63,265 nt of DNA, filler included, from Basidiobolus ranarum (GCA_040143965.1; 7 parts of 7 records of this genome joined end to end with filler, not necessarily neighbours in it); one strand, 5' to 3'; shown: positions 1 through 63,265, numbered from the whole stretch's first letter. Program-made: numbers and translations. The notes: generated from the letters alone by a model not told the origin.

Positions 1-180
1 GATTGCTGGGATCAAGTGGAACATAGGCACCACCAGCTTTGAGTACCGCAAGCATAGCTACAATCATGAATACTGATTTATCAAGACAGAGTGGCACCAT
101 CGATTCTGGACGAACACCGAGATCGATCAAATGATGAGCTAGTTTGTTGGCCCGTTGATTGAGTTCTGAATAGGTGACAT
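1..180. repeat. Near-identical 180-nt intragenic repeat in the NRPS A-domain N-termini (copies 1-180, 4697-4876, 7955-8134)
   Basis: Manual alignment shows about 6 differences to the copy at 4697 and about 7 to the copy at 7955. Confidence 0.95.
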
Positions 181-3100
181 ATTCAGAAGTTACAAACTGT
201 ACTGCTACAATATTGGGATTACGGTTTGCCTGATCTTCGACAATATGGTGAATAGAGACACTTGGAACACTTGTATAATTAGACGACTCTATGGGACAGG
301 CCAAGTATGTTTGGGTTTTGCTTAAAGCTATACTTAGTTGAGTAAGCTGTGTATCGACAGTTGCACTAACTAAGGCTTCAAACAAAGTTTTGAAGTCGCC
401 TGCGATTTGCTCGGCGTAAAATTTCGAGATTAAACTACCGCTCACATCCACAGTATAGATCATTTTTTTATCGTCTGAATATACATTTAACGCAAGGGAA
501 TACTATGCATAATGTGAAATTAAATATTAGTTAGCACACATACTTCTACTTGGATAAAGGCAATCAAAGAGACAAGATGCACATATGCCATATACCTACC
601 TCAGTTGCTTCATTGCCTGCTAATTGAACAAGTTTAGCATGCTTCTTAGACATGTTCATTTCTTCCGATTCAATTTTAACATCTGCTTTTTGGACAGGCT
701 CTACGGTATAGTTGACTAAAGTATCAAACACCGGAGATATTCCGATCCAAGTTTGAATATCACGTAAGCTACTCTGTTGATAGGAAAAGGCAGAGGCGTA
801 ATCATGATGGATCTCTTGAAGCCAGTCAATTACGGTGGTTTCATTTTGGCAGCGAACGTAGCATGGAAGTGTGTTGATACAAGGTCCAATGATGGATGAA
901 ACACCTTCTAGTTCGCTATTTCTTCCATTAACTGTATAGCCAAAGGTCACACCCTCATTTTGAGTATACACCTTCAATAATATGGCCCACGCTGCCTTGA
1001 CAAGTGTAAATACAGTGACCTTTGAATTCTGGGCAAACTGAGTGATGCTATAAATTGGTATATCAATTGAGCCGATGATGCGGTTCATGCCAGGATCGCA
1101 TTTCTCTGAAACGCCCAGTTTGGGAAAGGCCATTTTATCGAGTTGTGACAACTTACTTTTCCAGTAAGCCTCTTCCTCTTCAACAAAAGTTGGCGTTCGG
1201 TTGTGAATACTCCAAACAAAATCCTTGAATGAATGAGTCTTAGGACGTAGTTGCTGGTGGTAAATACTATGAAAATCATCCAGAACCAAACTCCATGCTG
1301 ATGCATCAAGAATAGCGTGATGCCAGCTGATTACAAACACACGTTGCTTCATGTCGATATCGAGTAGAGCAAACCGCATATTGGGTTGACCCAATTGGAA
1401 GCTCTTGGCTTTATCAGCGACTAGGTAGGTGGTAATTGCTTCGTCAGTGCACCCATCTGAGCAATGTATAACTGTCCATGGTGGGGTGTAGTCTTTGATT
1501 ACCATTTGTAAAAAGTTGAAGGGAGATGTATCAATCGGGTTTTCGATGAAAACTGAGTGTAGGATTTCGTGATCGCGAATAACTGTCATCCAGTCGTTTT
1601 GGAATTTAATCAAGTCGAAGTCACCAATAAGTTCAAATTGTTGCTGAATATGGTAGTAGCTAGAATTCTGGAGCATACCAGCAATGAGGCCTTCTTGAAG
1701 GGGTGTGCACGGAAAAATATCTTCAATGAGATTAGGATCAATCCCAGTGGCAGAAGAAATTTGAGGGTAAAGATAGCTAAACTCTGCTTCTGACAACTTG
1801 AGCATAGGAAAATCACTTCGGGTATGCTCAATGGCCTCAATTTGCGCGCAGCAACTGACAATGTCTATGAGAGTTTCTTGCCACCTTGAAAGCCACTGTG
1901 AAACTATCTCGAATGAGTGCAAACTGGGATTAAAAGTGATTACAGCTTGGAAACAGTGCTGATCCACATTTGCAGTGATGTCAAACACATGATCCCTTCT
2001 CCATTCGTTATCTATTTCTTCTAGATCAAAATCGAAAGGTGCTTTTACAGGTTGGAAAAATGAGTTTTCACTCTCCAGTTGTTGGAAACGGCCGAGATAG
2101 TTAAATCCAATTTGAATCACTTCCTGCTTGAAAGGATTCTCTGACTTCTCGCTAAGGTATCGAAGAAGTCCATAAATCATTCCGTTACCAGGCATGAGCT
2201 TTCGTAGATCTTTGACACGTTTCAGGATAGTCAATGGATCATCCTCCTGAGTGGCTTCTACAACGAGTGGATAGATCGTAGTGAACCAGCCTATAGTCCT
2301 TGATACATCGATTCCATCTCTCCACTCTTCTCGCCCGTGTCCTTCCATGCTAATAGTCATAGTATTCGTATTGAACACTGAGCAATAAGCTATCACCAAC
2401 GACGAGATCATCAGGTCGATAGCCTCAGTTTTGAAAGGGAGGTTGGACTTGCCAAACAGCTCCTCAGTTAATAAAGGCGTCAGTGTGAATGAGAGTGACT
2501 TCGATGACTGCATAGTATTTAGTTTTAAAAGAGCCAAATCACTGATAATCGGCCGAGATATTTTCTGCAACGGCCATGCTTCAATATTCAAGTCTTGTGC
2601 ATACGCATTGAGCATTGAGCTCCATTGCATAAAGGTCATAGACTTGTAACCAGGCATATTCCCTTGCAATAGTTGCTCAAGATCTTCCCAAATGATACGC
2701 CATGACACCAGATCAATGATAGTATGATGTACTGTCATAAAGAGCAACTGTGAGTCATCCTGCAAATCATATAGCGAGAACTGGAAGAGAGGGCCGGATA
2801 TTATATTGAGGCTACGTTGTAGATGATGAATGTGGTCTTTGAGCTCTTGGGCAGACTCTATTTTACTGTGATGAATTCGGAAGGCCACTTCGTCCATTGG
2901 TACGACTTTGGGTTGCCACTCATTTGCAGAGTATATAAAGCGACTGCGTAATACATCATGATGTTGAAGAAGAGTAGAGACTGCTTGAGAAAATTTATCG
3001 GCTGTGGTTGAGTCTCTCAGTTTGAGCAGCCATGATTGATTGAAATGATTTACATTTTCTTGCGGCATTTCAAAGAAGCGCTTTTGAATTGGGGTGAGAA

Positions 3101-6100
3101 GGATATTACCATGGGTAAGCAATGGGGTCTCAGCTCTCACGATTTCCACTAAAGTAGCAACTGCAGCTAGGGATCGAACGGTAGGGTTTTGCATGATTTG
3201 TTTCACGGAGAGCGAGATGCCTCTATGCCGACACAATGATGCTACCCGAATGGCTGAAATAGAATCCCCACCTAGTTGGTAGAACGAATCCAGGGTGCAG
3301 ATACTAGAAATGGGAATGTTAAGAATTTCAGACCATATCTCTTGGATTGCCTTTTCCATCGGTGCTGATAACTGAGTGTCACGTACAGTTTCGTTGTTCG
3401 ACCAGTTCATGATAGAGTCAAGATTTAACGATTTGAAGAGATCTGATAGCTTTCGGCGATCGATTTTCCCACTGGTGTTGATGGGGATAGTGGTAAGTGG
3501 CAACCATATACTTGGTATCATATATGGTGGAAGTTGTTTGCGCGCAATATCTTTCAGTTCCTCAATATACATAGAAGCAGCGGGAGCATGTGAGATAGAT
3601 AGTGCCTTAGAATCAGTATTTTCATGGTTCAAGTCGCAAAATGTCAGAAATACCACCAGTGACTTTCGATTGGTAGTATGATCAGTAAGTATTGAGAGTG
3701 CACATATTCCCGTTACTTTTGAGTGGCCATGAAGAATTCTCTCTATTTCACCTAATTCTATTCGCAAGCCATTGATTTTAATTTGGTGATCTTTCCTACC
3801 AACCAACTCTACAGATCCATTGTCAATGAATAGAGCAAGGTCACCAGTGCGATACAGTCGACATCCAGGTGCAAAGGAACTCGTCACAAATGCTTTCTCA
3901 GTGAGATCAGGCCGATTTAGATAGCCACGAGCGAGCTGAGGGCCAGCAACGCACAATTCACCTACCGATCCTATCGGTACTGGACGCATATCTGGGCTCA
4001 TAAGATATATTCTATTGCTTCCAATTGGTTTGCCAACATCACTACACACGACCTTCTCATCGAGACGAGGGTTTGCCAAAATAGCCACCGCAGCTTCAGT
4101 AGGACCATAGGCGTTACTAAGCTCTACATATGGTAGCCATGTGTTACGGGCTGCTGTTGTCATCATTTCACCGCCCATCATCAGTCTCTTCACTGATGGC
4201 ACCTCGATCGGGTCAATCAGTGTCGCAATTGTGGGAGTCAGCATAAGTGCTGTGACATTCATAGTATTTATGCAATGCTCTAAATCAGAGAGTAAGCTTT
4301 CCTTCGGAGCCAGTGCTACAGTAGCTCCAGCAGCAAATGTGCAATATATTTCGATCACTGAGGCATCGAAAGTATAGTTGGCGAATTGCAAGACTGAGTC
4401 ATGGGTAGTGAGTTTCCACACTTCGCCTAAGGCTTGTATGAAGTGGGTCACGGCGGAGTGTTCCAGCATGACTCCTTTTGGCACGCCAGTAGATCCTGAA
4501 GTGAATAGTACATAGCATAAGTTCATAGTGCTGAGTCCATCTACTTGAGGGTTCTTGTGTGAGGCTAGTTTGAGGGCTTCTTCTTCGGTATCAAGGAGAA
4601 TAAGAAGTCGGTTACTGAAGTTCTGCTTGTATTTGTCTAGCGTCACCACAATCTTAGCTTTTGTCTCTTCAAGAATAAAATTGTTTCGCTCAGCAGGATT
4701 GCTGGGATCAAGTGGAACATAGGCACCACCAGCTTTGAGTACCGCAAGCATAGCTACAATCATGAATACTGATTTATCAAGACAGAGTGGCACCATCGAT
4801 TCTGGACAAACACCGAGATTGATCAAATGATGAGCCAGTTTGTTGGCCCGTTGGTTGAGTTCTGCGTAGGTGACATGTTCGGAAGTCTCAAACCTTACTG
4901 CAATATTGTTGGGATAAAGGAGTGCTTTCTTTTCAAATAGGTAATGAATAAAAGTAACTTCGATATCATCGACACTACCACTCCAGTTTCGTACCAGTGC
5001 AGCTTCCTCGGGTATTATAATGTTTATATTTTTCACTATAGTGTGAGGATCATGAAGAATTATGTTGAGTGCTGCCTTAAAATGGTTAACTATCCAGCGT
5101 GCTTCAAATTCTGTTACTATCTCTTTGTTGTATGTTAAAGTGAGCTGGTGGTTCGATCCTTCTGTGCTCAACTCCATCACTATCGAATAGTCGATCGGCA
5201 TGGCTGTCGTTAGCTCTTTCAGCCCAACGGATGTCAAATCCCCGGATGTACTTACTAGATCAAGGTTCTGGATTGCTAAGAGAGAATCAAAGAGTGAACT
5301 TACACCTCTACCGCAGCAATGCTTCAAAATATTCTGCAATCCGATAGCTTGATGAGGGACCTGTTGAATTTGAGTGGTATGAATCAATTTGATCAAATCA
5401 AAAAGGGTCGAATCCTCGGTCATAGAGATACGCACGGGTAATACGTTAATACAAGGACCACATATATCCTGTATGTTTTGGAGAGGAACGTTTCTTCCCG
5501 AATTCACTACACCAAAGACAACATCGGAAACACCAATGTGGAACTTCAACACCATCGCCCACGCTAGATAAGCGATGGTGGCAATTGTGACATTGTGTAC
5601 TCTAGTCAGCGGACTGAAATCTGCAAGCAATATATCAGTTATGGTCGATGGTAGCTGAGGCTGCTCTGAAACAGAAATAGATCTGGCCAAATGAACTGTC
5701 GATACGTTTCTAAGTGTGCTTTCCCAATATTCTAGAGATCTTTGCTTGTCCAGTGATAATAAGTAGTCAATATAGATGCTGTACGAAGGCCTAGTGAGTG
5801 TAACGTCATTGTGATAGGCTGTGAGAACATCGTTTACTAAATGACCCATAGACCAGCCATCGTAAAGTGCGTGATGAATGGTCCATATGAGATAGGCAGC
5901 CTTGCCATTGCATTGCAGTAAAGTAAATCGAGTTAGCGGTTCATCCATGCGTATTCCTTTAGATCTATCGTTCATTAGAATACTTGAAAGATCACCTTCT
6001 AGTGAGCTCTCATCGGCAGTCTTGTAGATATTCCATTTAACATGCTTACTATTTAAAACTAGCTGAAGCGCACTCAAGTGAGCAAATCCACTTGTTGAAA

Positions 6101-8976
6101 ATTTTATCGTAGTTCGAAGAATTGGATTGGCACATATGACGGTTTCTATGGCTGTCCGAAGCCGGTTGTAATCAAAACTGAGCTCGCATCGATATACTCG
6201 CTGAGTAAGGTAATTTGCATTATCTTTCATACTCAAAGCAACAAGTCCCTCCTGGAGCGGTGAACAGGGATATATATCATCCACATCAACCAAGTCAATG
6301 CCGTTTTGCAATATATCACAATCCAACAAATGCTCAAGCTGATCATTTTCCAGGTCAAGTAGTGAGTATCTTACTGTGGACTTGGGTGCCTGACAATCAG
6401 AGTTTACAAGTAAACTTATTGAAGCAATCTCTGCAATGGTCGGATATGAGTAGAGATCCAGCACAGTGATCTTAAATCCAGCTTTGTGTGCAGCACCAAC
6501 TAGTCTTATGGCTAAGATGGAGTCACCTCCTAAAGCGAAGAACGAATCGTTTACTCCTATCGAGTCGGCAGGAGCGTTAAGAACAGATGACCATATATTT
6601 ATCCAACTTTCCTCGGCTGGCGTTCTAGCTTTGACGTGACCACTACCAACAGTTTGGTTTAGCAATATCAGATCGGCTTTATCGATGGTTGTAAAGAAAT
6701 CAGTGAAAAAATTGCGGTCTATCTTCTCACTTGCCGTGGTAGGCATTCTGCTGATGGGTACCCAGATTGTAGGGACCATGTAGGATGGAAGTTTTTTCCA
6801 AACTTTATGTTTCACATCAGCGATAAACGGAGCTGTGATGTCAGAATACGTCTCCCCAAGTAGGCTCATAGGAAGACTGTTATCCGCAAGATGCTTAAAA
6901 ACGATGAACGCAGCAAGATACTTGTGATTTGTTTCAGCATCAGTGATCAAGGGAAGTACACAAGCACTGGCGACCTGAGAGTGATCATATATCGCGTGCT
7001 CAATCTCATCCAATTCAACTCGCAAGCCATGAATCTTGATCTGATTGTCTTTTCTGCCCATCAACTCTACTGATCCGTCTTCATTAAATCGAGCAAGATC
7101 ACCAGTTTTATACATTCGTTCTCCTTCCACAAAAGGATTAGCCACAAAGGCTTTCTGTGTAAGATCTGGTCGGTTTAGATATCCTCGGGCCAGTTGAGGG
7201 CCAGTAATATACAGTTCACCAATCACACCTATAGGTACTGAATTCATATTTTGGTCAAGGATAAAGATTTTGTTTCCTCCAATTGGATTCCCTAAATTGC
7301 CACACGAAGTTGTATGGCTTACTTCAGAGTTGATCAAGACAAGGACAGTGGTTTCAGTTGGACCGTAACCGTTGCTTATCTCAGCGAAAGGAGACCAAGA
7401 GTTGCGAGCATTGGTAGTGAGCATTTCACCTATAAACATTAATTTCTTCACAGATGGGACTTGGGTTGGGTCAATATATGCAGCAATTGTAGGAGTTAAC
7501 ATCATACAAGTCACATTCAACATTGAGATAGATTTTTCCAGATCAGAGAGTAGATATTCCTTGCGAGTTAAAGAAATTCGAGCTCCAGCACTTAATGAGC
7601 AAAATATTTCAAACACAGATGCGTCGAAAGTGTAATTCGCAAACTGCAGAACTGAGTCATCGGTGGTGAGTGTCCAAGCTTGATTAATACCATGAATAGA
7701 GTTGACCACGGCAGAATGCTCTACCATAACTCCTTTAGGTGTACCTGTGGAACCTGAGGTATATAGCACATAACAGAGGTTGGATCCAGTCAATTGCCTC
7801 ACTTCTGGATTGACCTTGGGGTTTTGTTGAATTATCTCATCATCTGTATCAAGGAGAACCAAGTCTACTTTCTCGAAAGCTTGCTTGTACTTGGAGAGTG
7901 TTATTACCACCTGAGCCTTTGTATCATTGACTATAAACGTATTTCGCCCAGCAGGATTGCTGGGGTCTAGTGGAACATATGCACCACCCGCTTTGAGTAC
8001 CGCAAGCATAGCTACAATCATGAATACTGATTTATCAAGACAGAGTGGCACCATCGATTCTGGACGAACACCGAGATCGATCAGATGATGAGCTAGTTTG
8101 TTGGCCCGTTGGTTGAGTTCTGAGTAGGTGACATATTGCGATGTATGAAATTGCACCGCTATATTACCAGGGTGGGTAAGTACATTCTGTTCGAACAAGG
8201 AATGACCATAAGTTACTCCAGTAACATTAAAATTTGTGCCGCTCCAGCTCTCTACCAGAACTGTTTCTTCAGTTGTTACTACACTTATATCTTTCATCAG
8301 AGTGTGAGGATCGCTTAAAATCGCTCTCAATGCTGTCATGAAATGGTTGACGATCCACCGTGCTTCAAACTCAGTCACAACTTGTGTGTTGTATGTCAAC
8401 ATGAATTGGTGATACAATCCTTTGGTATTCAGCTCCATCACTATGGGATAATTGGCAGGCATAGCTGCTGTTATCTCCTTCAACCCAATGGCGGCAAGAC
8501 CCTGCGTTATAGCTTCCAGATTGAGATTTTGAATCACTAAAAGAGAATCAAAAAGTGAGTGAACACCTTCATCGCTGCAATGCTTGAGAATATCCTGTAA
8601 TCCAACAGTCTGATGGTCACTTCGTTCACTTTGAGTGGCCTGTATCAACTTCATTATACTCAAAAGAGATGAATCATCCGGCATAGAGATACGGATTGGC
8701 AGTGTATTGATACATGGTCCACAGATATCTTGTATATTCTTGAGAGGAATGTTCCTTCCCGAATTCACAGCACCAAACACAACGTCTGAATTTCCAGTGT
8801 GTACTTTTAGTACCATTGCCCAAGCTAGATAAGCGACTGTGGCCATTGTAATGGCATGAACATTGGTCAATGAATTAAAATCTGCATGTAACTCCTCTGT
8901 AATTTGTGATGAACATTGAAGTTCTCCCAAACCAAAAGTTGACTTAGCCAGGTGTGTTACTGATACATTACTCAGC
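1..8976 (-). CDS. Multimodular nonribosomal peptide synthetase, internal fragment open at both contig ends: C(partial)-A-T-C-A-T-E-C-A(partial); one intron 503-599
   Basis: The 2788-aa ORF has two A domains (YTSGSTGTPKG / FTSGSTGVPKG, YGPTE, YKTGDL / YRTGDL), two T domains (FFALGGDSI, FYQLGGDSI), C domains (HHALYDGWS, HHAILDASAW) and an E domain (HHTIIDLVSW, EGHGRE, RTIGWFTTIYP). A GTAGGT...GCTAAC...TAG intron at 599-503 restores the frame into YSLALNVYSDD... and a third A-domain start (TYSELNQRANKLAH...LKAGGAYVPLDP). Confidence 0.97.
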
Positions 8977-9076
8977 NNNNNNNNNNNNNNNNNNNNNNNN
9001 NNNNNNNNNNNNNNNNNNNNTTAATTAATTAANNNNNNNNNNNNNNNNNNNNNNNNNNNNNNNNNNNNNNNNNNNN
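8977..9076. other. Artificial contig spacer (N44-TTAATTAATTAA-N44)
   Basis: Identical 100-nt linker with stop codons in all six frames, repeated six times in the window. Confidence 0.99.
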
Positions 9077-11635
9077 TAATATTTTTTCGTCAAATAGGTG
9101 CACAAACCAAAATTGTTTGAAGACCACGCCAGCCAGTAGCATTAGACGACTTTGGAACCGAGACCTTGCTGCAGTACTTAATTTCCGGCATATCTTAGCT
9201 TCGCTTAGAGAAAAAGGTACCCGTCCTGACCGATTTATGCCCCAAAAGCCAGGTAAAAGAAAAGGCAAGCAAAAGGAAAGCCAAGAATCAAATACTCTTC
9301 CTCCTCAGTTATCGCTGTAGGACACTCACATAGGTAAGATTTTAAAAAATATGTTGATCGTTTAGAAATCATCATTTCCACAAAAAAACCAAGACGTCTA
9401 GTTTTACTGTTGACATTCGTCTGAATGCTTTTCTATGATTGTGTAATTATTTTTTGCAATCATCTAATTTTATTTCTTTGATGTATTCATTGTTTAAAAT
9501 GGAATATTTTCATTCAATCTCTTCGGTTTACAAATAGTATGAAGTAACAGACCCCAACTCGTAGAAAATCACGTCACATCATTGCCTCAAATGCAACCAG
9601 CAGCCTAGTAGTCATTGGTCACATGTAATCATAGCCAAATACTACAGTCTGAAAAGTTGGTAGTGTTCAATGCTCACTACGGTTACAATTACCAGTTTGC
9701 GTATAGATTGTTTCCAAAAGCAGACGCACTTCCTGCCTCCGCAATGCTTTACAATATGTACGAACTAGGATCCTCATTGGCATTGCTATTCCAATAGCAC
9801 ATGCTACCAGCTAAACCAAAGGAGCTATTCACAAGTGCCTTACGACCATCGACAATTGAGCAATGCCAAGGAACGGTCTTGATGGAGAAATGTGGTGTAT
9901 TCCCGTTCGTGTTCAGCTGGTTTGGATAAAAGTACTCACTCTTTATGTAGGTCAAATTCCTCTTGTGATCTGCATTGTAACTGAAAACGGTAAGTTCTTG
10001 TTTTAGAAGCACTAGCTAATCCATGAATCCCGTAAACATTACAAACCCCTCACAACCATATGAACTTCACTAAGTTTCCCATGCTTTTCGAGTGAGACAA
10101 CCAAGTCATAACGACCGTGATGTGATACAGCATCACTCTGGGCTGATCACTAATCGCAATGACGCCTAAAGAAGATGCATTTGGTCGCTGGGATAAACGT
10201 ACAATTCTCTGGAAACAAATCACACCCAATATTTAGACGGATATCATCCTAATATGAGAGAAATATCAATCACAGCTTGATTCCAAAGAAGAATAATGAT
10301 ATCCGATCTAATCCCTCTCTGCCGCTTCACCACTTCAGGAATTAAGCTTTCCATGATTTAATTATCTCTGCTCTAACGCTAATACTGGCCATTCCCCTCT
10401 TCTCTCCTGACACCAATTGAGACATGCGAGTATCCAATAAGCAGTGAATTACCGTAATTGCTCCATACTTTCCGATGTACACAACGCTCATACATCAAGG
10501 CTCTCATTATCCCAAAGTGGACATGCAACTAGTTACCACGATGAATCTAGTATCATCATTCGTGTCGCATTCAACGGTGTCATATAGGAGGCAATCTCAC
10601 GCAGTATTTGATTCACCTGTAGAGAGAGTGGTGTGATTTGTATGAAGGTAGAATACAGTGGAGAAACAGACTGGCGCCACTGGCTGGCATACTTGTGGTA
10701 AAGAAATCGCCAAGATCGAACTCGAATCAAAATGGCAGAATGGATTACCGTTTGATAAGGTTTGTACTAGCTTAAATTATGTATGTAGCCACATTGGATT
10801 CCCTTCGCTGTTTTCAGTGGCAATGGTATGGAATAAGCATCTGGAATAGCTGCTAGACATTGACAACTTCCAAACCGATATATCCATTGGTGGTCACCAC
10901 GGATTATCCACCGCAGGATGTGTGGAATCATGGATTGTTACTACTGGGGTCCCTAGCCCTTGCTCAAGCTCCGATTGCTGATGGAAAATAACCGAAGTAC
11001 GTATATGGGAATCCCACTTGCCGAAACCACTATTCCATCAATTGGTGCTTTCTATAGATGCGATATAAATAAATCTATTGATCAGAGAAAAGAACTAGAA
11101 ACACCTACGTACGTAGAATGGGATCAGGTAAACGTATGACTGCCAATCCTATTTAATAATGAAAAAAAGAACAGGTTAATGGAAAGGAAAAGGAAACGTA
11201 ATAAGATTTGCTGATTACTTTGTAATCCATGAATATCATTGAAGCATACATAGCCAATCATTTTATCTGATTTGGGTTATAGTCGGTAGAGTGGGGGATG
11301 TCTTGACGAATTGGATTTCTGCGTTCTAGCTGAAAAAAAAGCGATTCTTGTACTTGGAAAATACATAAAAGGACCATATCTAATTTGGTATTGCTATATC
11401 CTCCATTTTGCCACGCACTTTGGCTCGTTTGGTTTAACAACTGATACCCTATCCATCTATCGAAACCTTGATTTGGAACCTTTTCATTACATATCCTCTT
11501 ACTCGACTCCCATTTTGGTTTCTATCCCTTTATTTGAACTTTTATTGTCTATTTCTCGTTTCAACCATTTCGGTTTTGTGACGCAAACTAGCAAGTTTTC
11601 TCGTCAACCTAGTCTTTAATTTTTCGCTCTGCACA

Positions 11636-12777
11636 ATGAATAGCATGAACAACTTGACTACCACGAATGCAATGAACAACGTTGTAAACAGAAGTTTCAA
11701 CAATAGTGGCCTGTCGTCCCCTCTTTCCAAGGAAGAACAACGTGGTACTAAGCGTGATTTTGAGGAAGATGAAGACGTTGATTCTGACGAGGTCGTACCC
11801 AAAAACTCGAAACGGGCAGGTCGTCGTAAGATCAAAATTGAATATATCGAAGACAAAAGTCGTCGCCACATTACTTTCAGCAAACGTAAGGCTGGTATCA
11901 TGAAGAAGGTATTTTCTTTACTAGTTGTACAAGAGGTTAGATATTTCATTTCTGACATATTTATGGTGTTTAGGCTTATGAATTAAGCACACTTACTGGA
12001 ACACAAGTTCTTTTGTTGGTTGTTTCCGAGACCGGCCTGGTTTATACTTTTACTACACCCAAATTACAGCCTCTAGTCACCCAACCCGAAGGTAAAAATC
12101 TCATTCAATCCTGCTTGAATGCTCCAGACACAGCCCAGCCTAAAGATAGTGATCCTTCACCTGTAAGTAAATTACTCTCGCATCAATATTCTACCAACTC
12201 AAACTAATTTGTCGATCGATAGCAACCCAGTCAACCTCGTACCCCACAAATGCCCAATGTTTATGGAAACGAAGGCACGCCAGTTGAACAAAACAACGAC
12301 GCTATATATGGGGATGAAAGAAAGGTAAGACTCTTCAAAATATGAACAATTGCGAATGTTTTAGTAACCGTGTACAAATAGCAATCAGTTCCATACAATT
12401 CTACCCTTGCTGGTCTCGGCTATGGTCAACAATATAGCGGTCTTCCTGCGCAACTATCTGGTCAAATGAGTTCACAAATGAATCCTCAAATGTCGAGTCA
12501 ACTTTCAGGCCAGATGCCTAGTCAGATGCCTAGCCAAATGGGCAATCAAATGCCTAGTCAACTTCAATCTCAGATGTCGAATCAAATGCCACTTGGTGCT
12601 GGCAGCTTAAACTCAGGCAACTACATGAACCCAGGGCAATATCCTCAGTACAATCAGCAGCAATCAATGAATCCTTATGCCGCCCAAGCCAACCAATACA
12701 TGCAGCCAAATAACTATTGGGGAGGAAGCAACAACATGGGAAAAGTTCCTCAGTATCCTCAGGATGATAAAAAATAG
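11636..12777 (+). CDS. MCM1: SRF-type MADS-box transcription factor; exons 11636-11908, 11974-12162, 12223-12324, 12382-12777
   Basis: The spliced product reads RRKIKIEYIEDKSRRHITFSKRKAGIMKK|AYELSTLTGTQVLLLVVSETGLVYTFTTPKLQP, the Mcm1/SRF MADS domain. Three GT-AG introns keep the frame through a Q/M/P/S-rich tail. Confidence 0.96.
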
Positions 12778-13728
12778 GTTGCCAGGCTTCGTCGTTGCTA
12801 GCTCAACCTCGTACATACATTCTTTAATACCCTTATTTGAAGATTCATAGACATTTGTATTGTTTGGTTGGTTTTTTAATTTTGCATTTATTTAAATAAT
12901 ATCAGTTGAGGTGCCCTCTTTACTTGGATTTTATTACTTCGTTTCTTTCCATGTAAAATTTGCAACCATTTTGTGTTTTGTTTCTCGTTTTGTAGGTATG
13001 TAACCCAATCGTACATGTGTCAGCTTTCTCAGTAAACACTTTTTTTTGAGCAATTTCCTTTTTCTACTCGTAAAGTGCACATTCTTTTGTTTTTAGAATT
13101 GATTAATGTCATATAAATTAAAGTGACCAAAAAAATTACATTTATGGCCAACAAACAAACCATAAGTGCCAGCTTAGAGAGACTACAGCAGGCATCCAGC
13201 TAAAACATCGTTTCCTAATATGTACCAGCATTTAGCTACCATTCCTGGTCTCACCAGAATGGACACAACTGGTACAATGTTACTGTAATAAGTGATAAAG
13301 TGATTATACTCAAAGAGGCAAGGAGACGAGGCCCTTTGTTGTGATTCGAATCTCAGTGAGATCTATGTAATCGTCAGGGAATTCGGGTGGAGAGTGGTTC
13401 ATCGTTAAATCTGATCAGCCTGGCCTCAGAGGTTTTGGACTTGACTGCTAGTCAGAGAACTGTTGCAAGATACAGTGGACTCGATCGCTTCCCGAGTTGA
13501 CCTCTTACTAGAACCATCAGCTTCGTAGTTGAATACTGATGGTCACAGTGGGACAAGGTGAAACCGCATGAGATGATGAATACATCCAACACGCCACCGT
13601 AGTATGGATAGTATTGAGCGTTATGCTAATCACCGTCCAATGGTATCTTATTCTTCTGTGTGCTTGACATTTTATTCACGACTGCTAGATATATTAGGTT
13701 ATGCTGCTTCAATTGAGAATTTGGTTTA

Positions 13729-16700
13729 TTATTTGATATTTAATTCCTGCTTCATTTTCTCCAATTTTTCTATCACTATCTTGCGCCGGAGACCCTTGGC
13801 AACTGTTAGCAGAGTATTGATGAGTGATTTTTTTTGGTCTTTGGTAAATCCATCAGATCGTTGAATTGATGTTAATTTACTTAGTACTAAATTCTCATCG
13901 TATCGCTTTGGATCCATTCGAATCTGCTTCATCAAGAATGTTTTTACCTCGGTTGCGCTCTCCTTCTTGACCTTGGTGGGCTTAGTTCCACCGCTACTAG
14001 GTGTCGTGGGTTTGGGTTTTGTGACGGTTTTCGATGGTACTCCTGGTTTGATGGCAGTTGGTTGGGGTGGTGGTGTAGAGACACTTGACATTGGCGTACT
14101 TTGTCTGGAAGAAACAGCCGAGCTTACAGTACCACTGCCTATTTCAAGGTGCACAGCTTCGGCCACCTTGGGTGAAAGATATTTGTGCTCAGTTTCTTTT
14201 CCTTTGGAGTTTACACTTGTGGCAGGCTCATCTCTCTCTGATAATGATGCTATGGAAGATGGTGTATCTGCTGAGGTAGATGTGTCATTAGTAGGGATAT
14301 CGTAATCAGTGGGTTGTAATGTATTCAGTGTTTCTCCGGGCTTAGTGATCAATGGAGGGTCAAGGCGTGGTCGCTTGTTGGATTCAACAACGGTGTTTTC
14401 TTCTATACTACGTTTGAGAGTTGTAGTTGGAATATCTGATGTAACGTCGATTTTCACTAAATCTTCATCAACCGAGTCCAATTGATCATTCGCCATAACG
14501 ATTCCTTCCTCATCTTTGAAGAACTGTTGCTTTAATGTAGCAAGGGTATCGGCCAGAGCGTGACGAGGTACATCAAATGCATTGCGAGGAAGCTTGTTAA
14601 TCATAATACATTAGTAAATATTGACTTGAATGAGAAACGAATACATCCTTCTAATACCTCTGGAGGCTAACAATTGGAATGATCAATTAGAATGTAGATT
14701 AGTATCGTATGCTCGCTTAAAAGTGAATCTTCAAGTAATATTGTTTAAACGTACTCGATTCATACTGGTTTTGGCCTTTTTACTCAGTATCTTGTCAAAT
14801 TCGATTTTACCCTGGTTTAATTCATTTGGATTTAGTGTCTATCAACATGTCGATGAAACAGGGGTGGACTTACAACTGCTTTAAGTCTATGAAGTTGTTT
14901 TTGAATACTAGCACCCAGAGTACCGAAGTCACCAGATACTAAAGCTTGCTGCCCAATCGTCTTGAGATAGCTTTTTAATCCCTGGAGAAGAATTAAGCTG
15001 TTTTAGTAAAATGGGACTAAAAGTAGCGATTAATAGGCAGTGGCAATGTACTTACTGTTCCATAATACAATGGGGTGTAATCCAAGAATTTTGAGAAATC
15101 TTTCATCCAACGTTGGTTAGGTGCACGAGTAGAGAATTGTTGCAATTTTTCTTGAAAAGCGATGAAGGTAAAAATTCAACAGAGGTTACTTCAGAGCAAA
15201 AACTCTAATATTTCTTATGTTGCTTTACCTATCAATGTAAATAGAACTCTATAGTTATAGGGCAGTATATATAGATTAACATTGGTTCCGTTGGAATTGC
15301 TCATCAAGAAACCGAATGGAAAACCATAGCCATCATCACGGAAGCTATTCTGGATATATGTCTAGCAAAAAATAAAGAAGATTCATCATTTGTGCTGTAT
15401 ATGATAACCACGAACGACCATATAGATACCTCCCAACAAACTCCTTTGGGTCGCTTAAGCAGTTCCTTGGTAAAGTTGGAGTGCTCAATCACATACTTAT
15501 CAAAAGGAACCCCAGGCGGAATGATGAGTCGTTCATCCTTCATCTTAATATAAATCGTAGGGTGGGCAACTCGAACAGGCTTTAGTGAACAAGAGATTTG
15601 TTAGTTGCTTTGCCATTGTTGAAGACCCAAATGAGCTGAATGAGTACTTACCAAGCTTTGAATTTTAGAATCATACCAGAAGGACTCCGGTATAGGGAAA
15701 AACCCTGGATGCCGGTTATTGGGATTGACGTATATTAGTTTATGATCAGCACGATGCGGTAGTGTTTCGGAGGCTTCCACTGTATTGAAAGGTTAATTCG
15801 ATGAGAGGAGTAACATAGATAAGATGGACGCTTTGAAATCCTACCGCATAACTCCTCAAAGTTTACTAATACGCCATGTATATGTGTAAGTGGTGGGATC
15901 GTAAGGGGAAGAACAGTATTCGGAGGAGGGGGAATACCCATTAAACTTCCCATGTAAGACTGTAGAAGATGAGTAAACTGAACTTGATAAGTAGTTCCAC
16001 CCATAATCTCACTCAATGGGCAGTTTTGCTCAGCTACCGATTGTGGTGATGTCTGTGAAGAGATTAAAAATGTATACATTCTATGGTCCCATCTATATGG
16101 TTCACAGTACAATTCAGATCCTATGGAATTGAGTCCTTGTTCTTGTAGCTGTATAATCATAGTTCAGATATAAAGATTCGAGTTAAACATAACTGGGACT
16201 AGAAATTGAAGAACCTTGTCCAATGCATTGAAGTTGCGATTACAGCCCCCATCAGTAAACCACAGAAGTAGAACAGATTCAGAAAGCCCAGGATATCGAC
16301 CCTTTATCAGATAAAGTGAGTTGAGCACAGCAATGAGTCATCTCTCACGTATCAAGCGTTAAATACCTGTGATGGTGTATCAAAGCCACAAAACACCCGG
16401 TATATGTTTAGGTACTCGAAAACGGTTTTCAGGACCTCAGCATCATTGTACTTATGGTCTGAATTTACTTGTACATTTCTTAGCTCGTCCAATAGAATCT
16501 GTGCTGAATCTTTGAAATTGCTCTATTTGAAAATAGTACGAGAGCAGTAAATTTTTAACTGGTTAAGTCAACTAACATCCAAGAATAATTTGGAAAGAAA
16601 TCAGCTTCTAACCTTAATAGGATCTACAGGATCGTAAGTCACTAACATGTATTTTTCGTTATTGTCTCCGCCTGTTCTTCTGCGTAATTTAAAGAAATGT

Positions 16701-16804
16701 TCTACACCTGCTTTGGCACACTCTAGATAATTCTCTTCGGTATTTCCTCCTGCTAATGGGCGCGACATTGACGAGGAGGTATCAAGAATGAAAACAATAA
16801 TCAT
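13729..16804 (-). CDS. INTS6: Integrator complex subunit 6 homolog (N-terminal VWA domain), multi-exon; internal exon boundaries not fully resolved
   Basis: The N-terminus MIIVFILDTSSSM...YLECAKAGVEHFFKLR...KYMLVTY and the motifs WFTDGG, EPYRWDHRMY, GFFPIPESFW and PFDKYVIE recall INTS6/DDX26. Assigning ORF 13729-14604 as the last exon is inferred. Confidence 0.82.
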
Positions 16805-17249
16805 CTTAAAGGAGGCTGAGAGAAACTCTAACTGCTAAGAAGTATATACAAATCAGGGAGACACAGTCAAATTTATCAATGTTGATTATCAAGTGCTAAG
16901 TCTCTAATCTAAGTTTCCCGTCTACTTTTCTTTTCAATACAGTTGGCAAGATAATCAGCACCCAACAGCTTTTTGCTATATAGTTTCACCTGGTAAAGTC
17001 CAATTCCGTTAACTGACTATATCACTTGGTGAAAAAAAGATTATATCAGATGTAGTGTAATTCAAGTTGGAAGTGAACGTGATGATCATATCCGAATTTT
17101 GGATCTATACTCAGGAGATACTGTATCAACATACTCTTCCATAATATAGTATTCCGTAATATATACTTACGTTGGTTCCGTAGGCATCTGTAATAATGAG
17201 TTAAAAGCACCACCGCCTCCTGAGTTACGTTATACTTCTACTTACTAAC

Positions 17250-18045
17250 ATGAAACTTACATTAACAACCGAGCAAGGAGACCTCCACAACTTGGAGGTG
17301 GATCCCTCAATGGAATTGGAAAATTTATTGGCTTTGATTGAGGCTGAAGTAGTATTTTCAACATATTTACATTTCATATTTGTTTTACCTATACTAAAGA
17401 CAACTTTGAAATCAGACAGGAACTGCTCCAGATAGTCAGCAACTTTACCATAATGGAAAAATTCTATCAGATAAACAAAAGTCACTCAAGGAACTCGGTG
17501 TCAATAACGATGATATCATATTGGTACGCATTGATTCGTCCAAAGTTGCCGTAGGTAGCTCACAAGCCGGTTCCGCACAAGAAAATGAATATGAACAAAG
17601 AAGACAACACATTATCAATGATACCCGACTACTCCAACAATTAGCTCAGGTGAATTTTTTTGTAAACTCTCAGAACGCATTTCTTTGTATCTTATCTTCA
17701 TTTACCAGAGTCATCCACAATTGGCACAAGCTGCGCTAAGTGATCCTTCGGGCTTTGCAAACATAATGCGGAACTTAGAAACTCAAAGGAAACAAGCTGA
17801 GCAATCAAGAATTTCCGAAATGGTAAGCTCCAAAATAGAAAACCTCCATTGAATTCTCTTATATATGCTAAAATTGTTAATAGGCGGCTCTTGAAGCCAA
17901 TCCATTCGATATTGACGCTCAACGTAAAATAGAGGAAGCAATCCGAATGGAAAATGTTATGTCTAATATGGAGGCAGCTTTGGAATTCAACCCTGAGTCA
18001 TTTGGGAGAGTTACCATGCTCTATATTAATGTCGAAGTGAATGGA
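17250..18045 (+). CDS. DDI1: DNA damage-inducible protein 1 (UBL + retroviral-like aspartic protease), 3' truncated by contig end
   Basis: UBL-like N-terminus ([13 protein letters not shown]) and, after introns, [53 protein letters not shown]. Confidence 0.95.
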
Positions 18046-18145
18046 NNNNNNNNNNNNNNNNNNNNNNNNNNNNNNNNNNNNNNNNNNNNTTAATTAATTA
18101 ANNNNNNNNNNNNNNNNNNNNNNNNNNNNNNNNNNNNNNNNNNNN
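18046..18145. other. Artificial contig spacer
   Basis: N44-TTAATTAATTAA-N44. Confidence 0.99.
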
Positions 18146-18254
18146 AAGTAAATTCCTTATGAGAATAATTGATAATATCTTAGTGAATTATAAGATAACT
18201 AAGTACTAAGCTATATATGACTATATAGGTGTTTAGGCAATGCTAATTTCAACA
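18146..18254 (-). mobile_element. 5' part of a copia-family LTR, cut by contig edge
   Basis: The reverse complement begins TGTTGAAATTAGCATTGCCTAAACACCTATATAGTCATATATAGCTTAGTACTTAG, nearly identical to the LTR start at 35378. Confidence 0.88.
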
Positions 18255-19336
18255 ATTAATTACTCTATTGATGATTTGTAATAAGCATCAATGCCTATGG
18301 ATGCGCACAACAGATAGGAAAAATTCATATGTATATTCTATTGTATAATGTTGTTGAATGGTGTGCATGGAATTTTTACTGGTATTGACATCTTTTATAC
18401 CCAGCTATTTTGTGTATCCCATCTAAGTAAGTTAACTTTTGTTAGTTGAATATTAAATGTAAATATTTGAAAGATATGCATACACCCTGTATAAACACGG
18501 TGGGACCAGAAATTCTGGCAAGCTGAAGATAAATTTGATATTCGGTCTACTGCTCAATTCAAGATAGACTTGAAAATGGTAGTCTTATGAATGCGCGACC
18601 AAAAACAGCTCTCTTGTCAATAAGTATTTTGGGGATAGAAATCAGTACCCATATTATAAAATATGAAAATTGGCCTATTGTGAATCAGTCGGCGAGCCAC
18701 GGTCAATGCACTTTGGTGATGAACATATCCCAATATGGAAGACCATAAGTAAAATCCAGAAATCCCTGCCCTCGGCACATGTGAAATCCATTTTATTGAT
18801 TTAGTCAAAGCAGCATGTGACTGTTGAGGATCTTAAAATAATAGGATTTTGTTTGCATGGCAGGTTGGCTTATGCGCACAACTAGCCTTATGTGCACTTG
18901 AACTGATCTCCGACTTAAAATTGAGACAATGAGATTGGATAATTGGATTGCAGTTTAGGTACGTTGTTACTAGCTATTATAACTTGGTCCCTTGACTGCA
19001 GTGCATGTCTTTTTTCTTTTAAAGTATAGCAACTCCGATAACACTCCTCAGCATGAAATCACTACGGCTTGAGAGCTGTTTATCGTTCTGTGGATGAGTG
19101 AGCTCTTCAAATATAAATACCTCCCGTGGACAGGCTCTTTCCATATAGCACCATCTCTACTGCTCATACTGGATCATCTACAGTAGTCTGAGACTGTGTA
19201 GCTATCACTAATATTGCATTTAGAGAGAATCATCACAGCTACTCGACAACTAAACAAACAGAAGGGCTGATAGAATATCTAAATTGCTCTAGTAACATTT
19301 CAACGCTAACCATTACAGTGATAAGTTGCTACTGCC

Positions 19337-21153
19337 ATGACCTGTCTTGACTCCCTTAGCTTGCAGGATAGGGAATACTTGGCGAAATATAACTTGGAGC
19401 CTTTATTCGACGTTAGTACCATACATTCCCCCCTTTTGTGCGTCATACTCTGTGTGCAGTAATCAGGCTATCTCTGACAATAGAAAGTATGAGCGTCGTA
19501 CTGGCTTTGATTGCTAACCTTATAATACATACGTTATACCTAGCAAATGATGATTGCTCTACTATTACATAAACCACTGAAGCCGCTTCAATTTATGGTT
19601 GACTCTTTAACCAGATTTCAGGCCAGAATTGACTCCAACTTCCTTGACCTTTCGGTAATGTCCCCTCTCTTTTCTCATATGAAAGATAGTTTATGGTTTA
19701 CTAAGAGTCAAACAGGAAAATTTCTTCGAATTCGCTCAACAAATTAGCACAAAGAATCCTCATAGCGACCAGCATAATCCAGGTAATAGTTCACTTAGCA
19801 TTCGATACACCTCAGAAACTGACTTCAACCTTGAATATACACAAGATAAAGTAAACCATAGTAATCCCGTTGAAACAAAACGAAAAATAGATGAGTAAGT
19901 CCCGTGGAAACTTCTGTAACTAAAAATTCCAAGGAAAGAAGTATTGATTTCCTGTTCACTGAATTTCGTTAGCCTGGAAGAGAAGAGTTCGGAAAATGAA
20001 CACTTTCCAAGTCTTCATAAGAAGCTATCAGCTCGATTTCACCGCACCCAAATAACAACAAATACTCCATACAACCGAGGTCGGCGTGGCTCCGTAAGTG
20101 CTGAATCGATGAAACCAAGTGAAGAAGATTATGCTAGAGTGGTAATCCCAAAAAGCAACCGAGCAAAAATAAGAATTGCTTCTGCCACCTCTTCCAACTT
20201 GCTTTTTAAAAATTTGAAAAAAGACCAAATGCAAGAGATTGCAAGTATCGAGATAATTTAATGTTGTGCTACTAGGTTATCAAATGCTTATCTATATCTG
20301 CCAACCACGTTTGTAGGTTGACGCTATGTTCGAACGGAGAGTCTCGGCCGGGGAGGATATCATCAAGCAGGGTGACGAGGGAGACAACTTCTATGTGGTC
20401 GATGAAGGATTGTTCAATATTGTTGTTAACGGACAGGGCGTGATTCAAATCAGTCAGGGAGGCAGTTTTGGTGAACTTGCCCTTATGTATAATGTAAGAT
20501 ATGCAATTGAGAATCATGATTACTCTCGGTTCGCTACAATAATGGCTTTTCTAGACTCCCAGAGCCGCCACTGTTAGAGCAATTACAGACGGAGTGTTGT
20601 GGGCCGTGGATAGGGTTACTTTCAGAAGAAGTATCACAAACAACACCTTCCGTAAACGTAGAATGCACGAATCATTTCTTAGATCAGTTCCCATTTTGCG
20701 ATCGCTCGAGCCTTCTGAGATTGCGAAGATGTCAGATGCTCTAGAACCCGTTGAGTATGAAGATGGCGACGTTATAATAAAACAAGGTTCACAGGGGGAC
20801 TACTTTTATATTATCGAATCAGGCACCGCATTGGTTAGTCAGTTGGATGAAGCAGGAAATGAGCACCCACTTCCTAGATTAAGGGATGGCGATTATTTCG
20901 GAGGTATCTGGCCGATATTTAAGGCATCTGTAGAGATTTATTAACATAATATTTTATCCTAGAACTTGCTTTTCTAAACGATGCTCCAAGGGTTGCTACC
21001 GTTACAGCTAAAGGTAGTTTTAAAGCAGCGGCTTTGTCTAAAGATGCATTTGTGAGACTACTTGGACCTATAGTAGATATCTTGAAGCGCAATACTGCTG
21101 AATATAAGCGAATTAATCAACGCTCTTCTCTTCCTTCTGTTGAAGGTGAATAG
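19337..21153 (+). CDS. pkaR: cAMP-dependent protein kinase regulatory subunit (PKA-R), multi-exon
   Basis: Inhibitor site RRGSVSAES and two phosphate-binding cassettes after splicing ([16 protein letters not shown] and [16 protein letters not shown]). There is a putative N-terminal dimerisation/docking helix pair ([34 protein letters not shown]). The start codon is inferred. Confidence 0.93.
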
Positions 21154-21402
21154 CGAATCGAAAGTCTGTTTGTTGGCTAATTTTAACAACCCCCCCATAG
21201 TTCAAATAGCATCCAAGGCTCGATAAAGCTTATCAACAGAGATTATTGAAACGAGATATACAGGGAAACACCAAAAATTTGCCAATCGGCACAAATGCTT
21301 TCTTTATACTCTTCATACTGTGTAGAATATCATTGGAAAACATCATAATAAAGACTATTAATTTACATAGTTGATCAAAATATACAGAATAGAGAATGGC
21401 GG

Positions 21403-22852
21403 CTATTGGGTAGTAGTACTGACATGCAATCGCTCGAATGCAGCTGAAACTTCGTCTTCAGCTAGAATTACATGTCTTTTTTCTCCACCATGTAATATTT
21501 TGACTTTACTTTTTAATTGTTTGCATAGACAATCTACACTTAGATGAGAAAACTCGGATTGATTTGAGAATTTCTCCCACACGTCCCTTGCGCTGAGATA
21601 TTTGCGACGAGATGTTGAATCCATAGGAGCCCCATCTAATTGAACCGCGCTCTCTTCAAGCTCAAGTACCAACCGATCGGTAGAGACTGTTGTAGGAGGA
21701 ACCCCAATAGCTACGCAAGTCAATGATTCACACAGTGCTGCTTCATCTTGACTCTTAGGAATACAGGGCGTCTCATAGTTGCATCCACGTACAACCTCAC
21801 TGACCTCTTGAAAGCCGTTCGTCAAAGTCTCCACTGGCTTTTCACAACAATGGAGTGGTTCTTGGGCCTGGATTGTTGCTGGAGGCTTTACTGGATTCAA
21901 TATACTAGAGTGTGAGCTAGTTGTAGCATCAAGGGGGTAGAGTTGTTGCTCGAGTTCAGTTTCCAAGTATTCTCTTGCTTCTGGTATTTCAATTGGCATT
22001 AATGTGAAATCAGACAAAGGTGAACTTAATAGATCGAACCCGGGGCTATTTGATCTATCAGACCCTAGGATGCTCACTTGAGATGTATCATCCCCGATTA
22101 AACTCAAAGGTTCATAAGGCTCCGCAATCGAGAAACCTTCGTACTGAGGAACGCTCATTCCAGGCATAGGCATCATTACTTCCCTTTGACCGGAAATAGT
22201 TGGACCGTTCAATGCTGGATGCGGTATAAAGCCATAGTTGATTTGTGTGTTGTTGAAAGCCTCTAGAGAGTTGGCGGTGGTTGATACAGAAAAACCGTTA
22301 TTTGAGTGGAAATCATAGTCTCTCTCTGCGACAAAAGTTGAATCGAGAACGGGTTCTATATTCTTTAACGCTTGGTTTTCTGCTTCCAGTTGTGCTAGAC
22401 GTTCCTTGAGTTCAAGAAGCTCCTTTTGCAACGAAGATATCGTATTATCGTGAGACACCTCGCAAGTTTTAACTTTATTTTCTAGCTCTTCAAGATAATA
22501 TTTTTTACGTTCACGAAATGCACGTTGTGCTGTTAGGATTTGTGCTTTCCGTTTCTGTTAGAGTTGCTATTAGCATGATTCCTGCAGAAGAACTTTAAGT
22601 AAAGTACTCACGCTATCAGGAATGCTGGTGAGGGGTTTACGTCCAGGCTTTTTATGGTATGTTTTGTCGGTTTGCTGAACCACTTCTATCGCATAGCTGT
22701 TAGTGAGGGAAAGAAGCTAATTTATCAGATAGATCTAACTCACTAGGATTCTCGGAGAATTGAAACTCTGGATCTTTACTAGGATCTAGTAAGCCATAAG
22801 CAAACTTTCCATGGTGAATTTCTGGAGTTTTGTTTCCTTCACAGGAAGACAT
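21403..22852 (-). CDS. Yap/AP-1-like bZIP transcription factor with divergent basic region and degenerate C-terminal cysteine-rich domain; two introns
   Basis: The spliced product reads KKPGRKPLTSIPDS|KRKAQILTAQRAFRERKKYYLEELENKV followed by a leucine zipper. The C-terminus VWEKFSNQSEFSHLSVDCLCKQLKSKVK resembles the Yap1/Pap1 c-CRD. Confidence 0.88.
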
Positions 22853-24483
22853 ATCTTACTATGGGGTAGTACAGGAGGAAAGCAATTCTAAAAGGATATA
22901 CCGGTTTATAGAAGTAACAGGAATAGGGGTTTGATATTGAAGAACGGACTTTTTTTGCTGTTAAAAATCTTGCAAAAAAGGCGATTTCTATTTGTTTGGA
23001 GTATGTTTATATCAATTTCCATTCATAGATAAGTCCCTTGGTCGCCATAGGACAAGTAGATATGTCTAGAACCATTTTGGATTCTGACCTCCCTCCAGTT
23101 CTTGTAGCAAGGGGATTGGTTGAGGGAGAACCTGGCTAAAGCGTACTATAGGTTACCAATTGAGACAATGATCTCAAAGGTCACCGCCTGTCAGGTTTTA
23201 TCTGCATCTCTTTTGTGTGTGTTCACCGTAATTCATACATAAATTCTTGCGGGTTTCACAAGGTACCAGTCAATCCCTGGAGATTAATAGCAGTGATTTG
23301 CTCTGGTATGCCTACGTGACGAATTCATTACAAGTATCCTGTGAGTCAAGAACATAGTTATGCTGTGTGTCTGGAGGCAATAGAAGTGCAATGCGTGTTT
23401 CTGCTCTGCCGCGAAGACTCTCAGCACTGTTGAGAACGATTTGTTGTACAGAATGTGAACCACGTAGGTTTTAAAGGTTTCACTATGATCAGCATTAATA
23501 AATTGTACCAACCCAGTATTTATTATTGGAGACTGTTAGACGATCACACAGTAACGAAAGCTTGGTAATAGCGATAGCAATTGGGAAACCTACAATCAGA
23601 ATAATGAGGCTAGAGCTGTAAAATTGATTCCGGTCATTAATTTAACTTGTCACAGTGACTGCGCCATATTCCAATTACTCTGAATAACCCCCTAAATGCA
23701 TACAAAGCATACACACGCTCCCATTCTCATTCTCACCCATCTTTTCTTCGCACTACATACTTCGATGTATATGCATTTTGAATCTGATATACGACAATAT
23801 GAGCACGATGCTCGAGATCTGATCTCCAAACAAACACTGAAAAAGCCATTACTTGACTGGCATTCATAAGCCTCCGCTTTGGATACGTTTTATATCCGTG
23901 CTTGAATGCCTTACATACCAATATGGGAAAAGCACCTAGCATCTACATTGGCCAAACCCAATCTTATTGTATTTAATTTGCTAAAGCTCTGCCATTCGTT
24001 CAAGAAATCTATATCGGATCCTTCACTCTTGATTGGCTAACCTGGGATCTTGAATAAAATCAGAATTACTGCGATGCTGTCATTATGAAGAATGCTACTG
24101 AAATGCGTTTCCTGCATGCAATCTTCGCAAGGCCAATCTTGACTAACTAATCGTTGTAATATTTATGGTGGTTTCAATTTGGAAGGGGCAGTGCTGCTAT
24201 ATATACAGCTGATATCGTGTGGAACCCATGAGCATTATCTCAATTAACAAGTCTTTATCTAATTGCTTCGTAATCTCTGGGGTTTTGGGATAATTTAACT
24301 TGTTTGAATACATTCCCACAAAGTAATGCTTATTACCAAATTAGCTATCTTCTGATACGTTTCTTTTCTTTAAAGCAACCACATCGTGCGTGTATCTCTT
24401 GGCTCTATTTTGTGGGGTTTCTTTGTACTGAGTGATTTCTCTTACTTTCTTCGTTGGTGTTTCGGAAAAAACTACGTTGTAGG

Positions 24484-27107
24484 ATGAGTATTTCTCCAGT
24501 CAGAACGGCTGTATTACGCTCTGCCAAAAATCCTATTGAAGTCATCATTCTATGTCTGATAGTCTTTTCCTGTGCTTACTATGCCATCTGGCATAATATA
24601 AGATACTCGAATCTTTTTGCTGAGCAGTTTCCTAAACAGAGCAATATAACCTTGGTTCATGTTGATAATCAATTCACCCCCATCAGCCAACTCGATGTTC
24701 ATAAATATGAAGGCATTCGACGCTTTCACCTGAAACAAGTACTGGTTTCTTCCTCAAAGTACACTTTAACCGAAGCCTCTAACATTGAAGTTACTCACGC
24801 CACTTTATCTTCTATTTCTGAACTGGACCAATATCTTTCTCAAAATGTGACTGTTTCGGATACTTCTGGATCTTATACTTATCAAAGCGACTTATGCTTC
24901 AAACTGGATGATTCTACATGCTTCAGCTCCAAGTCTGACCTCACAAACCTCAACTCTCCTACACATGTTCTTTCATATATTTTTGACAGTAATGATGAAG
25001 GAAAAGAAAGTCTCATCGCCCAATGGGAAGACAAAGCCTCAACCGCGCATGTCACCAACGTCGTTCCACCTACATTTTCCTCTGACGGTACAACTGCTCA
25101 TTGGTTAGTTACGTTACTCACTTACGGCTCTTTCAAGGTTAAAGAGCTAGTGGATCAAGCGAATAGTGCCGAAGTTACGCTAGTTCTGATCGCCTATGTG
25201 TTAATGCATGGAACAATTGCTCTATTATTCATTAATATGCGCGGTATTGGGTCGAAGATAACACTTGCTGTAGCTGTTTTGATGTCTAGTATATCTGCCT
25301 TTATACTAGCTCTTGTTACCGTCCGTGCTCTAGACATACCGATTAACCTCGTTATGCTGAGTGAAGCAATTCCGTTTTTGGTTATCACAATTGGCTTTGA
25401 AAAACCTCATACCCTAACAAAGGCCGTTTTATTTGCTAAAGGCTCTACGCAGGCTGAGACTACTGCCGATAGTGGAGAAGGTGCCATCACTTCTATCTCT
25501 GTCCAGGATAAAGTATTGTCCGGAGTCCAGAGCGTCAGTGGTGCTATCCTCAAGAGTTACTTTTTGGAGATTGCGTTGTTACTATGCGGTGCCTTTTCCA
25601 ATGTCCACGGTCTAAAAGAATTTTCCGCGTTGGCTGCTTTGATCCTTTTCTTCGATTGCATTTTTCTCTTCACTTTCTATACCGCCGTTCTAACCATTAA
25701 GCTTGATCTGATGCGTATTCGTGAAGAGAGAATCTATGGTGGTAAAAAAGGGCCTACCAATGCTAGTCCTGCTTTCATCAAACGTCTCACTATTGAAGCT
25801 CTCAAAGATAATGTTGGTGTTGATTCTGTGAAAAGACTCGAAAATCCCACTGTTGGTCGTATCAAGTTATTGATGATCTTTGGATTTTTGGCCACTCATA
25901 TTTTTAATATTTGCAGCCCGCTAAATAATGACTCCACCAAAGATTTTGCTGCTATTTCTCTTGACTTTGACGACCCCTCGATCCGTTCTAGCCTCGACCT
26001 TCTTCTCTCCAACCATCAAAGCAATAGTGCTCAGAATGGTCTTCCTCTTATTGTTGATATATCCGCCCCTTTGGTTTTCCGTCTTGTCAATTCTCAATCT
26101 GCCATTAGGGAACTGATGGAATCTGCTTACGTTATTGCCCACTTAATTGATTTGTATATGAAGGATACAATTGTTTATATCCTAACCTTCTTCTGCTTAG
26201 TGGCTTCCTTGATTTTCAATGCCTATTTGTACAATCTCTCCAAAACCGAAAGTTGTGAAGCAGAGTCCTATCCAACTTCTGCTACTACGGTACACCCTAC
26301 AGTTACAAATCAACCCCCAACACCGTCGATTGTGTCAACCTCCAAGACCCTGACTAAGACAGAGGTATCTACTGATGATATCATTCGACCGGTAGAGGAA
26401 TGCCTTAGTATTCTCAACTCAGAGTTAGGACCTCATGGACTGACCGACGCAGAAGTGCTGAACCTCGTTAGTAGTGGTAAGATTGCTCCTTATGCATTGG
26501 AAAAGGCTATGAAAGATCACGTTCGTGCCGTAAAGATCCGTCGTGCCTTGATCTCCCGTAGCTCAACTACGCAAACACTTGAAGACAGCCTATTGCCTGT
26601 TGAACATTATGACTATTCCAAAGTTACGGGGCAATGTTGTGAAAATGTCATAGGGTATATCCCAATTCCGGTGGGTATTGCTGGTCCCCTTAACATAGAT
26701 GGTCACTCTTACCATATTCCCATGGCCACTACTGAGGGATGTCTTATTGCTTCTACTGCTCGTGGTTGTAAGGCCATTAATGCTGGAGGAGGCTCTATAA
26801 CTATATTAACTAACGATGGAATGGCCAGAGGGCCTGTACTTCAATTTCCTAACATTACTCATGCAGGTGTTTGTAAGACCTGGGTCGAAGGAGAAGGATT
26901 CGAATTCATCGTATCTACGTTCAACTCGACCAGTCGTTTTGCTAAACTGACGAAACTCAAAGTTACATTAGCTGGGCGATTAATGTTCATTAGATTTGTA
27001 ACTACCACTGGTGACGCAATGGGCATGAACATGATATCCAAGGGGGTTGAAAAAGCTCTCATTGCTATGAAAGAACAATTTCCTGAGATGGAGATAATAT
27101 CGCTTAG
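24484..27107 (+). CDS. HMG1: HMG-CoA reductase (class I, membrane sterol-sensing domain), 3' truncated
   Basis: NPIEVI N-terminus, SSD (EAIPFLVITIGFEK) and catalytic motifs CCENVIGY, PMATTEGCL and TGDAMGMNM. No intron in the visible part. Confidence 0.97.
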
Positions 27108-27207
27108 NNNNNNNNNNNNNNNNNNNNNNNNNNNNNNNNNNNNNNNNNNNNTTAATTAATTAANNNNNNNNNNNNNNNNNNNNNNNNNNNNNNNNNNNNN
27201 NNNNNNN
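27108..27207. other. Artificial contig spacer
   Basis: N44-TTAATTAATTAA-N44. Confidence 0.99.
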
Positions 27208-28332
27208 ATATTGAAAAACATGACTGGTAGATGGCATACTTGGACTCTGGACACCAATGGTGGGATAACGGATGCAATAATAAAGATGCAAAATAGTGTC
27301 GCGTAGAGAATGAACAGATAAAATAGCTTGTAGTTTCCCCACCCTACGCATCGGTTGATCCTAAAGCAATTATTAGTAAATATTTTCGTTCGCCACTGCT
27401 TTAAAAATGATGTATTACCATGGACAGTGACTAAGTTATTTTCAATAAGATATAACATAAATACGTTAGCCAAGGGAAAATGCACTTAATAAATAAAACA
27501 GCTACTAACTGATCCATTTTCAGAACACACTTATCACACGTTGAGCAGTGGTGGCATCTCTCTGGCTTCATCGCATTGCAAGTATTGCAATACTTTGCTT
27601 TGGGTGGTGGTAGGGTTGCTATATTCTCAGGAGCAGTGGGTGGAGGTGAAAGTAGCGGTGGTGCTGGGCGTACCTCGCTTCCGGTCAAAGCCCGTTTCAC
27701 TGCCTCTGGATCATCGCTTCTCTGTGCTTGATCGCCAGTCGTGGAAGTGTTTGAACGGACTACAGTTAGGGCACTCAGTCCATGCATTTCATCCTTTTCT
27801 GATAAGTTAGGAGATTCTAGTTCCTCTACCCAAGGGTTACGATCTAGCTCGAAAGGATTTCTTGAGGAATGGGCAGCGTCTTCAAGGGACTATTTTCAAA
27901 CATAAGTATGGGCTAAAGGTGTGATAGGTGGGGTTGAAAAATTACCGTTTTAGGAGACCCAGCGTCCTTTGATGTCACTCTTATGTATGAGAAGACAAAA
28001 AGGAATAAGAAGGTATGATAAAGTACAATATAAGCGACTAAAAAATAAAACACAATCAGTGACCATTTAAACTTATCTATATGACGACAGAATAGAAAGA
28101 TCATAATACCAACCTCCTTGACCAACTGAGCCTTGCTTAATTAGGGGGACTTTGTGCAAAAAAGACAATTCAGCGTTATCAATATAAAGAGGTGAGAGTA
28201 AGAACCCTTATAATAAAACTACTTACTTGATAAACGAAATAAATGTACATAGAAAGTCCAACATAATAAAACAGACACAAAGGCAATGGGGAAATAGCCG
28301 TATAATTTTGTGAAAAGTGTCTTGTGTTCCAT
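27208..28332 (-). CDS. DHHC palmitoyl acyltransferase (Pfa3/ZDHHC2-like), multi-exon, 3' truncated
   Basis: YCNTCNAMKPERCHHCSTCDKCVLKMDH|HCPW|INRCVGWGNYKLF is assembled through a 12-nt exon at 27419-27430. Hydrophobic helices flank the domain. Confidence 0.93.
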
Positions 28333-31300
28333 TTAGAATTTACTCGAAGAAACTGAGACTAAGCTTTATACAGTCACTAGCGGAGATCAAGAGGAAAATG
28401 CGAGGAAAGAGTTTTCTTTGTCTTGAAGTTTGAGTTATAATAACAATTGTATAGTGATTGAGTAAGTTATCCTCTGATTACACTCGAGACTATTGATGGT
28501 GTCAGCGTGCTTTTCCTAGTTCAGTTTCTGGATCAAAAACACTTGAGAGATAGTTAATGAATGGTCTAAGAAGAAACTCGGGAAAACAGGAAAATAAAGT
28601 TTCATATGTTGCGGGGCTAAAAAGGCTATTAGAATAATCGAGCTAGTTAATATAGTTGTTGAGGAGTGAACCAAAAAGGATAAATGTGTAGGAGTTGACG
28701 GATTTTATGTAGGAAACATGCTCCGTCTCGGTAGCATCAATTGAAATCACTCTTCAGATCATATTGCCAAATAATGATGTTAATCTATGTAAATGAAATT
28801 GTGTTTATGATCAAATTACCTTGAAATGCGGATGTAAAGCAAACTGTCAATATAATCCTATCCACATCAGAAGGGGTAAAGAGGAAACCATTGCATCCGC
28901 CTTGCATCTATTTCCCCCGCATCGTTTGTTAATTCCAATAATGGCTGCGTACTACATTGTTCTACTGAGAAGACTATCAACACTGTTGATCGCTTAGTAT
29001 ATTCATGCTGCAAAGCATACAGTCAGGCCATTCCATCATTACTTTCTCATGGAAACCACAGTTTAGTGTGAGTCGAGGAGGAAGCCAGCCAATGACTGGT
29101 TGTTTCTCCACCTGCTAGATGCATTCTCTCTGGATAGAGCTTTGTGGCATTATAAATTTCACACTGGGAATGTTACATTGCATATACCACATAAGCATGG
29201 AAGCAAACATCAGCCACAGTGGAGTTGCATCCTACCATCATATCTTCAACCGGTGTGGAGCAACCTAAAGCCATATTATCCTTCTACACTTGTGGTGTAG
29301 GAATCATGTTGTTTTTACTCCAGGTCTTACTGAAAGTGGAGCTCCAAGTACTGGTTTATTAGTGGTGATATTGCTTGTTGCCAACTTAAAGTTCTTCGTT
29401 TGATTTTACAACCAAGCTACTGTTTCCCTAGTGTTGATACCTGATCTCATCACTAATGAAGCAAAGCGAGGGAATAGATTAATGCACGTCATAGGTGCTA
29501 TCATCTAGGGGAGAGATCGGGAGTAGGCTCAGGGGAAGTAGGAGTCAGGAAAACTGTCTAATTGTCTTCAGTTAGTATGTAGGCAACTATAGAACCTATG
29601 TATACGAAAACAGTTATTGTTCCGCAAAAGATTTGTCTCCATATGCCTTTGTTCTGATAAAGCATATAAGACTCAAGTTCACAATCCGAATACTACGTAA
29701 TGATTTGTCTAATACACCATTCAACGAAATCCGGGGGCAGAGTGCATCGTAATCAGGAATATGTGTTTAAAGAAAGAGCGTATGACTACTAGAGCAAGCT
29801 TAACACAGCTCTCACCGGATATTCAGCGCCATTTCATTTGGATAAGCCATACTAATAAGTCTCACGTTATAATCCAAGCCACTTACGGGTTAGTGTCACA
29901 CAAGGCTGTAAACGGATGGTATAGAAGTATTGTATGAGGCATACTAGGTTTATATGACTATAAAATCACACCTTTCCAAGTACCTATTTACTGCTTTGTA
30001 GTTCAACTGTCGTTATTGGAGTGGCGATATTTGAAGATATTAAAGTCAACAGATGGGTTCGCCTCGGGGGGCGCGGAACGGCATAATTGGCGAGTTGAAA
30101 TGATTTTTGCCTATTCCCAAGGAGATAGCTGTATAATACTAAAATCCAAGGACTAAGATTCTTCTACATGTTTGCATTAGTCATTCTCTAGTTCTAATTT
30201 GTACTTATATGCAGCTGTAAGACTGATCGAACAATATGAATATTTGCTTGGCCTGTCATGATACCCATTGTTGAAGTCACTTTAATTAATTTAGTTAGTT
30301 GGCTACATTTCAAAATGTTGACGATTGCACTGTGCCATTAAAAATTGCCATTTTCATTTTTATAAATAGGATTCCCTGCACATGATGAGGAATATACCAC
30401 CCTAGGCTTACCCTATTGGACTCGGCTCCATTGTTCTAAACCTCGAATTGGTATGTTATTATTCTGACTTCTGTTTGCTGACAATATGATTTTGCTAGCA
30501 GTTTCACAATCCAATATTCTCTCTATGTTGTATTTTGTATTTGCTAGTGTAGCACTGTCAACTAGAAGCTCTGGTTGCTCATCAATTCTTAGTATAGTCC
30601 ATTGATGCAATTGATTACATTTAAAAGTAATAAGAACCCCTAGACCAATTTTGACACTTAACTCCAGATTTACTGTTGCATTCAGTGGCTCCTTGTTGCA
30701 CTGAATAATATGGTCAACATGCATTATCTAGCCTCATCATTAACATGAAACTGGTTAAATGGTATTAGAGTCAATTCAATTCAAAGGGTAGAGTTAGGCA
30801 TTATAATAATCATACTTCATGTCCAGTATAGACTATGACTATGTAAATATAGTGACTGCTGAAATAAGTCAGAATAGTATTTGGTGTTTTGAATAAATCA
30901 CAAAGAAAACTTGTGTACCTGCTTTTCATCTACTGTAGTACATAGCAATGTAGCAATATATTTGGTAACCATGTCAAGAAGTCGCAAGTAACTTGCTCTT
31001 GAATTGGAAGCTATCCATAAATTAATAGTGGAATTTGGGTGTAGCTACTGCAGAGTGGTGTTTTGAAGATACTATGAAAACTATGGAAATGCCGTCTGCT
31101 TTGTATTAATATTCCTAGCATAATAGGATCTTAGCCATACTACAAGTGCTATGTCTCTGTTACTAAGTAACTATCTCTTAATACGAGTTGGACTACACAG
31201 TTTGTATATCTTCTTCAAACTTATAGCAGATAGAATGCATGGTCAAGTAGGTGATATTTTCCATTCTCCAATGCAATTCAACAATGCGAGAAAAATCAGA

Positions 31301-32021
31301 GACATCGAGTGGAAGCTTGCAGCGCAGATGTTGCATTAATGTGCTTAAACTCTTCCAAGTTGCGGGTTTGCTTGGCAATCAATACCTAGTACAACAACTA
31401 TGACGCAATTGCTTTACTTGGATCAATATCTTCGTAAGGTGGCATTGTCTTAAATAAATAACGGCAATTTGGATTTCGTTGCTAGTTCCAGCGTGTGGGG
31501 TTATTGATCTAGACCGGATATATACCGGAATACAGGAAATTAATCACCCAGCAGAGTTTATATTGATTCTTGTAAACATTCATAATATAGATATTTCCCG
31601 CTTTATAAAATGTAAAGGACTGGCTTGATTTGACTATCTTAGTGGCACCTCAGCGTGGCTAGTAATTACTTGGAATGACCAGAATGCTACTCTCGTGTCT
31701 ATTTACCACTGCCATAGTTGGTTGGAATAGTGGGGGAAGGTTACTTTTATGGTATTCCTCAGATGGTTCTGATTTTGACTCACATTATAGCTACACAGAG
31801 ACTATTAAAAGTGGAGTTGAAGCGAGTAGGAGAAACTGGTCCCATCTCGACTATCGATTATGACGATAAGGCTTACAAAACCCTTTCACGAACAATCCTC
31901 TTCGGGTGATATGCTTATGAGCTCCTGGATTTGAAAGAAACCAAGCCTCTCCCTTATTGCATATATAAAGACCAAGGATCCGAAGTTGGATTTACATACA
32001 AAGTCATTATTTATTCTACAA

Positions 32022-33583
32022 ATGGGTGAGGCAAAGCTAGATTCGGCTACAGGTACTTGTATCAAGAGTCCTCATGACTCTCGAAACATCAGCTATCCTA
32101 CATACACCTTGTTCTGCGTAATGATTGCTTGCATCGTGATGTTCTGCAGTGGGTTTAACACTTCTTCTACTAATATCAGTGAGTAAAGCCTGCCTTTATC
32201 CATACTATCAAGTGCTTGCTGACTTTAATTCTTTCTCTAGCTTCTGACGCTATTCGCAACTGTGACCAATCAAATGAGAAGTTGAGCGGTACTTTTCCTT
32301 ACTGCTTCAATATGGGCTCTTGGTTGTGGGGCTTCGCTGTTGGTAGTGGTGCTCTCGGTGGCACAATAGGTAGTATGTGTGCTGGTTATGCCCAGGAAAG
32401 ATTCGGCCGCCGTAATGCTCTTTTGATCAACAACTTTTTCTTCGTTCTGGGTGGTATTTTGATTGGCTGCTCTATCAATCCTGGTATGTGGACTGCTGGT
32501 CGTTTTTTCATGGGCTTCTCTTGTGGCTATGGCGGAGTGGTCTTGCCCACTTACATTGGTGAAATTGCTCCAACCAAGACTAGAGGTACACTCGGATCTA
32601 TCAACCAATTTTATACAGTGATCGGTATTGTCGTCGTTTTATGTATGAGCTTGGGTATGTCCACACCCGTCGGCTGGAGAGTATTGGTTGCGCTTCCGGG
32701 TGCTTTCGGACTTGTCCAGGCGATCTTAATACCATTGTGTGTTGAAACCCCACGGTATCTTGTTTCAAGAGGGCGTCTGGAAGAAGCAAGAGCCGCTTTG
32801 GTCAGATTAAGAAGTGGATACGATATTGAGGCAGAGTTTGAAGAAATTGTTCAAGCCCGGGAGGCTGCCAAAGATCTTCCCAAGAGTCTCGGTTTCGGGG
32901 AAATTATGAAAGACCCTTACTGCAGAAAGAATTTTTTTATCTCCATTGGTATCAGTCTTCTTCAACAATGGTCCGGCATTAACGGTGTGATGTACTATTC
33001 TACTTCTATCTTTACCGATATTTACAGTGACACTGCTAAATATGTCACTGTGGGTCTCTGTTGTCTAAACGTTGTCATGACCATCATTTCCGTTGCTTTA
33101 ATCGATCGTGCGGGTAGAAAAATCTTATTGCTTGTTTCCAGCGGTGGCTCCGCTATCTTCTGCGTTCTGATGTGCGTTGGCCTACAGGTGCCCAGCAATG
33201 GTCTAACAGTAGCAGCTAGTAAGTATTTGATTACATTCCATCATTCTGCATTAAATGTCACTAATTTACCTTTTTTCAAAGTTATGATGTTTGTTGGCTC
33301 CTTTGCTATTGGCCTTGGTTCTATTCCTTTCCTTATCATGAGCGAATTGATGCCAACCAATGCTATCTCCACCACCACCAGCTTCACTCTCACAGTCAAT
33401 TGGCTCTCTAATTTTGTCATCGGTCTCATATTCCCCACTCTCTCTGACGCTATGCACGGCTACGTCTTCATCATTTTTGCTTCATGCTGTGCTATAGGTT
33501 TCTTGGGAGTTCTCTTTTTCGTTCGTGAAACCAAGGGAAAGAGTATTGAAGAGTTGACTTCTGAAAGCCATAACAAGAATTAA
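32022..33583 (+). CDS. MFS sugar porter (GLUT-like hexose transporter); introns 32179-32240 and 33219-33281
   Basis: Motifs ERFGRR, GEIAPTKTRG, VETPRYL, QQWSGINGVMYYS, IDRAGRK and RETKGKSIEE, with about 12 hydrophobic segments. Confidence 0.95.
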
Positions 33584-35186
33584 TCATTCGACCATCATTT
33601 CACATTCCTTTAGAGATATGTATATTTTAGGATTATCACCAAATAAACTTCTACATATTCAGGTCCATTATGGTTAGTGAAAATGGCGAAAAATTATATA
33701 CTAGAATAATTGTGAGCGCCGGGGGTTGACTGTGAGAATGTGCACCGCTCTAACTATACTTTTCGTAATGGGTATGCTCTAAGTACTTAGAGCAGGGACT
33801 ACAACGCTAATATTAGAAAGAAGAGTGCATCTATCAGCACTTATGTCTCCTTCTTGGTTGAAAAACAGCGCTTGGTGCCATTTACACAGTAGAGGCCGAT
33901 GCTAGATCTGCCAAATTGACCTCTACGCTTGGAAGATGAAGAGATGGGAACATTGGCAGTAGTGCAATGAGTTCGATCGCAACAGTTTGACTTGAGAGAA
34001 AACAGAATGCATCGATATTGATACGGTGGTTCAAGACCTTAGATTTGGATAGCCAGTTGTTGGTTTCCATTAAAAGAAGTGTCAGTTGGTATTCCATGGC
34101 AGTATTTAATATTTCAATCAAATTCATTAAATCACCACCGAGTACATTATTTACCAGTCGCAGATCTCTAACCAGGTAAATCCATTTATCTCAGCTTTCT
34201 ACTGACCCGTGATGAACACATTCTTGGTTACAAGTTTTCCAAACAAGCGCAATATGGTTTCATATTCTGTCACCAGGTACTCATCCCTTGTGAATTATCC
34301 TGGGGAGGATTATTGATTTGCCTATATAAATCAGGTACTCGCTATCATCGTGTGTTACCAATATTGCTATTGTAGTTTTAAGTGGTTGTCGGGTTAGTTC
34401 CAGTGTTGGGAACAGCAACCGTCTCGTGTAACTCGGCTATATGTTTACCAAGCAGCATAAGGATTCGACTGAGTTGAAGAAGAGCTTTCACCGCTTTGAT
34501 GCAAGTTTATGAAAATCATTTGCCACAAGCAAATTAAGTCGCTGAAGCAATCGCTGCCTCCCATAAACTGGCATTTGTTTACTCTCATATTCTGGTTATA
34601 GAATAAGCCACAATTGTTGAGAATACGTCCATTAACTGTGCAATCAGACTTCCGAGAATGAGTGATTGACAATATTTCATTAGATTATTAATGGTACGGT
34701 AGTGTGGTGATGGTTTTGGGTTCCATTTGTACTGCCGATTCAGATGTAACTTCCCAATCATTATTTTGAGCACATGTTCAACCTATTACTGAATGTTTGA
34801 AAAATAATCCAAACTCAAAACAAATGTCAACCTCAGTCCATACATTATTCTGTTATGCCCAATGTGGCAGTTTCTCTGTCTGATGAAATCAGGCCAGCAT
34901 TCCTTTTCTAGTATTTCTAATACAGCATCACTCTGTTATATTTAATTACTTCTGTCTTTGTAAAATACCTCTTGATAATAGAAGCTGTATGGAAACTATA
35001 CTGCGGTAATGTTGCAAAAAGCACTATCCTAGGGTTTGGCAGAGAGGGGTGATCATCACACCTGTGTGTGGGGCTTTATGGAGAATTGGGGTAGTATCAC
35101 AAAGAAACTTCAATAATTTTGAAATGGTAAAGCTGACTTTCTTGTAGATATTGGTTGCATCCACTCCATTTTATTGAGGTAATTAT

Positions 35187-35377
35187 TGTTGAAGTTACCA
35201 TTGCCTAAACATCTATAGTCATATATAGCATAGTATCTAGTTATTCTATATTGAACTTACACAATATTCTTATCAGAAATTTACTTAGTGGTTTGAAGAT
35301 ATATAAATCTTGATCACTTGTACTAGAGGCCCTGAACTTTGCACACATGGTCCTGGGACATTCCTCAACAAACCATC
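35187..35377 (+). mobile_element. Partial older LTR copy, apparently interrupted by the adjacent element
   Basis: Begins TGTTGA and aligns to the first ~210 nt of the LTR at 35378 (shared CATTGCCTAAACA, TAGTCATATATAGC, AACTTTGCACACATG..CTGGGAC). Confidence 0.8.
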
Positions 35378-36152
35378 TGCTGAAATTAGCATTGCCTAAA
35401 CACCTATATAGTCATATATAGCTTAGTACTTAGTTATCTTATATTGAACTAAGATATTTTCCATTATTCTCAATCAGAATGTACTTAGAATATTGACACC
35501 AACTTAGAAGTTCTTAGATATATATATCTTTCAAACTTGTGCTAGAAGCCCCAACTTTGCACACATGTTTCTGGGACCTTCCTTGACACACTCAACTTGT
35601 CAGTCTGCTTACATCTTGACAAAACTATAAATGCCAACTTTCTACTCAATGAATCAGTAAGTCAAAACCACCAATTCCTCTAATTCTCCAAGCCACTTCC
35701 AACAGGCTCTTGAATACTTTAACAGGTTATGAGCCCCAAGCTTGCACTCTCTGTAATGTCTACTTCTCAAATTTATGGAACTTTTCCCTCTTCTAAAAAT
35801 TGGATGGAATCAGTTATCAAGTTTGGAAAATTTAAATTCAAATACTGCTGCAAGAAAAAAAACTTTTGGACACTGTTGTAGGAGAAGAAAACAATGCAAA
35901 AGTATCTGAAACCAAAGTTCTACTCCAGGTTAAAAAAGAACAAAGTGCCTTTAACACAATTTGTCTTAATATCAAAGACAAATTGCTAATTCAATGATCA
36001 AGAGCTAAAACTGCCAAGAAGGTAAGGAAAGCCTTGGAAGACATCTACCAAACTAGTTCTGCTGCCAACAAGATGTTTCTAAGAAGACAATTCTTTAACT
36101 TAAAGATGAAGCCAGGAGAAGACATTAAATCACTAATTAATAGAGTTACTAT
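35378..36152 (+). mobile_element. Ty1/copia LTR retrotransposon 5' end: LTR 35378-35724, PBS 35725-35736, decayed gag from ~35756; truncated by contig end
   Basis: A TG...AACA LTR homologous to the solo LTRs elsewhere is followed directly by GGTTATGAGCCC. The gag-like peptide KLDGISYQVWK...AFNTICLNIKD...ALEDIYQTSSAANKMFLRRQFFNLKMKPGEDI has frameshifts and an in-frame stop. Confidence 0.9.
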
Positions 36153-36252
36153 NNNNNNNNNNNNNNNNNNNNNNNNNNNNNNNNNNNNNNNNNNNNTTAA
36201 TTAATTAANNNNNNNNNNNNNNNNNNNNNNNNNNNNNNNNNNNNNNNNNNNN
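36153..36252. other. Artificial contig spacer
   Basis: N44-TTAATTAATTAA-N44. Confidence 0.99.
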
Positions 36253-37756
36253 TAGATATCACTTGAAAGCAATATGTCTCGAGAGAGCATTTGGTCTCCA
36301 TTAGTGTATTGCCCATATAGCCTTCTGAATTGGTGTGATAGTCATTCATTGCACTTATATTCTTCTTGATTATTGACAACAAGAGAAGTGATGTAGTTCA
36401 GCTGGTTATTATCTCGTAACATCTCCCTAGGAGTGGATCTACGCCCTTGATTCGAAGATCATTCTCCAACAGAGCTATCTCTTTGCTTATTTCTACCCGA
36501 CTGCGTTAACCCTCACCGAAGGTATCGGACGCCTCTAAATATAATTCAGGAGATACCACAACTTCTGTTGTTGCTCCATCTGTGATTGCTAAGTCTTTGC
36601 CACTTAATGATAATGCGAACCGGGAAGTCAGAGATATTTGTGTATTAAATAGTTAGATTCAACGATTGGACCTAGTATCATAATTTCAATTATAAGAAAA
36701 CCATTCTAAATATCTGGCAATGTTGTAATGGTTATCTTTCCTGAAGATGGCCGTTTGGTTGTAGCTACTCCCAACATATACGATTAGCCAGATCTTAAAC
36801 AAGTCAGCTAACCCGATTATATCACTTTGCTAGCATTAAAACTTGTTTGCACGTAAATTTATTTTTAATGCTCTATTTTTAGTACTACGGATTGTATTAT
36901 CGCAGCGATCATTCAAAATTAATTCCATATCACTGAAACCTCTCAATTCTAAAACCTTGTCCTGATTAGGGTCCATGTTTCAGTTAATGTTTGCAGTAAA
37001 TCCAGATAGCGGATACTTCAGATATTATGTCCTCTCTTGGGATACAACGATAGTATGCATAGCATCACTGAAACCTCGCCTGGTTTCAGATTAATATATT
37101 CTCTGAGTATCTAGATATCGGATACCTCTTCAAAATTTAATTCCCTTAGGTATCTCATTATATCCTGTCTCATCCCAGATTAACGTGGTAAAACTTTATC
37201 TGACGAAATCTCGTGTGACAGTCATGTCGTGGATGAGCAAAAGTGAGGAATGGGATATATGTGTGCTCAGGAAAGTTTATGGCACAATGTTAAAGCTTCA
37301 CACGGGAAACCAGCTGAGCGTTAATAGAGGAGAGTTTTTATCGAACTGTCTTTCCACATTTATGCACTTATCACGCCTGCTGGCGAAGACGAGCAAGAAT
37401 CTCGTCTAGAAAACGCTAGCACAAATGACTATGAATTTCTTAAGGTACCATCCGCGTGTACTAGTAGAGACAGTCAGTAGAATGGTTATGGCATTATCGG
37501 CATATAATGCCAAATAAGTGACACAAAAGAAAGATAATTGGGATTTCTTTTGAATCAGAAAGTCGTTGAAAATGTGGATGCAACTGTTTGGATTAGTAAG
37601 CCTGCCAAAACTCTGCAACTGAAACATCTATCATCATTTCGATATTGGTGATCAAGATGATTAGAAGGCTGTACACTAACTGCCCGGCCGATGGAAATAC
37701 CACCATGGCTGAACTCGCATTACCTTTTACCTATGACCAGTACGCTTCCAATATAA

Positions 37757-39991
<2,235 letters not shown>

Positions 39992-41336
39992 GTTTAGTGA
40001 ATCAACTATCACTTGACCATTTATCCCCTATTTATAATACCCCTTCTATTTCATCCACTCTATGGCTCTATATCCATATATTGAAGAAAATTAAAGGTTA
40101 AATATTAGTTAAATGACACTGTGAAATACGACCTTAAGCTAATTAACAAGAGTAATGATGCTGCAAATCTTAGCAAATCTCCTGCCAGAACAATGTATGG
40201 ATATAATCATAGCGTAGTCTTCTTAGTGCTGTTCACGCAATATTGAAATTGGCATGATACGGCACTCTGAACTATGATAGTTCCATACTGGGGTATCATA
40301 CAAGCGCTAAGAAATATATCAAGTATTGGTGCCACCAATATCAAAGGATATTCATACCATAAGAATGGCCCAGTACGATATTGACTTATTTGAGGGGGGC
40401 TAGTTCAACAGATAATACATATCACCACACTTAGTTTTTGTAAGTACTTGATGTTTATGCACAATCGATCAACAGTATATGTTTATCAATAAGGTACGTG
40501 GTAAGTTTGGATTTGCATTATAATACAGCAATCAATAAGTGCTTATATTTAAACGTTCCTTCGGCTGAGTATATATAACTCCTCTTCCTGAGTAGATAAG
40601 GCATAATATGAGCTGATGCTTAGGGAAATTGCATATGGCATATTTCTCAGATATCAGTTTATACTGAGTATCAATATTTAATAGAGCATAATATATATAT
40701 GTTAGTATACAATTAAATGAAGTGAGCTTGGTTGTTGTTCAGTAAGCATCCAACTTTCAATCAATACTGGTGAAAATGTCTGGTGCCGCTTAATCTTGCA
40801 AATTTGATCAACAAATACTTTAGACAGACACTAAGGCTTCTGATTCATATGCTACATCATAACACATACCATGGGTGTCAACCAATACTATCGTTATCTC
40901 AGTTTGTACTATATATGAACTCATGCTTCCTTCGAGGCATGATCTATTAGTCTTATCCATACTACATTTCTCATACAAAGAAGATTATGGCATAAAACAT
41001 TTTCACCAATGCTGCCTTTGCTAGCAGCCTATTGCTTCCCTGGTCCATATTATTTTCATGTCTACATACGTATTGTTTGAATATTCACTACGACTGTTCT
41101 AAGCCAAGCCTCAGGTGGCAGTATTGTGAGCGCCAGAAACAGTTACATATATATATATAGCTAACCTTTGCTAGCATGATTAACGACAAAATTTAGTTAC
41201 ATCACTATATATCCTGTATTCTTGCTACATCAGATATATATCACTATTTGATTGGCGAGGATTGTGATTACGTATTGATTTAATAAATGTATAAAATGGC
41301 ATAGAACAACCAGATGGAAAGATACAATTTTATACA

Positions 41337-42874
41337 ATGTCGTCTGCTACCGTTTTATCAACTCGTAAGATTGGTGATAGCGAAGTTTCTGCTTTGGGTT
41401 ATGGTGCAATGGTAATAATAACAAATTAGTAGCAAGCCAAAGTCCAGCGGTCTAATAGATATTTCCGATTGTAGGGAATTGGTGGAGTGGCTTATGGTGA
41501 CGCTGGTTCTGATGAGGAGCGTTTTCTGGTAAGAAATCCCGGTTCATCACGTGTCTCCTTCTTTAGAATAACACTCCATGATTTGGACAGTTTCTTGACA
41601 AACTCTTTGAGTGTGGTTGCACTAACTGGGATACAGCGGATGTATACGTAAGTCGAGGGTGTTTGTGTCTGCATTGCTCAGAGCACTAAGCTACCCAATT
41701 ATACTATATAATATATACTACAGGGAGATAGTGAGGAGCTAATTGGAAAATGGTTTAAACGTACTGGCAAGCGCAATAAGATTTTCCTTGCTACTAAGTT
41801 TGGTATCACCCCCAATGGTATCAACGGCAAGCCTCAGTAGTAAGTGCTTAAAGGTATCCATATAGAATTATCTATGTATATTTATTTGCTCCAAGTGTAC
41901 GCTCAGCCATAGAAAAATCACTGAAGCATCTAGGAGTGGATCAAGTTGATTTATACTACTTGCACCGAGTAGATAGTACTATCCCAATTGAGGAAACTGT
42001 GAAAGCTATGGCCGAATTAGTGAAGTATGTCGATCTTTGTTTACTCTTATTGAAGCTTACCATCATTTGTGAAATTTATTACTAGAGAAGGAAAAGTAAA
42101 ATACTTGGGTTTATCTGAACCATCCCCTAAAACACTTCGACGTGCGCATAAAGTTCACCCCATCAGTGCTATCCAAGTGGAGGTTTGTTAGATCTTTTCG
42201 GGTTTGTAGTTAGACAATCAAGTGACTAATTCTATTCCCTTATGTCTTTCTGTAGTATTCTCCATTTGCTCTCGACATTGAAGCCAAGGGACATCTTCTT
42301 GACACTGCTCGTGAGCTCGGTATTGCTGTGGTAGCCTATTCTCCATTAGGTCGAGGTCTTCTCACCGGTCAAATTGTGAGTATCCTTACTATATGGTGAC
42401 AAGTGTAAAATTTATTAATCATACCCCACTGTCCTATAGAAATCATATGATGACTTAGAAGATGGGGATTTTCGCAAAATTGTTCCTAAGTTCTCCAAAG
42501 ACAACTTCCCCAAGATTCTCAACCTCGTCAACAAACTACAAGAAGTAGGGGAGCGCCATCAGGCCACTTCTGGACAAGTCACATTGGCTTGGCTTGTAGC
42601 TCAAGGTGATAATATAATCCCTATCCCTGGGTGAGTATATTCAATGTAATAACCCTTGACTATTACCTTGCTAATGCATCTCTATTTTAATAATAGTACG
42701 AAGAAAGTGAAATATTTAGTGGAAAACTTGGACTCTCTTAAATTAAAACTTTCACCCGAAGAGTTAGCCACTATACGCCAGTTAGCTGAGGCTGCAGACT
42801 CTGATATTTCAGGCACCCGGTATCCCTCTGAGATGAATCAACTCTTGTATCTAGATACACCTGAACTAAAGTAG
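41337..42874 (+). CDS. Aldo-keto reductase (AKR13/YakC-like), many short exons, largely missed by the ORF track
   Basis: Spliced peptides: [82 protein letters not shown]. Confidence 0.93.
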
Positions 42875-43717
42875 GAAAAAAACAACATAGCATCTGTTGG
42901 GATTGATAATTCTCAATCCTTTTATGAGCAATAAATCTAAATATGTATAAATGAACGATTTTATGTAGATACTAAACTCATGGTCCAAGTATTTAAGTTT
43001 TTCTTCAACAAATAAGTCTTAGCTTCGATATTAGTTTCTTAGTTCAAAATTACTGTCACTACTGATGATATTCATTAGAAAGCGCTTTAGAATCACCTTT
43101 TTCGATACTTTGCTCCCACAAGTATAAGAAGGATATGTCTAACAATATTCATGCAAATAGAAGTGATCGGCTCCAATTGTCATTTTCGACCGGGAATTTT
43201 CATGGTAGTCGTACATGCAGCTATCCATGCACACTTGGTCATACATATTTAGAGTGACCCATAACACAAATAAAGACTAGTCCATGAATTTAGTAATGCA
43301 ACAAATTAATGAAGCGATGAGAGTGTTTATGGCGATGTGATTGTTTATGGATATAGGTTTAGTGTGGGTATTGATATCGGTATTGATCGGTATTACTGAG
43401 AATGAACCGTATTCTGATTTGCGGATTGCGTTTAGTCTAATGAGTTCGCCAAGTATAAATATTTGTTCAATGTTTTGTATTTTGTTCCCTGGACTCCTAT
43501 ATAAAGTAGAAGGAATTGTGTGGGTCCAATGTGACCATGATTCGGATCAATACTAGTATAAATAATTTCTTTTTTAGGAAAGTATCTGATTCATTAGCTC
43601 ATATTATGCACAAGCAGAAGGTGGAGTGAGTGGTGTCATAAGCTATATAAAAACGAGGAGAGATGGGCTTCAAAGATACAGTAAATCAACCATTCCGAAT
43701 CAGTTCTACTAAGCAAT

Positions 43718-44224
43718 ATGAAAAGCTGGTCGATCATTATTTGCATAACCTTCTTATTTCTACAAGTAATATCGGTTACTGCTGGCTTCCAAGATGTCAG
43801 TAACGTGCAGGGCACTAACGGACGTGAAAAGAAAGCGAAAAAATCTCCATCAGGCAATGGGGATGTTCAAAAAATGCTTGCTTTAGTCAACCAACAACGT
43901 CAACGAAATGGGGTCAAACCACTCAAACTCGACAATCGTTTAGTACGAGCAGCTCAGAAACATACTGATTATCAAGCCCGTGTTAGTCAAATGACTCACG
44001 AAGAACCTGGAAGACCTTTGCGTACTCGTGTTGCTGAAACTGGCTTCAAAGGAGGATATATCGGGGAAAATGTAGCTCAAGGGTATACTAGTATCAAGGT
44101 TGTCATGAAAGGTTGGATGAATTCTGCTGGACATCGACGAAACATTCTCGATCCACAATTTACCTCCTTTGGATCTGGCTATGTTGCCAAAGGGAAGTAT
44201 TGGACTCAGGTTTTCGGTGCCTAA
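43718..44224 (+). CDS. Secreted CAP/SCP domain protein, YkwD-like cysteine-poor type
   Basis: Signal-peptide-like N-terminus, motifs LVNQQR, AAQKHT, GENVAQG, GWMNSAGHRRNIL and YWTQVFG. It is intronless, with a TATATAAAA upstream at ~43645. Confidence 0.92.
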   Translation: MKSWSIIICITFLFLQVISVTAGFQDVSNVQGTNGREKKAKKSPSGNGDVQKMLALVNQQRQRNGVKPLKLDNRLVRAAQKHTDYQARVSQMTHEEPGRPLRTRVAETGFKGGYIGENVAQGYTSIKVVMKGWMNSAGHRRNILDPQFTSFGSGYVAKGKYWTQVFGA

Positions 44225-44683
44225 TCTGGTTTATTTCATATCAATTTTGTTGCATTGATCCGTGAACATAATATATATAAATGCTGTTGTGTCTGATTTA
44301 ATGGTTAGTCAAAGGACTATGTACTAATATAAGGAGAGTGATATTTTTTTGAACGCTTGGATGGAAATGATACTTATATAAAATTTGGCATACAAATATT
44401 CATTGCATACAAAAATCCCCAACAGCTTACTCATTTGTAGGGGAACCCCATATTCAATATGGCAAATATAGTATCATTGAAATACCCTAACACTAATACA
44501 GGCATTACATTCAAACAATACGTATTACTGGTGTTCATACTTCGTTAGAATGCTAGATTGACCTACTTAGTAAATATTGTGATCAAAAGTAGCAACAGGA
44601 ATTACTCTTGGTCAAAAATTCCGTTTTTAAATATCTAGTTGTATAGCTTCTCCAATCAAATGACCCAAAATTTCTAAAATATT

Positions 44684-44755
44684 TGCCTACTGCCGGGATT
44701 GAACTGGCGACCTTCAGTTTACGAGACTGACGCGCTACCACTGCGCTAAGCAGGC
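44684..44755 (-). tRNA. tRNA-Thr (anticodon CGU)
   Basis: GCCTGCT/AGTAGGC acceptor stem, GCGC D-stem, TCAGT-CTCGTAA-ACTGA anticodon arm and TTCAATC T-loop (one T-stem mismatch). Confidence 0.93.
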
Positions 44756-45192
44756 TTCGATGTTATCGAAATTTCTAAATATATTTTAGCGATTTGGTAG
44801 TTTTCTGAACAAGGTTAGATTAGTTATGGTTCCTGTAGCAATTTGATCGAATGCCCAATCAATTTAAGCTCCTAGGCCTGCTTTAAGTGGCCAATGTTTG
44901 TATGCTTTTTGGATCCTAATATTATTTTTGGTATTCCCGATGGCGACTTTATCACAAGCTCTTGTGGCAGGTATAGGACCAGTGGTTGTAGTGGTGGAAA
45001 AAGCGCATATGCACTGATGCTAACAATCCTTGAGATAGTTTCAGAATAAGTTGTGATGATAAAATGGTTATAAGCATGACGCAAGAGGTGTAAGCGCTTA
45101 TACCATCATACAATATTACAAATTAGTGATGACCTTTATTGTGAGTAATTTGTTATTAACATTGGCACTGATGATCCTGTCTGCGTGAATAA

Positions 45193-45292
45193 NNNNNNNN
45201 NNNNNNNNNNNNNNNNNNNNNNNNNNNNNNNNNNNNTTAATTAATTAANNNNNNNNNNNNNNNNNNNNNNNNNNNNNNNNNNNNNNNNNNNN
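45193..45292. other. Artificial contig spacer
   Basis: N44-TTAATTAATTAA-N44. Confidence 0.99.
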
Positions 45293-45351
45293 GTGGTCGG
45301 TTTAAATTCACTGGAAAGTTCCTTAAGTTTAAAGTCAACTACAGGGCTTTC

Positions 45352-45848
45352 CTACGGATTGTGCGATAATTGTATAGATAAATTAGAGGCTGATCTGTAA
45401 GAGGGTACTGGCTCAGTAACCGCCATGTTATAACTGGGGGGTACAGTCTCCTCTTCCACTTCAAGTACGGGTATCTGAGTCTCCGGGATCGGTCTTAAGG
45501 CTGGTAAGTTGGAGTTTCTATAATCAGCATATGTAGGAAAAGACATGGGTATCACTCCTGTCGGTGGAGAAGATAATGGAGTTGTGGTCCTACGACGACT
45601 CTGAATCTGGCGAAGATGAAAGAACCCCTAGAATTGAATTTGTATAAGGACTCGGTAATGAAGAAGATACTTTCAACGTCAACATTTACCCTATAGATGA
45701 TGTAGAATGCCAGGTACGCACATAATGTGAGAACCAAGTCACGTACTTTGGGTCGCTTGAGATAAACGTGGCATAAAATCAAAGTAATCAATAACAGCAA
45801 CCCCACTACCGTAATGACAATTTGGGTTGCTTTGAAGTGTGGGTGCAT
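45352..45848 (-). CDS. Putative small single-pass membrane protein with C-terminal PY motifs; exon structure tentative
   Basis: A hydrophobic segment IVITVVGLLLLITLILCHVYL is followed by KRPK and a GTACGT donor. A CAG acceptor leads in frame to IQSRRRTTTP...VPPSYNMAVTEPVPSYR. Confidence 0.5.
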
Positions 45849-46973
45849 TGAAACCAAAATATCTTAAAGGAAATAAGGGTAGCTTCGATTAAAGAAGGGA
45901 AGAGCGCAGACAGAGCAAGTTCAATCCACCATATACAAATTTGAATATGAACTCTAAATGCACATCGGAATCTATATCTTATAGTCTAGTTCTTGTGTAG
46001 CTTCGTTTGGCTGTTTAATGTAGAAAAACCTAATCCATTCTAGGTAACTTTTAATGAATGATCCTATCTTGATAGAAAACCATTATGGATCTGGTATATT
46101 ATGGGTTTGACCAACCTAACTCGTTATAAGCATCAAAGTAACGACCAAATGGTAGTCAGCAAATGATTCCACAGCTGGAAAAACCTTGAAGTTCATTAGG
46201 TTTGGATTAATTTGTAGCGAGTGGTAAATTACCGTGTGCAATGGAGATGTAGAGGAAAAACGGACAAATTGCGACGGCGTACCCTGGCATTCTAAATCTC
46301 TATTAGTGAAGAATTGGGAATAATTCCTCCGAGTCAAGTGATGTAAATCATGGTTTCATCCACCAACTATGAGATTAGCTCAATTTAGAAAAAAATCCAT
46401 TCTATGTTATTTCTACATATTTGCATTCACGGCAACTGGGCAGATCTAGCCGAAATTAAGCCGACAGAGGCAATTCTAAAGTAGGAAGTCGTCAATGAGG
46501 TCATCCTTACGTGTGAGCTATTAGCAATGGGAACTGTGAAAAGTGGTTTGGCATAGATATTTGCAGGTTTGGTCCAAGTGAGTTTCCTCATACTTCCTGT
46601 GTAAACTGGTAGTCTTAGTTGACCCTTGTGGAGTACTGATCCTTGGATAAAAAATGATACACATACAGATCCGTTGATTCCATCTCATCCATTGTAGAAC
46701 TGGAGCAGGGTTGAGAAGCAATGCATTTGGTCTTGTCCCAATGCCTTTAACCCTGCTAAAAATAAATAAATAATCATGTGTTCTCAAGGATGAATGAAAA
46801 CTTCATTGAGTTAAGTCATGTGGTAACTATTCCAGCCTGGCTAAGTGAATTGGATGAGATTCTGACATAAAAGTTTCTAAATGGTGGTGTCTTTTGGATA
46901 CTTGAATATTCTAGAGCAGAAAAACTGACAGAGCCACACACTCCATTGTTAAAACAGGGTAGTTGATTGTATA

Positions 46974-47261
46974 TGTTGAAGTAATTTGGGGGTTGTTGGG
47001 AGTGATTTGGAGAACTAGAAGAATGGGTGGTTGTCACTTATTGATTTATTGAGTACAAGTTGACATTAATACTTTTGTCAAGAAGTAGATAAACTAACGT
47101 GTAGAGTACAAAGTTTGAGAAAATCATATTATTTTCAAACTTCCAAGTTGGTCGCAACATTGAGCGTAAACTCCTCATGAGGATATCTCATAATAACATG
47201 GTGAAATTTAGGTAGCTAACTATATGAATATATAGATGCTGAAGCTATGCTATCTTTAACA
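46974..47261 (-). mobile_element. Diverged solo LTR of the same copia family with 5-bp TSD GTATA
   Basis: TGTT...AACA termini and GTATA at both 46969-46973 and 47262-47266. The reverse complement shares CTCAATAAATCAAT and TTCTAGTTCTCCAAA with the LTR at 52279. Confidence 0.85.
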
Positions 47262-48184
47262 GTATATTGGTCCTGAATTCAAGGTATAAACGACAATACA
47301 TACTGTGCATCTGAACTCTGACACCTTACTACTATCATGATAGATGCTTCATTGCTGTGGTGGCAGTCATGTCAAGGTAAGAAGGGATGAGTTTGTGCCA
47401 CTACATCAAATAATGCTGCTGCCACTCTTGAGATGCTGTGACAGTCCGATCCGCCATTTTGTATCACGTCCAGGAATTGGTTGAACATTGGAGAAGTTTT
47501 AACTAGCTTCGCCTTGCCATCAGCTATGCTGTTCTTGTAGAATGAATACAAATCAAAATTGGTGGGTTTTGGAAATGGTGTTTCGGGGATTGATTCAAAT
47601 GAGATAACAGTTATCTAGTACGAAGAGATAATCCTGCAGTATCTCCCATAACAGGAAGAATCCGGATTGATATTCAGTTATCTTTTATCATATCTTGTGT
47701 GTCAAGGGTATTTCGGATATCCATTTCACAGTGCAACCGGAATTGTACTAGTGAGCATACCTAATGTCTTACAAAGCGACTCTCTCAAAACGGGTTGGAT
47801 CTCTGATATAATGCCTGTGGTGCTTAGTTCCATACAGCTTCTTTTGAGTTGTCGAATCCAATTTTGGTATGATGCATCTCGACAAATAGCCACTTGTATC
47901 GAAAAGTGACATTACTCTACAAGATATATGGGCTAGGGTTGTTCCTCAAACCCTGACTCGTTCATAGGTTTGGCTGTGAATAGAGAACGAAGGGGTCTCA
48001 AAAGCAAGTAACATATCGTGAGTTCCTGGCAATAATAAGGTCTGTGTATGCAGAGCATACATTCAGAAGATGGGCAATTCACTCCCAAAAAAATACGCGA
48101 ACAGAGTTCCTTTAGCTAGCCACATGTTCCAATGAAAAATAAATGAAATGTTATTTGTATGTCAGTTTGGTTCGATGCTTTATT

Positions 48185-49140
48185 TCAATTATGTCTAGAT
48201 TGGGATGGGCTGGAAAGGGTATTAAGTTCATGCTCTAAGGGTAAGTAGCTTTTATCGTCAAACGTTGATGTGCCAAAAGCTTTAGTCGGTCTCGTGGTGA
48301 TGGACACCGCGGCAGTATTGGAGTTAGATAGGCCGGTTGTAGTCTTCTTTCGCCACTCATGGGAGTGGAGCAGCTGTTCGGTCATGAGTTTAGATGCAAT
48401 GGTCCCTATAATCACAAAGATGAGTAAAGCTGAAGATACAAGGTTTATGTTGGGAGCTTCTTACATTCAAAAAATAGCATTTCGGTGTGTGGAGCCACAT
48501 GAAATAGGTAGAGTACAGTGATGATGAAGTAAATCACGCATCGAGAAAGTGCAAAGATCAGGCCATCCCGGATTAGAGAGCTGTAAAAAAAGGCGGGATT
48601 GAACTGATGGGTACGGTAGAGAGTAAGCAAGAAAATAAACGTCAGGAATCCAATAATCACAGCCTCCGTACTCAACAGACCAACGAACCACAGCTCTTTA
48701 CTAAGCATTTGGCAGTATCCGTAAGGCCTAACTATAATACTGGTGTTCACTATAATCATGATCCAGCAGCACATGTGTACCAAACGGAGAATGACATGTA
48801 TGGCTATGATGAGATAGTTGGAGCGGTTGGTATAGTAAGCTTTCATGAATAAAATCATATCTATCAGCACGATCGAAAAATATGAGCAAGCGCCATAAAC
48901 ATAGTTCCTCGCATTACAGTCAAACAGTACACCTAATCCACCAAGGAGCTGGATGACCGCATTGACTAGGAGAAACAGAGACTGAACGAGGTTTAATTTG
49001 TAAATAAGAGGGCTGTTCTTTCGAACCATTCGAATGGAGTTCCATGTATTGCTAAGTGCAATTGGAAGCGCCATTGCAGACACTGTATTATTGAAATTAG
49101 CATGAAAGATTGCCTCTGTGTCTATACCAGCCTGCGCCAT
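48185..49140 (-). CDS. Orphan multi-pass (about 7 TM) membrane protein, GPCR-like topology; probable intron 48406-48464
   Basis: Six to seven hydrophobic helices and a Ser/Thr-rich tail. A GTAAGA...TAG intron joins ORF 48445-49140 to ORF 48185-48415 in frame (FFE-W-TIASKLM). Confidence 0.75.
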
Positions 49141-52100
49141 TTCAAGAAATATAGCCTAGTGGATATTATGCGAGGTGTAGCTTTTGGCAGCGTATGCTTC
49201 TAAAAAAATGCAACTAAGGAGGGGTAACCAAGAATGGCTTCAAAAATCTAGGCTTGGCGGGGAAATGAGGACGTGCTACTATTAAGAAAGGAAAATACTA
49301 AATTAAAGGAGCAGTGGCTGCATTGCCAGTTTCTGAGGTTCGGCTGCTTCAGGCGAATTTATAGTAAATGGCCCATTTGCCCTTCACCAACACCTGAGGA
49401 TCGTGGAAAAAGGGAAAAAGGGAAGGTTTTCATATAAGAGTGGGTAGACTCAAAGGTCATTGGTACCTTCTGAAACTTGTATTCCGAAACCTTAATTGGG
49501 CCATTTTTTCAAGCTTACACAGAATCGCTCTATATATATTTTTGATCTATTTTCATCAATTGAATGATGATTTTGCCCACATTTTGTAATCATCAGTAAT
49601 GATAAGTTTGCTAGCTGTAGCCAAGCTGGGCCAATGGTGATCTACTTGGATAATTGATACCAAAAATTTGGTCACAACTCCACTGAACCCTCCTGGCTCA
49701 TTTGATTTTAGAATCCGGTTGGCATCCGAAATATCATGGGAAAACCCGATCGACACCTAAATTTCGGTTGTAAACAGATCTCTAGACAAGTCATTTGAGA
49801 GTGTGTCAGGAGGCCAAAGCTTTGGCAGTCGACCCAACCAGCTGCCAGAGATGAGTGGGTGCTTCGTCAAGACTTTCTGTTCCACTATTGCTCGAATAAG
49901 TTTGCCTTGTTTGGCTGATTCGTGAGCGTCAGGGTTAGGGCTTCTTAGGCTGGATTCGTTGACCCTCATTGATTCTTGGACTACCACGAGGTGCTTGTAA
50001 ATATATCTCAGAAGTGATTATATTCGCACGTATGAGTCGGCGTGAATCTGGCAATCGTGGCTACGGAGTGATGCTTCGTTGGATGCTTTTCAAGTGGCAT
50101 TCGACGCTTCTCTCCACTGGCGGTTTCATATTATTTACTAGGTTCGACGAATGGCTTCAATGGTGATGCCTTTCACGTGACTGCCATTTCGCAAGTCATG
50201 TCTGCATCACTGGGCATACTTTGTAATCTAAAACCTGTATTCACGTCATTTGTCACAAGCGAATAAGAAGGCATGAGGCCATTGTAAGACTATTTCTTTC
50301 TTTTTTAATTTGTGATTAACTTAATACCGAGCCAATCGTCTATGAGAGAGCCGTGTGAGGTGAAGTAACGATCTTGCTGACCATTGCTTAGGTTTTGGAA
50401 GGCGATAGGTACAACCGAAGCTAGCCATCATAGGTTGAAGTGAGTGCGTCAATGGAAAACACATGGACTCCCCATTTATCTAAATCTAGCTGTCTCAGGT
50501 CAAAATACTAAATGCTTGATGAGCTTGTTGATTACGAATCAACTACCTTCCATCACTTTGTAACGTATGAGCGTGGCTCTTAGAGAATCTCTCAAGGAAA
50601 ATTAGAGCTCATTGCTTACTCAACTAGGTGCGTGGACGATTTACCGATTTATGCACGTCGCCCTAAATGATGCACCAATGACCAGAATGCTGGGGTTTTT
50701 TGAGGTCAGGGCAAGCGTACTAACACCATAGTATAGAATCACAAATATGTACATACCGGTTAGTGCTTATTTCATGTGGAGAGGCAGGTTTTCAGATACA
50801 AATCAAGAGTTAGTTCTGACTTGGAACTTTGTCTGTGAGTAGCAATGATACTTGGTGTCAATCCTTGCATATTGAAAACATTCCACCAATGCCTTGTCCG
50901 ACAAATATTGAGTATAAAACTGGAATGCTAGGGAATTATCCGCGAGAATAAAAATGGCAAATCACGGTATCGGCAGGCCGGTTCCAACCCTACTGTTTCT
51001 CTAATAACTATAAGAATATCTACGTACTCTTTTCATTAATCTTAAGCAGAACATCTAAGCCGGAAACCACTGGATTTACAATCAAAAATACTGGCATTAG
51101 AGCGAAGGCAGTCCAGTTTAAAAGTTTATCCTTAGCAACGGATTCAAACTGGTCTAAATAAGGAATTGATGGGATACACCGCAGCAAAGCATTCATTTAT
51201 AGTAGGTGCACAACACTAATATATATATATATGCAAAGGTTCTGTTGAAGCTCTATTTTAGCACCCAGTTGGCTAAAGGGGGCTTCTCGTTATTCCATAA
51301 CTATGTGATGGATAGTGTTGCGATAACCTTGAGTACTTGCTAGTATTTAGCTTGCTGATCAGTTTCATAAGCATCAGGTTGCCTTCATTTTCTTTTCAAA
51401 GACTCCACTCCAGAGCTCATATCAGTATCACTTGTGTTCCCATTGAAATGAACCACATTCGGGTTTCAACTCACAACCCACCGTTTGTAAATTCCCACCC
51501 CAACCAAGTGTGCCAAAAAATACTGTTTCTTGTGATCTCCTTAGAATTGATTGGTGTTTGTTATTGGATCAAGTATCTAGCTAATTTCACATGGCCCTAT
51601 GCGACACAACATATTGGTACCGATTGACAATCTAAATACTTTTCTCACAGGAACGTAGTATTGAACGCACAACTGACACTCGCCAGTTCGACAACGGTGA
51701 GATTCCATTTGGTCATTTTGCTTTACCTTTGAACCTACACTGGCCAGTTGCAGCGGTACTTCTCATCTCCGACTAGGCCAGCTGAAGTAGACCCTTAGTT
51801 TTCACAGAGGTTCTTTTCAAGTGGCGATATAAGATGCTATATCCGGTAATATCCAGCCGATAGATAGTGGATTAGGTCCGTTTCGTTGAGGCAGATAGCG
51901 CAGAATGGAGCAGGATGCATGCTAGATTATCTAATATCATAAATATACTATTATCGAGCACTCTGACCTAACTAGTTTCAATCAATATTAAACTAATATA
52001 TTGAGCGAAGGTCTGATAACCCCTTGTCCGATGGAATAAGTCAACTTTCCGAATGTCATATATTACTTTGTAGTACGATTCAGCCGTGTTCTGGATATTT

Positions 52101-52278
52101 ATGTCAGTAGTTCAATCACAAAAAGTAATACCCCATCTATTGGTAATATCACAACACATGCACTCAAAACGTCATATATGTAATGAACTCTTAGCTGGTG
52201 ATACCTCTAAATATGAACTGCAAAACAACCATTGGAAGTCAAGTCTAAATGGTGTATAGCAAGATACAAGCTTATCTC

Positions 52279-52594
52279 TGTTGAAATTAACATAGCCTAA
52301 ATATCTATATAGTCATATATAGCTCAATATTTACTTATTCCATATTTAACTAAGATATCGCTCACTATTCTCAAGAGGAAGTTACTTAAAAGTTCGAGGA
52401 TATATATATTTTTCAAACTTGTCCTAGAGGACACAAATTTTGCACACATGTTCCTGGGACCTTCCTTAACACATTCTACATGGTTGTTTGCTTACCCAAA
52501 TATAAATGTCAACTCAATAAATCAATCAGTGAAAACCATCAATTCTTTCTAGTTCTCCAAACTACTTACAACAAACTCTGAAAATACTTCAACA
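52279..52594 (+). mobile_element. Solo LTR (316 nt) with 5-bp TSD ATCTC
   Basis: TGTTGAA...TTCAACA inverted termini and ATCTC at both 52274-52278 and 52595-52599. It is colinear with LTR 35378-35724. Confidence 0.93.
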
Positions 52595-54230
52595 ATCTCT
52601 TGTTATTCCCATTAACTCTATCTATCATCCTGGTTACTGGCACTATATCTGCAGGCTGATTATGCGTGCAGGAAACTAACGATAACATAGAATATATAAG
52701 TCTTCCTGGTTTGAGGCTTTATTTAGCTACTAATTGAAACTAGCCAACTCAAGCTGTCAATGAGAATCAGCAGACCTGTTAGTACTTTTACACTGATATC
52801 CTGTTATTTTTGTTTTGGGACAACTCTTGATTATACTCTCCACACTTCCTGTAAAAGAGTAGGGCTATTGAATATCCTCAAACTTCTGTCCATCTGGTTT
52901 GCCAGTAATAGGTACAAGAACTATCCTTAACATCTGATAAACAGCCAGCTTGTGGAAATATATCTTCCAGATAATGTAGACACTACCATACTTTCTAAAC
53001 GCTAACCTAAGTGCTGCCTGTCACAAATGAACTCTACATCCGATACCCAAAGGCAGAGCCTCATTTCCTTGATCCGATAAAAACCTGCAGAGTTTTTTAA
53101 CCATAGTCACCTTGTATTGCCTGTGAATTTTAGTTCATATAACCTACCGATCTAGTTTATTTTTAATAGATATGATAGCTTAAAAATGTCAAAGATTATA
53201 TTATCACCCGTTAATAAATTGTCATGAAGCTTCTTTCCGTCGTTTTATTTATGTTGTCAGCTACCCTAGTCAGTGCTGGCTTTTCTTTCTAAGCATTTGA
53301 TGATTTTAAATATGAACTGCTTGCAGCAATACTAGGAATTGCTATACAACGAAAAGCAGACGGACATAGTTATCACAGAATCAAATATCAGCAGGTATAG
53401 ATTAGAGTTAGTAGACAAATGAAGAAAATCAGTTCAAAGAGCGACCCAAGGAATATTGGGGTTCATAATATTCTTATCTGATAGCTATCAGACGACTTGT
53501 CACGTAGACGTCGAGTTTGCCAATAGCTACTCCGACAGTTCATGAAATACCTGCTGAGCAAAGATAAATATCTATGATTAAATCACTAAGCAACAGTATC
53601 CTAGTGACGATACGCACCAAAACCTTCGATTATTAAGCATACCAGGAAACACTTCGGGTTGTACTATTTCTCTGCACTCACGAGATGCGACACATTCATT
53701 TAGTACACATACGATACCTTAATCGACTTACACATGACTGGAGTGCTTCTATTAGCAATACACGTATCATTGAATTGTATGACTATTTAGGCCGAGAGTC
53801 TAGATGCTTATAAACCGGCAGTCAGGAGCATACAAGAAATCCACGCCCCCAGATTTACAGCTGTATTCTTGCAACGAACCACCATGGTGGGTCTTTTACT
53901 CTGTCTGGCGCCAATGGGATAGATTTCGGTAGCTTCATGCAAGGACAAAGGTTGAAAATCCAGTTCCGTACATCACGGATATATTATGAGCATATGTTTG
54001 GAGGCGTCTTCATCTTACTAATGCAGCCTATTGACATCGCTAATCGAACAGAACTGCCAAACGTCTGAATGATCTCACATCCCCCTGAAAAGGTGGCTCC
54101 CCCTCCGCTTTAATATAATCATGGGCACCAAATCACTAACAACTATATAATTGGGGTATTTGAAGCATTGAGCGGGGAGAACAATTACTGACTCTTCTCC
54201 CAAAAGTTTCTCTGAGAACACGACATCATC

Positions 54231-54330
54231 NNNNNNNNNNNNNNNNNNNNNNNNNNNNNNNNNNNNNNNNNNNNTTAATTAATTAANNNNNNNNNNNNNN
54301 NNNNNNNNNNNNNNNNNNNNNNNNNNNNNN
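54231..54330. other. Artificial contig spacer
   Basis: N44-TTAATTAATTAA-N44. Confidence 0.99.
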
Positions 54331-54807
54331 CTGGAAAGCGGTGGCTTTCTCAGACATATTTGTATATGGTAATATTACTAATATACGTTATGTAGGAATT
54401 GTAATGGTGATTGGTTACTGGGTTTGGTTTGGACCATGACGACTTACCTCATTCATAAGTTGATTAGCATTTCAGGAATACATGAGACACTCACTCTCAT
54501 GATTAGCGTCAGTTAGAATGTCTAATTGATGATGTATCACGCGTATTGAAATATCTACTTTCATGAATCTACGTTACGCATTGCAAGTCCTGATCCAGAT
54601 CAATCTACGGAATATCAATCAATGATGATTAAGCATCAGCCATCAATCAGAAACGATCAATAATTGATATGAAGTTTGGGAAAGAGTGGCTATTTTTATT
54701 GGTTGATATACTGTGACCTGCTATTGAAATAGAAGCAGTAAATTTTATTCATGCCAAAGTGGTGTTTTGGCAAAGTTGTAGATGATGGCTTATTCTTTGG
54801 AGAAGTA

Positions 54808-56129
54808 TTATGAAGCATTCTCATGATTCGGCTTCCTCCACAAGATGTTCTTTTCCAAATATAAAGCCACATATACAAGTACTAATAAAACTGGGACTTC
54901 GATCAACGGACCAATAGTAGCCGCAAGTGCTTGATCAGAGTTTATACCGTAGACTCCTACTGCGACAGCAATGGCTAGTTCGAAGTTATTGCTGCCAGCT
55001 GTGAAAGACTGAGTAACCACGAGTTGGTATGGAAAGTGGCAGGCACGCATCACAAGAAATGTGATGAAGAACATTAGAATGAAATATAGAAGCATAGGAA
55101 CTGCAACACGACATACAGACCCAATGTTCGCAATAATGTGATGCCCTTGATTCGCAAACATAATAACAATGGTGTATAGAAGTCCTATCAATGCAATGGG
55201 GCTAAATCGCGGCATGAAAGTGCTGTCATACCATTTGTCTCCTTTGAGAGACCGAAGGCTAGATCGCGTGATAATGCCTGCGACAAGAGGGATTCCAAGA
55301 TAAATAAGAACAGATTTTGCTACTGGCCACATGCCCAAGACAACCTTCTCCTCGACTTTGACTCCAAACCACGTTGGTATGATATTAATAAACAAGATAC
55401 TGTAGGGAGAATAGAGTGCAATCTGGAGAATGGAATTAATTGCAACTAGAATCGCACAATAATCCGAGTCTCCTCCGGCAAGTTGATTCCAGATAAGAAC
55501 CATAGCAATACACCTACATCATTAAATATAAATACAATGTATTATCAACGCTACTGATTTCTGATCACATACCGAGCAAGACCAACCATAATTACACCAG
55601 ATCGATATCCTGGCAAGTCTGGTAATGTAGCCCAAGCAAGGGCTGTCATGACTATAGGTCCTACTATCCAGTTTAAAACCATCGAGATGACAATCTGGAT
55701 CCAAATCTGGCGTTGAGTGAAAATCTTATGCATCTTCTCATATTGAACCTTGCAAAGAACGGGATACATCATGACTAATAATCCAATCGCTATGGGCACC
55801 GAAACAGTATCGAACTGGATTGTAGAAAAAGCCTCCTGGACTCCAGGAACAAAATATCCGATGAGTACACCAACGATCATGGCAAGAATAATCCAAATAG
55901 CAAGATATGTATCGAGAAACCCTAAGTCTTTAGTAAATGCTGTTGTAAAAATACGCCATGTTAGAATAGGAAATGTACTATAAAAATCAGTTCACTTACA
56001 TGCTAATTTCTCCTCTCCGGCTGCCTGAGTGTTTAAAGTATTAGAAGCAGGATAAACAGTTTCATCTTGACTACTCTTCACCAACACATCGCCAAGTCCG
56101 TGGTGATGTTTAAGATATTTGTCGGACAT
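54808..56129 (-). CDS. ACR3: Arsenite efflux transporter; introns 55940-55999 and 55514-55572
   Basis: LGFLDTYLAIWI, PIAIGLLVMMYP, LNWIVGP, GLARCIAMVLIW (essential Cys restored by splicing), SNNFELAIAVA and GPLIEVP. Confidence 0.96.
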
Positions 56130-57440
56130 AATAGAATAGTGAAAGGATATAGTCAGCAAATGGCCGAGCAGGCTATATATATATTGGCCTAGGAAAGCAA
56201 TTCACGTGACTGGCCCAATTGCATCAAAGGTATTTCAAATTTTGGAATGAGAGAAAATACAAGTAATATAATTTCTCCAGGCATCGTAATTTATGGTAGA
56301 GTTATCCATACATCATTATTCCAGTTTCATAAACATAATAAAGCTCACTATAGCAGTGCAGTTATATCACCCTTAGTAATGTAAAATGGTTCCTATGTAT
56401 ACTATTGTTTACTAATAGAACTACTTAGCGCTAACTTCGGTAAAGTAAATTTATCTTCTATGTAATCTCAACTAAATGCTGATTCAAGGATGGTTACGTT
56501 GTAAGTACGGGCTAATGTTGATACCTTTGTATGTTTAGTCCTCTAAACAATTTTTGTTAGCTAGATATACCATAGGCACGATCACTGTTTCATAAAAATA
56601 TACCATATGTGACTCGAGAATCTGATATCTTCAAATCACTCAAATATTGTAACAAGACAAGGATCTGTGAGGTTGGAGAGATTATCTAATGTAAGAAATC
56701 TATGGAAGTGATATTTTTTGAACGCCATTTGGGTTATAACTACAGTAGTACAGATAGCATATCAAGAAGAATGATAGTTTTGCCTATAACTCCACCACTT
56801 TTAGTTGGCACAGCTTGTTCTAATTGAAGCGGTATCCTGCTGAATCTGTAGGTGGAATGAATCTCAATTCAGTGTAATGTTGCGCTATCTCCAATAGCTT
56901 AAATCCTATACTCGAAAGAGGAGTTGCTGAAATTCATTGATTCACTTGTTCTGATATTTACAAACAAATCAAGTTAACTCTTTGGCGAGATAACAGTATA
57001 TAAGAGTTATACTTGATTGCATTGAAATTGAGTCTGGTTTATAAAGCCTTCTGGGTGGCAATTTTATCTACTGCTTAAAGTTAAATATCTATTCAGTCAA
57101 CATGTATTGAAGAGTGATAACCTGTTTCCAATGTCTGGTAACTTCTGTCTTCGCTCTCCATTCGTTCGGGAGCTTATATCTATGATGGAATAGTAGTAGA
57201 AAATATCTATCCAAAAGTTTGTGATGTTTCACTGTTCAGTAATGGAAATAGCCTTATTAATATCGGTTTAGTCAATTGCGGGCTGTGTAGAAAAAATATG
57301 AATTCAAAACTCATTGAAGGTCGATGTTTGCATATGAACTATATAGGTATGTGAAACATGAAAGTGGTTGAGACATTATTAGGTCTCCGAGAATGCCATC
57401 GCTTTTTCTTCAATAATACAATTTCGTAACATAACCACAA

Positions 57441-57501
57441 GGCCCTGTATCTCAGTGGATAGAGCGTCCGCCTTCTAAGCGGAAGGTTCCCGGTTGGGTT
57501 G
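57441..57501 (+). pseudogene. tRNA-Arg(UCU) pseudogene lacking the T-loop/B box
   Basis: GGCCCTGTATCTCAGTGGATAGAGCG plus a perfect anticodon arm TCCGC-CTTCTAA-GCGGA, then AGGTTCCCGGTTGGGTTG with ~12 nt of T arm missing, followed by a T run. Confidence 0.8.
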
Positions 57502-58052
57502 TCTTTTCCACGTTCTTCACGATGTAATTATGCAGTTCTCTCAATAGATAGTATTTTGTTTATCATCAATTATAATAGAAATATATAGCATAGATCAACA
57601 CTGCTCTTCTAAAAACAAGTAACTCCTAGAGTCAAAAGAAGTTTTTCGCCATACTGCAGGTTTCATGGGAAGGCAATAATCATCTTTGATTGTCATTCGT
57701 ATTTACATTTGCTCAATTTGGTAGATATAAGCCAAGCAATAAACGCAGAACTCAGACTACTGATGGCATACGCCCTTGGTTTGGCGGTAATAATTAAGGG
57801 AGGTATGTAGTGGAGTATGGAAAGCGGTCAGAACATGTTCACTAGTTTTGTTATAGTAAATTTTCGTAAAACAAGTGATAACAAAGATAATTACAAATAT
57901 ATATCTCAATGAATTCAGCATTAGCAATTACCCAAGTTCTATTTACTAAAATATCTGTTGGAGTTCCTTTCGGCAAGTTCACTGACTGTCACACAAGTAT
58001 GGAGCTACTAAGGCAATAGGAGTATCGCAACTGGGGCCCTGAACATGCTCCA

Positions 58053-58786
58053 TTTGTTTGTACTAATATTAAATAAAGCCTATATGTAACTCTCTTTCAC
58101 TAAATCAGATCCCACAATTCCCCTTTCAGATCAGATTCAAGTATAACTACTCATGAGTTATCAATGGAAACTTTAGAATCATGCTTCGTGACAATTTTAT
58201 CTGTACTATGGATGGATAGAATTTAATTCTTTCAGAACTTCCTACGGTACAAGCATTGTTCTAGCTAAAATAATCCTACTGCATCCACACCGACATTACA
58301 GCTTTGTTGATAACTCACTGTAAGTTGGTACTAATTGCGGAATACATTTCTCTCATCAACCTTAAACTCTACTCAATGTATCATCTCCATCTTAAGGTAA
58401 TATTACATTGGCTGATATCGAGGTAGGTTGTACAATGCTGGCTTCTGTCACGTTCCAACTATCTATATGGATGATTTGTGGAATAATAGAGAATTTGTGG
58501 ATCCCGAGTTCCTTTTCCTTTCACCAAAAAAAGTACAAATACAACAACTCTGAATATGTACTGTACAGCATTATGTATACAATTGATGATCTTGCCAGTC
58601 GATTATTCCAACGACCAAGCGAGGTTGGCCTACGCATTCTGACAGTTTGCTACTGCACTTAAAAGTCCAACATTAAATTAGTCTTTACTCTCACATATTG
58701 GATTATCTCGGTGCTGGTGAGATGTGCAAGTGATCTAAGGTGATGCGTTCTAGTCACAATTTCTTAGGAGGCTATTGTGCCAATAC
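58053..58786. repeat. ~700-nt direct repeat, copy 1 (copy 2 at 62203-62890)
   Basis: Long shared blocks, e.g. TCTTTCACTAAATCAGATCCCACAATTCCCCTTTCA and GCATCCACACCGACATTACAGCTTTGTTGATAACTCACTGTAAGTTGGTACTAATTGCGGAATACAT. Ends are approximate. Confidence 0.93.
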
Positions 58787-59035
58787 ACCCGAAGTTCATC
58801 ATATAGGCCGTATGTACAGTTCATATTATTGTAAGTTAGATTTGACAGCAAGTTTCAAAATACGCTATCCAAATGTTTGAAGATAAAACTGGAATATGAC
58901 GCTACTAAGATAATGGGTTTGAGAGAAGCGCTATTTGATAGAGATGTTGCCTCAAACCTGAATATTTAAAGGTTGAAACTGTGATCGTATGTCTATATGG
59001 TAGAGGAAACTTTCTTGCACAAACTTATACGGAAT

Positions 59036-59108
59036 GGCCTTGTAGCTCAGTAGAAATAGTGTCTCCCTCCGGAGGAGGAATTCATGGGATCGACCCCCAC
59101 CCGGGTTG
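59036..59108 (+). pseudogene. Degenerate tRNA-Arg(CCG), probable pseudogene
   Basis: 73-nt tRNA-like sequence with TAGCTCAGT A box, TCTCC-CTCCGGA-GGAGG anticodon arm, TGGG-ATCGACC-CCCA T arm and a TTTTT terminator. There are several stem mismatches and a non-canonical T-loop. Confidence 0.7.
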
Positions 59109-59968
59109 TTTTTATTTGAAGAAATTATATATAGGGTCAGGGTTAGTATAGAATACAGAAATATACTACTGTATTTTAATGAAGTTTTATTTATTGGAAT
59201 AAGAACTTTTTCTTACTACGCACTCTTTAAATTTTCGTTAGCGCGAGGCATACTTGTATAACCTAACAATATTGAAGAAGTGTTTATCTTGGATAAACGA
59301 GTATAATAATTACATTGTAGTTGATGCAGTTTGAAGTTTAATACTTTGCTATCATAATTTGAATGAACTCTTTTCATGGATGCCAAAGTTACAGGTTTTC
59401 AGAGAGTATAGAGAACTAATATTGATTGGTCGATCTGCGAAACAATAAAAAATAAAATGAGTGAGAGTGCGTGAGAAATCAATCATTTGGGATTTCTTAG
59501 TAATCCGTATTTGTGACGATTAATCGCTATTTCAATCCAACATGAGGAGAATGATCCAGTAATATGGTCAGAATCATCCAATAATATGGTGAAGAAGCGT
59601 TTATCCGATTGGTAGTTTATTTGAAGGCACTAGAGATATCCTAAAAGGTTCAATTTGAGTTGCCTTGCGCATAAGAAAGCGACTCATTAGCTTCTGTCCA
59701 GGCAGAGAGCAAGTATTCGTTGAATGGAACCACGTATTATTCGAGTCAAACCTATCTAATTACAGTATTTCGGTGCTTTCGAACCGTTTTGACCGAGCAC
59801 TCTCCGCGAGCTAATGCGATATCGATGGCATCTAGGAGTACGATAGGTTACTGCCACCGAATTCGCATAGATGCATAGATAATGTTGGTTCCTGCTTGTG
59901 AGCCTAAACCTCTAGTATATAATCTGTATTCCCCCCCGAATAATCTGCATTTATATCATTATCTTAAC

Positions 59969-61178
59969 ATGTCCATGAAGTGTGCAATCTTTAATCAGCC
60001 AGGCAGCGCCCTGGAAATAGTCGAAGTACCCATTCCCAAGCCAGGTCCAGGTGAGGTTCTAATCAAGGTTGAAGCATGCGGAGTTTGTCATGGGTAAGAT
60101 AGTCTAATACACTTCTTAGGCTATTATATGCTACTAAACAAGCCTTCTTATGGATGTCGATAGTGACTGTATTCTTGAGCATAATCTTATGCCTGGAATT
60201 AATTACCCTGTGATTCCAGGTCACGAGGTGGTCGGTAGAATCCATGAAGTGGGTGAAAATGTAAGTGATTTTCGAAAGGTGCGGACTGTAGTGGCGTTAA
60301 ATTAAGTTCTATGTTCAAAGATCTCTTCACTGTATAAAGAGGGTATGCGTATTGGTGTGGGATGGAACGGCGGATACTGTGGTAATTGTGAAGCATGTCG
60401 TCGTGGAACTTTCATTGATTGTGACAAAGGCTGGATAACTGGAGTAAAACAGAATGGAGGATATGCACAATACATGATCGCCAGACAAAGTGCCTGTTGT
60501 AGAATTCCTGAGGAGTTAAGTGCGCCTGAAGCAGCCCCTTTGGTTTGCGCAGGAGTTACCATGTACAACTCTATGAGAAACATGAACAATATCCATCCAG
60601 GGGGTGTATGTGCTGTAGTAGGTATTGGTGGACTTGGCCATCTAGCCATTCAATACGCCAAGAAATTTGGCTACCGTACAGTGGCACTGTCGAGTTCATC
60701 AAGCAAGAAAGATCTTGCAACAGAATTAGGCGCTCATGTCTATATTGATCAATCCAGTCAGGATGCAGTCGAGGAGCTGAAGAAGTTAGGAGGAGCAAAA
60801 TTGATAGTTGTTACAGCCCCTGGTGGCGATGTAGCGAAGTTGCTGGATGGTTTGGCATTTGATGGTACTTTATTAATTGTTTCATTGCTGCCCGAGCCTT
60901 TACCAGTCAGTTCTCTCAGTCTCATAAGTAAGAGATCTCAAGTCCGTGGATGGTCATGTGGGACCCAAGCGGTAAGTATTTTTTTGGTTTAGGGAAATAT
61001 AGAAACAGTGGCTAATTTAGAAACAATTCTATAGGACACTGAAGATACTTTGAATTTTTCTGCTTTGACTAACACGAAGCCATTAGTGCAAACGTATACT
61101 ATTGATCAAGCCAGGCAGGCCTATGAGGACATGAAAAATGGAAAGTCAAGGTTCCGTGCGGTAATAGTATTTGATTAG
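59969..61178 (+). CDS. Zinc-dependent alcohol dehydrogenase (MDR family); introns 60094-60163, 60261-60320, 60972-61034
   Basis: ACGVCHGD, PGHEVVG, structural Zn motif CGNCEACRRGTFIDC, APLVCAGVT, the GIGGLG Rossmann motif and C-terminal SRFRAVI. Confidence 0.96.
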
Positions 61179-62202
61179 TTATTTTATTCTTATTGCCAGT
61201 GGTGTTTAAGGTCCATACCTTCTTATCTATAATAAATTTAACCATATTATAGCTAGTAATCTGCTTAATACGTACCTTTGTGGCTCTATGCTTTCCCCGT
61301 ATTTATATACGTAATTGTCCATTACATAGCCATTGCATGGGCATCTATATGGTTTCTTTCCTTTTCAGCTATGAAGTGAAGTGAGAATTATGAATCGATA
61401 TACTTCACGCTACCTTATGTGATTAACTGACTTGTTCTGTTGTTTTGCTATGGTTGCCATTATGCCTCTCAACGATGAAGAGTAGTTTTATGCGTTTGGT
61501 TAATGTATGTGAGCTCACAGTACCCGTGGTAAATGTTGCACAGTGAAGTGACTTCGTTAAAACAGTTCTTCGAACCTTGCTAAGGATTCGCTCTATCGGA
61601 TAAATGGTATACACATACGTGATTCTACCGGACCAATATTAGTTGGTATCACTAAAATAGTCAATATCCATGACCACAGATGAACCTTATTCTATATGTG
61701 CGTTGGTTCCATCTTGTTTCATTGGGTCAACACCAAATCCAATGAAAGAGCCTTCAAGTAAGTAGCTAGTTGCTTCCACAGAATTTTAATTCAAGTCACA
61801 CTTGTTGGAATTGCTCTACAAGTTAGCTAGGTTTCGTGATTTTCATTTTGGCGAAATTTCTACAATCCTTCTGACAATATCTTTGGTTGATGTGACATAA
61901 CAGGCTTTATTGATTTCTCCAGAGGAGAGTACGCTAGTTAAAAATGACTCAGTTTGAGGCTGCTTCATGAACATTGCCAATGTGGAATATCAATATCACA
62001 GTAGTTGGATATGACATCATCCATTTAGAGGGAGCTACTTGAATGTCTATAAGAATTATATCAAGTTAAAATAGAAGCAGCTATAGGTAAGGTATTACAA
62101 TATATAAAACTAGATAACATAAACCAATTTCTTAGTATTTGAGGAACTTGGAGGATACTTCTTTAGAATAGTATATTCACTGAACAACGCTTGCTGCACG
62201 CC

Positions 62203-62890
62203 TTTGTTTGTAGTGAGATTAAATAAATTATACATATAACTTTCTTTCACTAAATCAGATCCCACAATTCCCCTTTCAAATCCGTATCTCGTATAATCCC
62301 ATGAGTTATCAATGAAAGCTTTAGAATCATGCTTCGTGACAGTCTTATCTGTACTACGGATGGATCGAAATTTATTCTTTCAGAACTTCCTACGGTACAA
62401 GTATTGTTCTAGCTAAAGTAATCCTACCGCATCCACACCGACATTACAGCTTTGTTGATAACTCACTGTAAGTTGGTACTAATTGCGGAATACATCTTTT
62501 CTAACCATATTTAAAACATATTAAATTATATGCAATGTATTGTCCCTATCTTATGTTCACAATATAGTATCAAGATAGGTTCTACAATGTATATTGACTT
62601 CTAGCTTGTTACACCTATCTACAAGAATGATTTGTGGGATGGAGAATTTGCAAATCTCGAGTTCCTTTTCCTTTCACCAAAAAAGTATAAATACAACAAC
62701 TCTGGATATAAATATCCTCACGGCTGTACTGTACAGCATTATGTATACAATTAATGATCTTGCCAGTCGGTCGACATGAAATCAGTCTTTACTCTCGCAT
62801 ATTAGATTATCTCGGTGCTGGTGAGATGACCGGGTGATCCTAGGCGATGCTTTCAGGTGACAATTTCTTCGGAGACTATTGTATCAATAC
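62203..62890. repeat. ~700-nt direct repeat, copy 2 (copy 1 at 58053-58786)
   Basis: Same-orientation alignment to copy 1 with substitutions and indels. Confidence 0.93.
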
Positions 62891-63265
62891 GCTACCAAGC
62901 TTTCTATCTAAACAAAATATGTTGTTCAACATCTAACAAAAGTCATTTCGGATTATCAAAGTAGCATTAATTAGCCAATATTACTTTGAACTCAGAGCTT
63001 GCACTAAGTAGACATGAGACTACTAGTAATATTCATTTCTACGAAGATAATGAATTTGAGATTAACAATATTGCGGCCTTCAGGATCTATCTTACGAGGG
63101 ATATTGCCGTTAATGCAGAGTTTATGATTGAAATATTTCACTACATATACTGCAGAAAGCTTCTTATTATTGTTACCAAAGATGGATTAACAATGAAAAT
63201 ACATAATGGCACACTAGCAAAGAATGAATCTGAGAACATAAGTTTTCAGAAATATAAATATATAT

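Follow-up and report, generated by a model that had tools for sequence, protein, structure and literature searches.

An epimerisation-domain NRPS gene fragment belonging to a large paralogous family in Basidiobolus ranarum

The first 8976 b of the window (the whole stretch of DNA that was analysed, 63,265 nucleotides) are occupied end to end by a fragment of an NRPS gene. The gene lies on the minus strand, which an earlier note on this DNA had left unstated and which is added here as a correction. The reading frame is open from 8975 to 564 (2803 aa) and, past an intron, resumes in 502–2. On the minus strand, the domain order is (C)-A-T-C-A-T-E-C-(A), with the first C and the last A domain partial, as the earlier note had read it (C-A-T-C-A-T-E-C-A, open at both ends). 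A Pfam scan of the translated gene returned four Condensation-family stretches, two AMP-binding, two PP-binding and one AMP-binding_C. The A3–A10 motif set and GGDSI (aa 816 and 1902) were each found twice and HHxxxD three times (aa 1034, 2083 and 2552), and the core motifs of the complete domains were all intact. The note's assignment of 1..8976 was right as to NRPS content, but 8976 is the end of the contig rather than a gene boundary. Very probably, the region is an internal fragment of a large NRPS gene native to the gut fungus Basidiobolus ranarum, early-diverging as the note had supposed, and makes up one whole small contig of a fragmented assembly.

The window consists of seven contigs in falling order of size (8976, 8969, 8962, 8945, 8940, 8938 and 8935 b). 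An artificial linker, N44-TTAATTAATTAA-N44, occurs six times between them and is not biology; the copy at 8977..9076, which has no strand, follows the NRPS contig. Since the contigs were joined artificially, no other gene of the window is physically linked to the NRPS, and the claim that the NRPS was the strongest candidate here carries little meaning for a concatenation of unlinked contigs. The GFAT ORF of the fifth piece corresponded to the B. ranarum protein P0122 at 695/695 aligned residues, the only difference being an in-frame intron of 20 aa.

All domains are on the minus strand and are described here in the order of the protein. The partial C domain (8262..8975) comprises the C-terminal 238 aa of a domain of the “post-T” type, whose HHxxxDG part lies beyond the contig end. 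Adenylation domain 1 (A1; 6696..8210, aa 256–760) was recognized by Pfam AMP-binding, TIGR01733 and the A3–A10 motifs, and thiolation (carrier) domain 1 (6396..6620, aa 786–860) by Pfam PP-binding and the GGDSI serine at aa 816–820. The condensation domain that follows (5001..6308, aa 890–1325; best Pfam stretch 899–1325) carries HHALYDGWS at aa 1034. Adenylation domain 2 (A2; 3438..4952, aa 1342–1846), placed by Pfam, the A motifs and the domain map, is followed by thiolation domain 2 (3141..3362, aa 1872–1945; GGDSI at aa 1902), which precedes the epimerisation domain (1776..3128, aa 1950–2400) with its seven E-type motifs. Downstream of E lies another condensation domain (299..1748, aa 2410–2860 of the spliced protein; HHAILDASAW at aa 2552), and a third adenylation domain (2..253), of which the N-terminal 84 aa are present, runs off the contig. 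A spliceosomal intron of 97 nt (503..599, minus strand) splits the last C domain; it has a GTAGGT donor, a CTAAC branch-like site and a TAG acceptor. The intron shifts the frame by one base, and joining the two flanking frames restored the alignment with the C domains of paralogues.

Each complete A domain had a full set of motifs (A3 SGSTGxPKG, A4 FDxS, A5 NxYGPTE, A7 YxTGD, A8 GRxDxQxK and the A10 K), and the profile scores were 6.7e-157 for Pfam AMP-binding and 5.1e-247 for TIGR01733. The GGDSI at aa 816 and 1902 supplies the phosphopantetheine serine (GGxS) expected of a carrier domain. PDB sequence matches to A1 included LgrA, GrsA-PheA 1AMU (1.9e-92) and TycA. A2 was 58% identical to A1 and 69% to the A domain of the B. 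ranarum protein P0008. The start of the third A domain was 82% identical in protein to that of A1 and 81% to that of A2, while at the DNA level positions 1–254 shared 88% identity with the A2 copy and 83% with the A1 copy. The motif-anchored 10-residue codes were DAFMMIGVLK for A1, DAIMMGAVAK for A2 and DAIMIGAVAK for the A domain of P0008, at anchor positions that we take to be those of the GrsA numbering. We know of no nameable code that either DAFMMIGVLK or DAIMMGAVAK matches. The pockets of the two complete A domains have a hydrophobic lining, which suggests, weakly, that hydrophobic amino acids are the likely substrates of A1 and A2; the call is a weak one because the codes rest on assumed anchors and match no nameable code.

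The E domain in the second visible module is complete, and a multimodular NRPS with a motif-intact E at this place had been the central claim of the earlier note. The three motifs quoted there were all found: HHTIIDLVSW at aa 2083 (nt 2700–2729), EGHGRE at aa 2211 (nt 2328–2345) and RTIGWFTTIYP at aa 2226 (nt 2268–2300). Within aa 1950–2400, 7/7 E motifs were present (PIQKRF, HHTIID, DLMISSL, EGHGRE, RTIGWFT, GMIYGLLR and FNYLG), under names and patterns that we assume to be those of the NRPS literature. When the E domain was searched against PDB sequences, all ten chains at E ≤ 1e-10 were NRPS proteins (1e-40 to 1e-57), GrsA, TycA, TycB, PvdL and bacitracin synthase 3 among them; the matched parts of these chains are presumably E domains. 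The domain sits between T and C and resembles known E domains more than it does C domains: it is only 17–20% identical to the window's own C domains, and in a joint tree E and C domains were separated with a support of 100, with the window E inside the E clade. Judged by these features, the domain would epimerise the carrier-bound residue to D.

The C domains fall into two types. In the domain table of the family, 17/17 C domains after E were of one type and 7/7 C domains after T of the other. The middle C domain (aa 890–1325) has the HHxxxDG signature of condensation domains (HHALYDGWS, aa 1034) and fell in a Basidiobolus post-T clade with a support of 96 in the C tree. In the C domain downstream of E, the G of HHxxxDG is replaced by A (HHAILDASAW), while the His-His and the Asp are retained, and the same HHAILDA variant is found in the paralogues P0002, P0003, P0004, P0005 and P0252. 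This domain grouped with C domains that follow E, as is expected of a D-acceptor (DCL-type) domain, in a clade of 17 Basidiobolus post-E C domains and one N-terminal C (support 100). Bacterial LCL and DCL labels transfer poorly, however, since in the joint tree the bacterial post-E group enclosed every fungal C domain, even those of the post-T type. The partial first C domain shared 61.3% identity with the corresponding stretch of the second, and phmmer with seeds from the window assigned it to the C2 seed. A pattern search for the dual E/C motif HH[ILM]xxxxGD gave no match anywhere in the spliced protein, and a dual E/C domain of the bacterial or Mortierella type, which carries HH[I/L]xxxxGD, was rejected on this ground.

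The predicted assembly line would work as follows. Module n (C-A-T) would add an amino acid and hand it on unchanged. Module n+1 (C-A-T-E) would add a second amino acid, after which the E domain would invert the tethered residue to D. The post-E C domain would then condense the chain, now ending in a D-residue, with the amino acid that module n+2 has loaded. Since the partial C at the start is of the type found after a T domain without E, the gene would have at least four modules. The visible stretch of the product would thus read ...L-Xaa, L-Xaa, D-Xaa, Xaa....

B. ranarum has a large and diverged NRPS family of its own, of which the gene is one copy. Its nearest relatives are at least 18 B. 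ranarum NRPS fragments with identities of 38–66%. In a search with the T-E-C region, the nine best of 120 listed matches were all from B. ranarum (43–65% identity), and a search with E alone added nine further B. ranarum proteins (38–54%). The protein P0008 (hypothetical protein K7432_012810, partial) has the order T-C-A-T-E-C-A, the same as in the window, and is collinear with it at 60% identity over 2182 aa (66% for E, 69% for A). An identity of 60% is much lower than would be expected of an allele or of the gene itself, and P0008 and its kin are therefore diverged paralogues. P0008 and the other K7432_ fragments (P0002–P0010 and P0242–P0259) have no annotation beyond “hypothetical” or “carrier-domain” protein, and none is characterised. 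Among the B. ranarum fragments and the window, E comes next in 22/29 of the T domains whose successor can be seen, so that an epimerase is the rule in the family and no special feature here. The terminal fragments P0249, P0251 and P0259 carry a TE (PF00975) after A-T-E, from which release by thioesterase is probable.

The protein-collection searches returned no protein near 100% identity to the contig, so the gene seems to lack a gene model in those collections; nor did the searches turn up a near-identical characterised NRPS, in keeping with the note's view of the gene as possibly uncharacterised. The surprise that the note attached to an NRPS outside Dikarya did not hold up, Basidiobolus being an exception that the note itself named; 18–30 NRPS and NRPS-like core genes per Basidiobolus genome are reported in PMC7466969. 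The gene is thus uncharacterised yet fairly ordinary, one of many similar copies in an NRPS-rich genus.

The contig is short, stands alone without flanking genes and has no gene model in the collections searched, as might be the case for a dikaryan or bacterial contaminant. We consider this exceedingly unlikely. The closest relatives of its gene, well ahead of all others, are 18 B. ranarum proteins, and some of these lie on contigs of 20–70 kb (P0259 on one of 69,730 b, P0009 on one of 22,090 b), whereas Dikarya and bacterial matches reach only ≈30–37% identity. The spliceosomal intron excludes a bacterial contaminant. The coding GC (0.424) and GC3 (0.399) are within the range of eight ORFs from other pieces of the window, and the correlation of RSCU with these ORFs (r = 0.68) compares with 0.26–0.85 among the eight themselves. 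No sign of contamination was seen in the intron or in GC, GC3 and codon use relative to the ORFs of the other pieces.

Breaks within NRPS genes occur throughout the assembly, and most of the paralogue proteins are partial and on contigs of 3–22 kb. The modules share identical protein stretches, and aa 1572–1640 of the window are identical to aa 1–69 of P0259, beyond which the identity per 50-column block drops to 76%, then 58%, then lower still; this pattern could reflect recombination or chimeric assembly. The contig might then be a chimera or a collapsed repeat of paralogous NRPS modules, with a module order that is absent from the genome. Such an origin is very improbable, as the internal DNA repeats are only 83–88% identical, too diverged for collapse, an open frame extends over 8.4 kb with every domain complete and in canonical order, and the independent contig of P0008 shows the same T-C-A-T-E-C-A order.

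The best-scoring matches after the B. ranarum paralogues were bacterial or unnamed (among them Calothrix, Paenibacillus, Acidobacteriota and Pseudomonas), and in the T-E-C search the first match from Dikarya, P0020, ranked 19th among the 120 listed. Likewise, PDB matches to the A domain were at ≈1e-90 for bacterial proteins and at 6e-53 for the fungal SidN. There is a single intron in 8.9 kb, and transfer candidates in Basidiobolus carry fewer introns, as reported by Tabima et al. 2020. These observations are what would be expected if the gene had been acquired recently and separately from gut bacteria, following the picture of Tabima et al. 2020, and were bacterial-like in the manner of the Mortierella synthetases MpcA and MpbA. 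The trees, however, point the other way. In the E tree, 34/34 fungal rows were on one side and 40/40 bacterial rows on the other (support 99), and Basidiobolus was joined to Dikarya with a support of 96; the fungal E clade had a support of 100 when the tree was rooted on C domains. The C tree separated 37 fungal from 47 bacterial rows (support 98). In the A tree, 26 Basidiobolus and 12 sampled Dikarya domains were joined (support 95), and 56/57 bacterial rows made up one separate group (support 87), with the long-branch P0301_A1 outside. The E-C didomain tree (IQ-TREE) placed 18 bacterial units on one side with a support of 100/100, a split present in all 200 bootstrap trees. These trees were built under LG+G4 with no mixture component, their bacteria came from the top-match lists alone, and the composition of many rows was odd. 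Nesting among bacteria, the mark of the transferred NRPSs of the major bacterial and surfactin-like clades in Tabima et al. 2020, was seen in none of the E, C, E-C and A trees, which were built from our own sampled rows. An AU test did not reject a grouping of Basidiobolus and bacterial E domains against Dikarya, two other early-diverging fungi and the outgroup (p 0.227), but says little, because this constraint is met by moving the root alone. The absence of the dual E/C motif from the window protein also counts against transfer. Because the trees group the family with Dikarya, a separate, recent bacterial transfer is disfavoured and in our view improbable, even though bacteria supply the best matches outside Basidiobolus.

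Among known systems, Dikarya multimodular NRPSs with stand-alone E domains (from Penicillium, Fusarium, Chaetomium, Aspergillus, Arthroderma and Pseudogymnoascus) follow the same grammar as the window NRPS, a separate E and then a dedicated C, and are on the same side as Basidiobolus in the A, C, E and E-C trees, although the identity is only ≈30–37%. In fungi, a cyclase-like terminal C often replaces TE (10.1101/2020.08.21.262279), whereas the Basidiobolus terminal fragments end in TE. MpcA and MpbA, the malpicyclin and malpibaldin synthetases of Mortierella alpina, are described as incorporating D-residues, ending in TE and containing introns (10.1101/2020.08.21.262279). The window NRPS resembles them in its early-diverging host, its predicted D-residue and its intron, and the family fragments do so in their TE. 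In MpcA and MpbA, however, the same source reports bacterial dual E/C domains with the N-terminal motif, clustering with endobacterial domains, whereas in the window NRPS E is a domain of its own and the protein groups with Dikarya. Bacterial GrsA, TycA/B, PvdL and bacitracin synthase 3, the best solved-structure matches, share the E motif set and the fold family, and the mechanism of E is presumably the same. Bacterial E-containing NRPSs are nevertheless only about 28–35% identical and lie on the opposite side of the 100/100 split, and the window gene has a spliceosomal intron.

The basidiosins A–L and meristosporins A–C are D- and L-residue cyclic pentapeptides known from B. meristosporus (PMC10964425). 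They come from the same genus and are the kind of product that would fit E-rich, TE-terminated NRPSs; the species is a different one from that of the window, B. ranarum, and any link from gene to product is putative. The published proposal of such a link is for a different gene model, one that has methylation domains, and is given there as awaiting confirmation (PMC7466969). Peptides of the D-residue-containing sort that the earlier note had inferred are thus already known from the genus. We tentatively suggest, while holding it somewhat short of probable, that the E-rich, TE-terminated family is an old fungal lineage that shares ancestry with the E-containing multimodular NRPSs of Dikarya and makes the D/L cyclic peptides known from Basidiobolus. 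If so, this type of NRPS predates Dikarya, and transfer calls based on matches overstate the bacterial origin of this part of the Basidiobolus NRPS repertoire.

Six identical linkers, N44-TTAATTAATTAA-N44, lie at 8977–9076, 18046–18145, 27108–27207, 36153–36252, 45193–45292 and 54231–54330 of the window, whose N content of 528 is contained in twelve 44-N runs. They separate seven pieces of 8976, 8969, 8962, 8945, 8940, 8938 and 8935 b. The falling piece sizes, together with a linker that carries stops in all six frames, indicate that the window consists of contigs concatenated by length. Because the linkers are artificial, neighbourhood arguments across them are void, and no other part of the window is physically linked to the NRPS contig. 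The NRPS had been described as open at both ends, which is true of 1–8976; what this means is that the gene outruns the contig, since 1–8976 is one whole contig.

A single open frame of 2803 aa (P0001) runs along the minus strand from 8975 to 564. Pfam placed four Condensation-family, two AMP-binding, two PP-binding and one AMP-binding_C domain on this frame, and NCBIfam gave two matches to TIGR01733 as well as matches, long but partial, to models of multimodular NRPSs. The frame stops at 564, within a C domain, and picks up in another frame at 502. Between these points lies a spliceosomal intron of 97 nt (599–503, minus strand), which runs from a GTAGGT donor to a TAG acceptor and contains a CTAAC branch-like site. 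Mapping with phmmer, using the window's own domains as seeds, gave the order C (1–238, partial)-A-T-C-A-T-E-C-A (84 aa, partial), which confirms the domain string read from the sequence in the earlier note and adds to it the strand, the contig status and the intron. The core motifs are full in both A1 and A2, GGDSI is found in both T domains, and HHxxxD occurs at residues 1034, 2083 and 2552. The leading partial C domain matched the C2 seed in the phmmer search and shares 61% identity with the second C domain. It is thus of the type that follows a T domain, which means that a module lacking E comes before it and that the gene comprises at least four modules. We conclude that 1–8976 is a real internal fragment of a B. 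ranarum multimodular NRPS, apparently intact.

The three strings previously quoted as signs of a full E domain are present at nt 2700–2729, 2328–2345 and 2268–2300, and all seven E-type motif patterns, which we take to be those of the NRPS literature, were found within residues 1950–2400. When the E piece was searched against PDB chains (E ≤ 1e-10), all 10 matches were NRPS proteins (1e-57 to 1e-40), from bacitracin synthase 3, PvdL, GrsA, TycB and TycA; the matched parts are presumably their E domains. The E domain shares only 17–20% identity with the C domains of the window, and when E and C domains were placed together in a joint tree (158 rows), the two kinds separated with a support of 100.

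B. ranarum is assigned by NCBI to the Basidiobolomycota and is indeed an early-diverging fungus, of a genus that the earlier note itself listed among the known exceptions to the scarcity of large NRPSs outside Dikarya. That note had also proposed composition as a check for a dikaryan contaminant. The coding GC (0.424) and GC3 (0.399) of the NRPS fragment are unremarkable relative to the ORFs of the other pieces, as is its codon use: its RSCU correlates with that of the pooled ORFs at r = 0.68, compared to 0.26–0.85 when each of those ORFs was left out in turn. Some of the B. ranarum NRPS relatives lie on contigs of 20–70 kb. Taken together, the B. ranarum relatives, the composition and the intron make a contaminant, whether bacterial or dikaryan, very unlikely.

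The fragment belongs to a large family of B. ranarum paralogues. In a search with the T-E-C region, the best 9 of the 120 listed matches were all from B. ranarum (43–65% identity). The E piece (450 aa), searched among proteins of 789–2250 aa, matched P0008, another B. ranarum NRPS fragment, at 66% and nine further B. ranarum proteins at 38–54% identity; the searches for named relatives took in proteins of up to 4906 aa. P0008 has the order T-C-A-T-E-C-A, as in the NRPS fragment, and is collinear with it at 60% identity over 2182 aa. It is a diverged paralogue and not an allele. The NRPS fragment apparently has no gene model, as no match near 100% was found in the protein collections searched, and the E domain had no relative outside B. 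ranarum above 57% identity among 1.84 billion representatives. Two library proteins, which may come from other Basidiobolus species, are P0396 (728 aa), an E-C fragment with 60% identity to the NRPS fragment, and P0438 (4932 aa), with the order A-T-E-C-A-T-C-A-T-C-A-T-C-A, which is collinear with the B. ranarum fragment P0006 at 51% identity over about 3476 aa. Joining the NRPS contig to another fragment was considered and rejected, since no paralogue continues either end.

The domains of 18 B. ranarum NRPS fragments were mapped in the same way. In these fragments and the window together, an E domain follows 22 of the 29 T domains that have a visible successor; epimerase modules thus predominate in the family. 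Of the fragments, three (P0249, P0251 and P0259) end in A-T-E followed by a thioesterase (PF00975). Five others (P0006, P0007, P0010, P0244 and P0245) start with ≈240 aa that have no match to the window domain seeds, followed by A-T-E-C, implying that there are several such genes in the B. ranarum genome. All five have the A-domain code DALQQGGVYK, which P0003 shares with one change. Judged from this code, one starter module would be common to several genes, and the first residue would be epimerised.

Within the fragment, module 1 aligns with module 2 over 884 positions at 55% identity; A1 and A2 share 58%, T1 and T2 only 39%. The first 61 visible residues of A3 are identical to A1, while the DNA of the A3 start (1–254) is 83% identical to the A1 copy (7955–8208) and 88% identical to the A2 copy (4697–4950). 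Near-identity in protein with DNA at 83–88% is what is expected of old copies kept by selection and not of a collapsed assembly, and it points to apparently strong purifying selection on the A-domain starts across old module duplicates. Within A2, residues 1572–1640 (about nt 4056–4262, minus strand) are identical to residues 1–69 of P0259, an A-T-E-TE fragment on a 69.7-kb contig. This is the only long stretch identical to a paralogue fragment, and it lies in the middle of the contig. Past the 69-aa tract, identity to P0259 drops to 76%, then 58%, then lower per 50 columns. The tract reflects either recombination or gene conversion between paralogues, or an artefact of the assembly or gene model.

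Pocket codes were read at ten positions anchored on the FDxS, LxPT, GGE and xYGPTE motifs, positions that we take to follow the GrsA numbering. The codes are DAFMMIGVLK for A1 and DAIMMGAVAK for A2, and the collinear A domain of P0008 has DAIMIGAVAK. Neither code of the NRPS fragment corresponds with confidence to a named one; both pockets are hydrophobic, so the substrates are tentatively called as hydrophobic amino acids and no finer than that.

In the family map, the C domain directly after E was of one type in 17 of 17 cases and that directly after T was of the other type in 7 of 7. The C tree (84 rows) recovered the two Basidiobolus types as clades, with support of 100 (post-E) and 96 (post-T), and placed both complete C domains of the window as expected. 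These two C domains matched the same solved chains best, chains that we presume to be D-acceptor-type C domains. The reason lies in the joint tree, where all 37 fungal C domains (support 98), post-E and post-T alike, form one clade nested within the post-E group of bacteria and apart from their post-T domains. The fungal C domains do not sort into the LCL and DCL groups seen in bacteria, and those subtype labels therefore cannot be carried over to them. The best matches to D-acceptor-type chains also prompted a reading of the post-T C domains as dual E/C domains, for which the available text of a study of Mortierella (10.1101/2020.08.21.262279) gives the motif HH[I/L]xxxxGD. This motif is present in the Mortierella and bacterial dual E/C domains, whereas it is absent from the C domains of the NRPS fragment; given this absence and the nesting of all fungal C domains in the bacterial post-E group, the dual reading was rejected.

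Ranked by score, the T-E-C region had its best non-Basidiobolus matches among bacterial or unnamed proteins, with Dikarya first appearing at rank 19 of the 120 listed. In the screen of Tabima et al., as described in the available text (PMC7466969), a transfer candidate is a protein with only bacterial matches and none from fungi; Dikarya matches exist for the NRPS fragment. Trees were built from 53 of 360 proteins: the window, 18 from B. ranarum, 23 named bacterial proteins picked to span phyla, 9 from Dikarya (all those so named among the listed matches) and 2 from other early-diverging fungi (Calcarisporiella and Globomyces). Domains were kept at ≥400 aa (E), ≥380 aa (C) and ≥440 aa (A). The 74-row E tree groups the 21 Basidiobolus domains in a clade (99) that is joined with 11 Dikarya domains (96), and it sets all 34 fungal rows apart from all 40 bacterial rows (99). 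The C tree separates 37 fungal from 47 bacterial rows with a support of 98, and the fungal E clade has a support of 99 in the joint tree. In the A tree (96 rows), 26 Basidiobolus and 12 Dikarya domains are joined at 95. Of the 57 bacterial rows in this tree, 56 fall into a group of their own (87); the long-branch bacterial domain P0301_A1 lies outside it, and the single A domain from another early-diverging fungus groups with the bacteria (74). A quick IQ-TREE run on 37 of the 74 E rows, with 7 C domains as outgroup, gave a fungal E clade at 100 and Basidiobolus with Dikarya at 89. In an IQ-TREE analysis of E-C didomains (40 of 51 units, 932 columns), the branch that sets the bacteria apart had a support of 100/100 and was recovered in all 200 bootstrap trees; of the units left out, 7 bacterial and 4 from Basidiobolus, most were second units of sampled proteins or close paralogues. 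Holding Basidiobolus and bacteria together was not rejected by the AU test (p = 0.227), but re-rooting alone can meet this constraint, so that the test discriminates little.

The A, C, E and E-C trees thus tie the B. ranarum family to Dikarya despite its bacterial top matches. With bacteria taken solely from top-match lists, a model without mixture and many rows of deviant composition, we see about an even chance that the family would share ancestry with the E-containing NRPSs of Dikarya, without a separate recent transfer. Such a shared ancestry is compatible with the transfer of other Basidiobolus NRPSs. The tie to Dikarya is the most useful by-product of the analysis, as it is relevant to the question of what share of the NRPS transfers reported for Basidiobolus is genuine.

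The available text of PMC7466969 gives 18–30 NRPS or NRPS-like core genes per Basidiobolus genome and divides their A domains between fungal and bacterial clades, with 30–60% called transfer candidates. The words epimerization and epimerase are absent from that text, and B. ranarum appears only in its reference list. Cyclic pentapeptides with D and L residues, basidiosins A–L and meristosporins A–C, are described from B. meristosporus in the portions available of PMC10964425 and PMC11376311. According to the same text of PMC7466969, the sole proposed gene link for Basidiobolus peptides involves a different gene model and is still to be confirmed genetically, and for no NRPS of the genus has a product been confirmed. 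For all Zoopagomycota, the available part of PMC10478498 counts only about 15 natural products known by 2023, of which 12 are cyclopentapeptides from Basidiobolus. With so few known products and none tied to a Basidiobolus NRPS, any intact NRPS of the genus is a fair target for genome mining. In the full-text literature searched, which holds few subscription journals, no published study of E domains in Basidiobolus NRPSs came up, the sole paper found being that on Mortierella. The NRPS fragment is one diverged, uncharacterised copy in a large B. ranarum family, from a genus already noted for its many NRPSs and its D/L peptides. It adds one uncharacterised module set to a family that is large and diverged and in which epimerase modules are usual, and these findings will hardly surprise a specialist.

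The other pieces carry unrelated genes. An HMG-CoA reductase with a sterol-sensing domain (24454–27107, plus strand; PF00368 and PF12349) is cut by the end of piece 3, the third contig, and ORFs were also found for a sugar transporter (32216–33583), a CAP-domain protein (43718–44224), a bile-acid-symporter-family protein (54808–55503) and a zinc-ADH (60345–60992). In the gene for GFAT (glutamine-fructose-6-phosphate aminotransferase) of piece 5, the fifth contig (37802–39991, plus strand), the raw ORF of 729 aa reads through a 60-nt in-frame intron. Its product has the B. ranarum GFAT protein P0122 as best match and agrees with it at 695 of 695 aligned residues, the sole difference being a 20-aa gap at the intron.

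The B. ranarum NRPS fragment P0252 stops within a post-T C domain, a few residues from the homologous point at which the window's NRPS contig begins (nt 8975), and the two sequences differ. The two ends possibly mark a common spot that is hard to assemble, such as an intron or a repeat.
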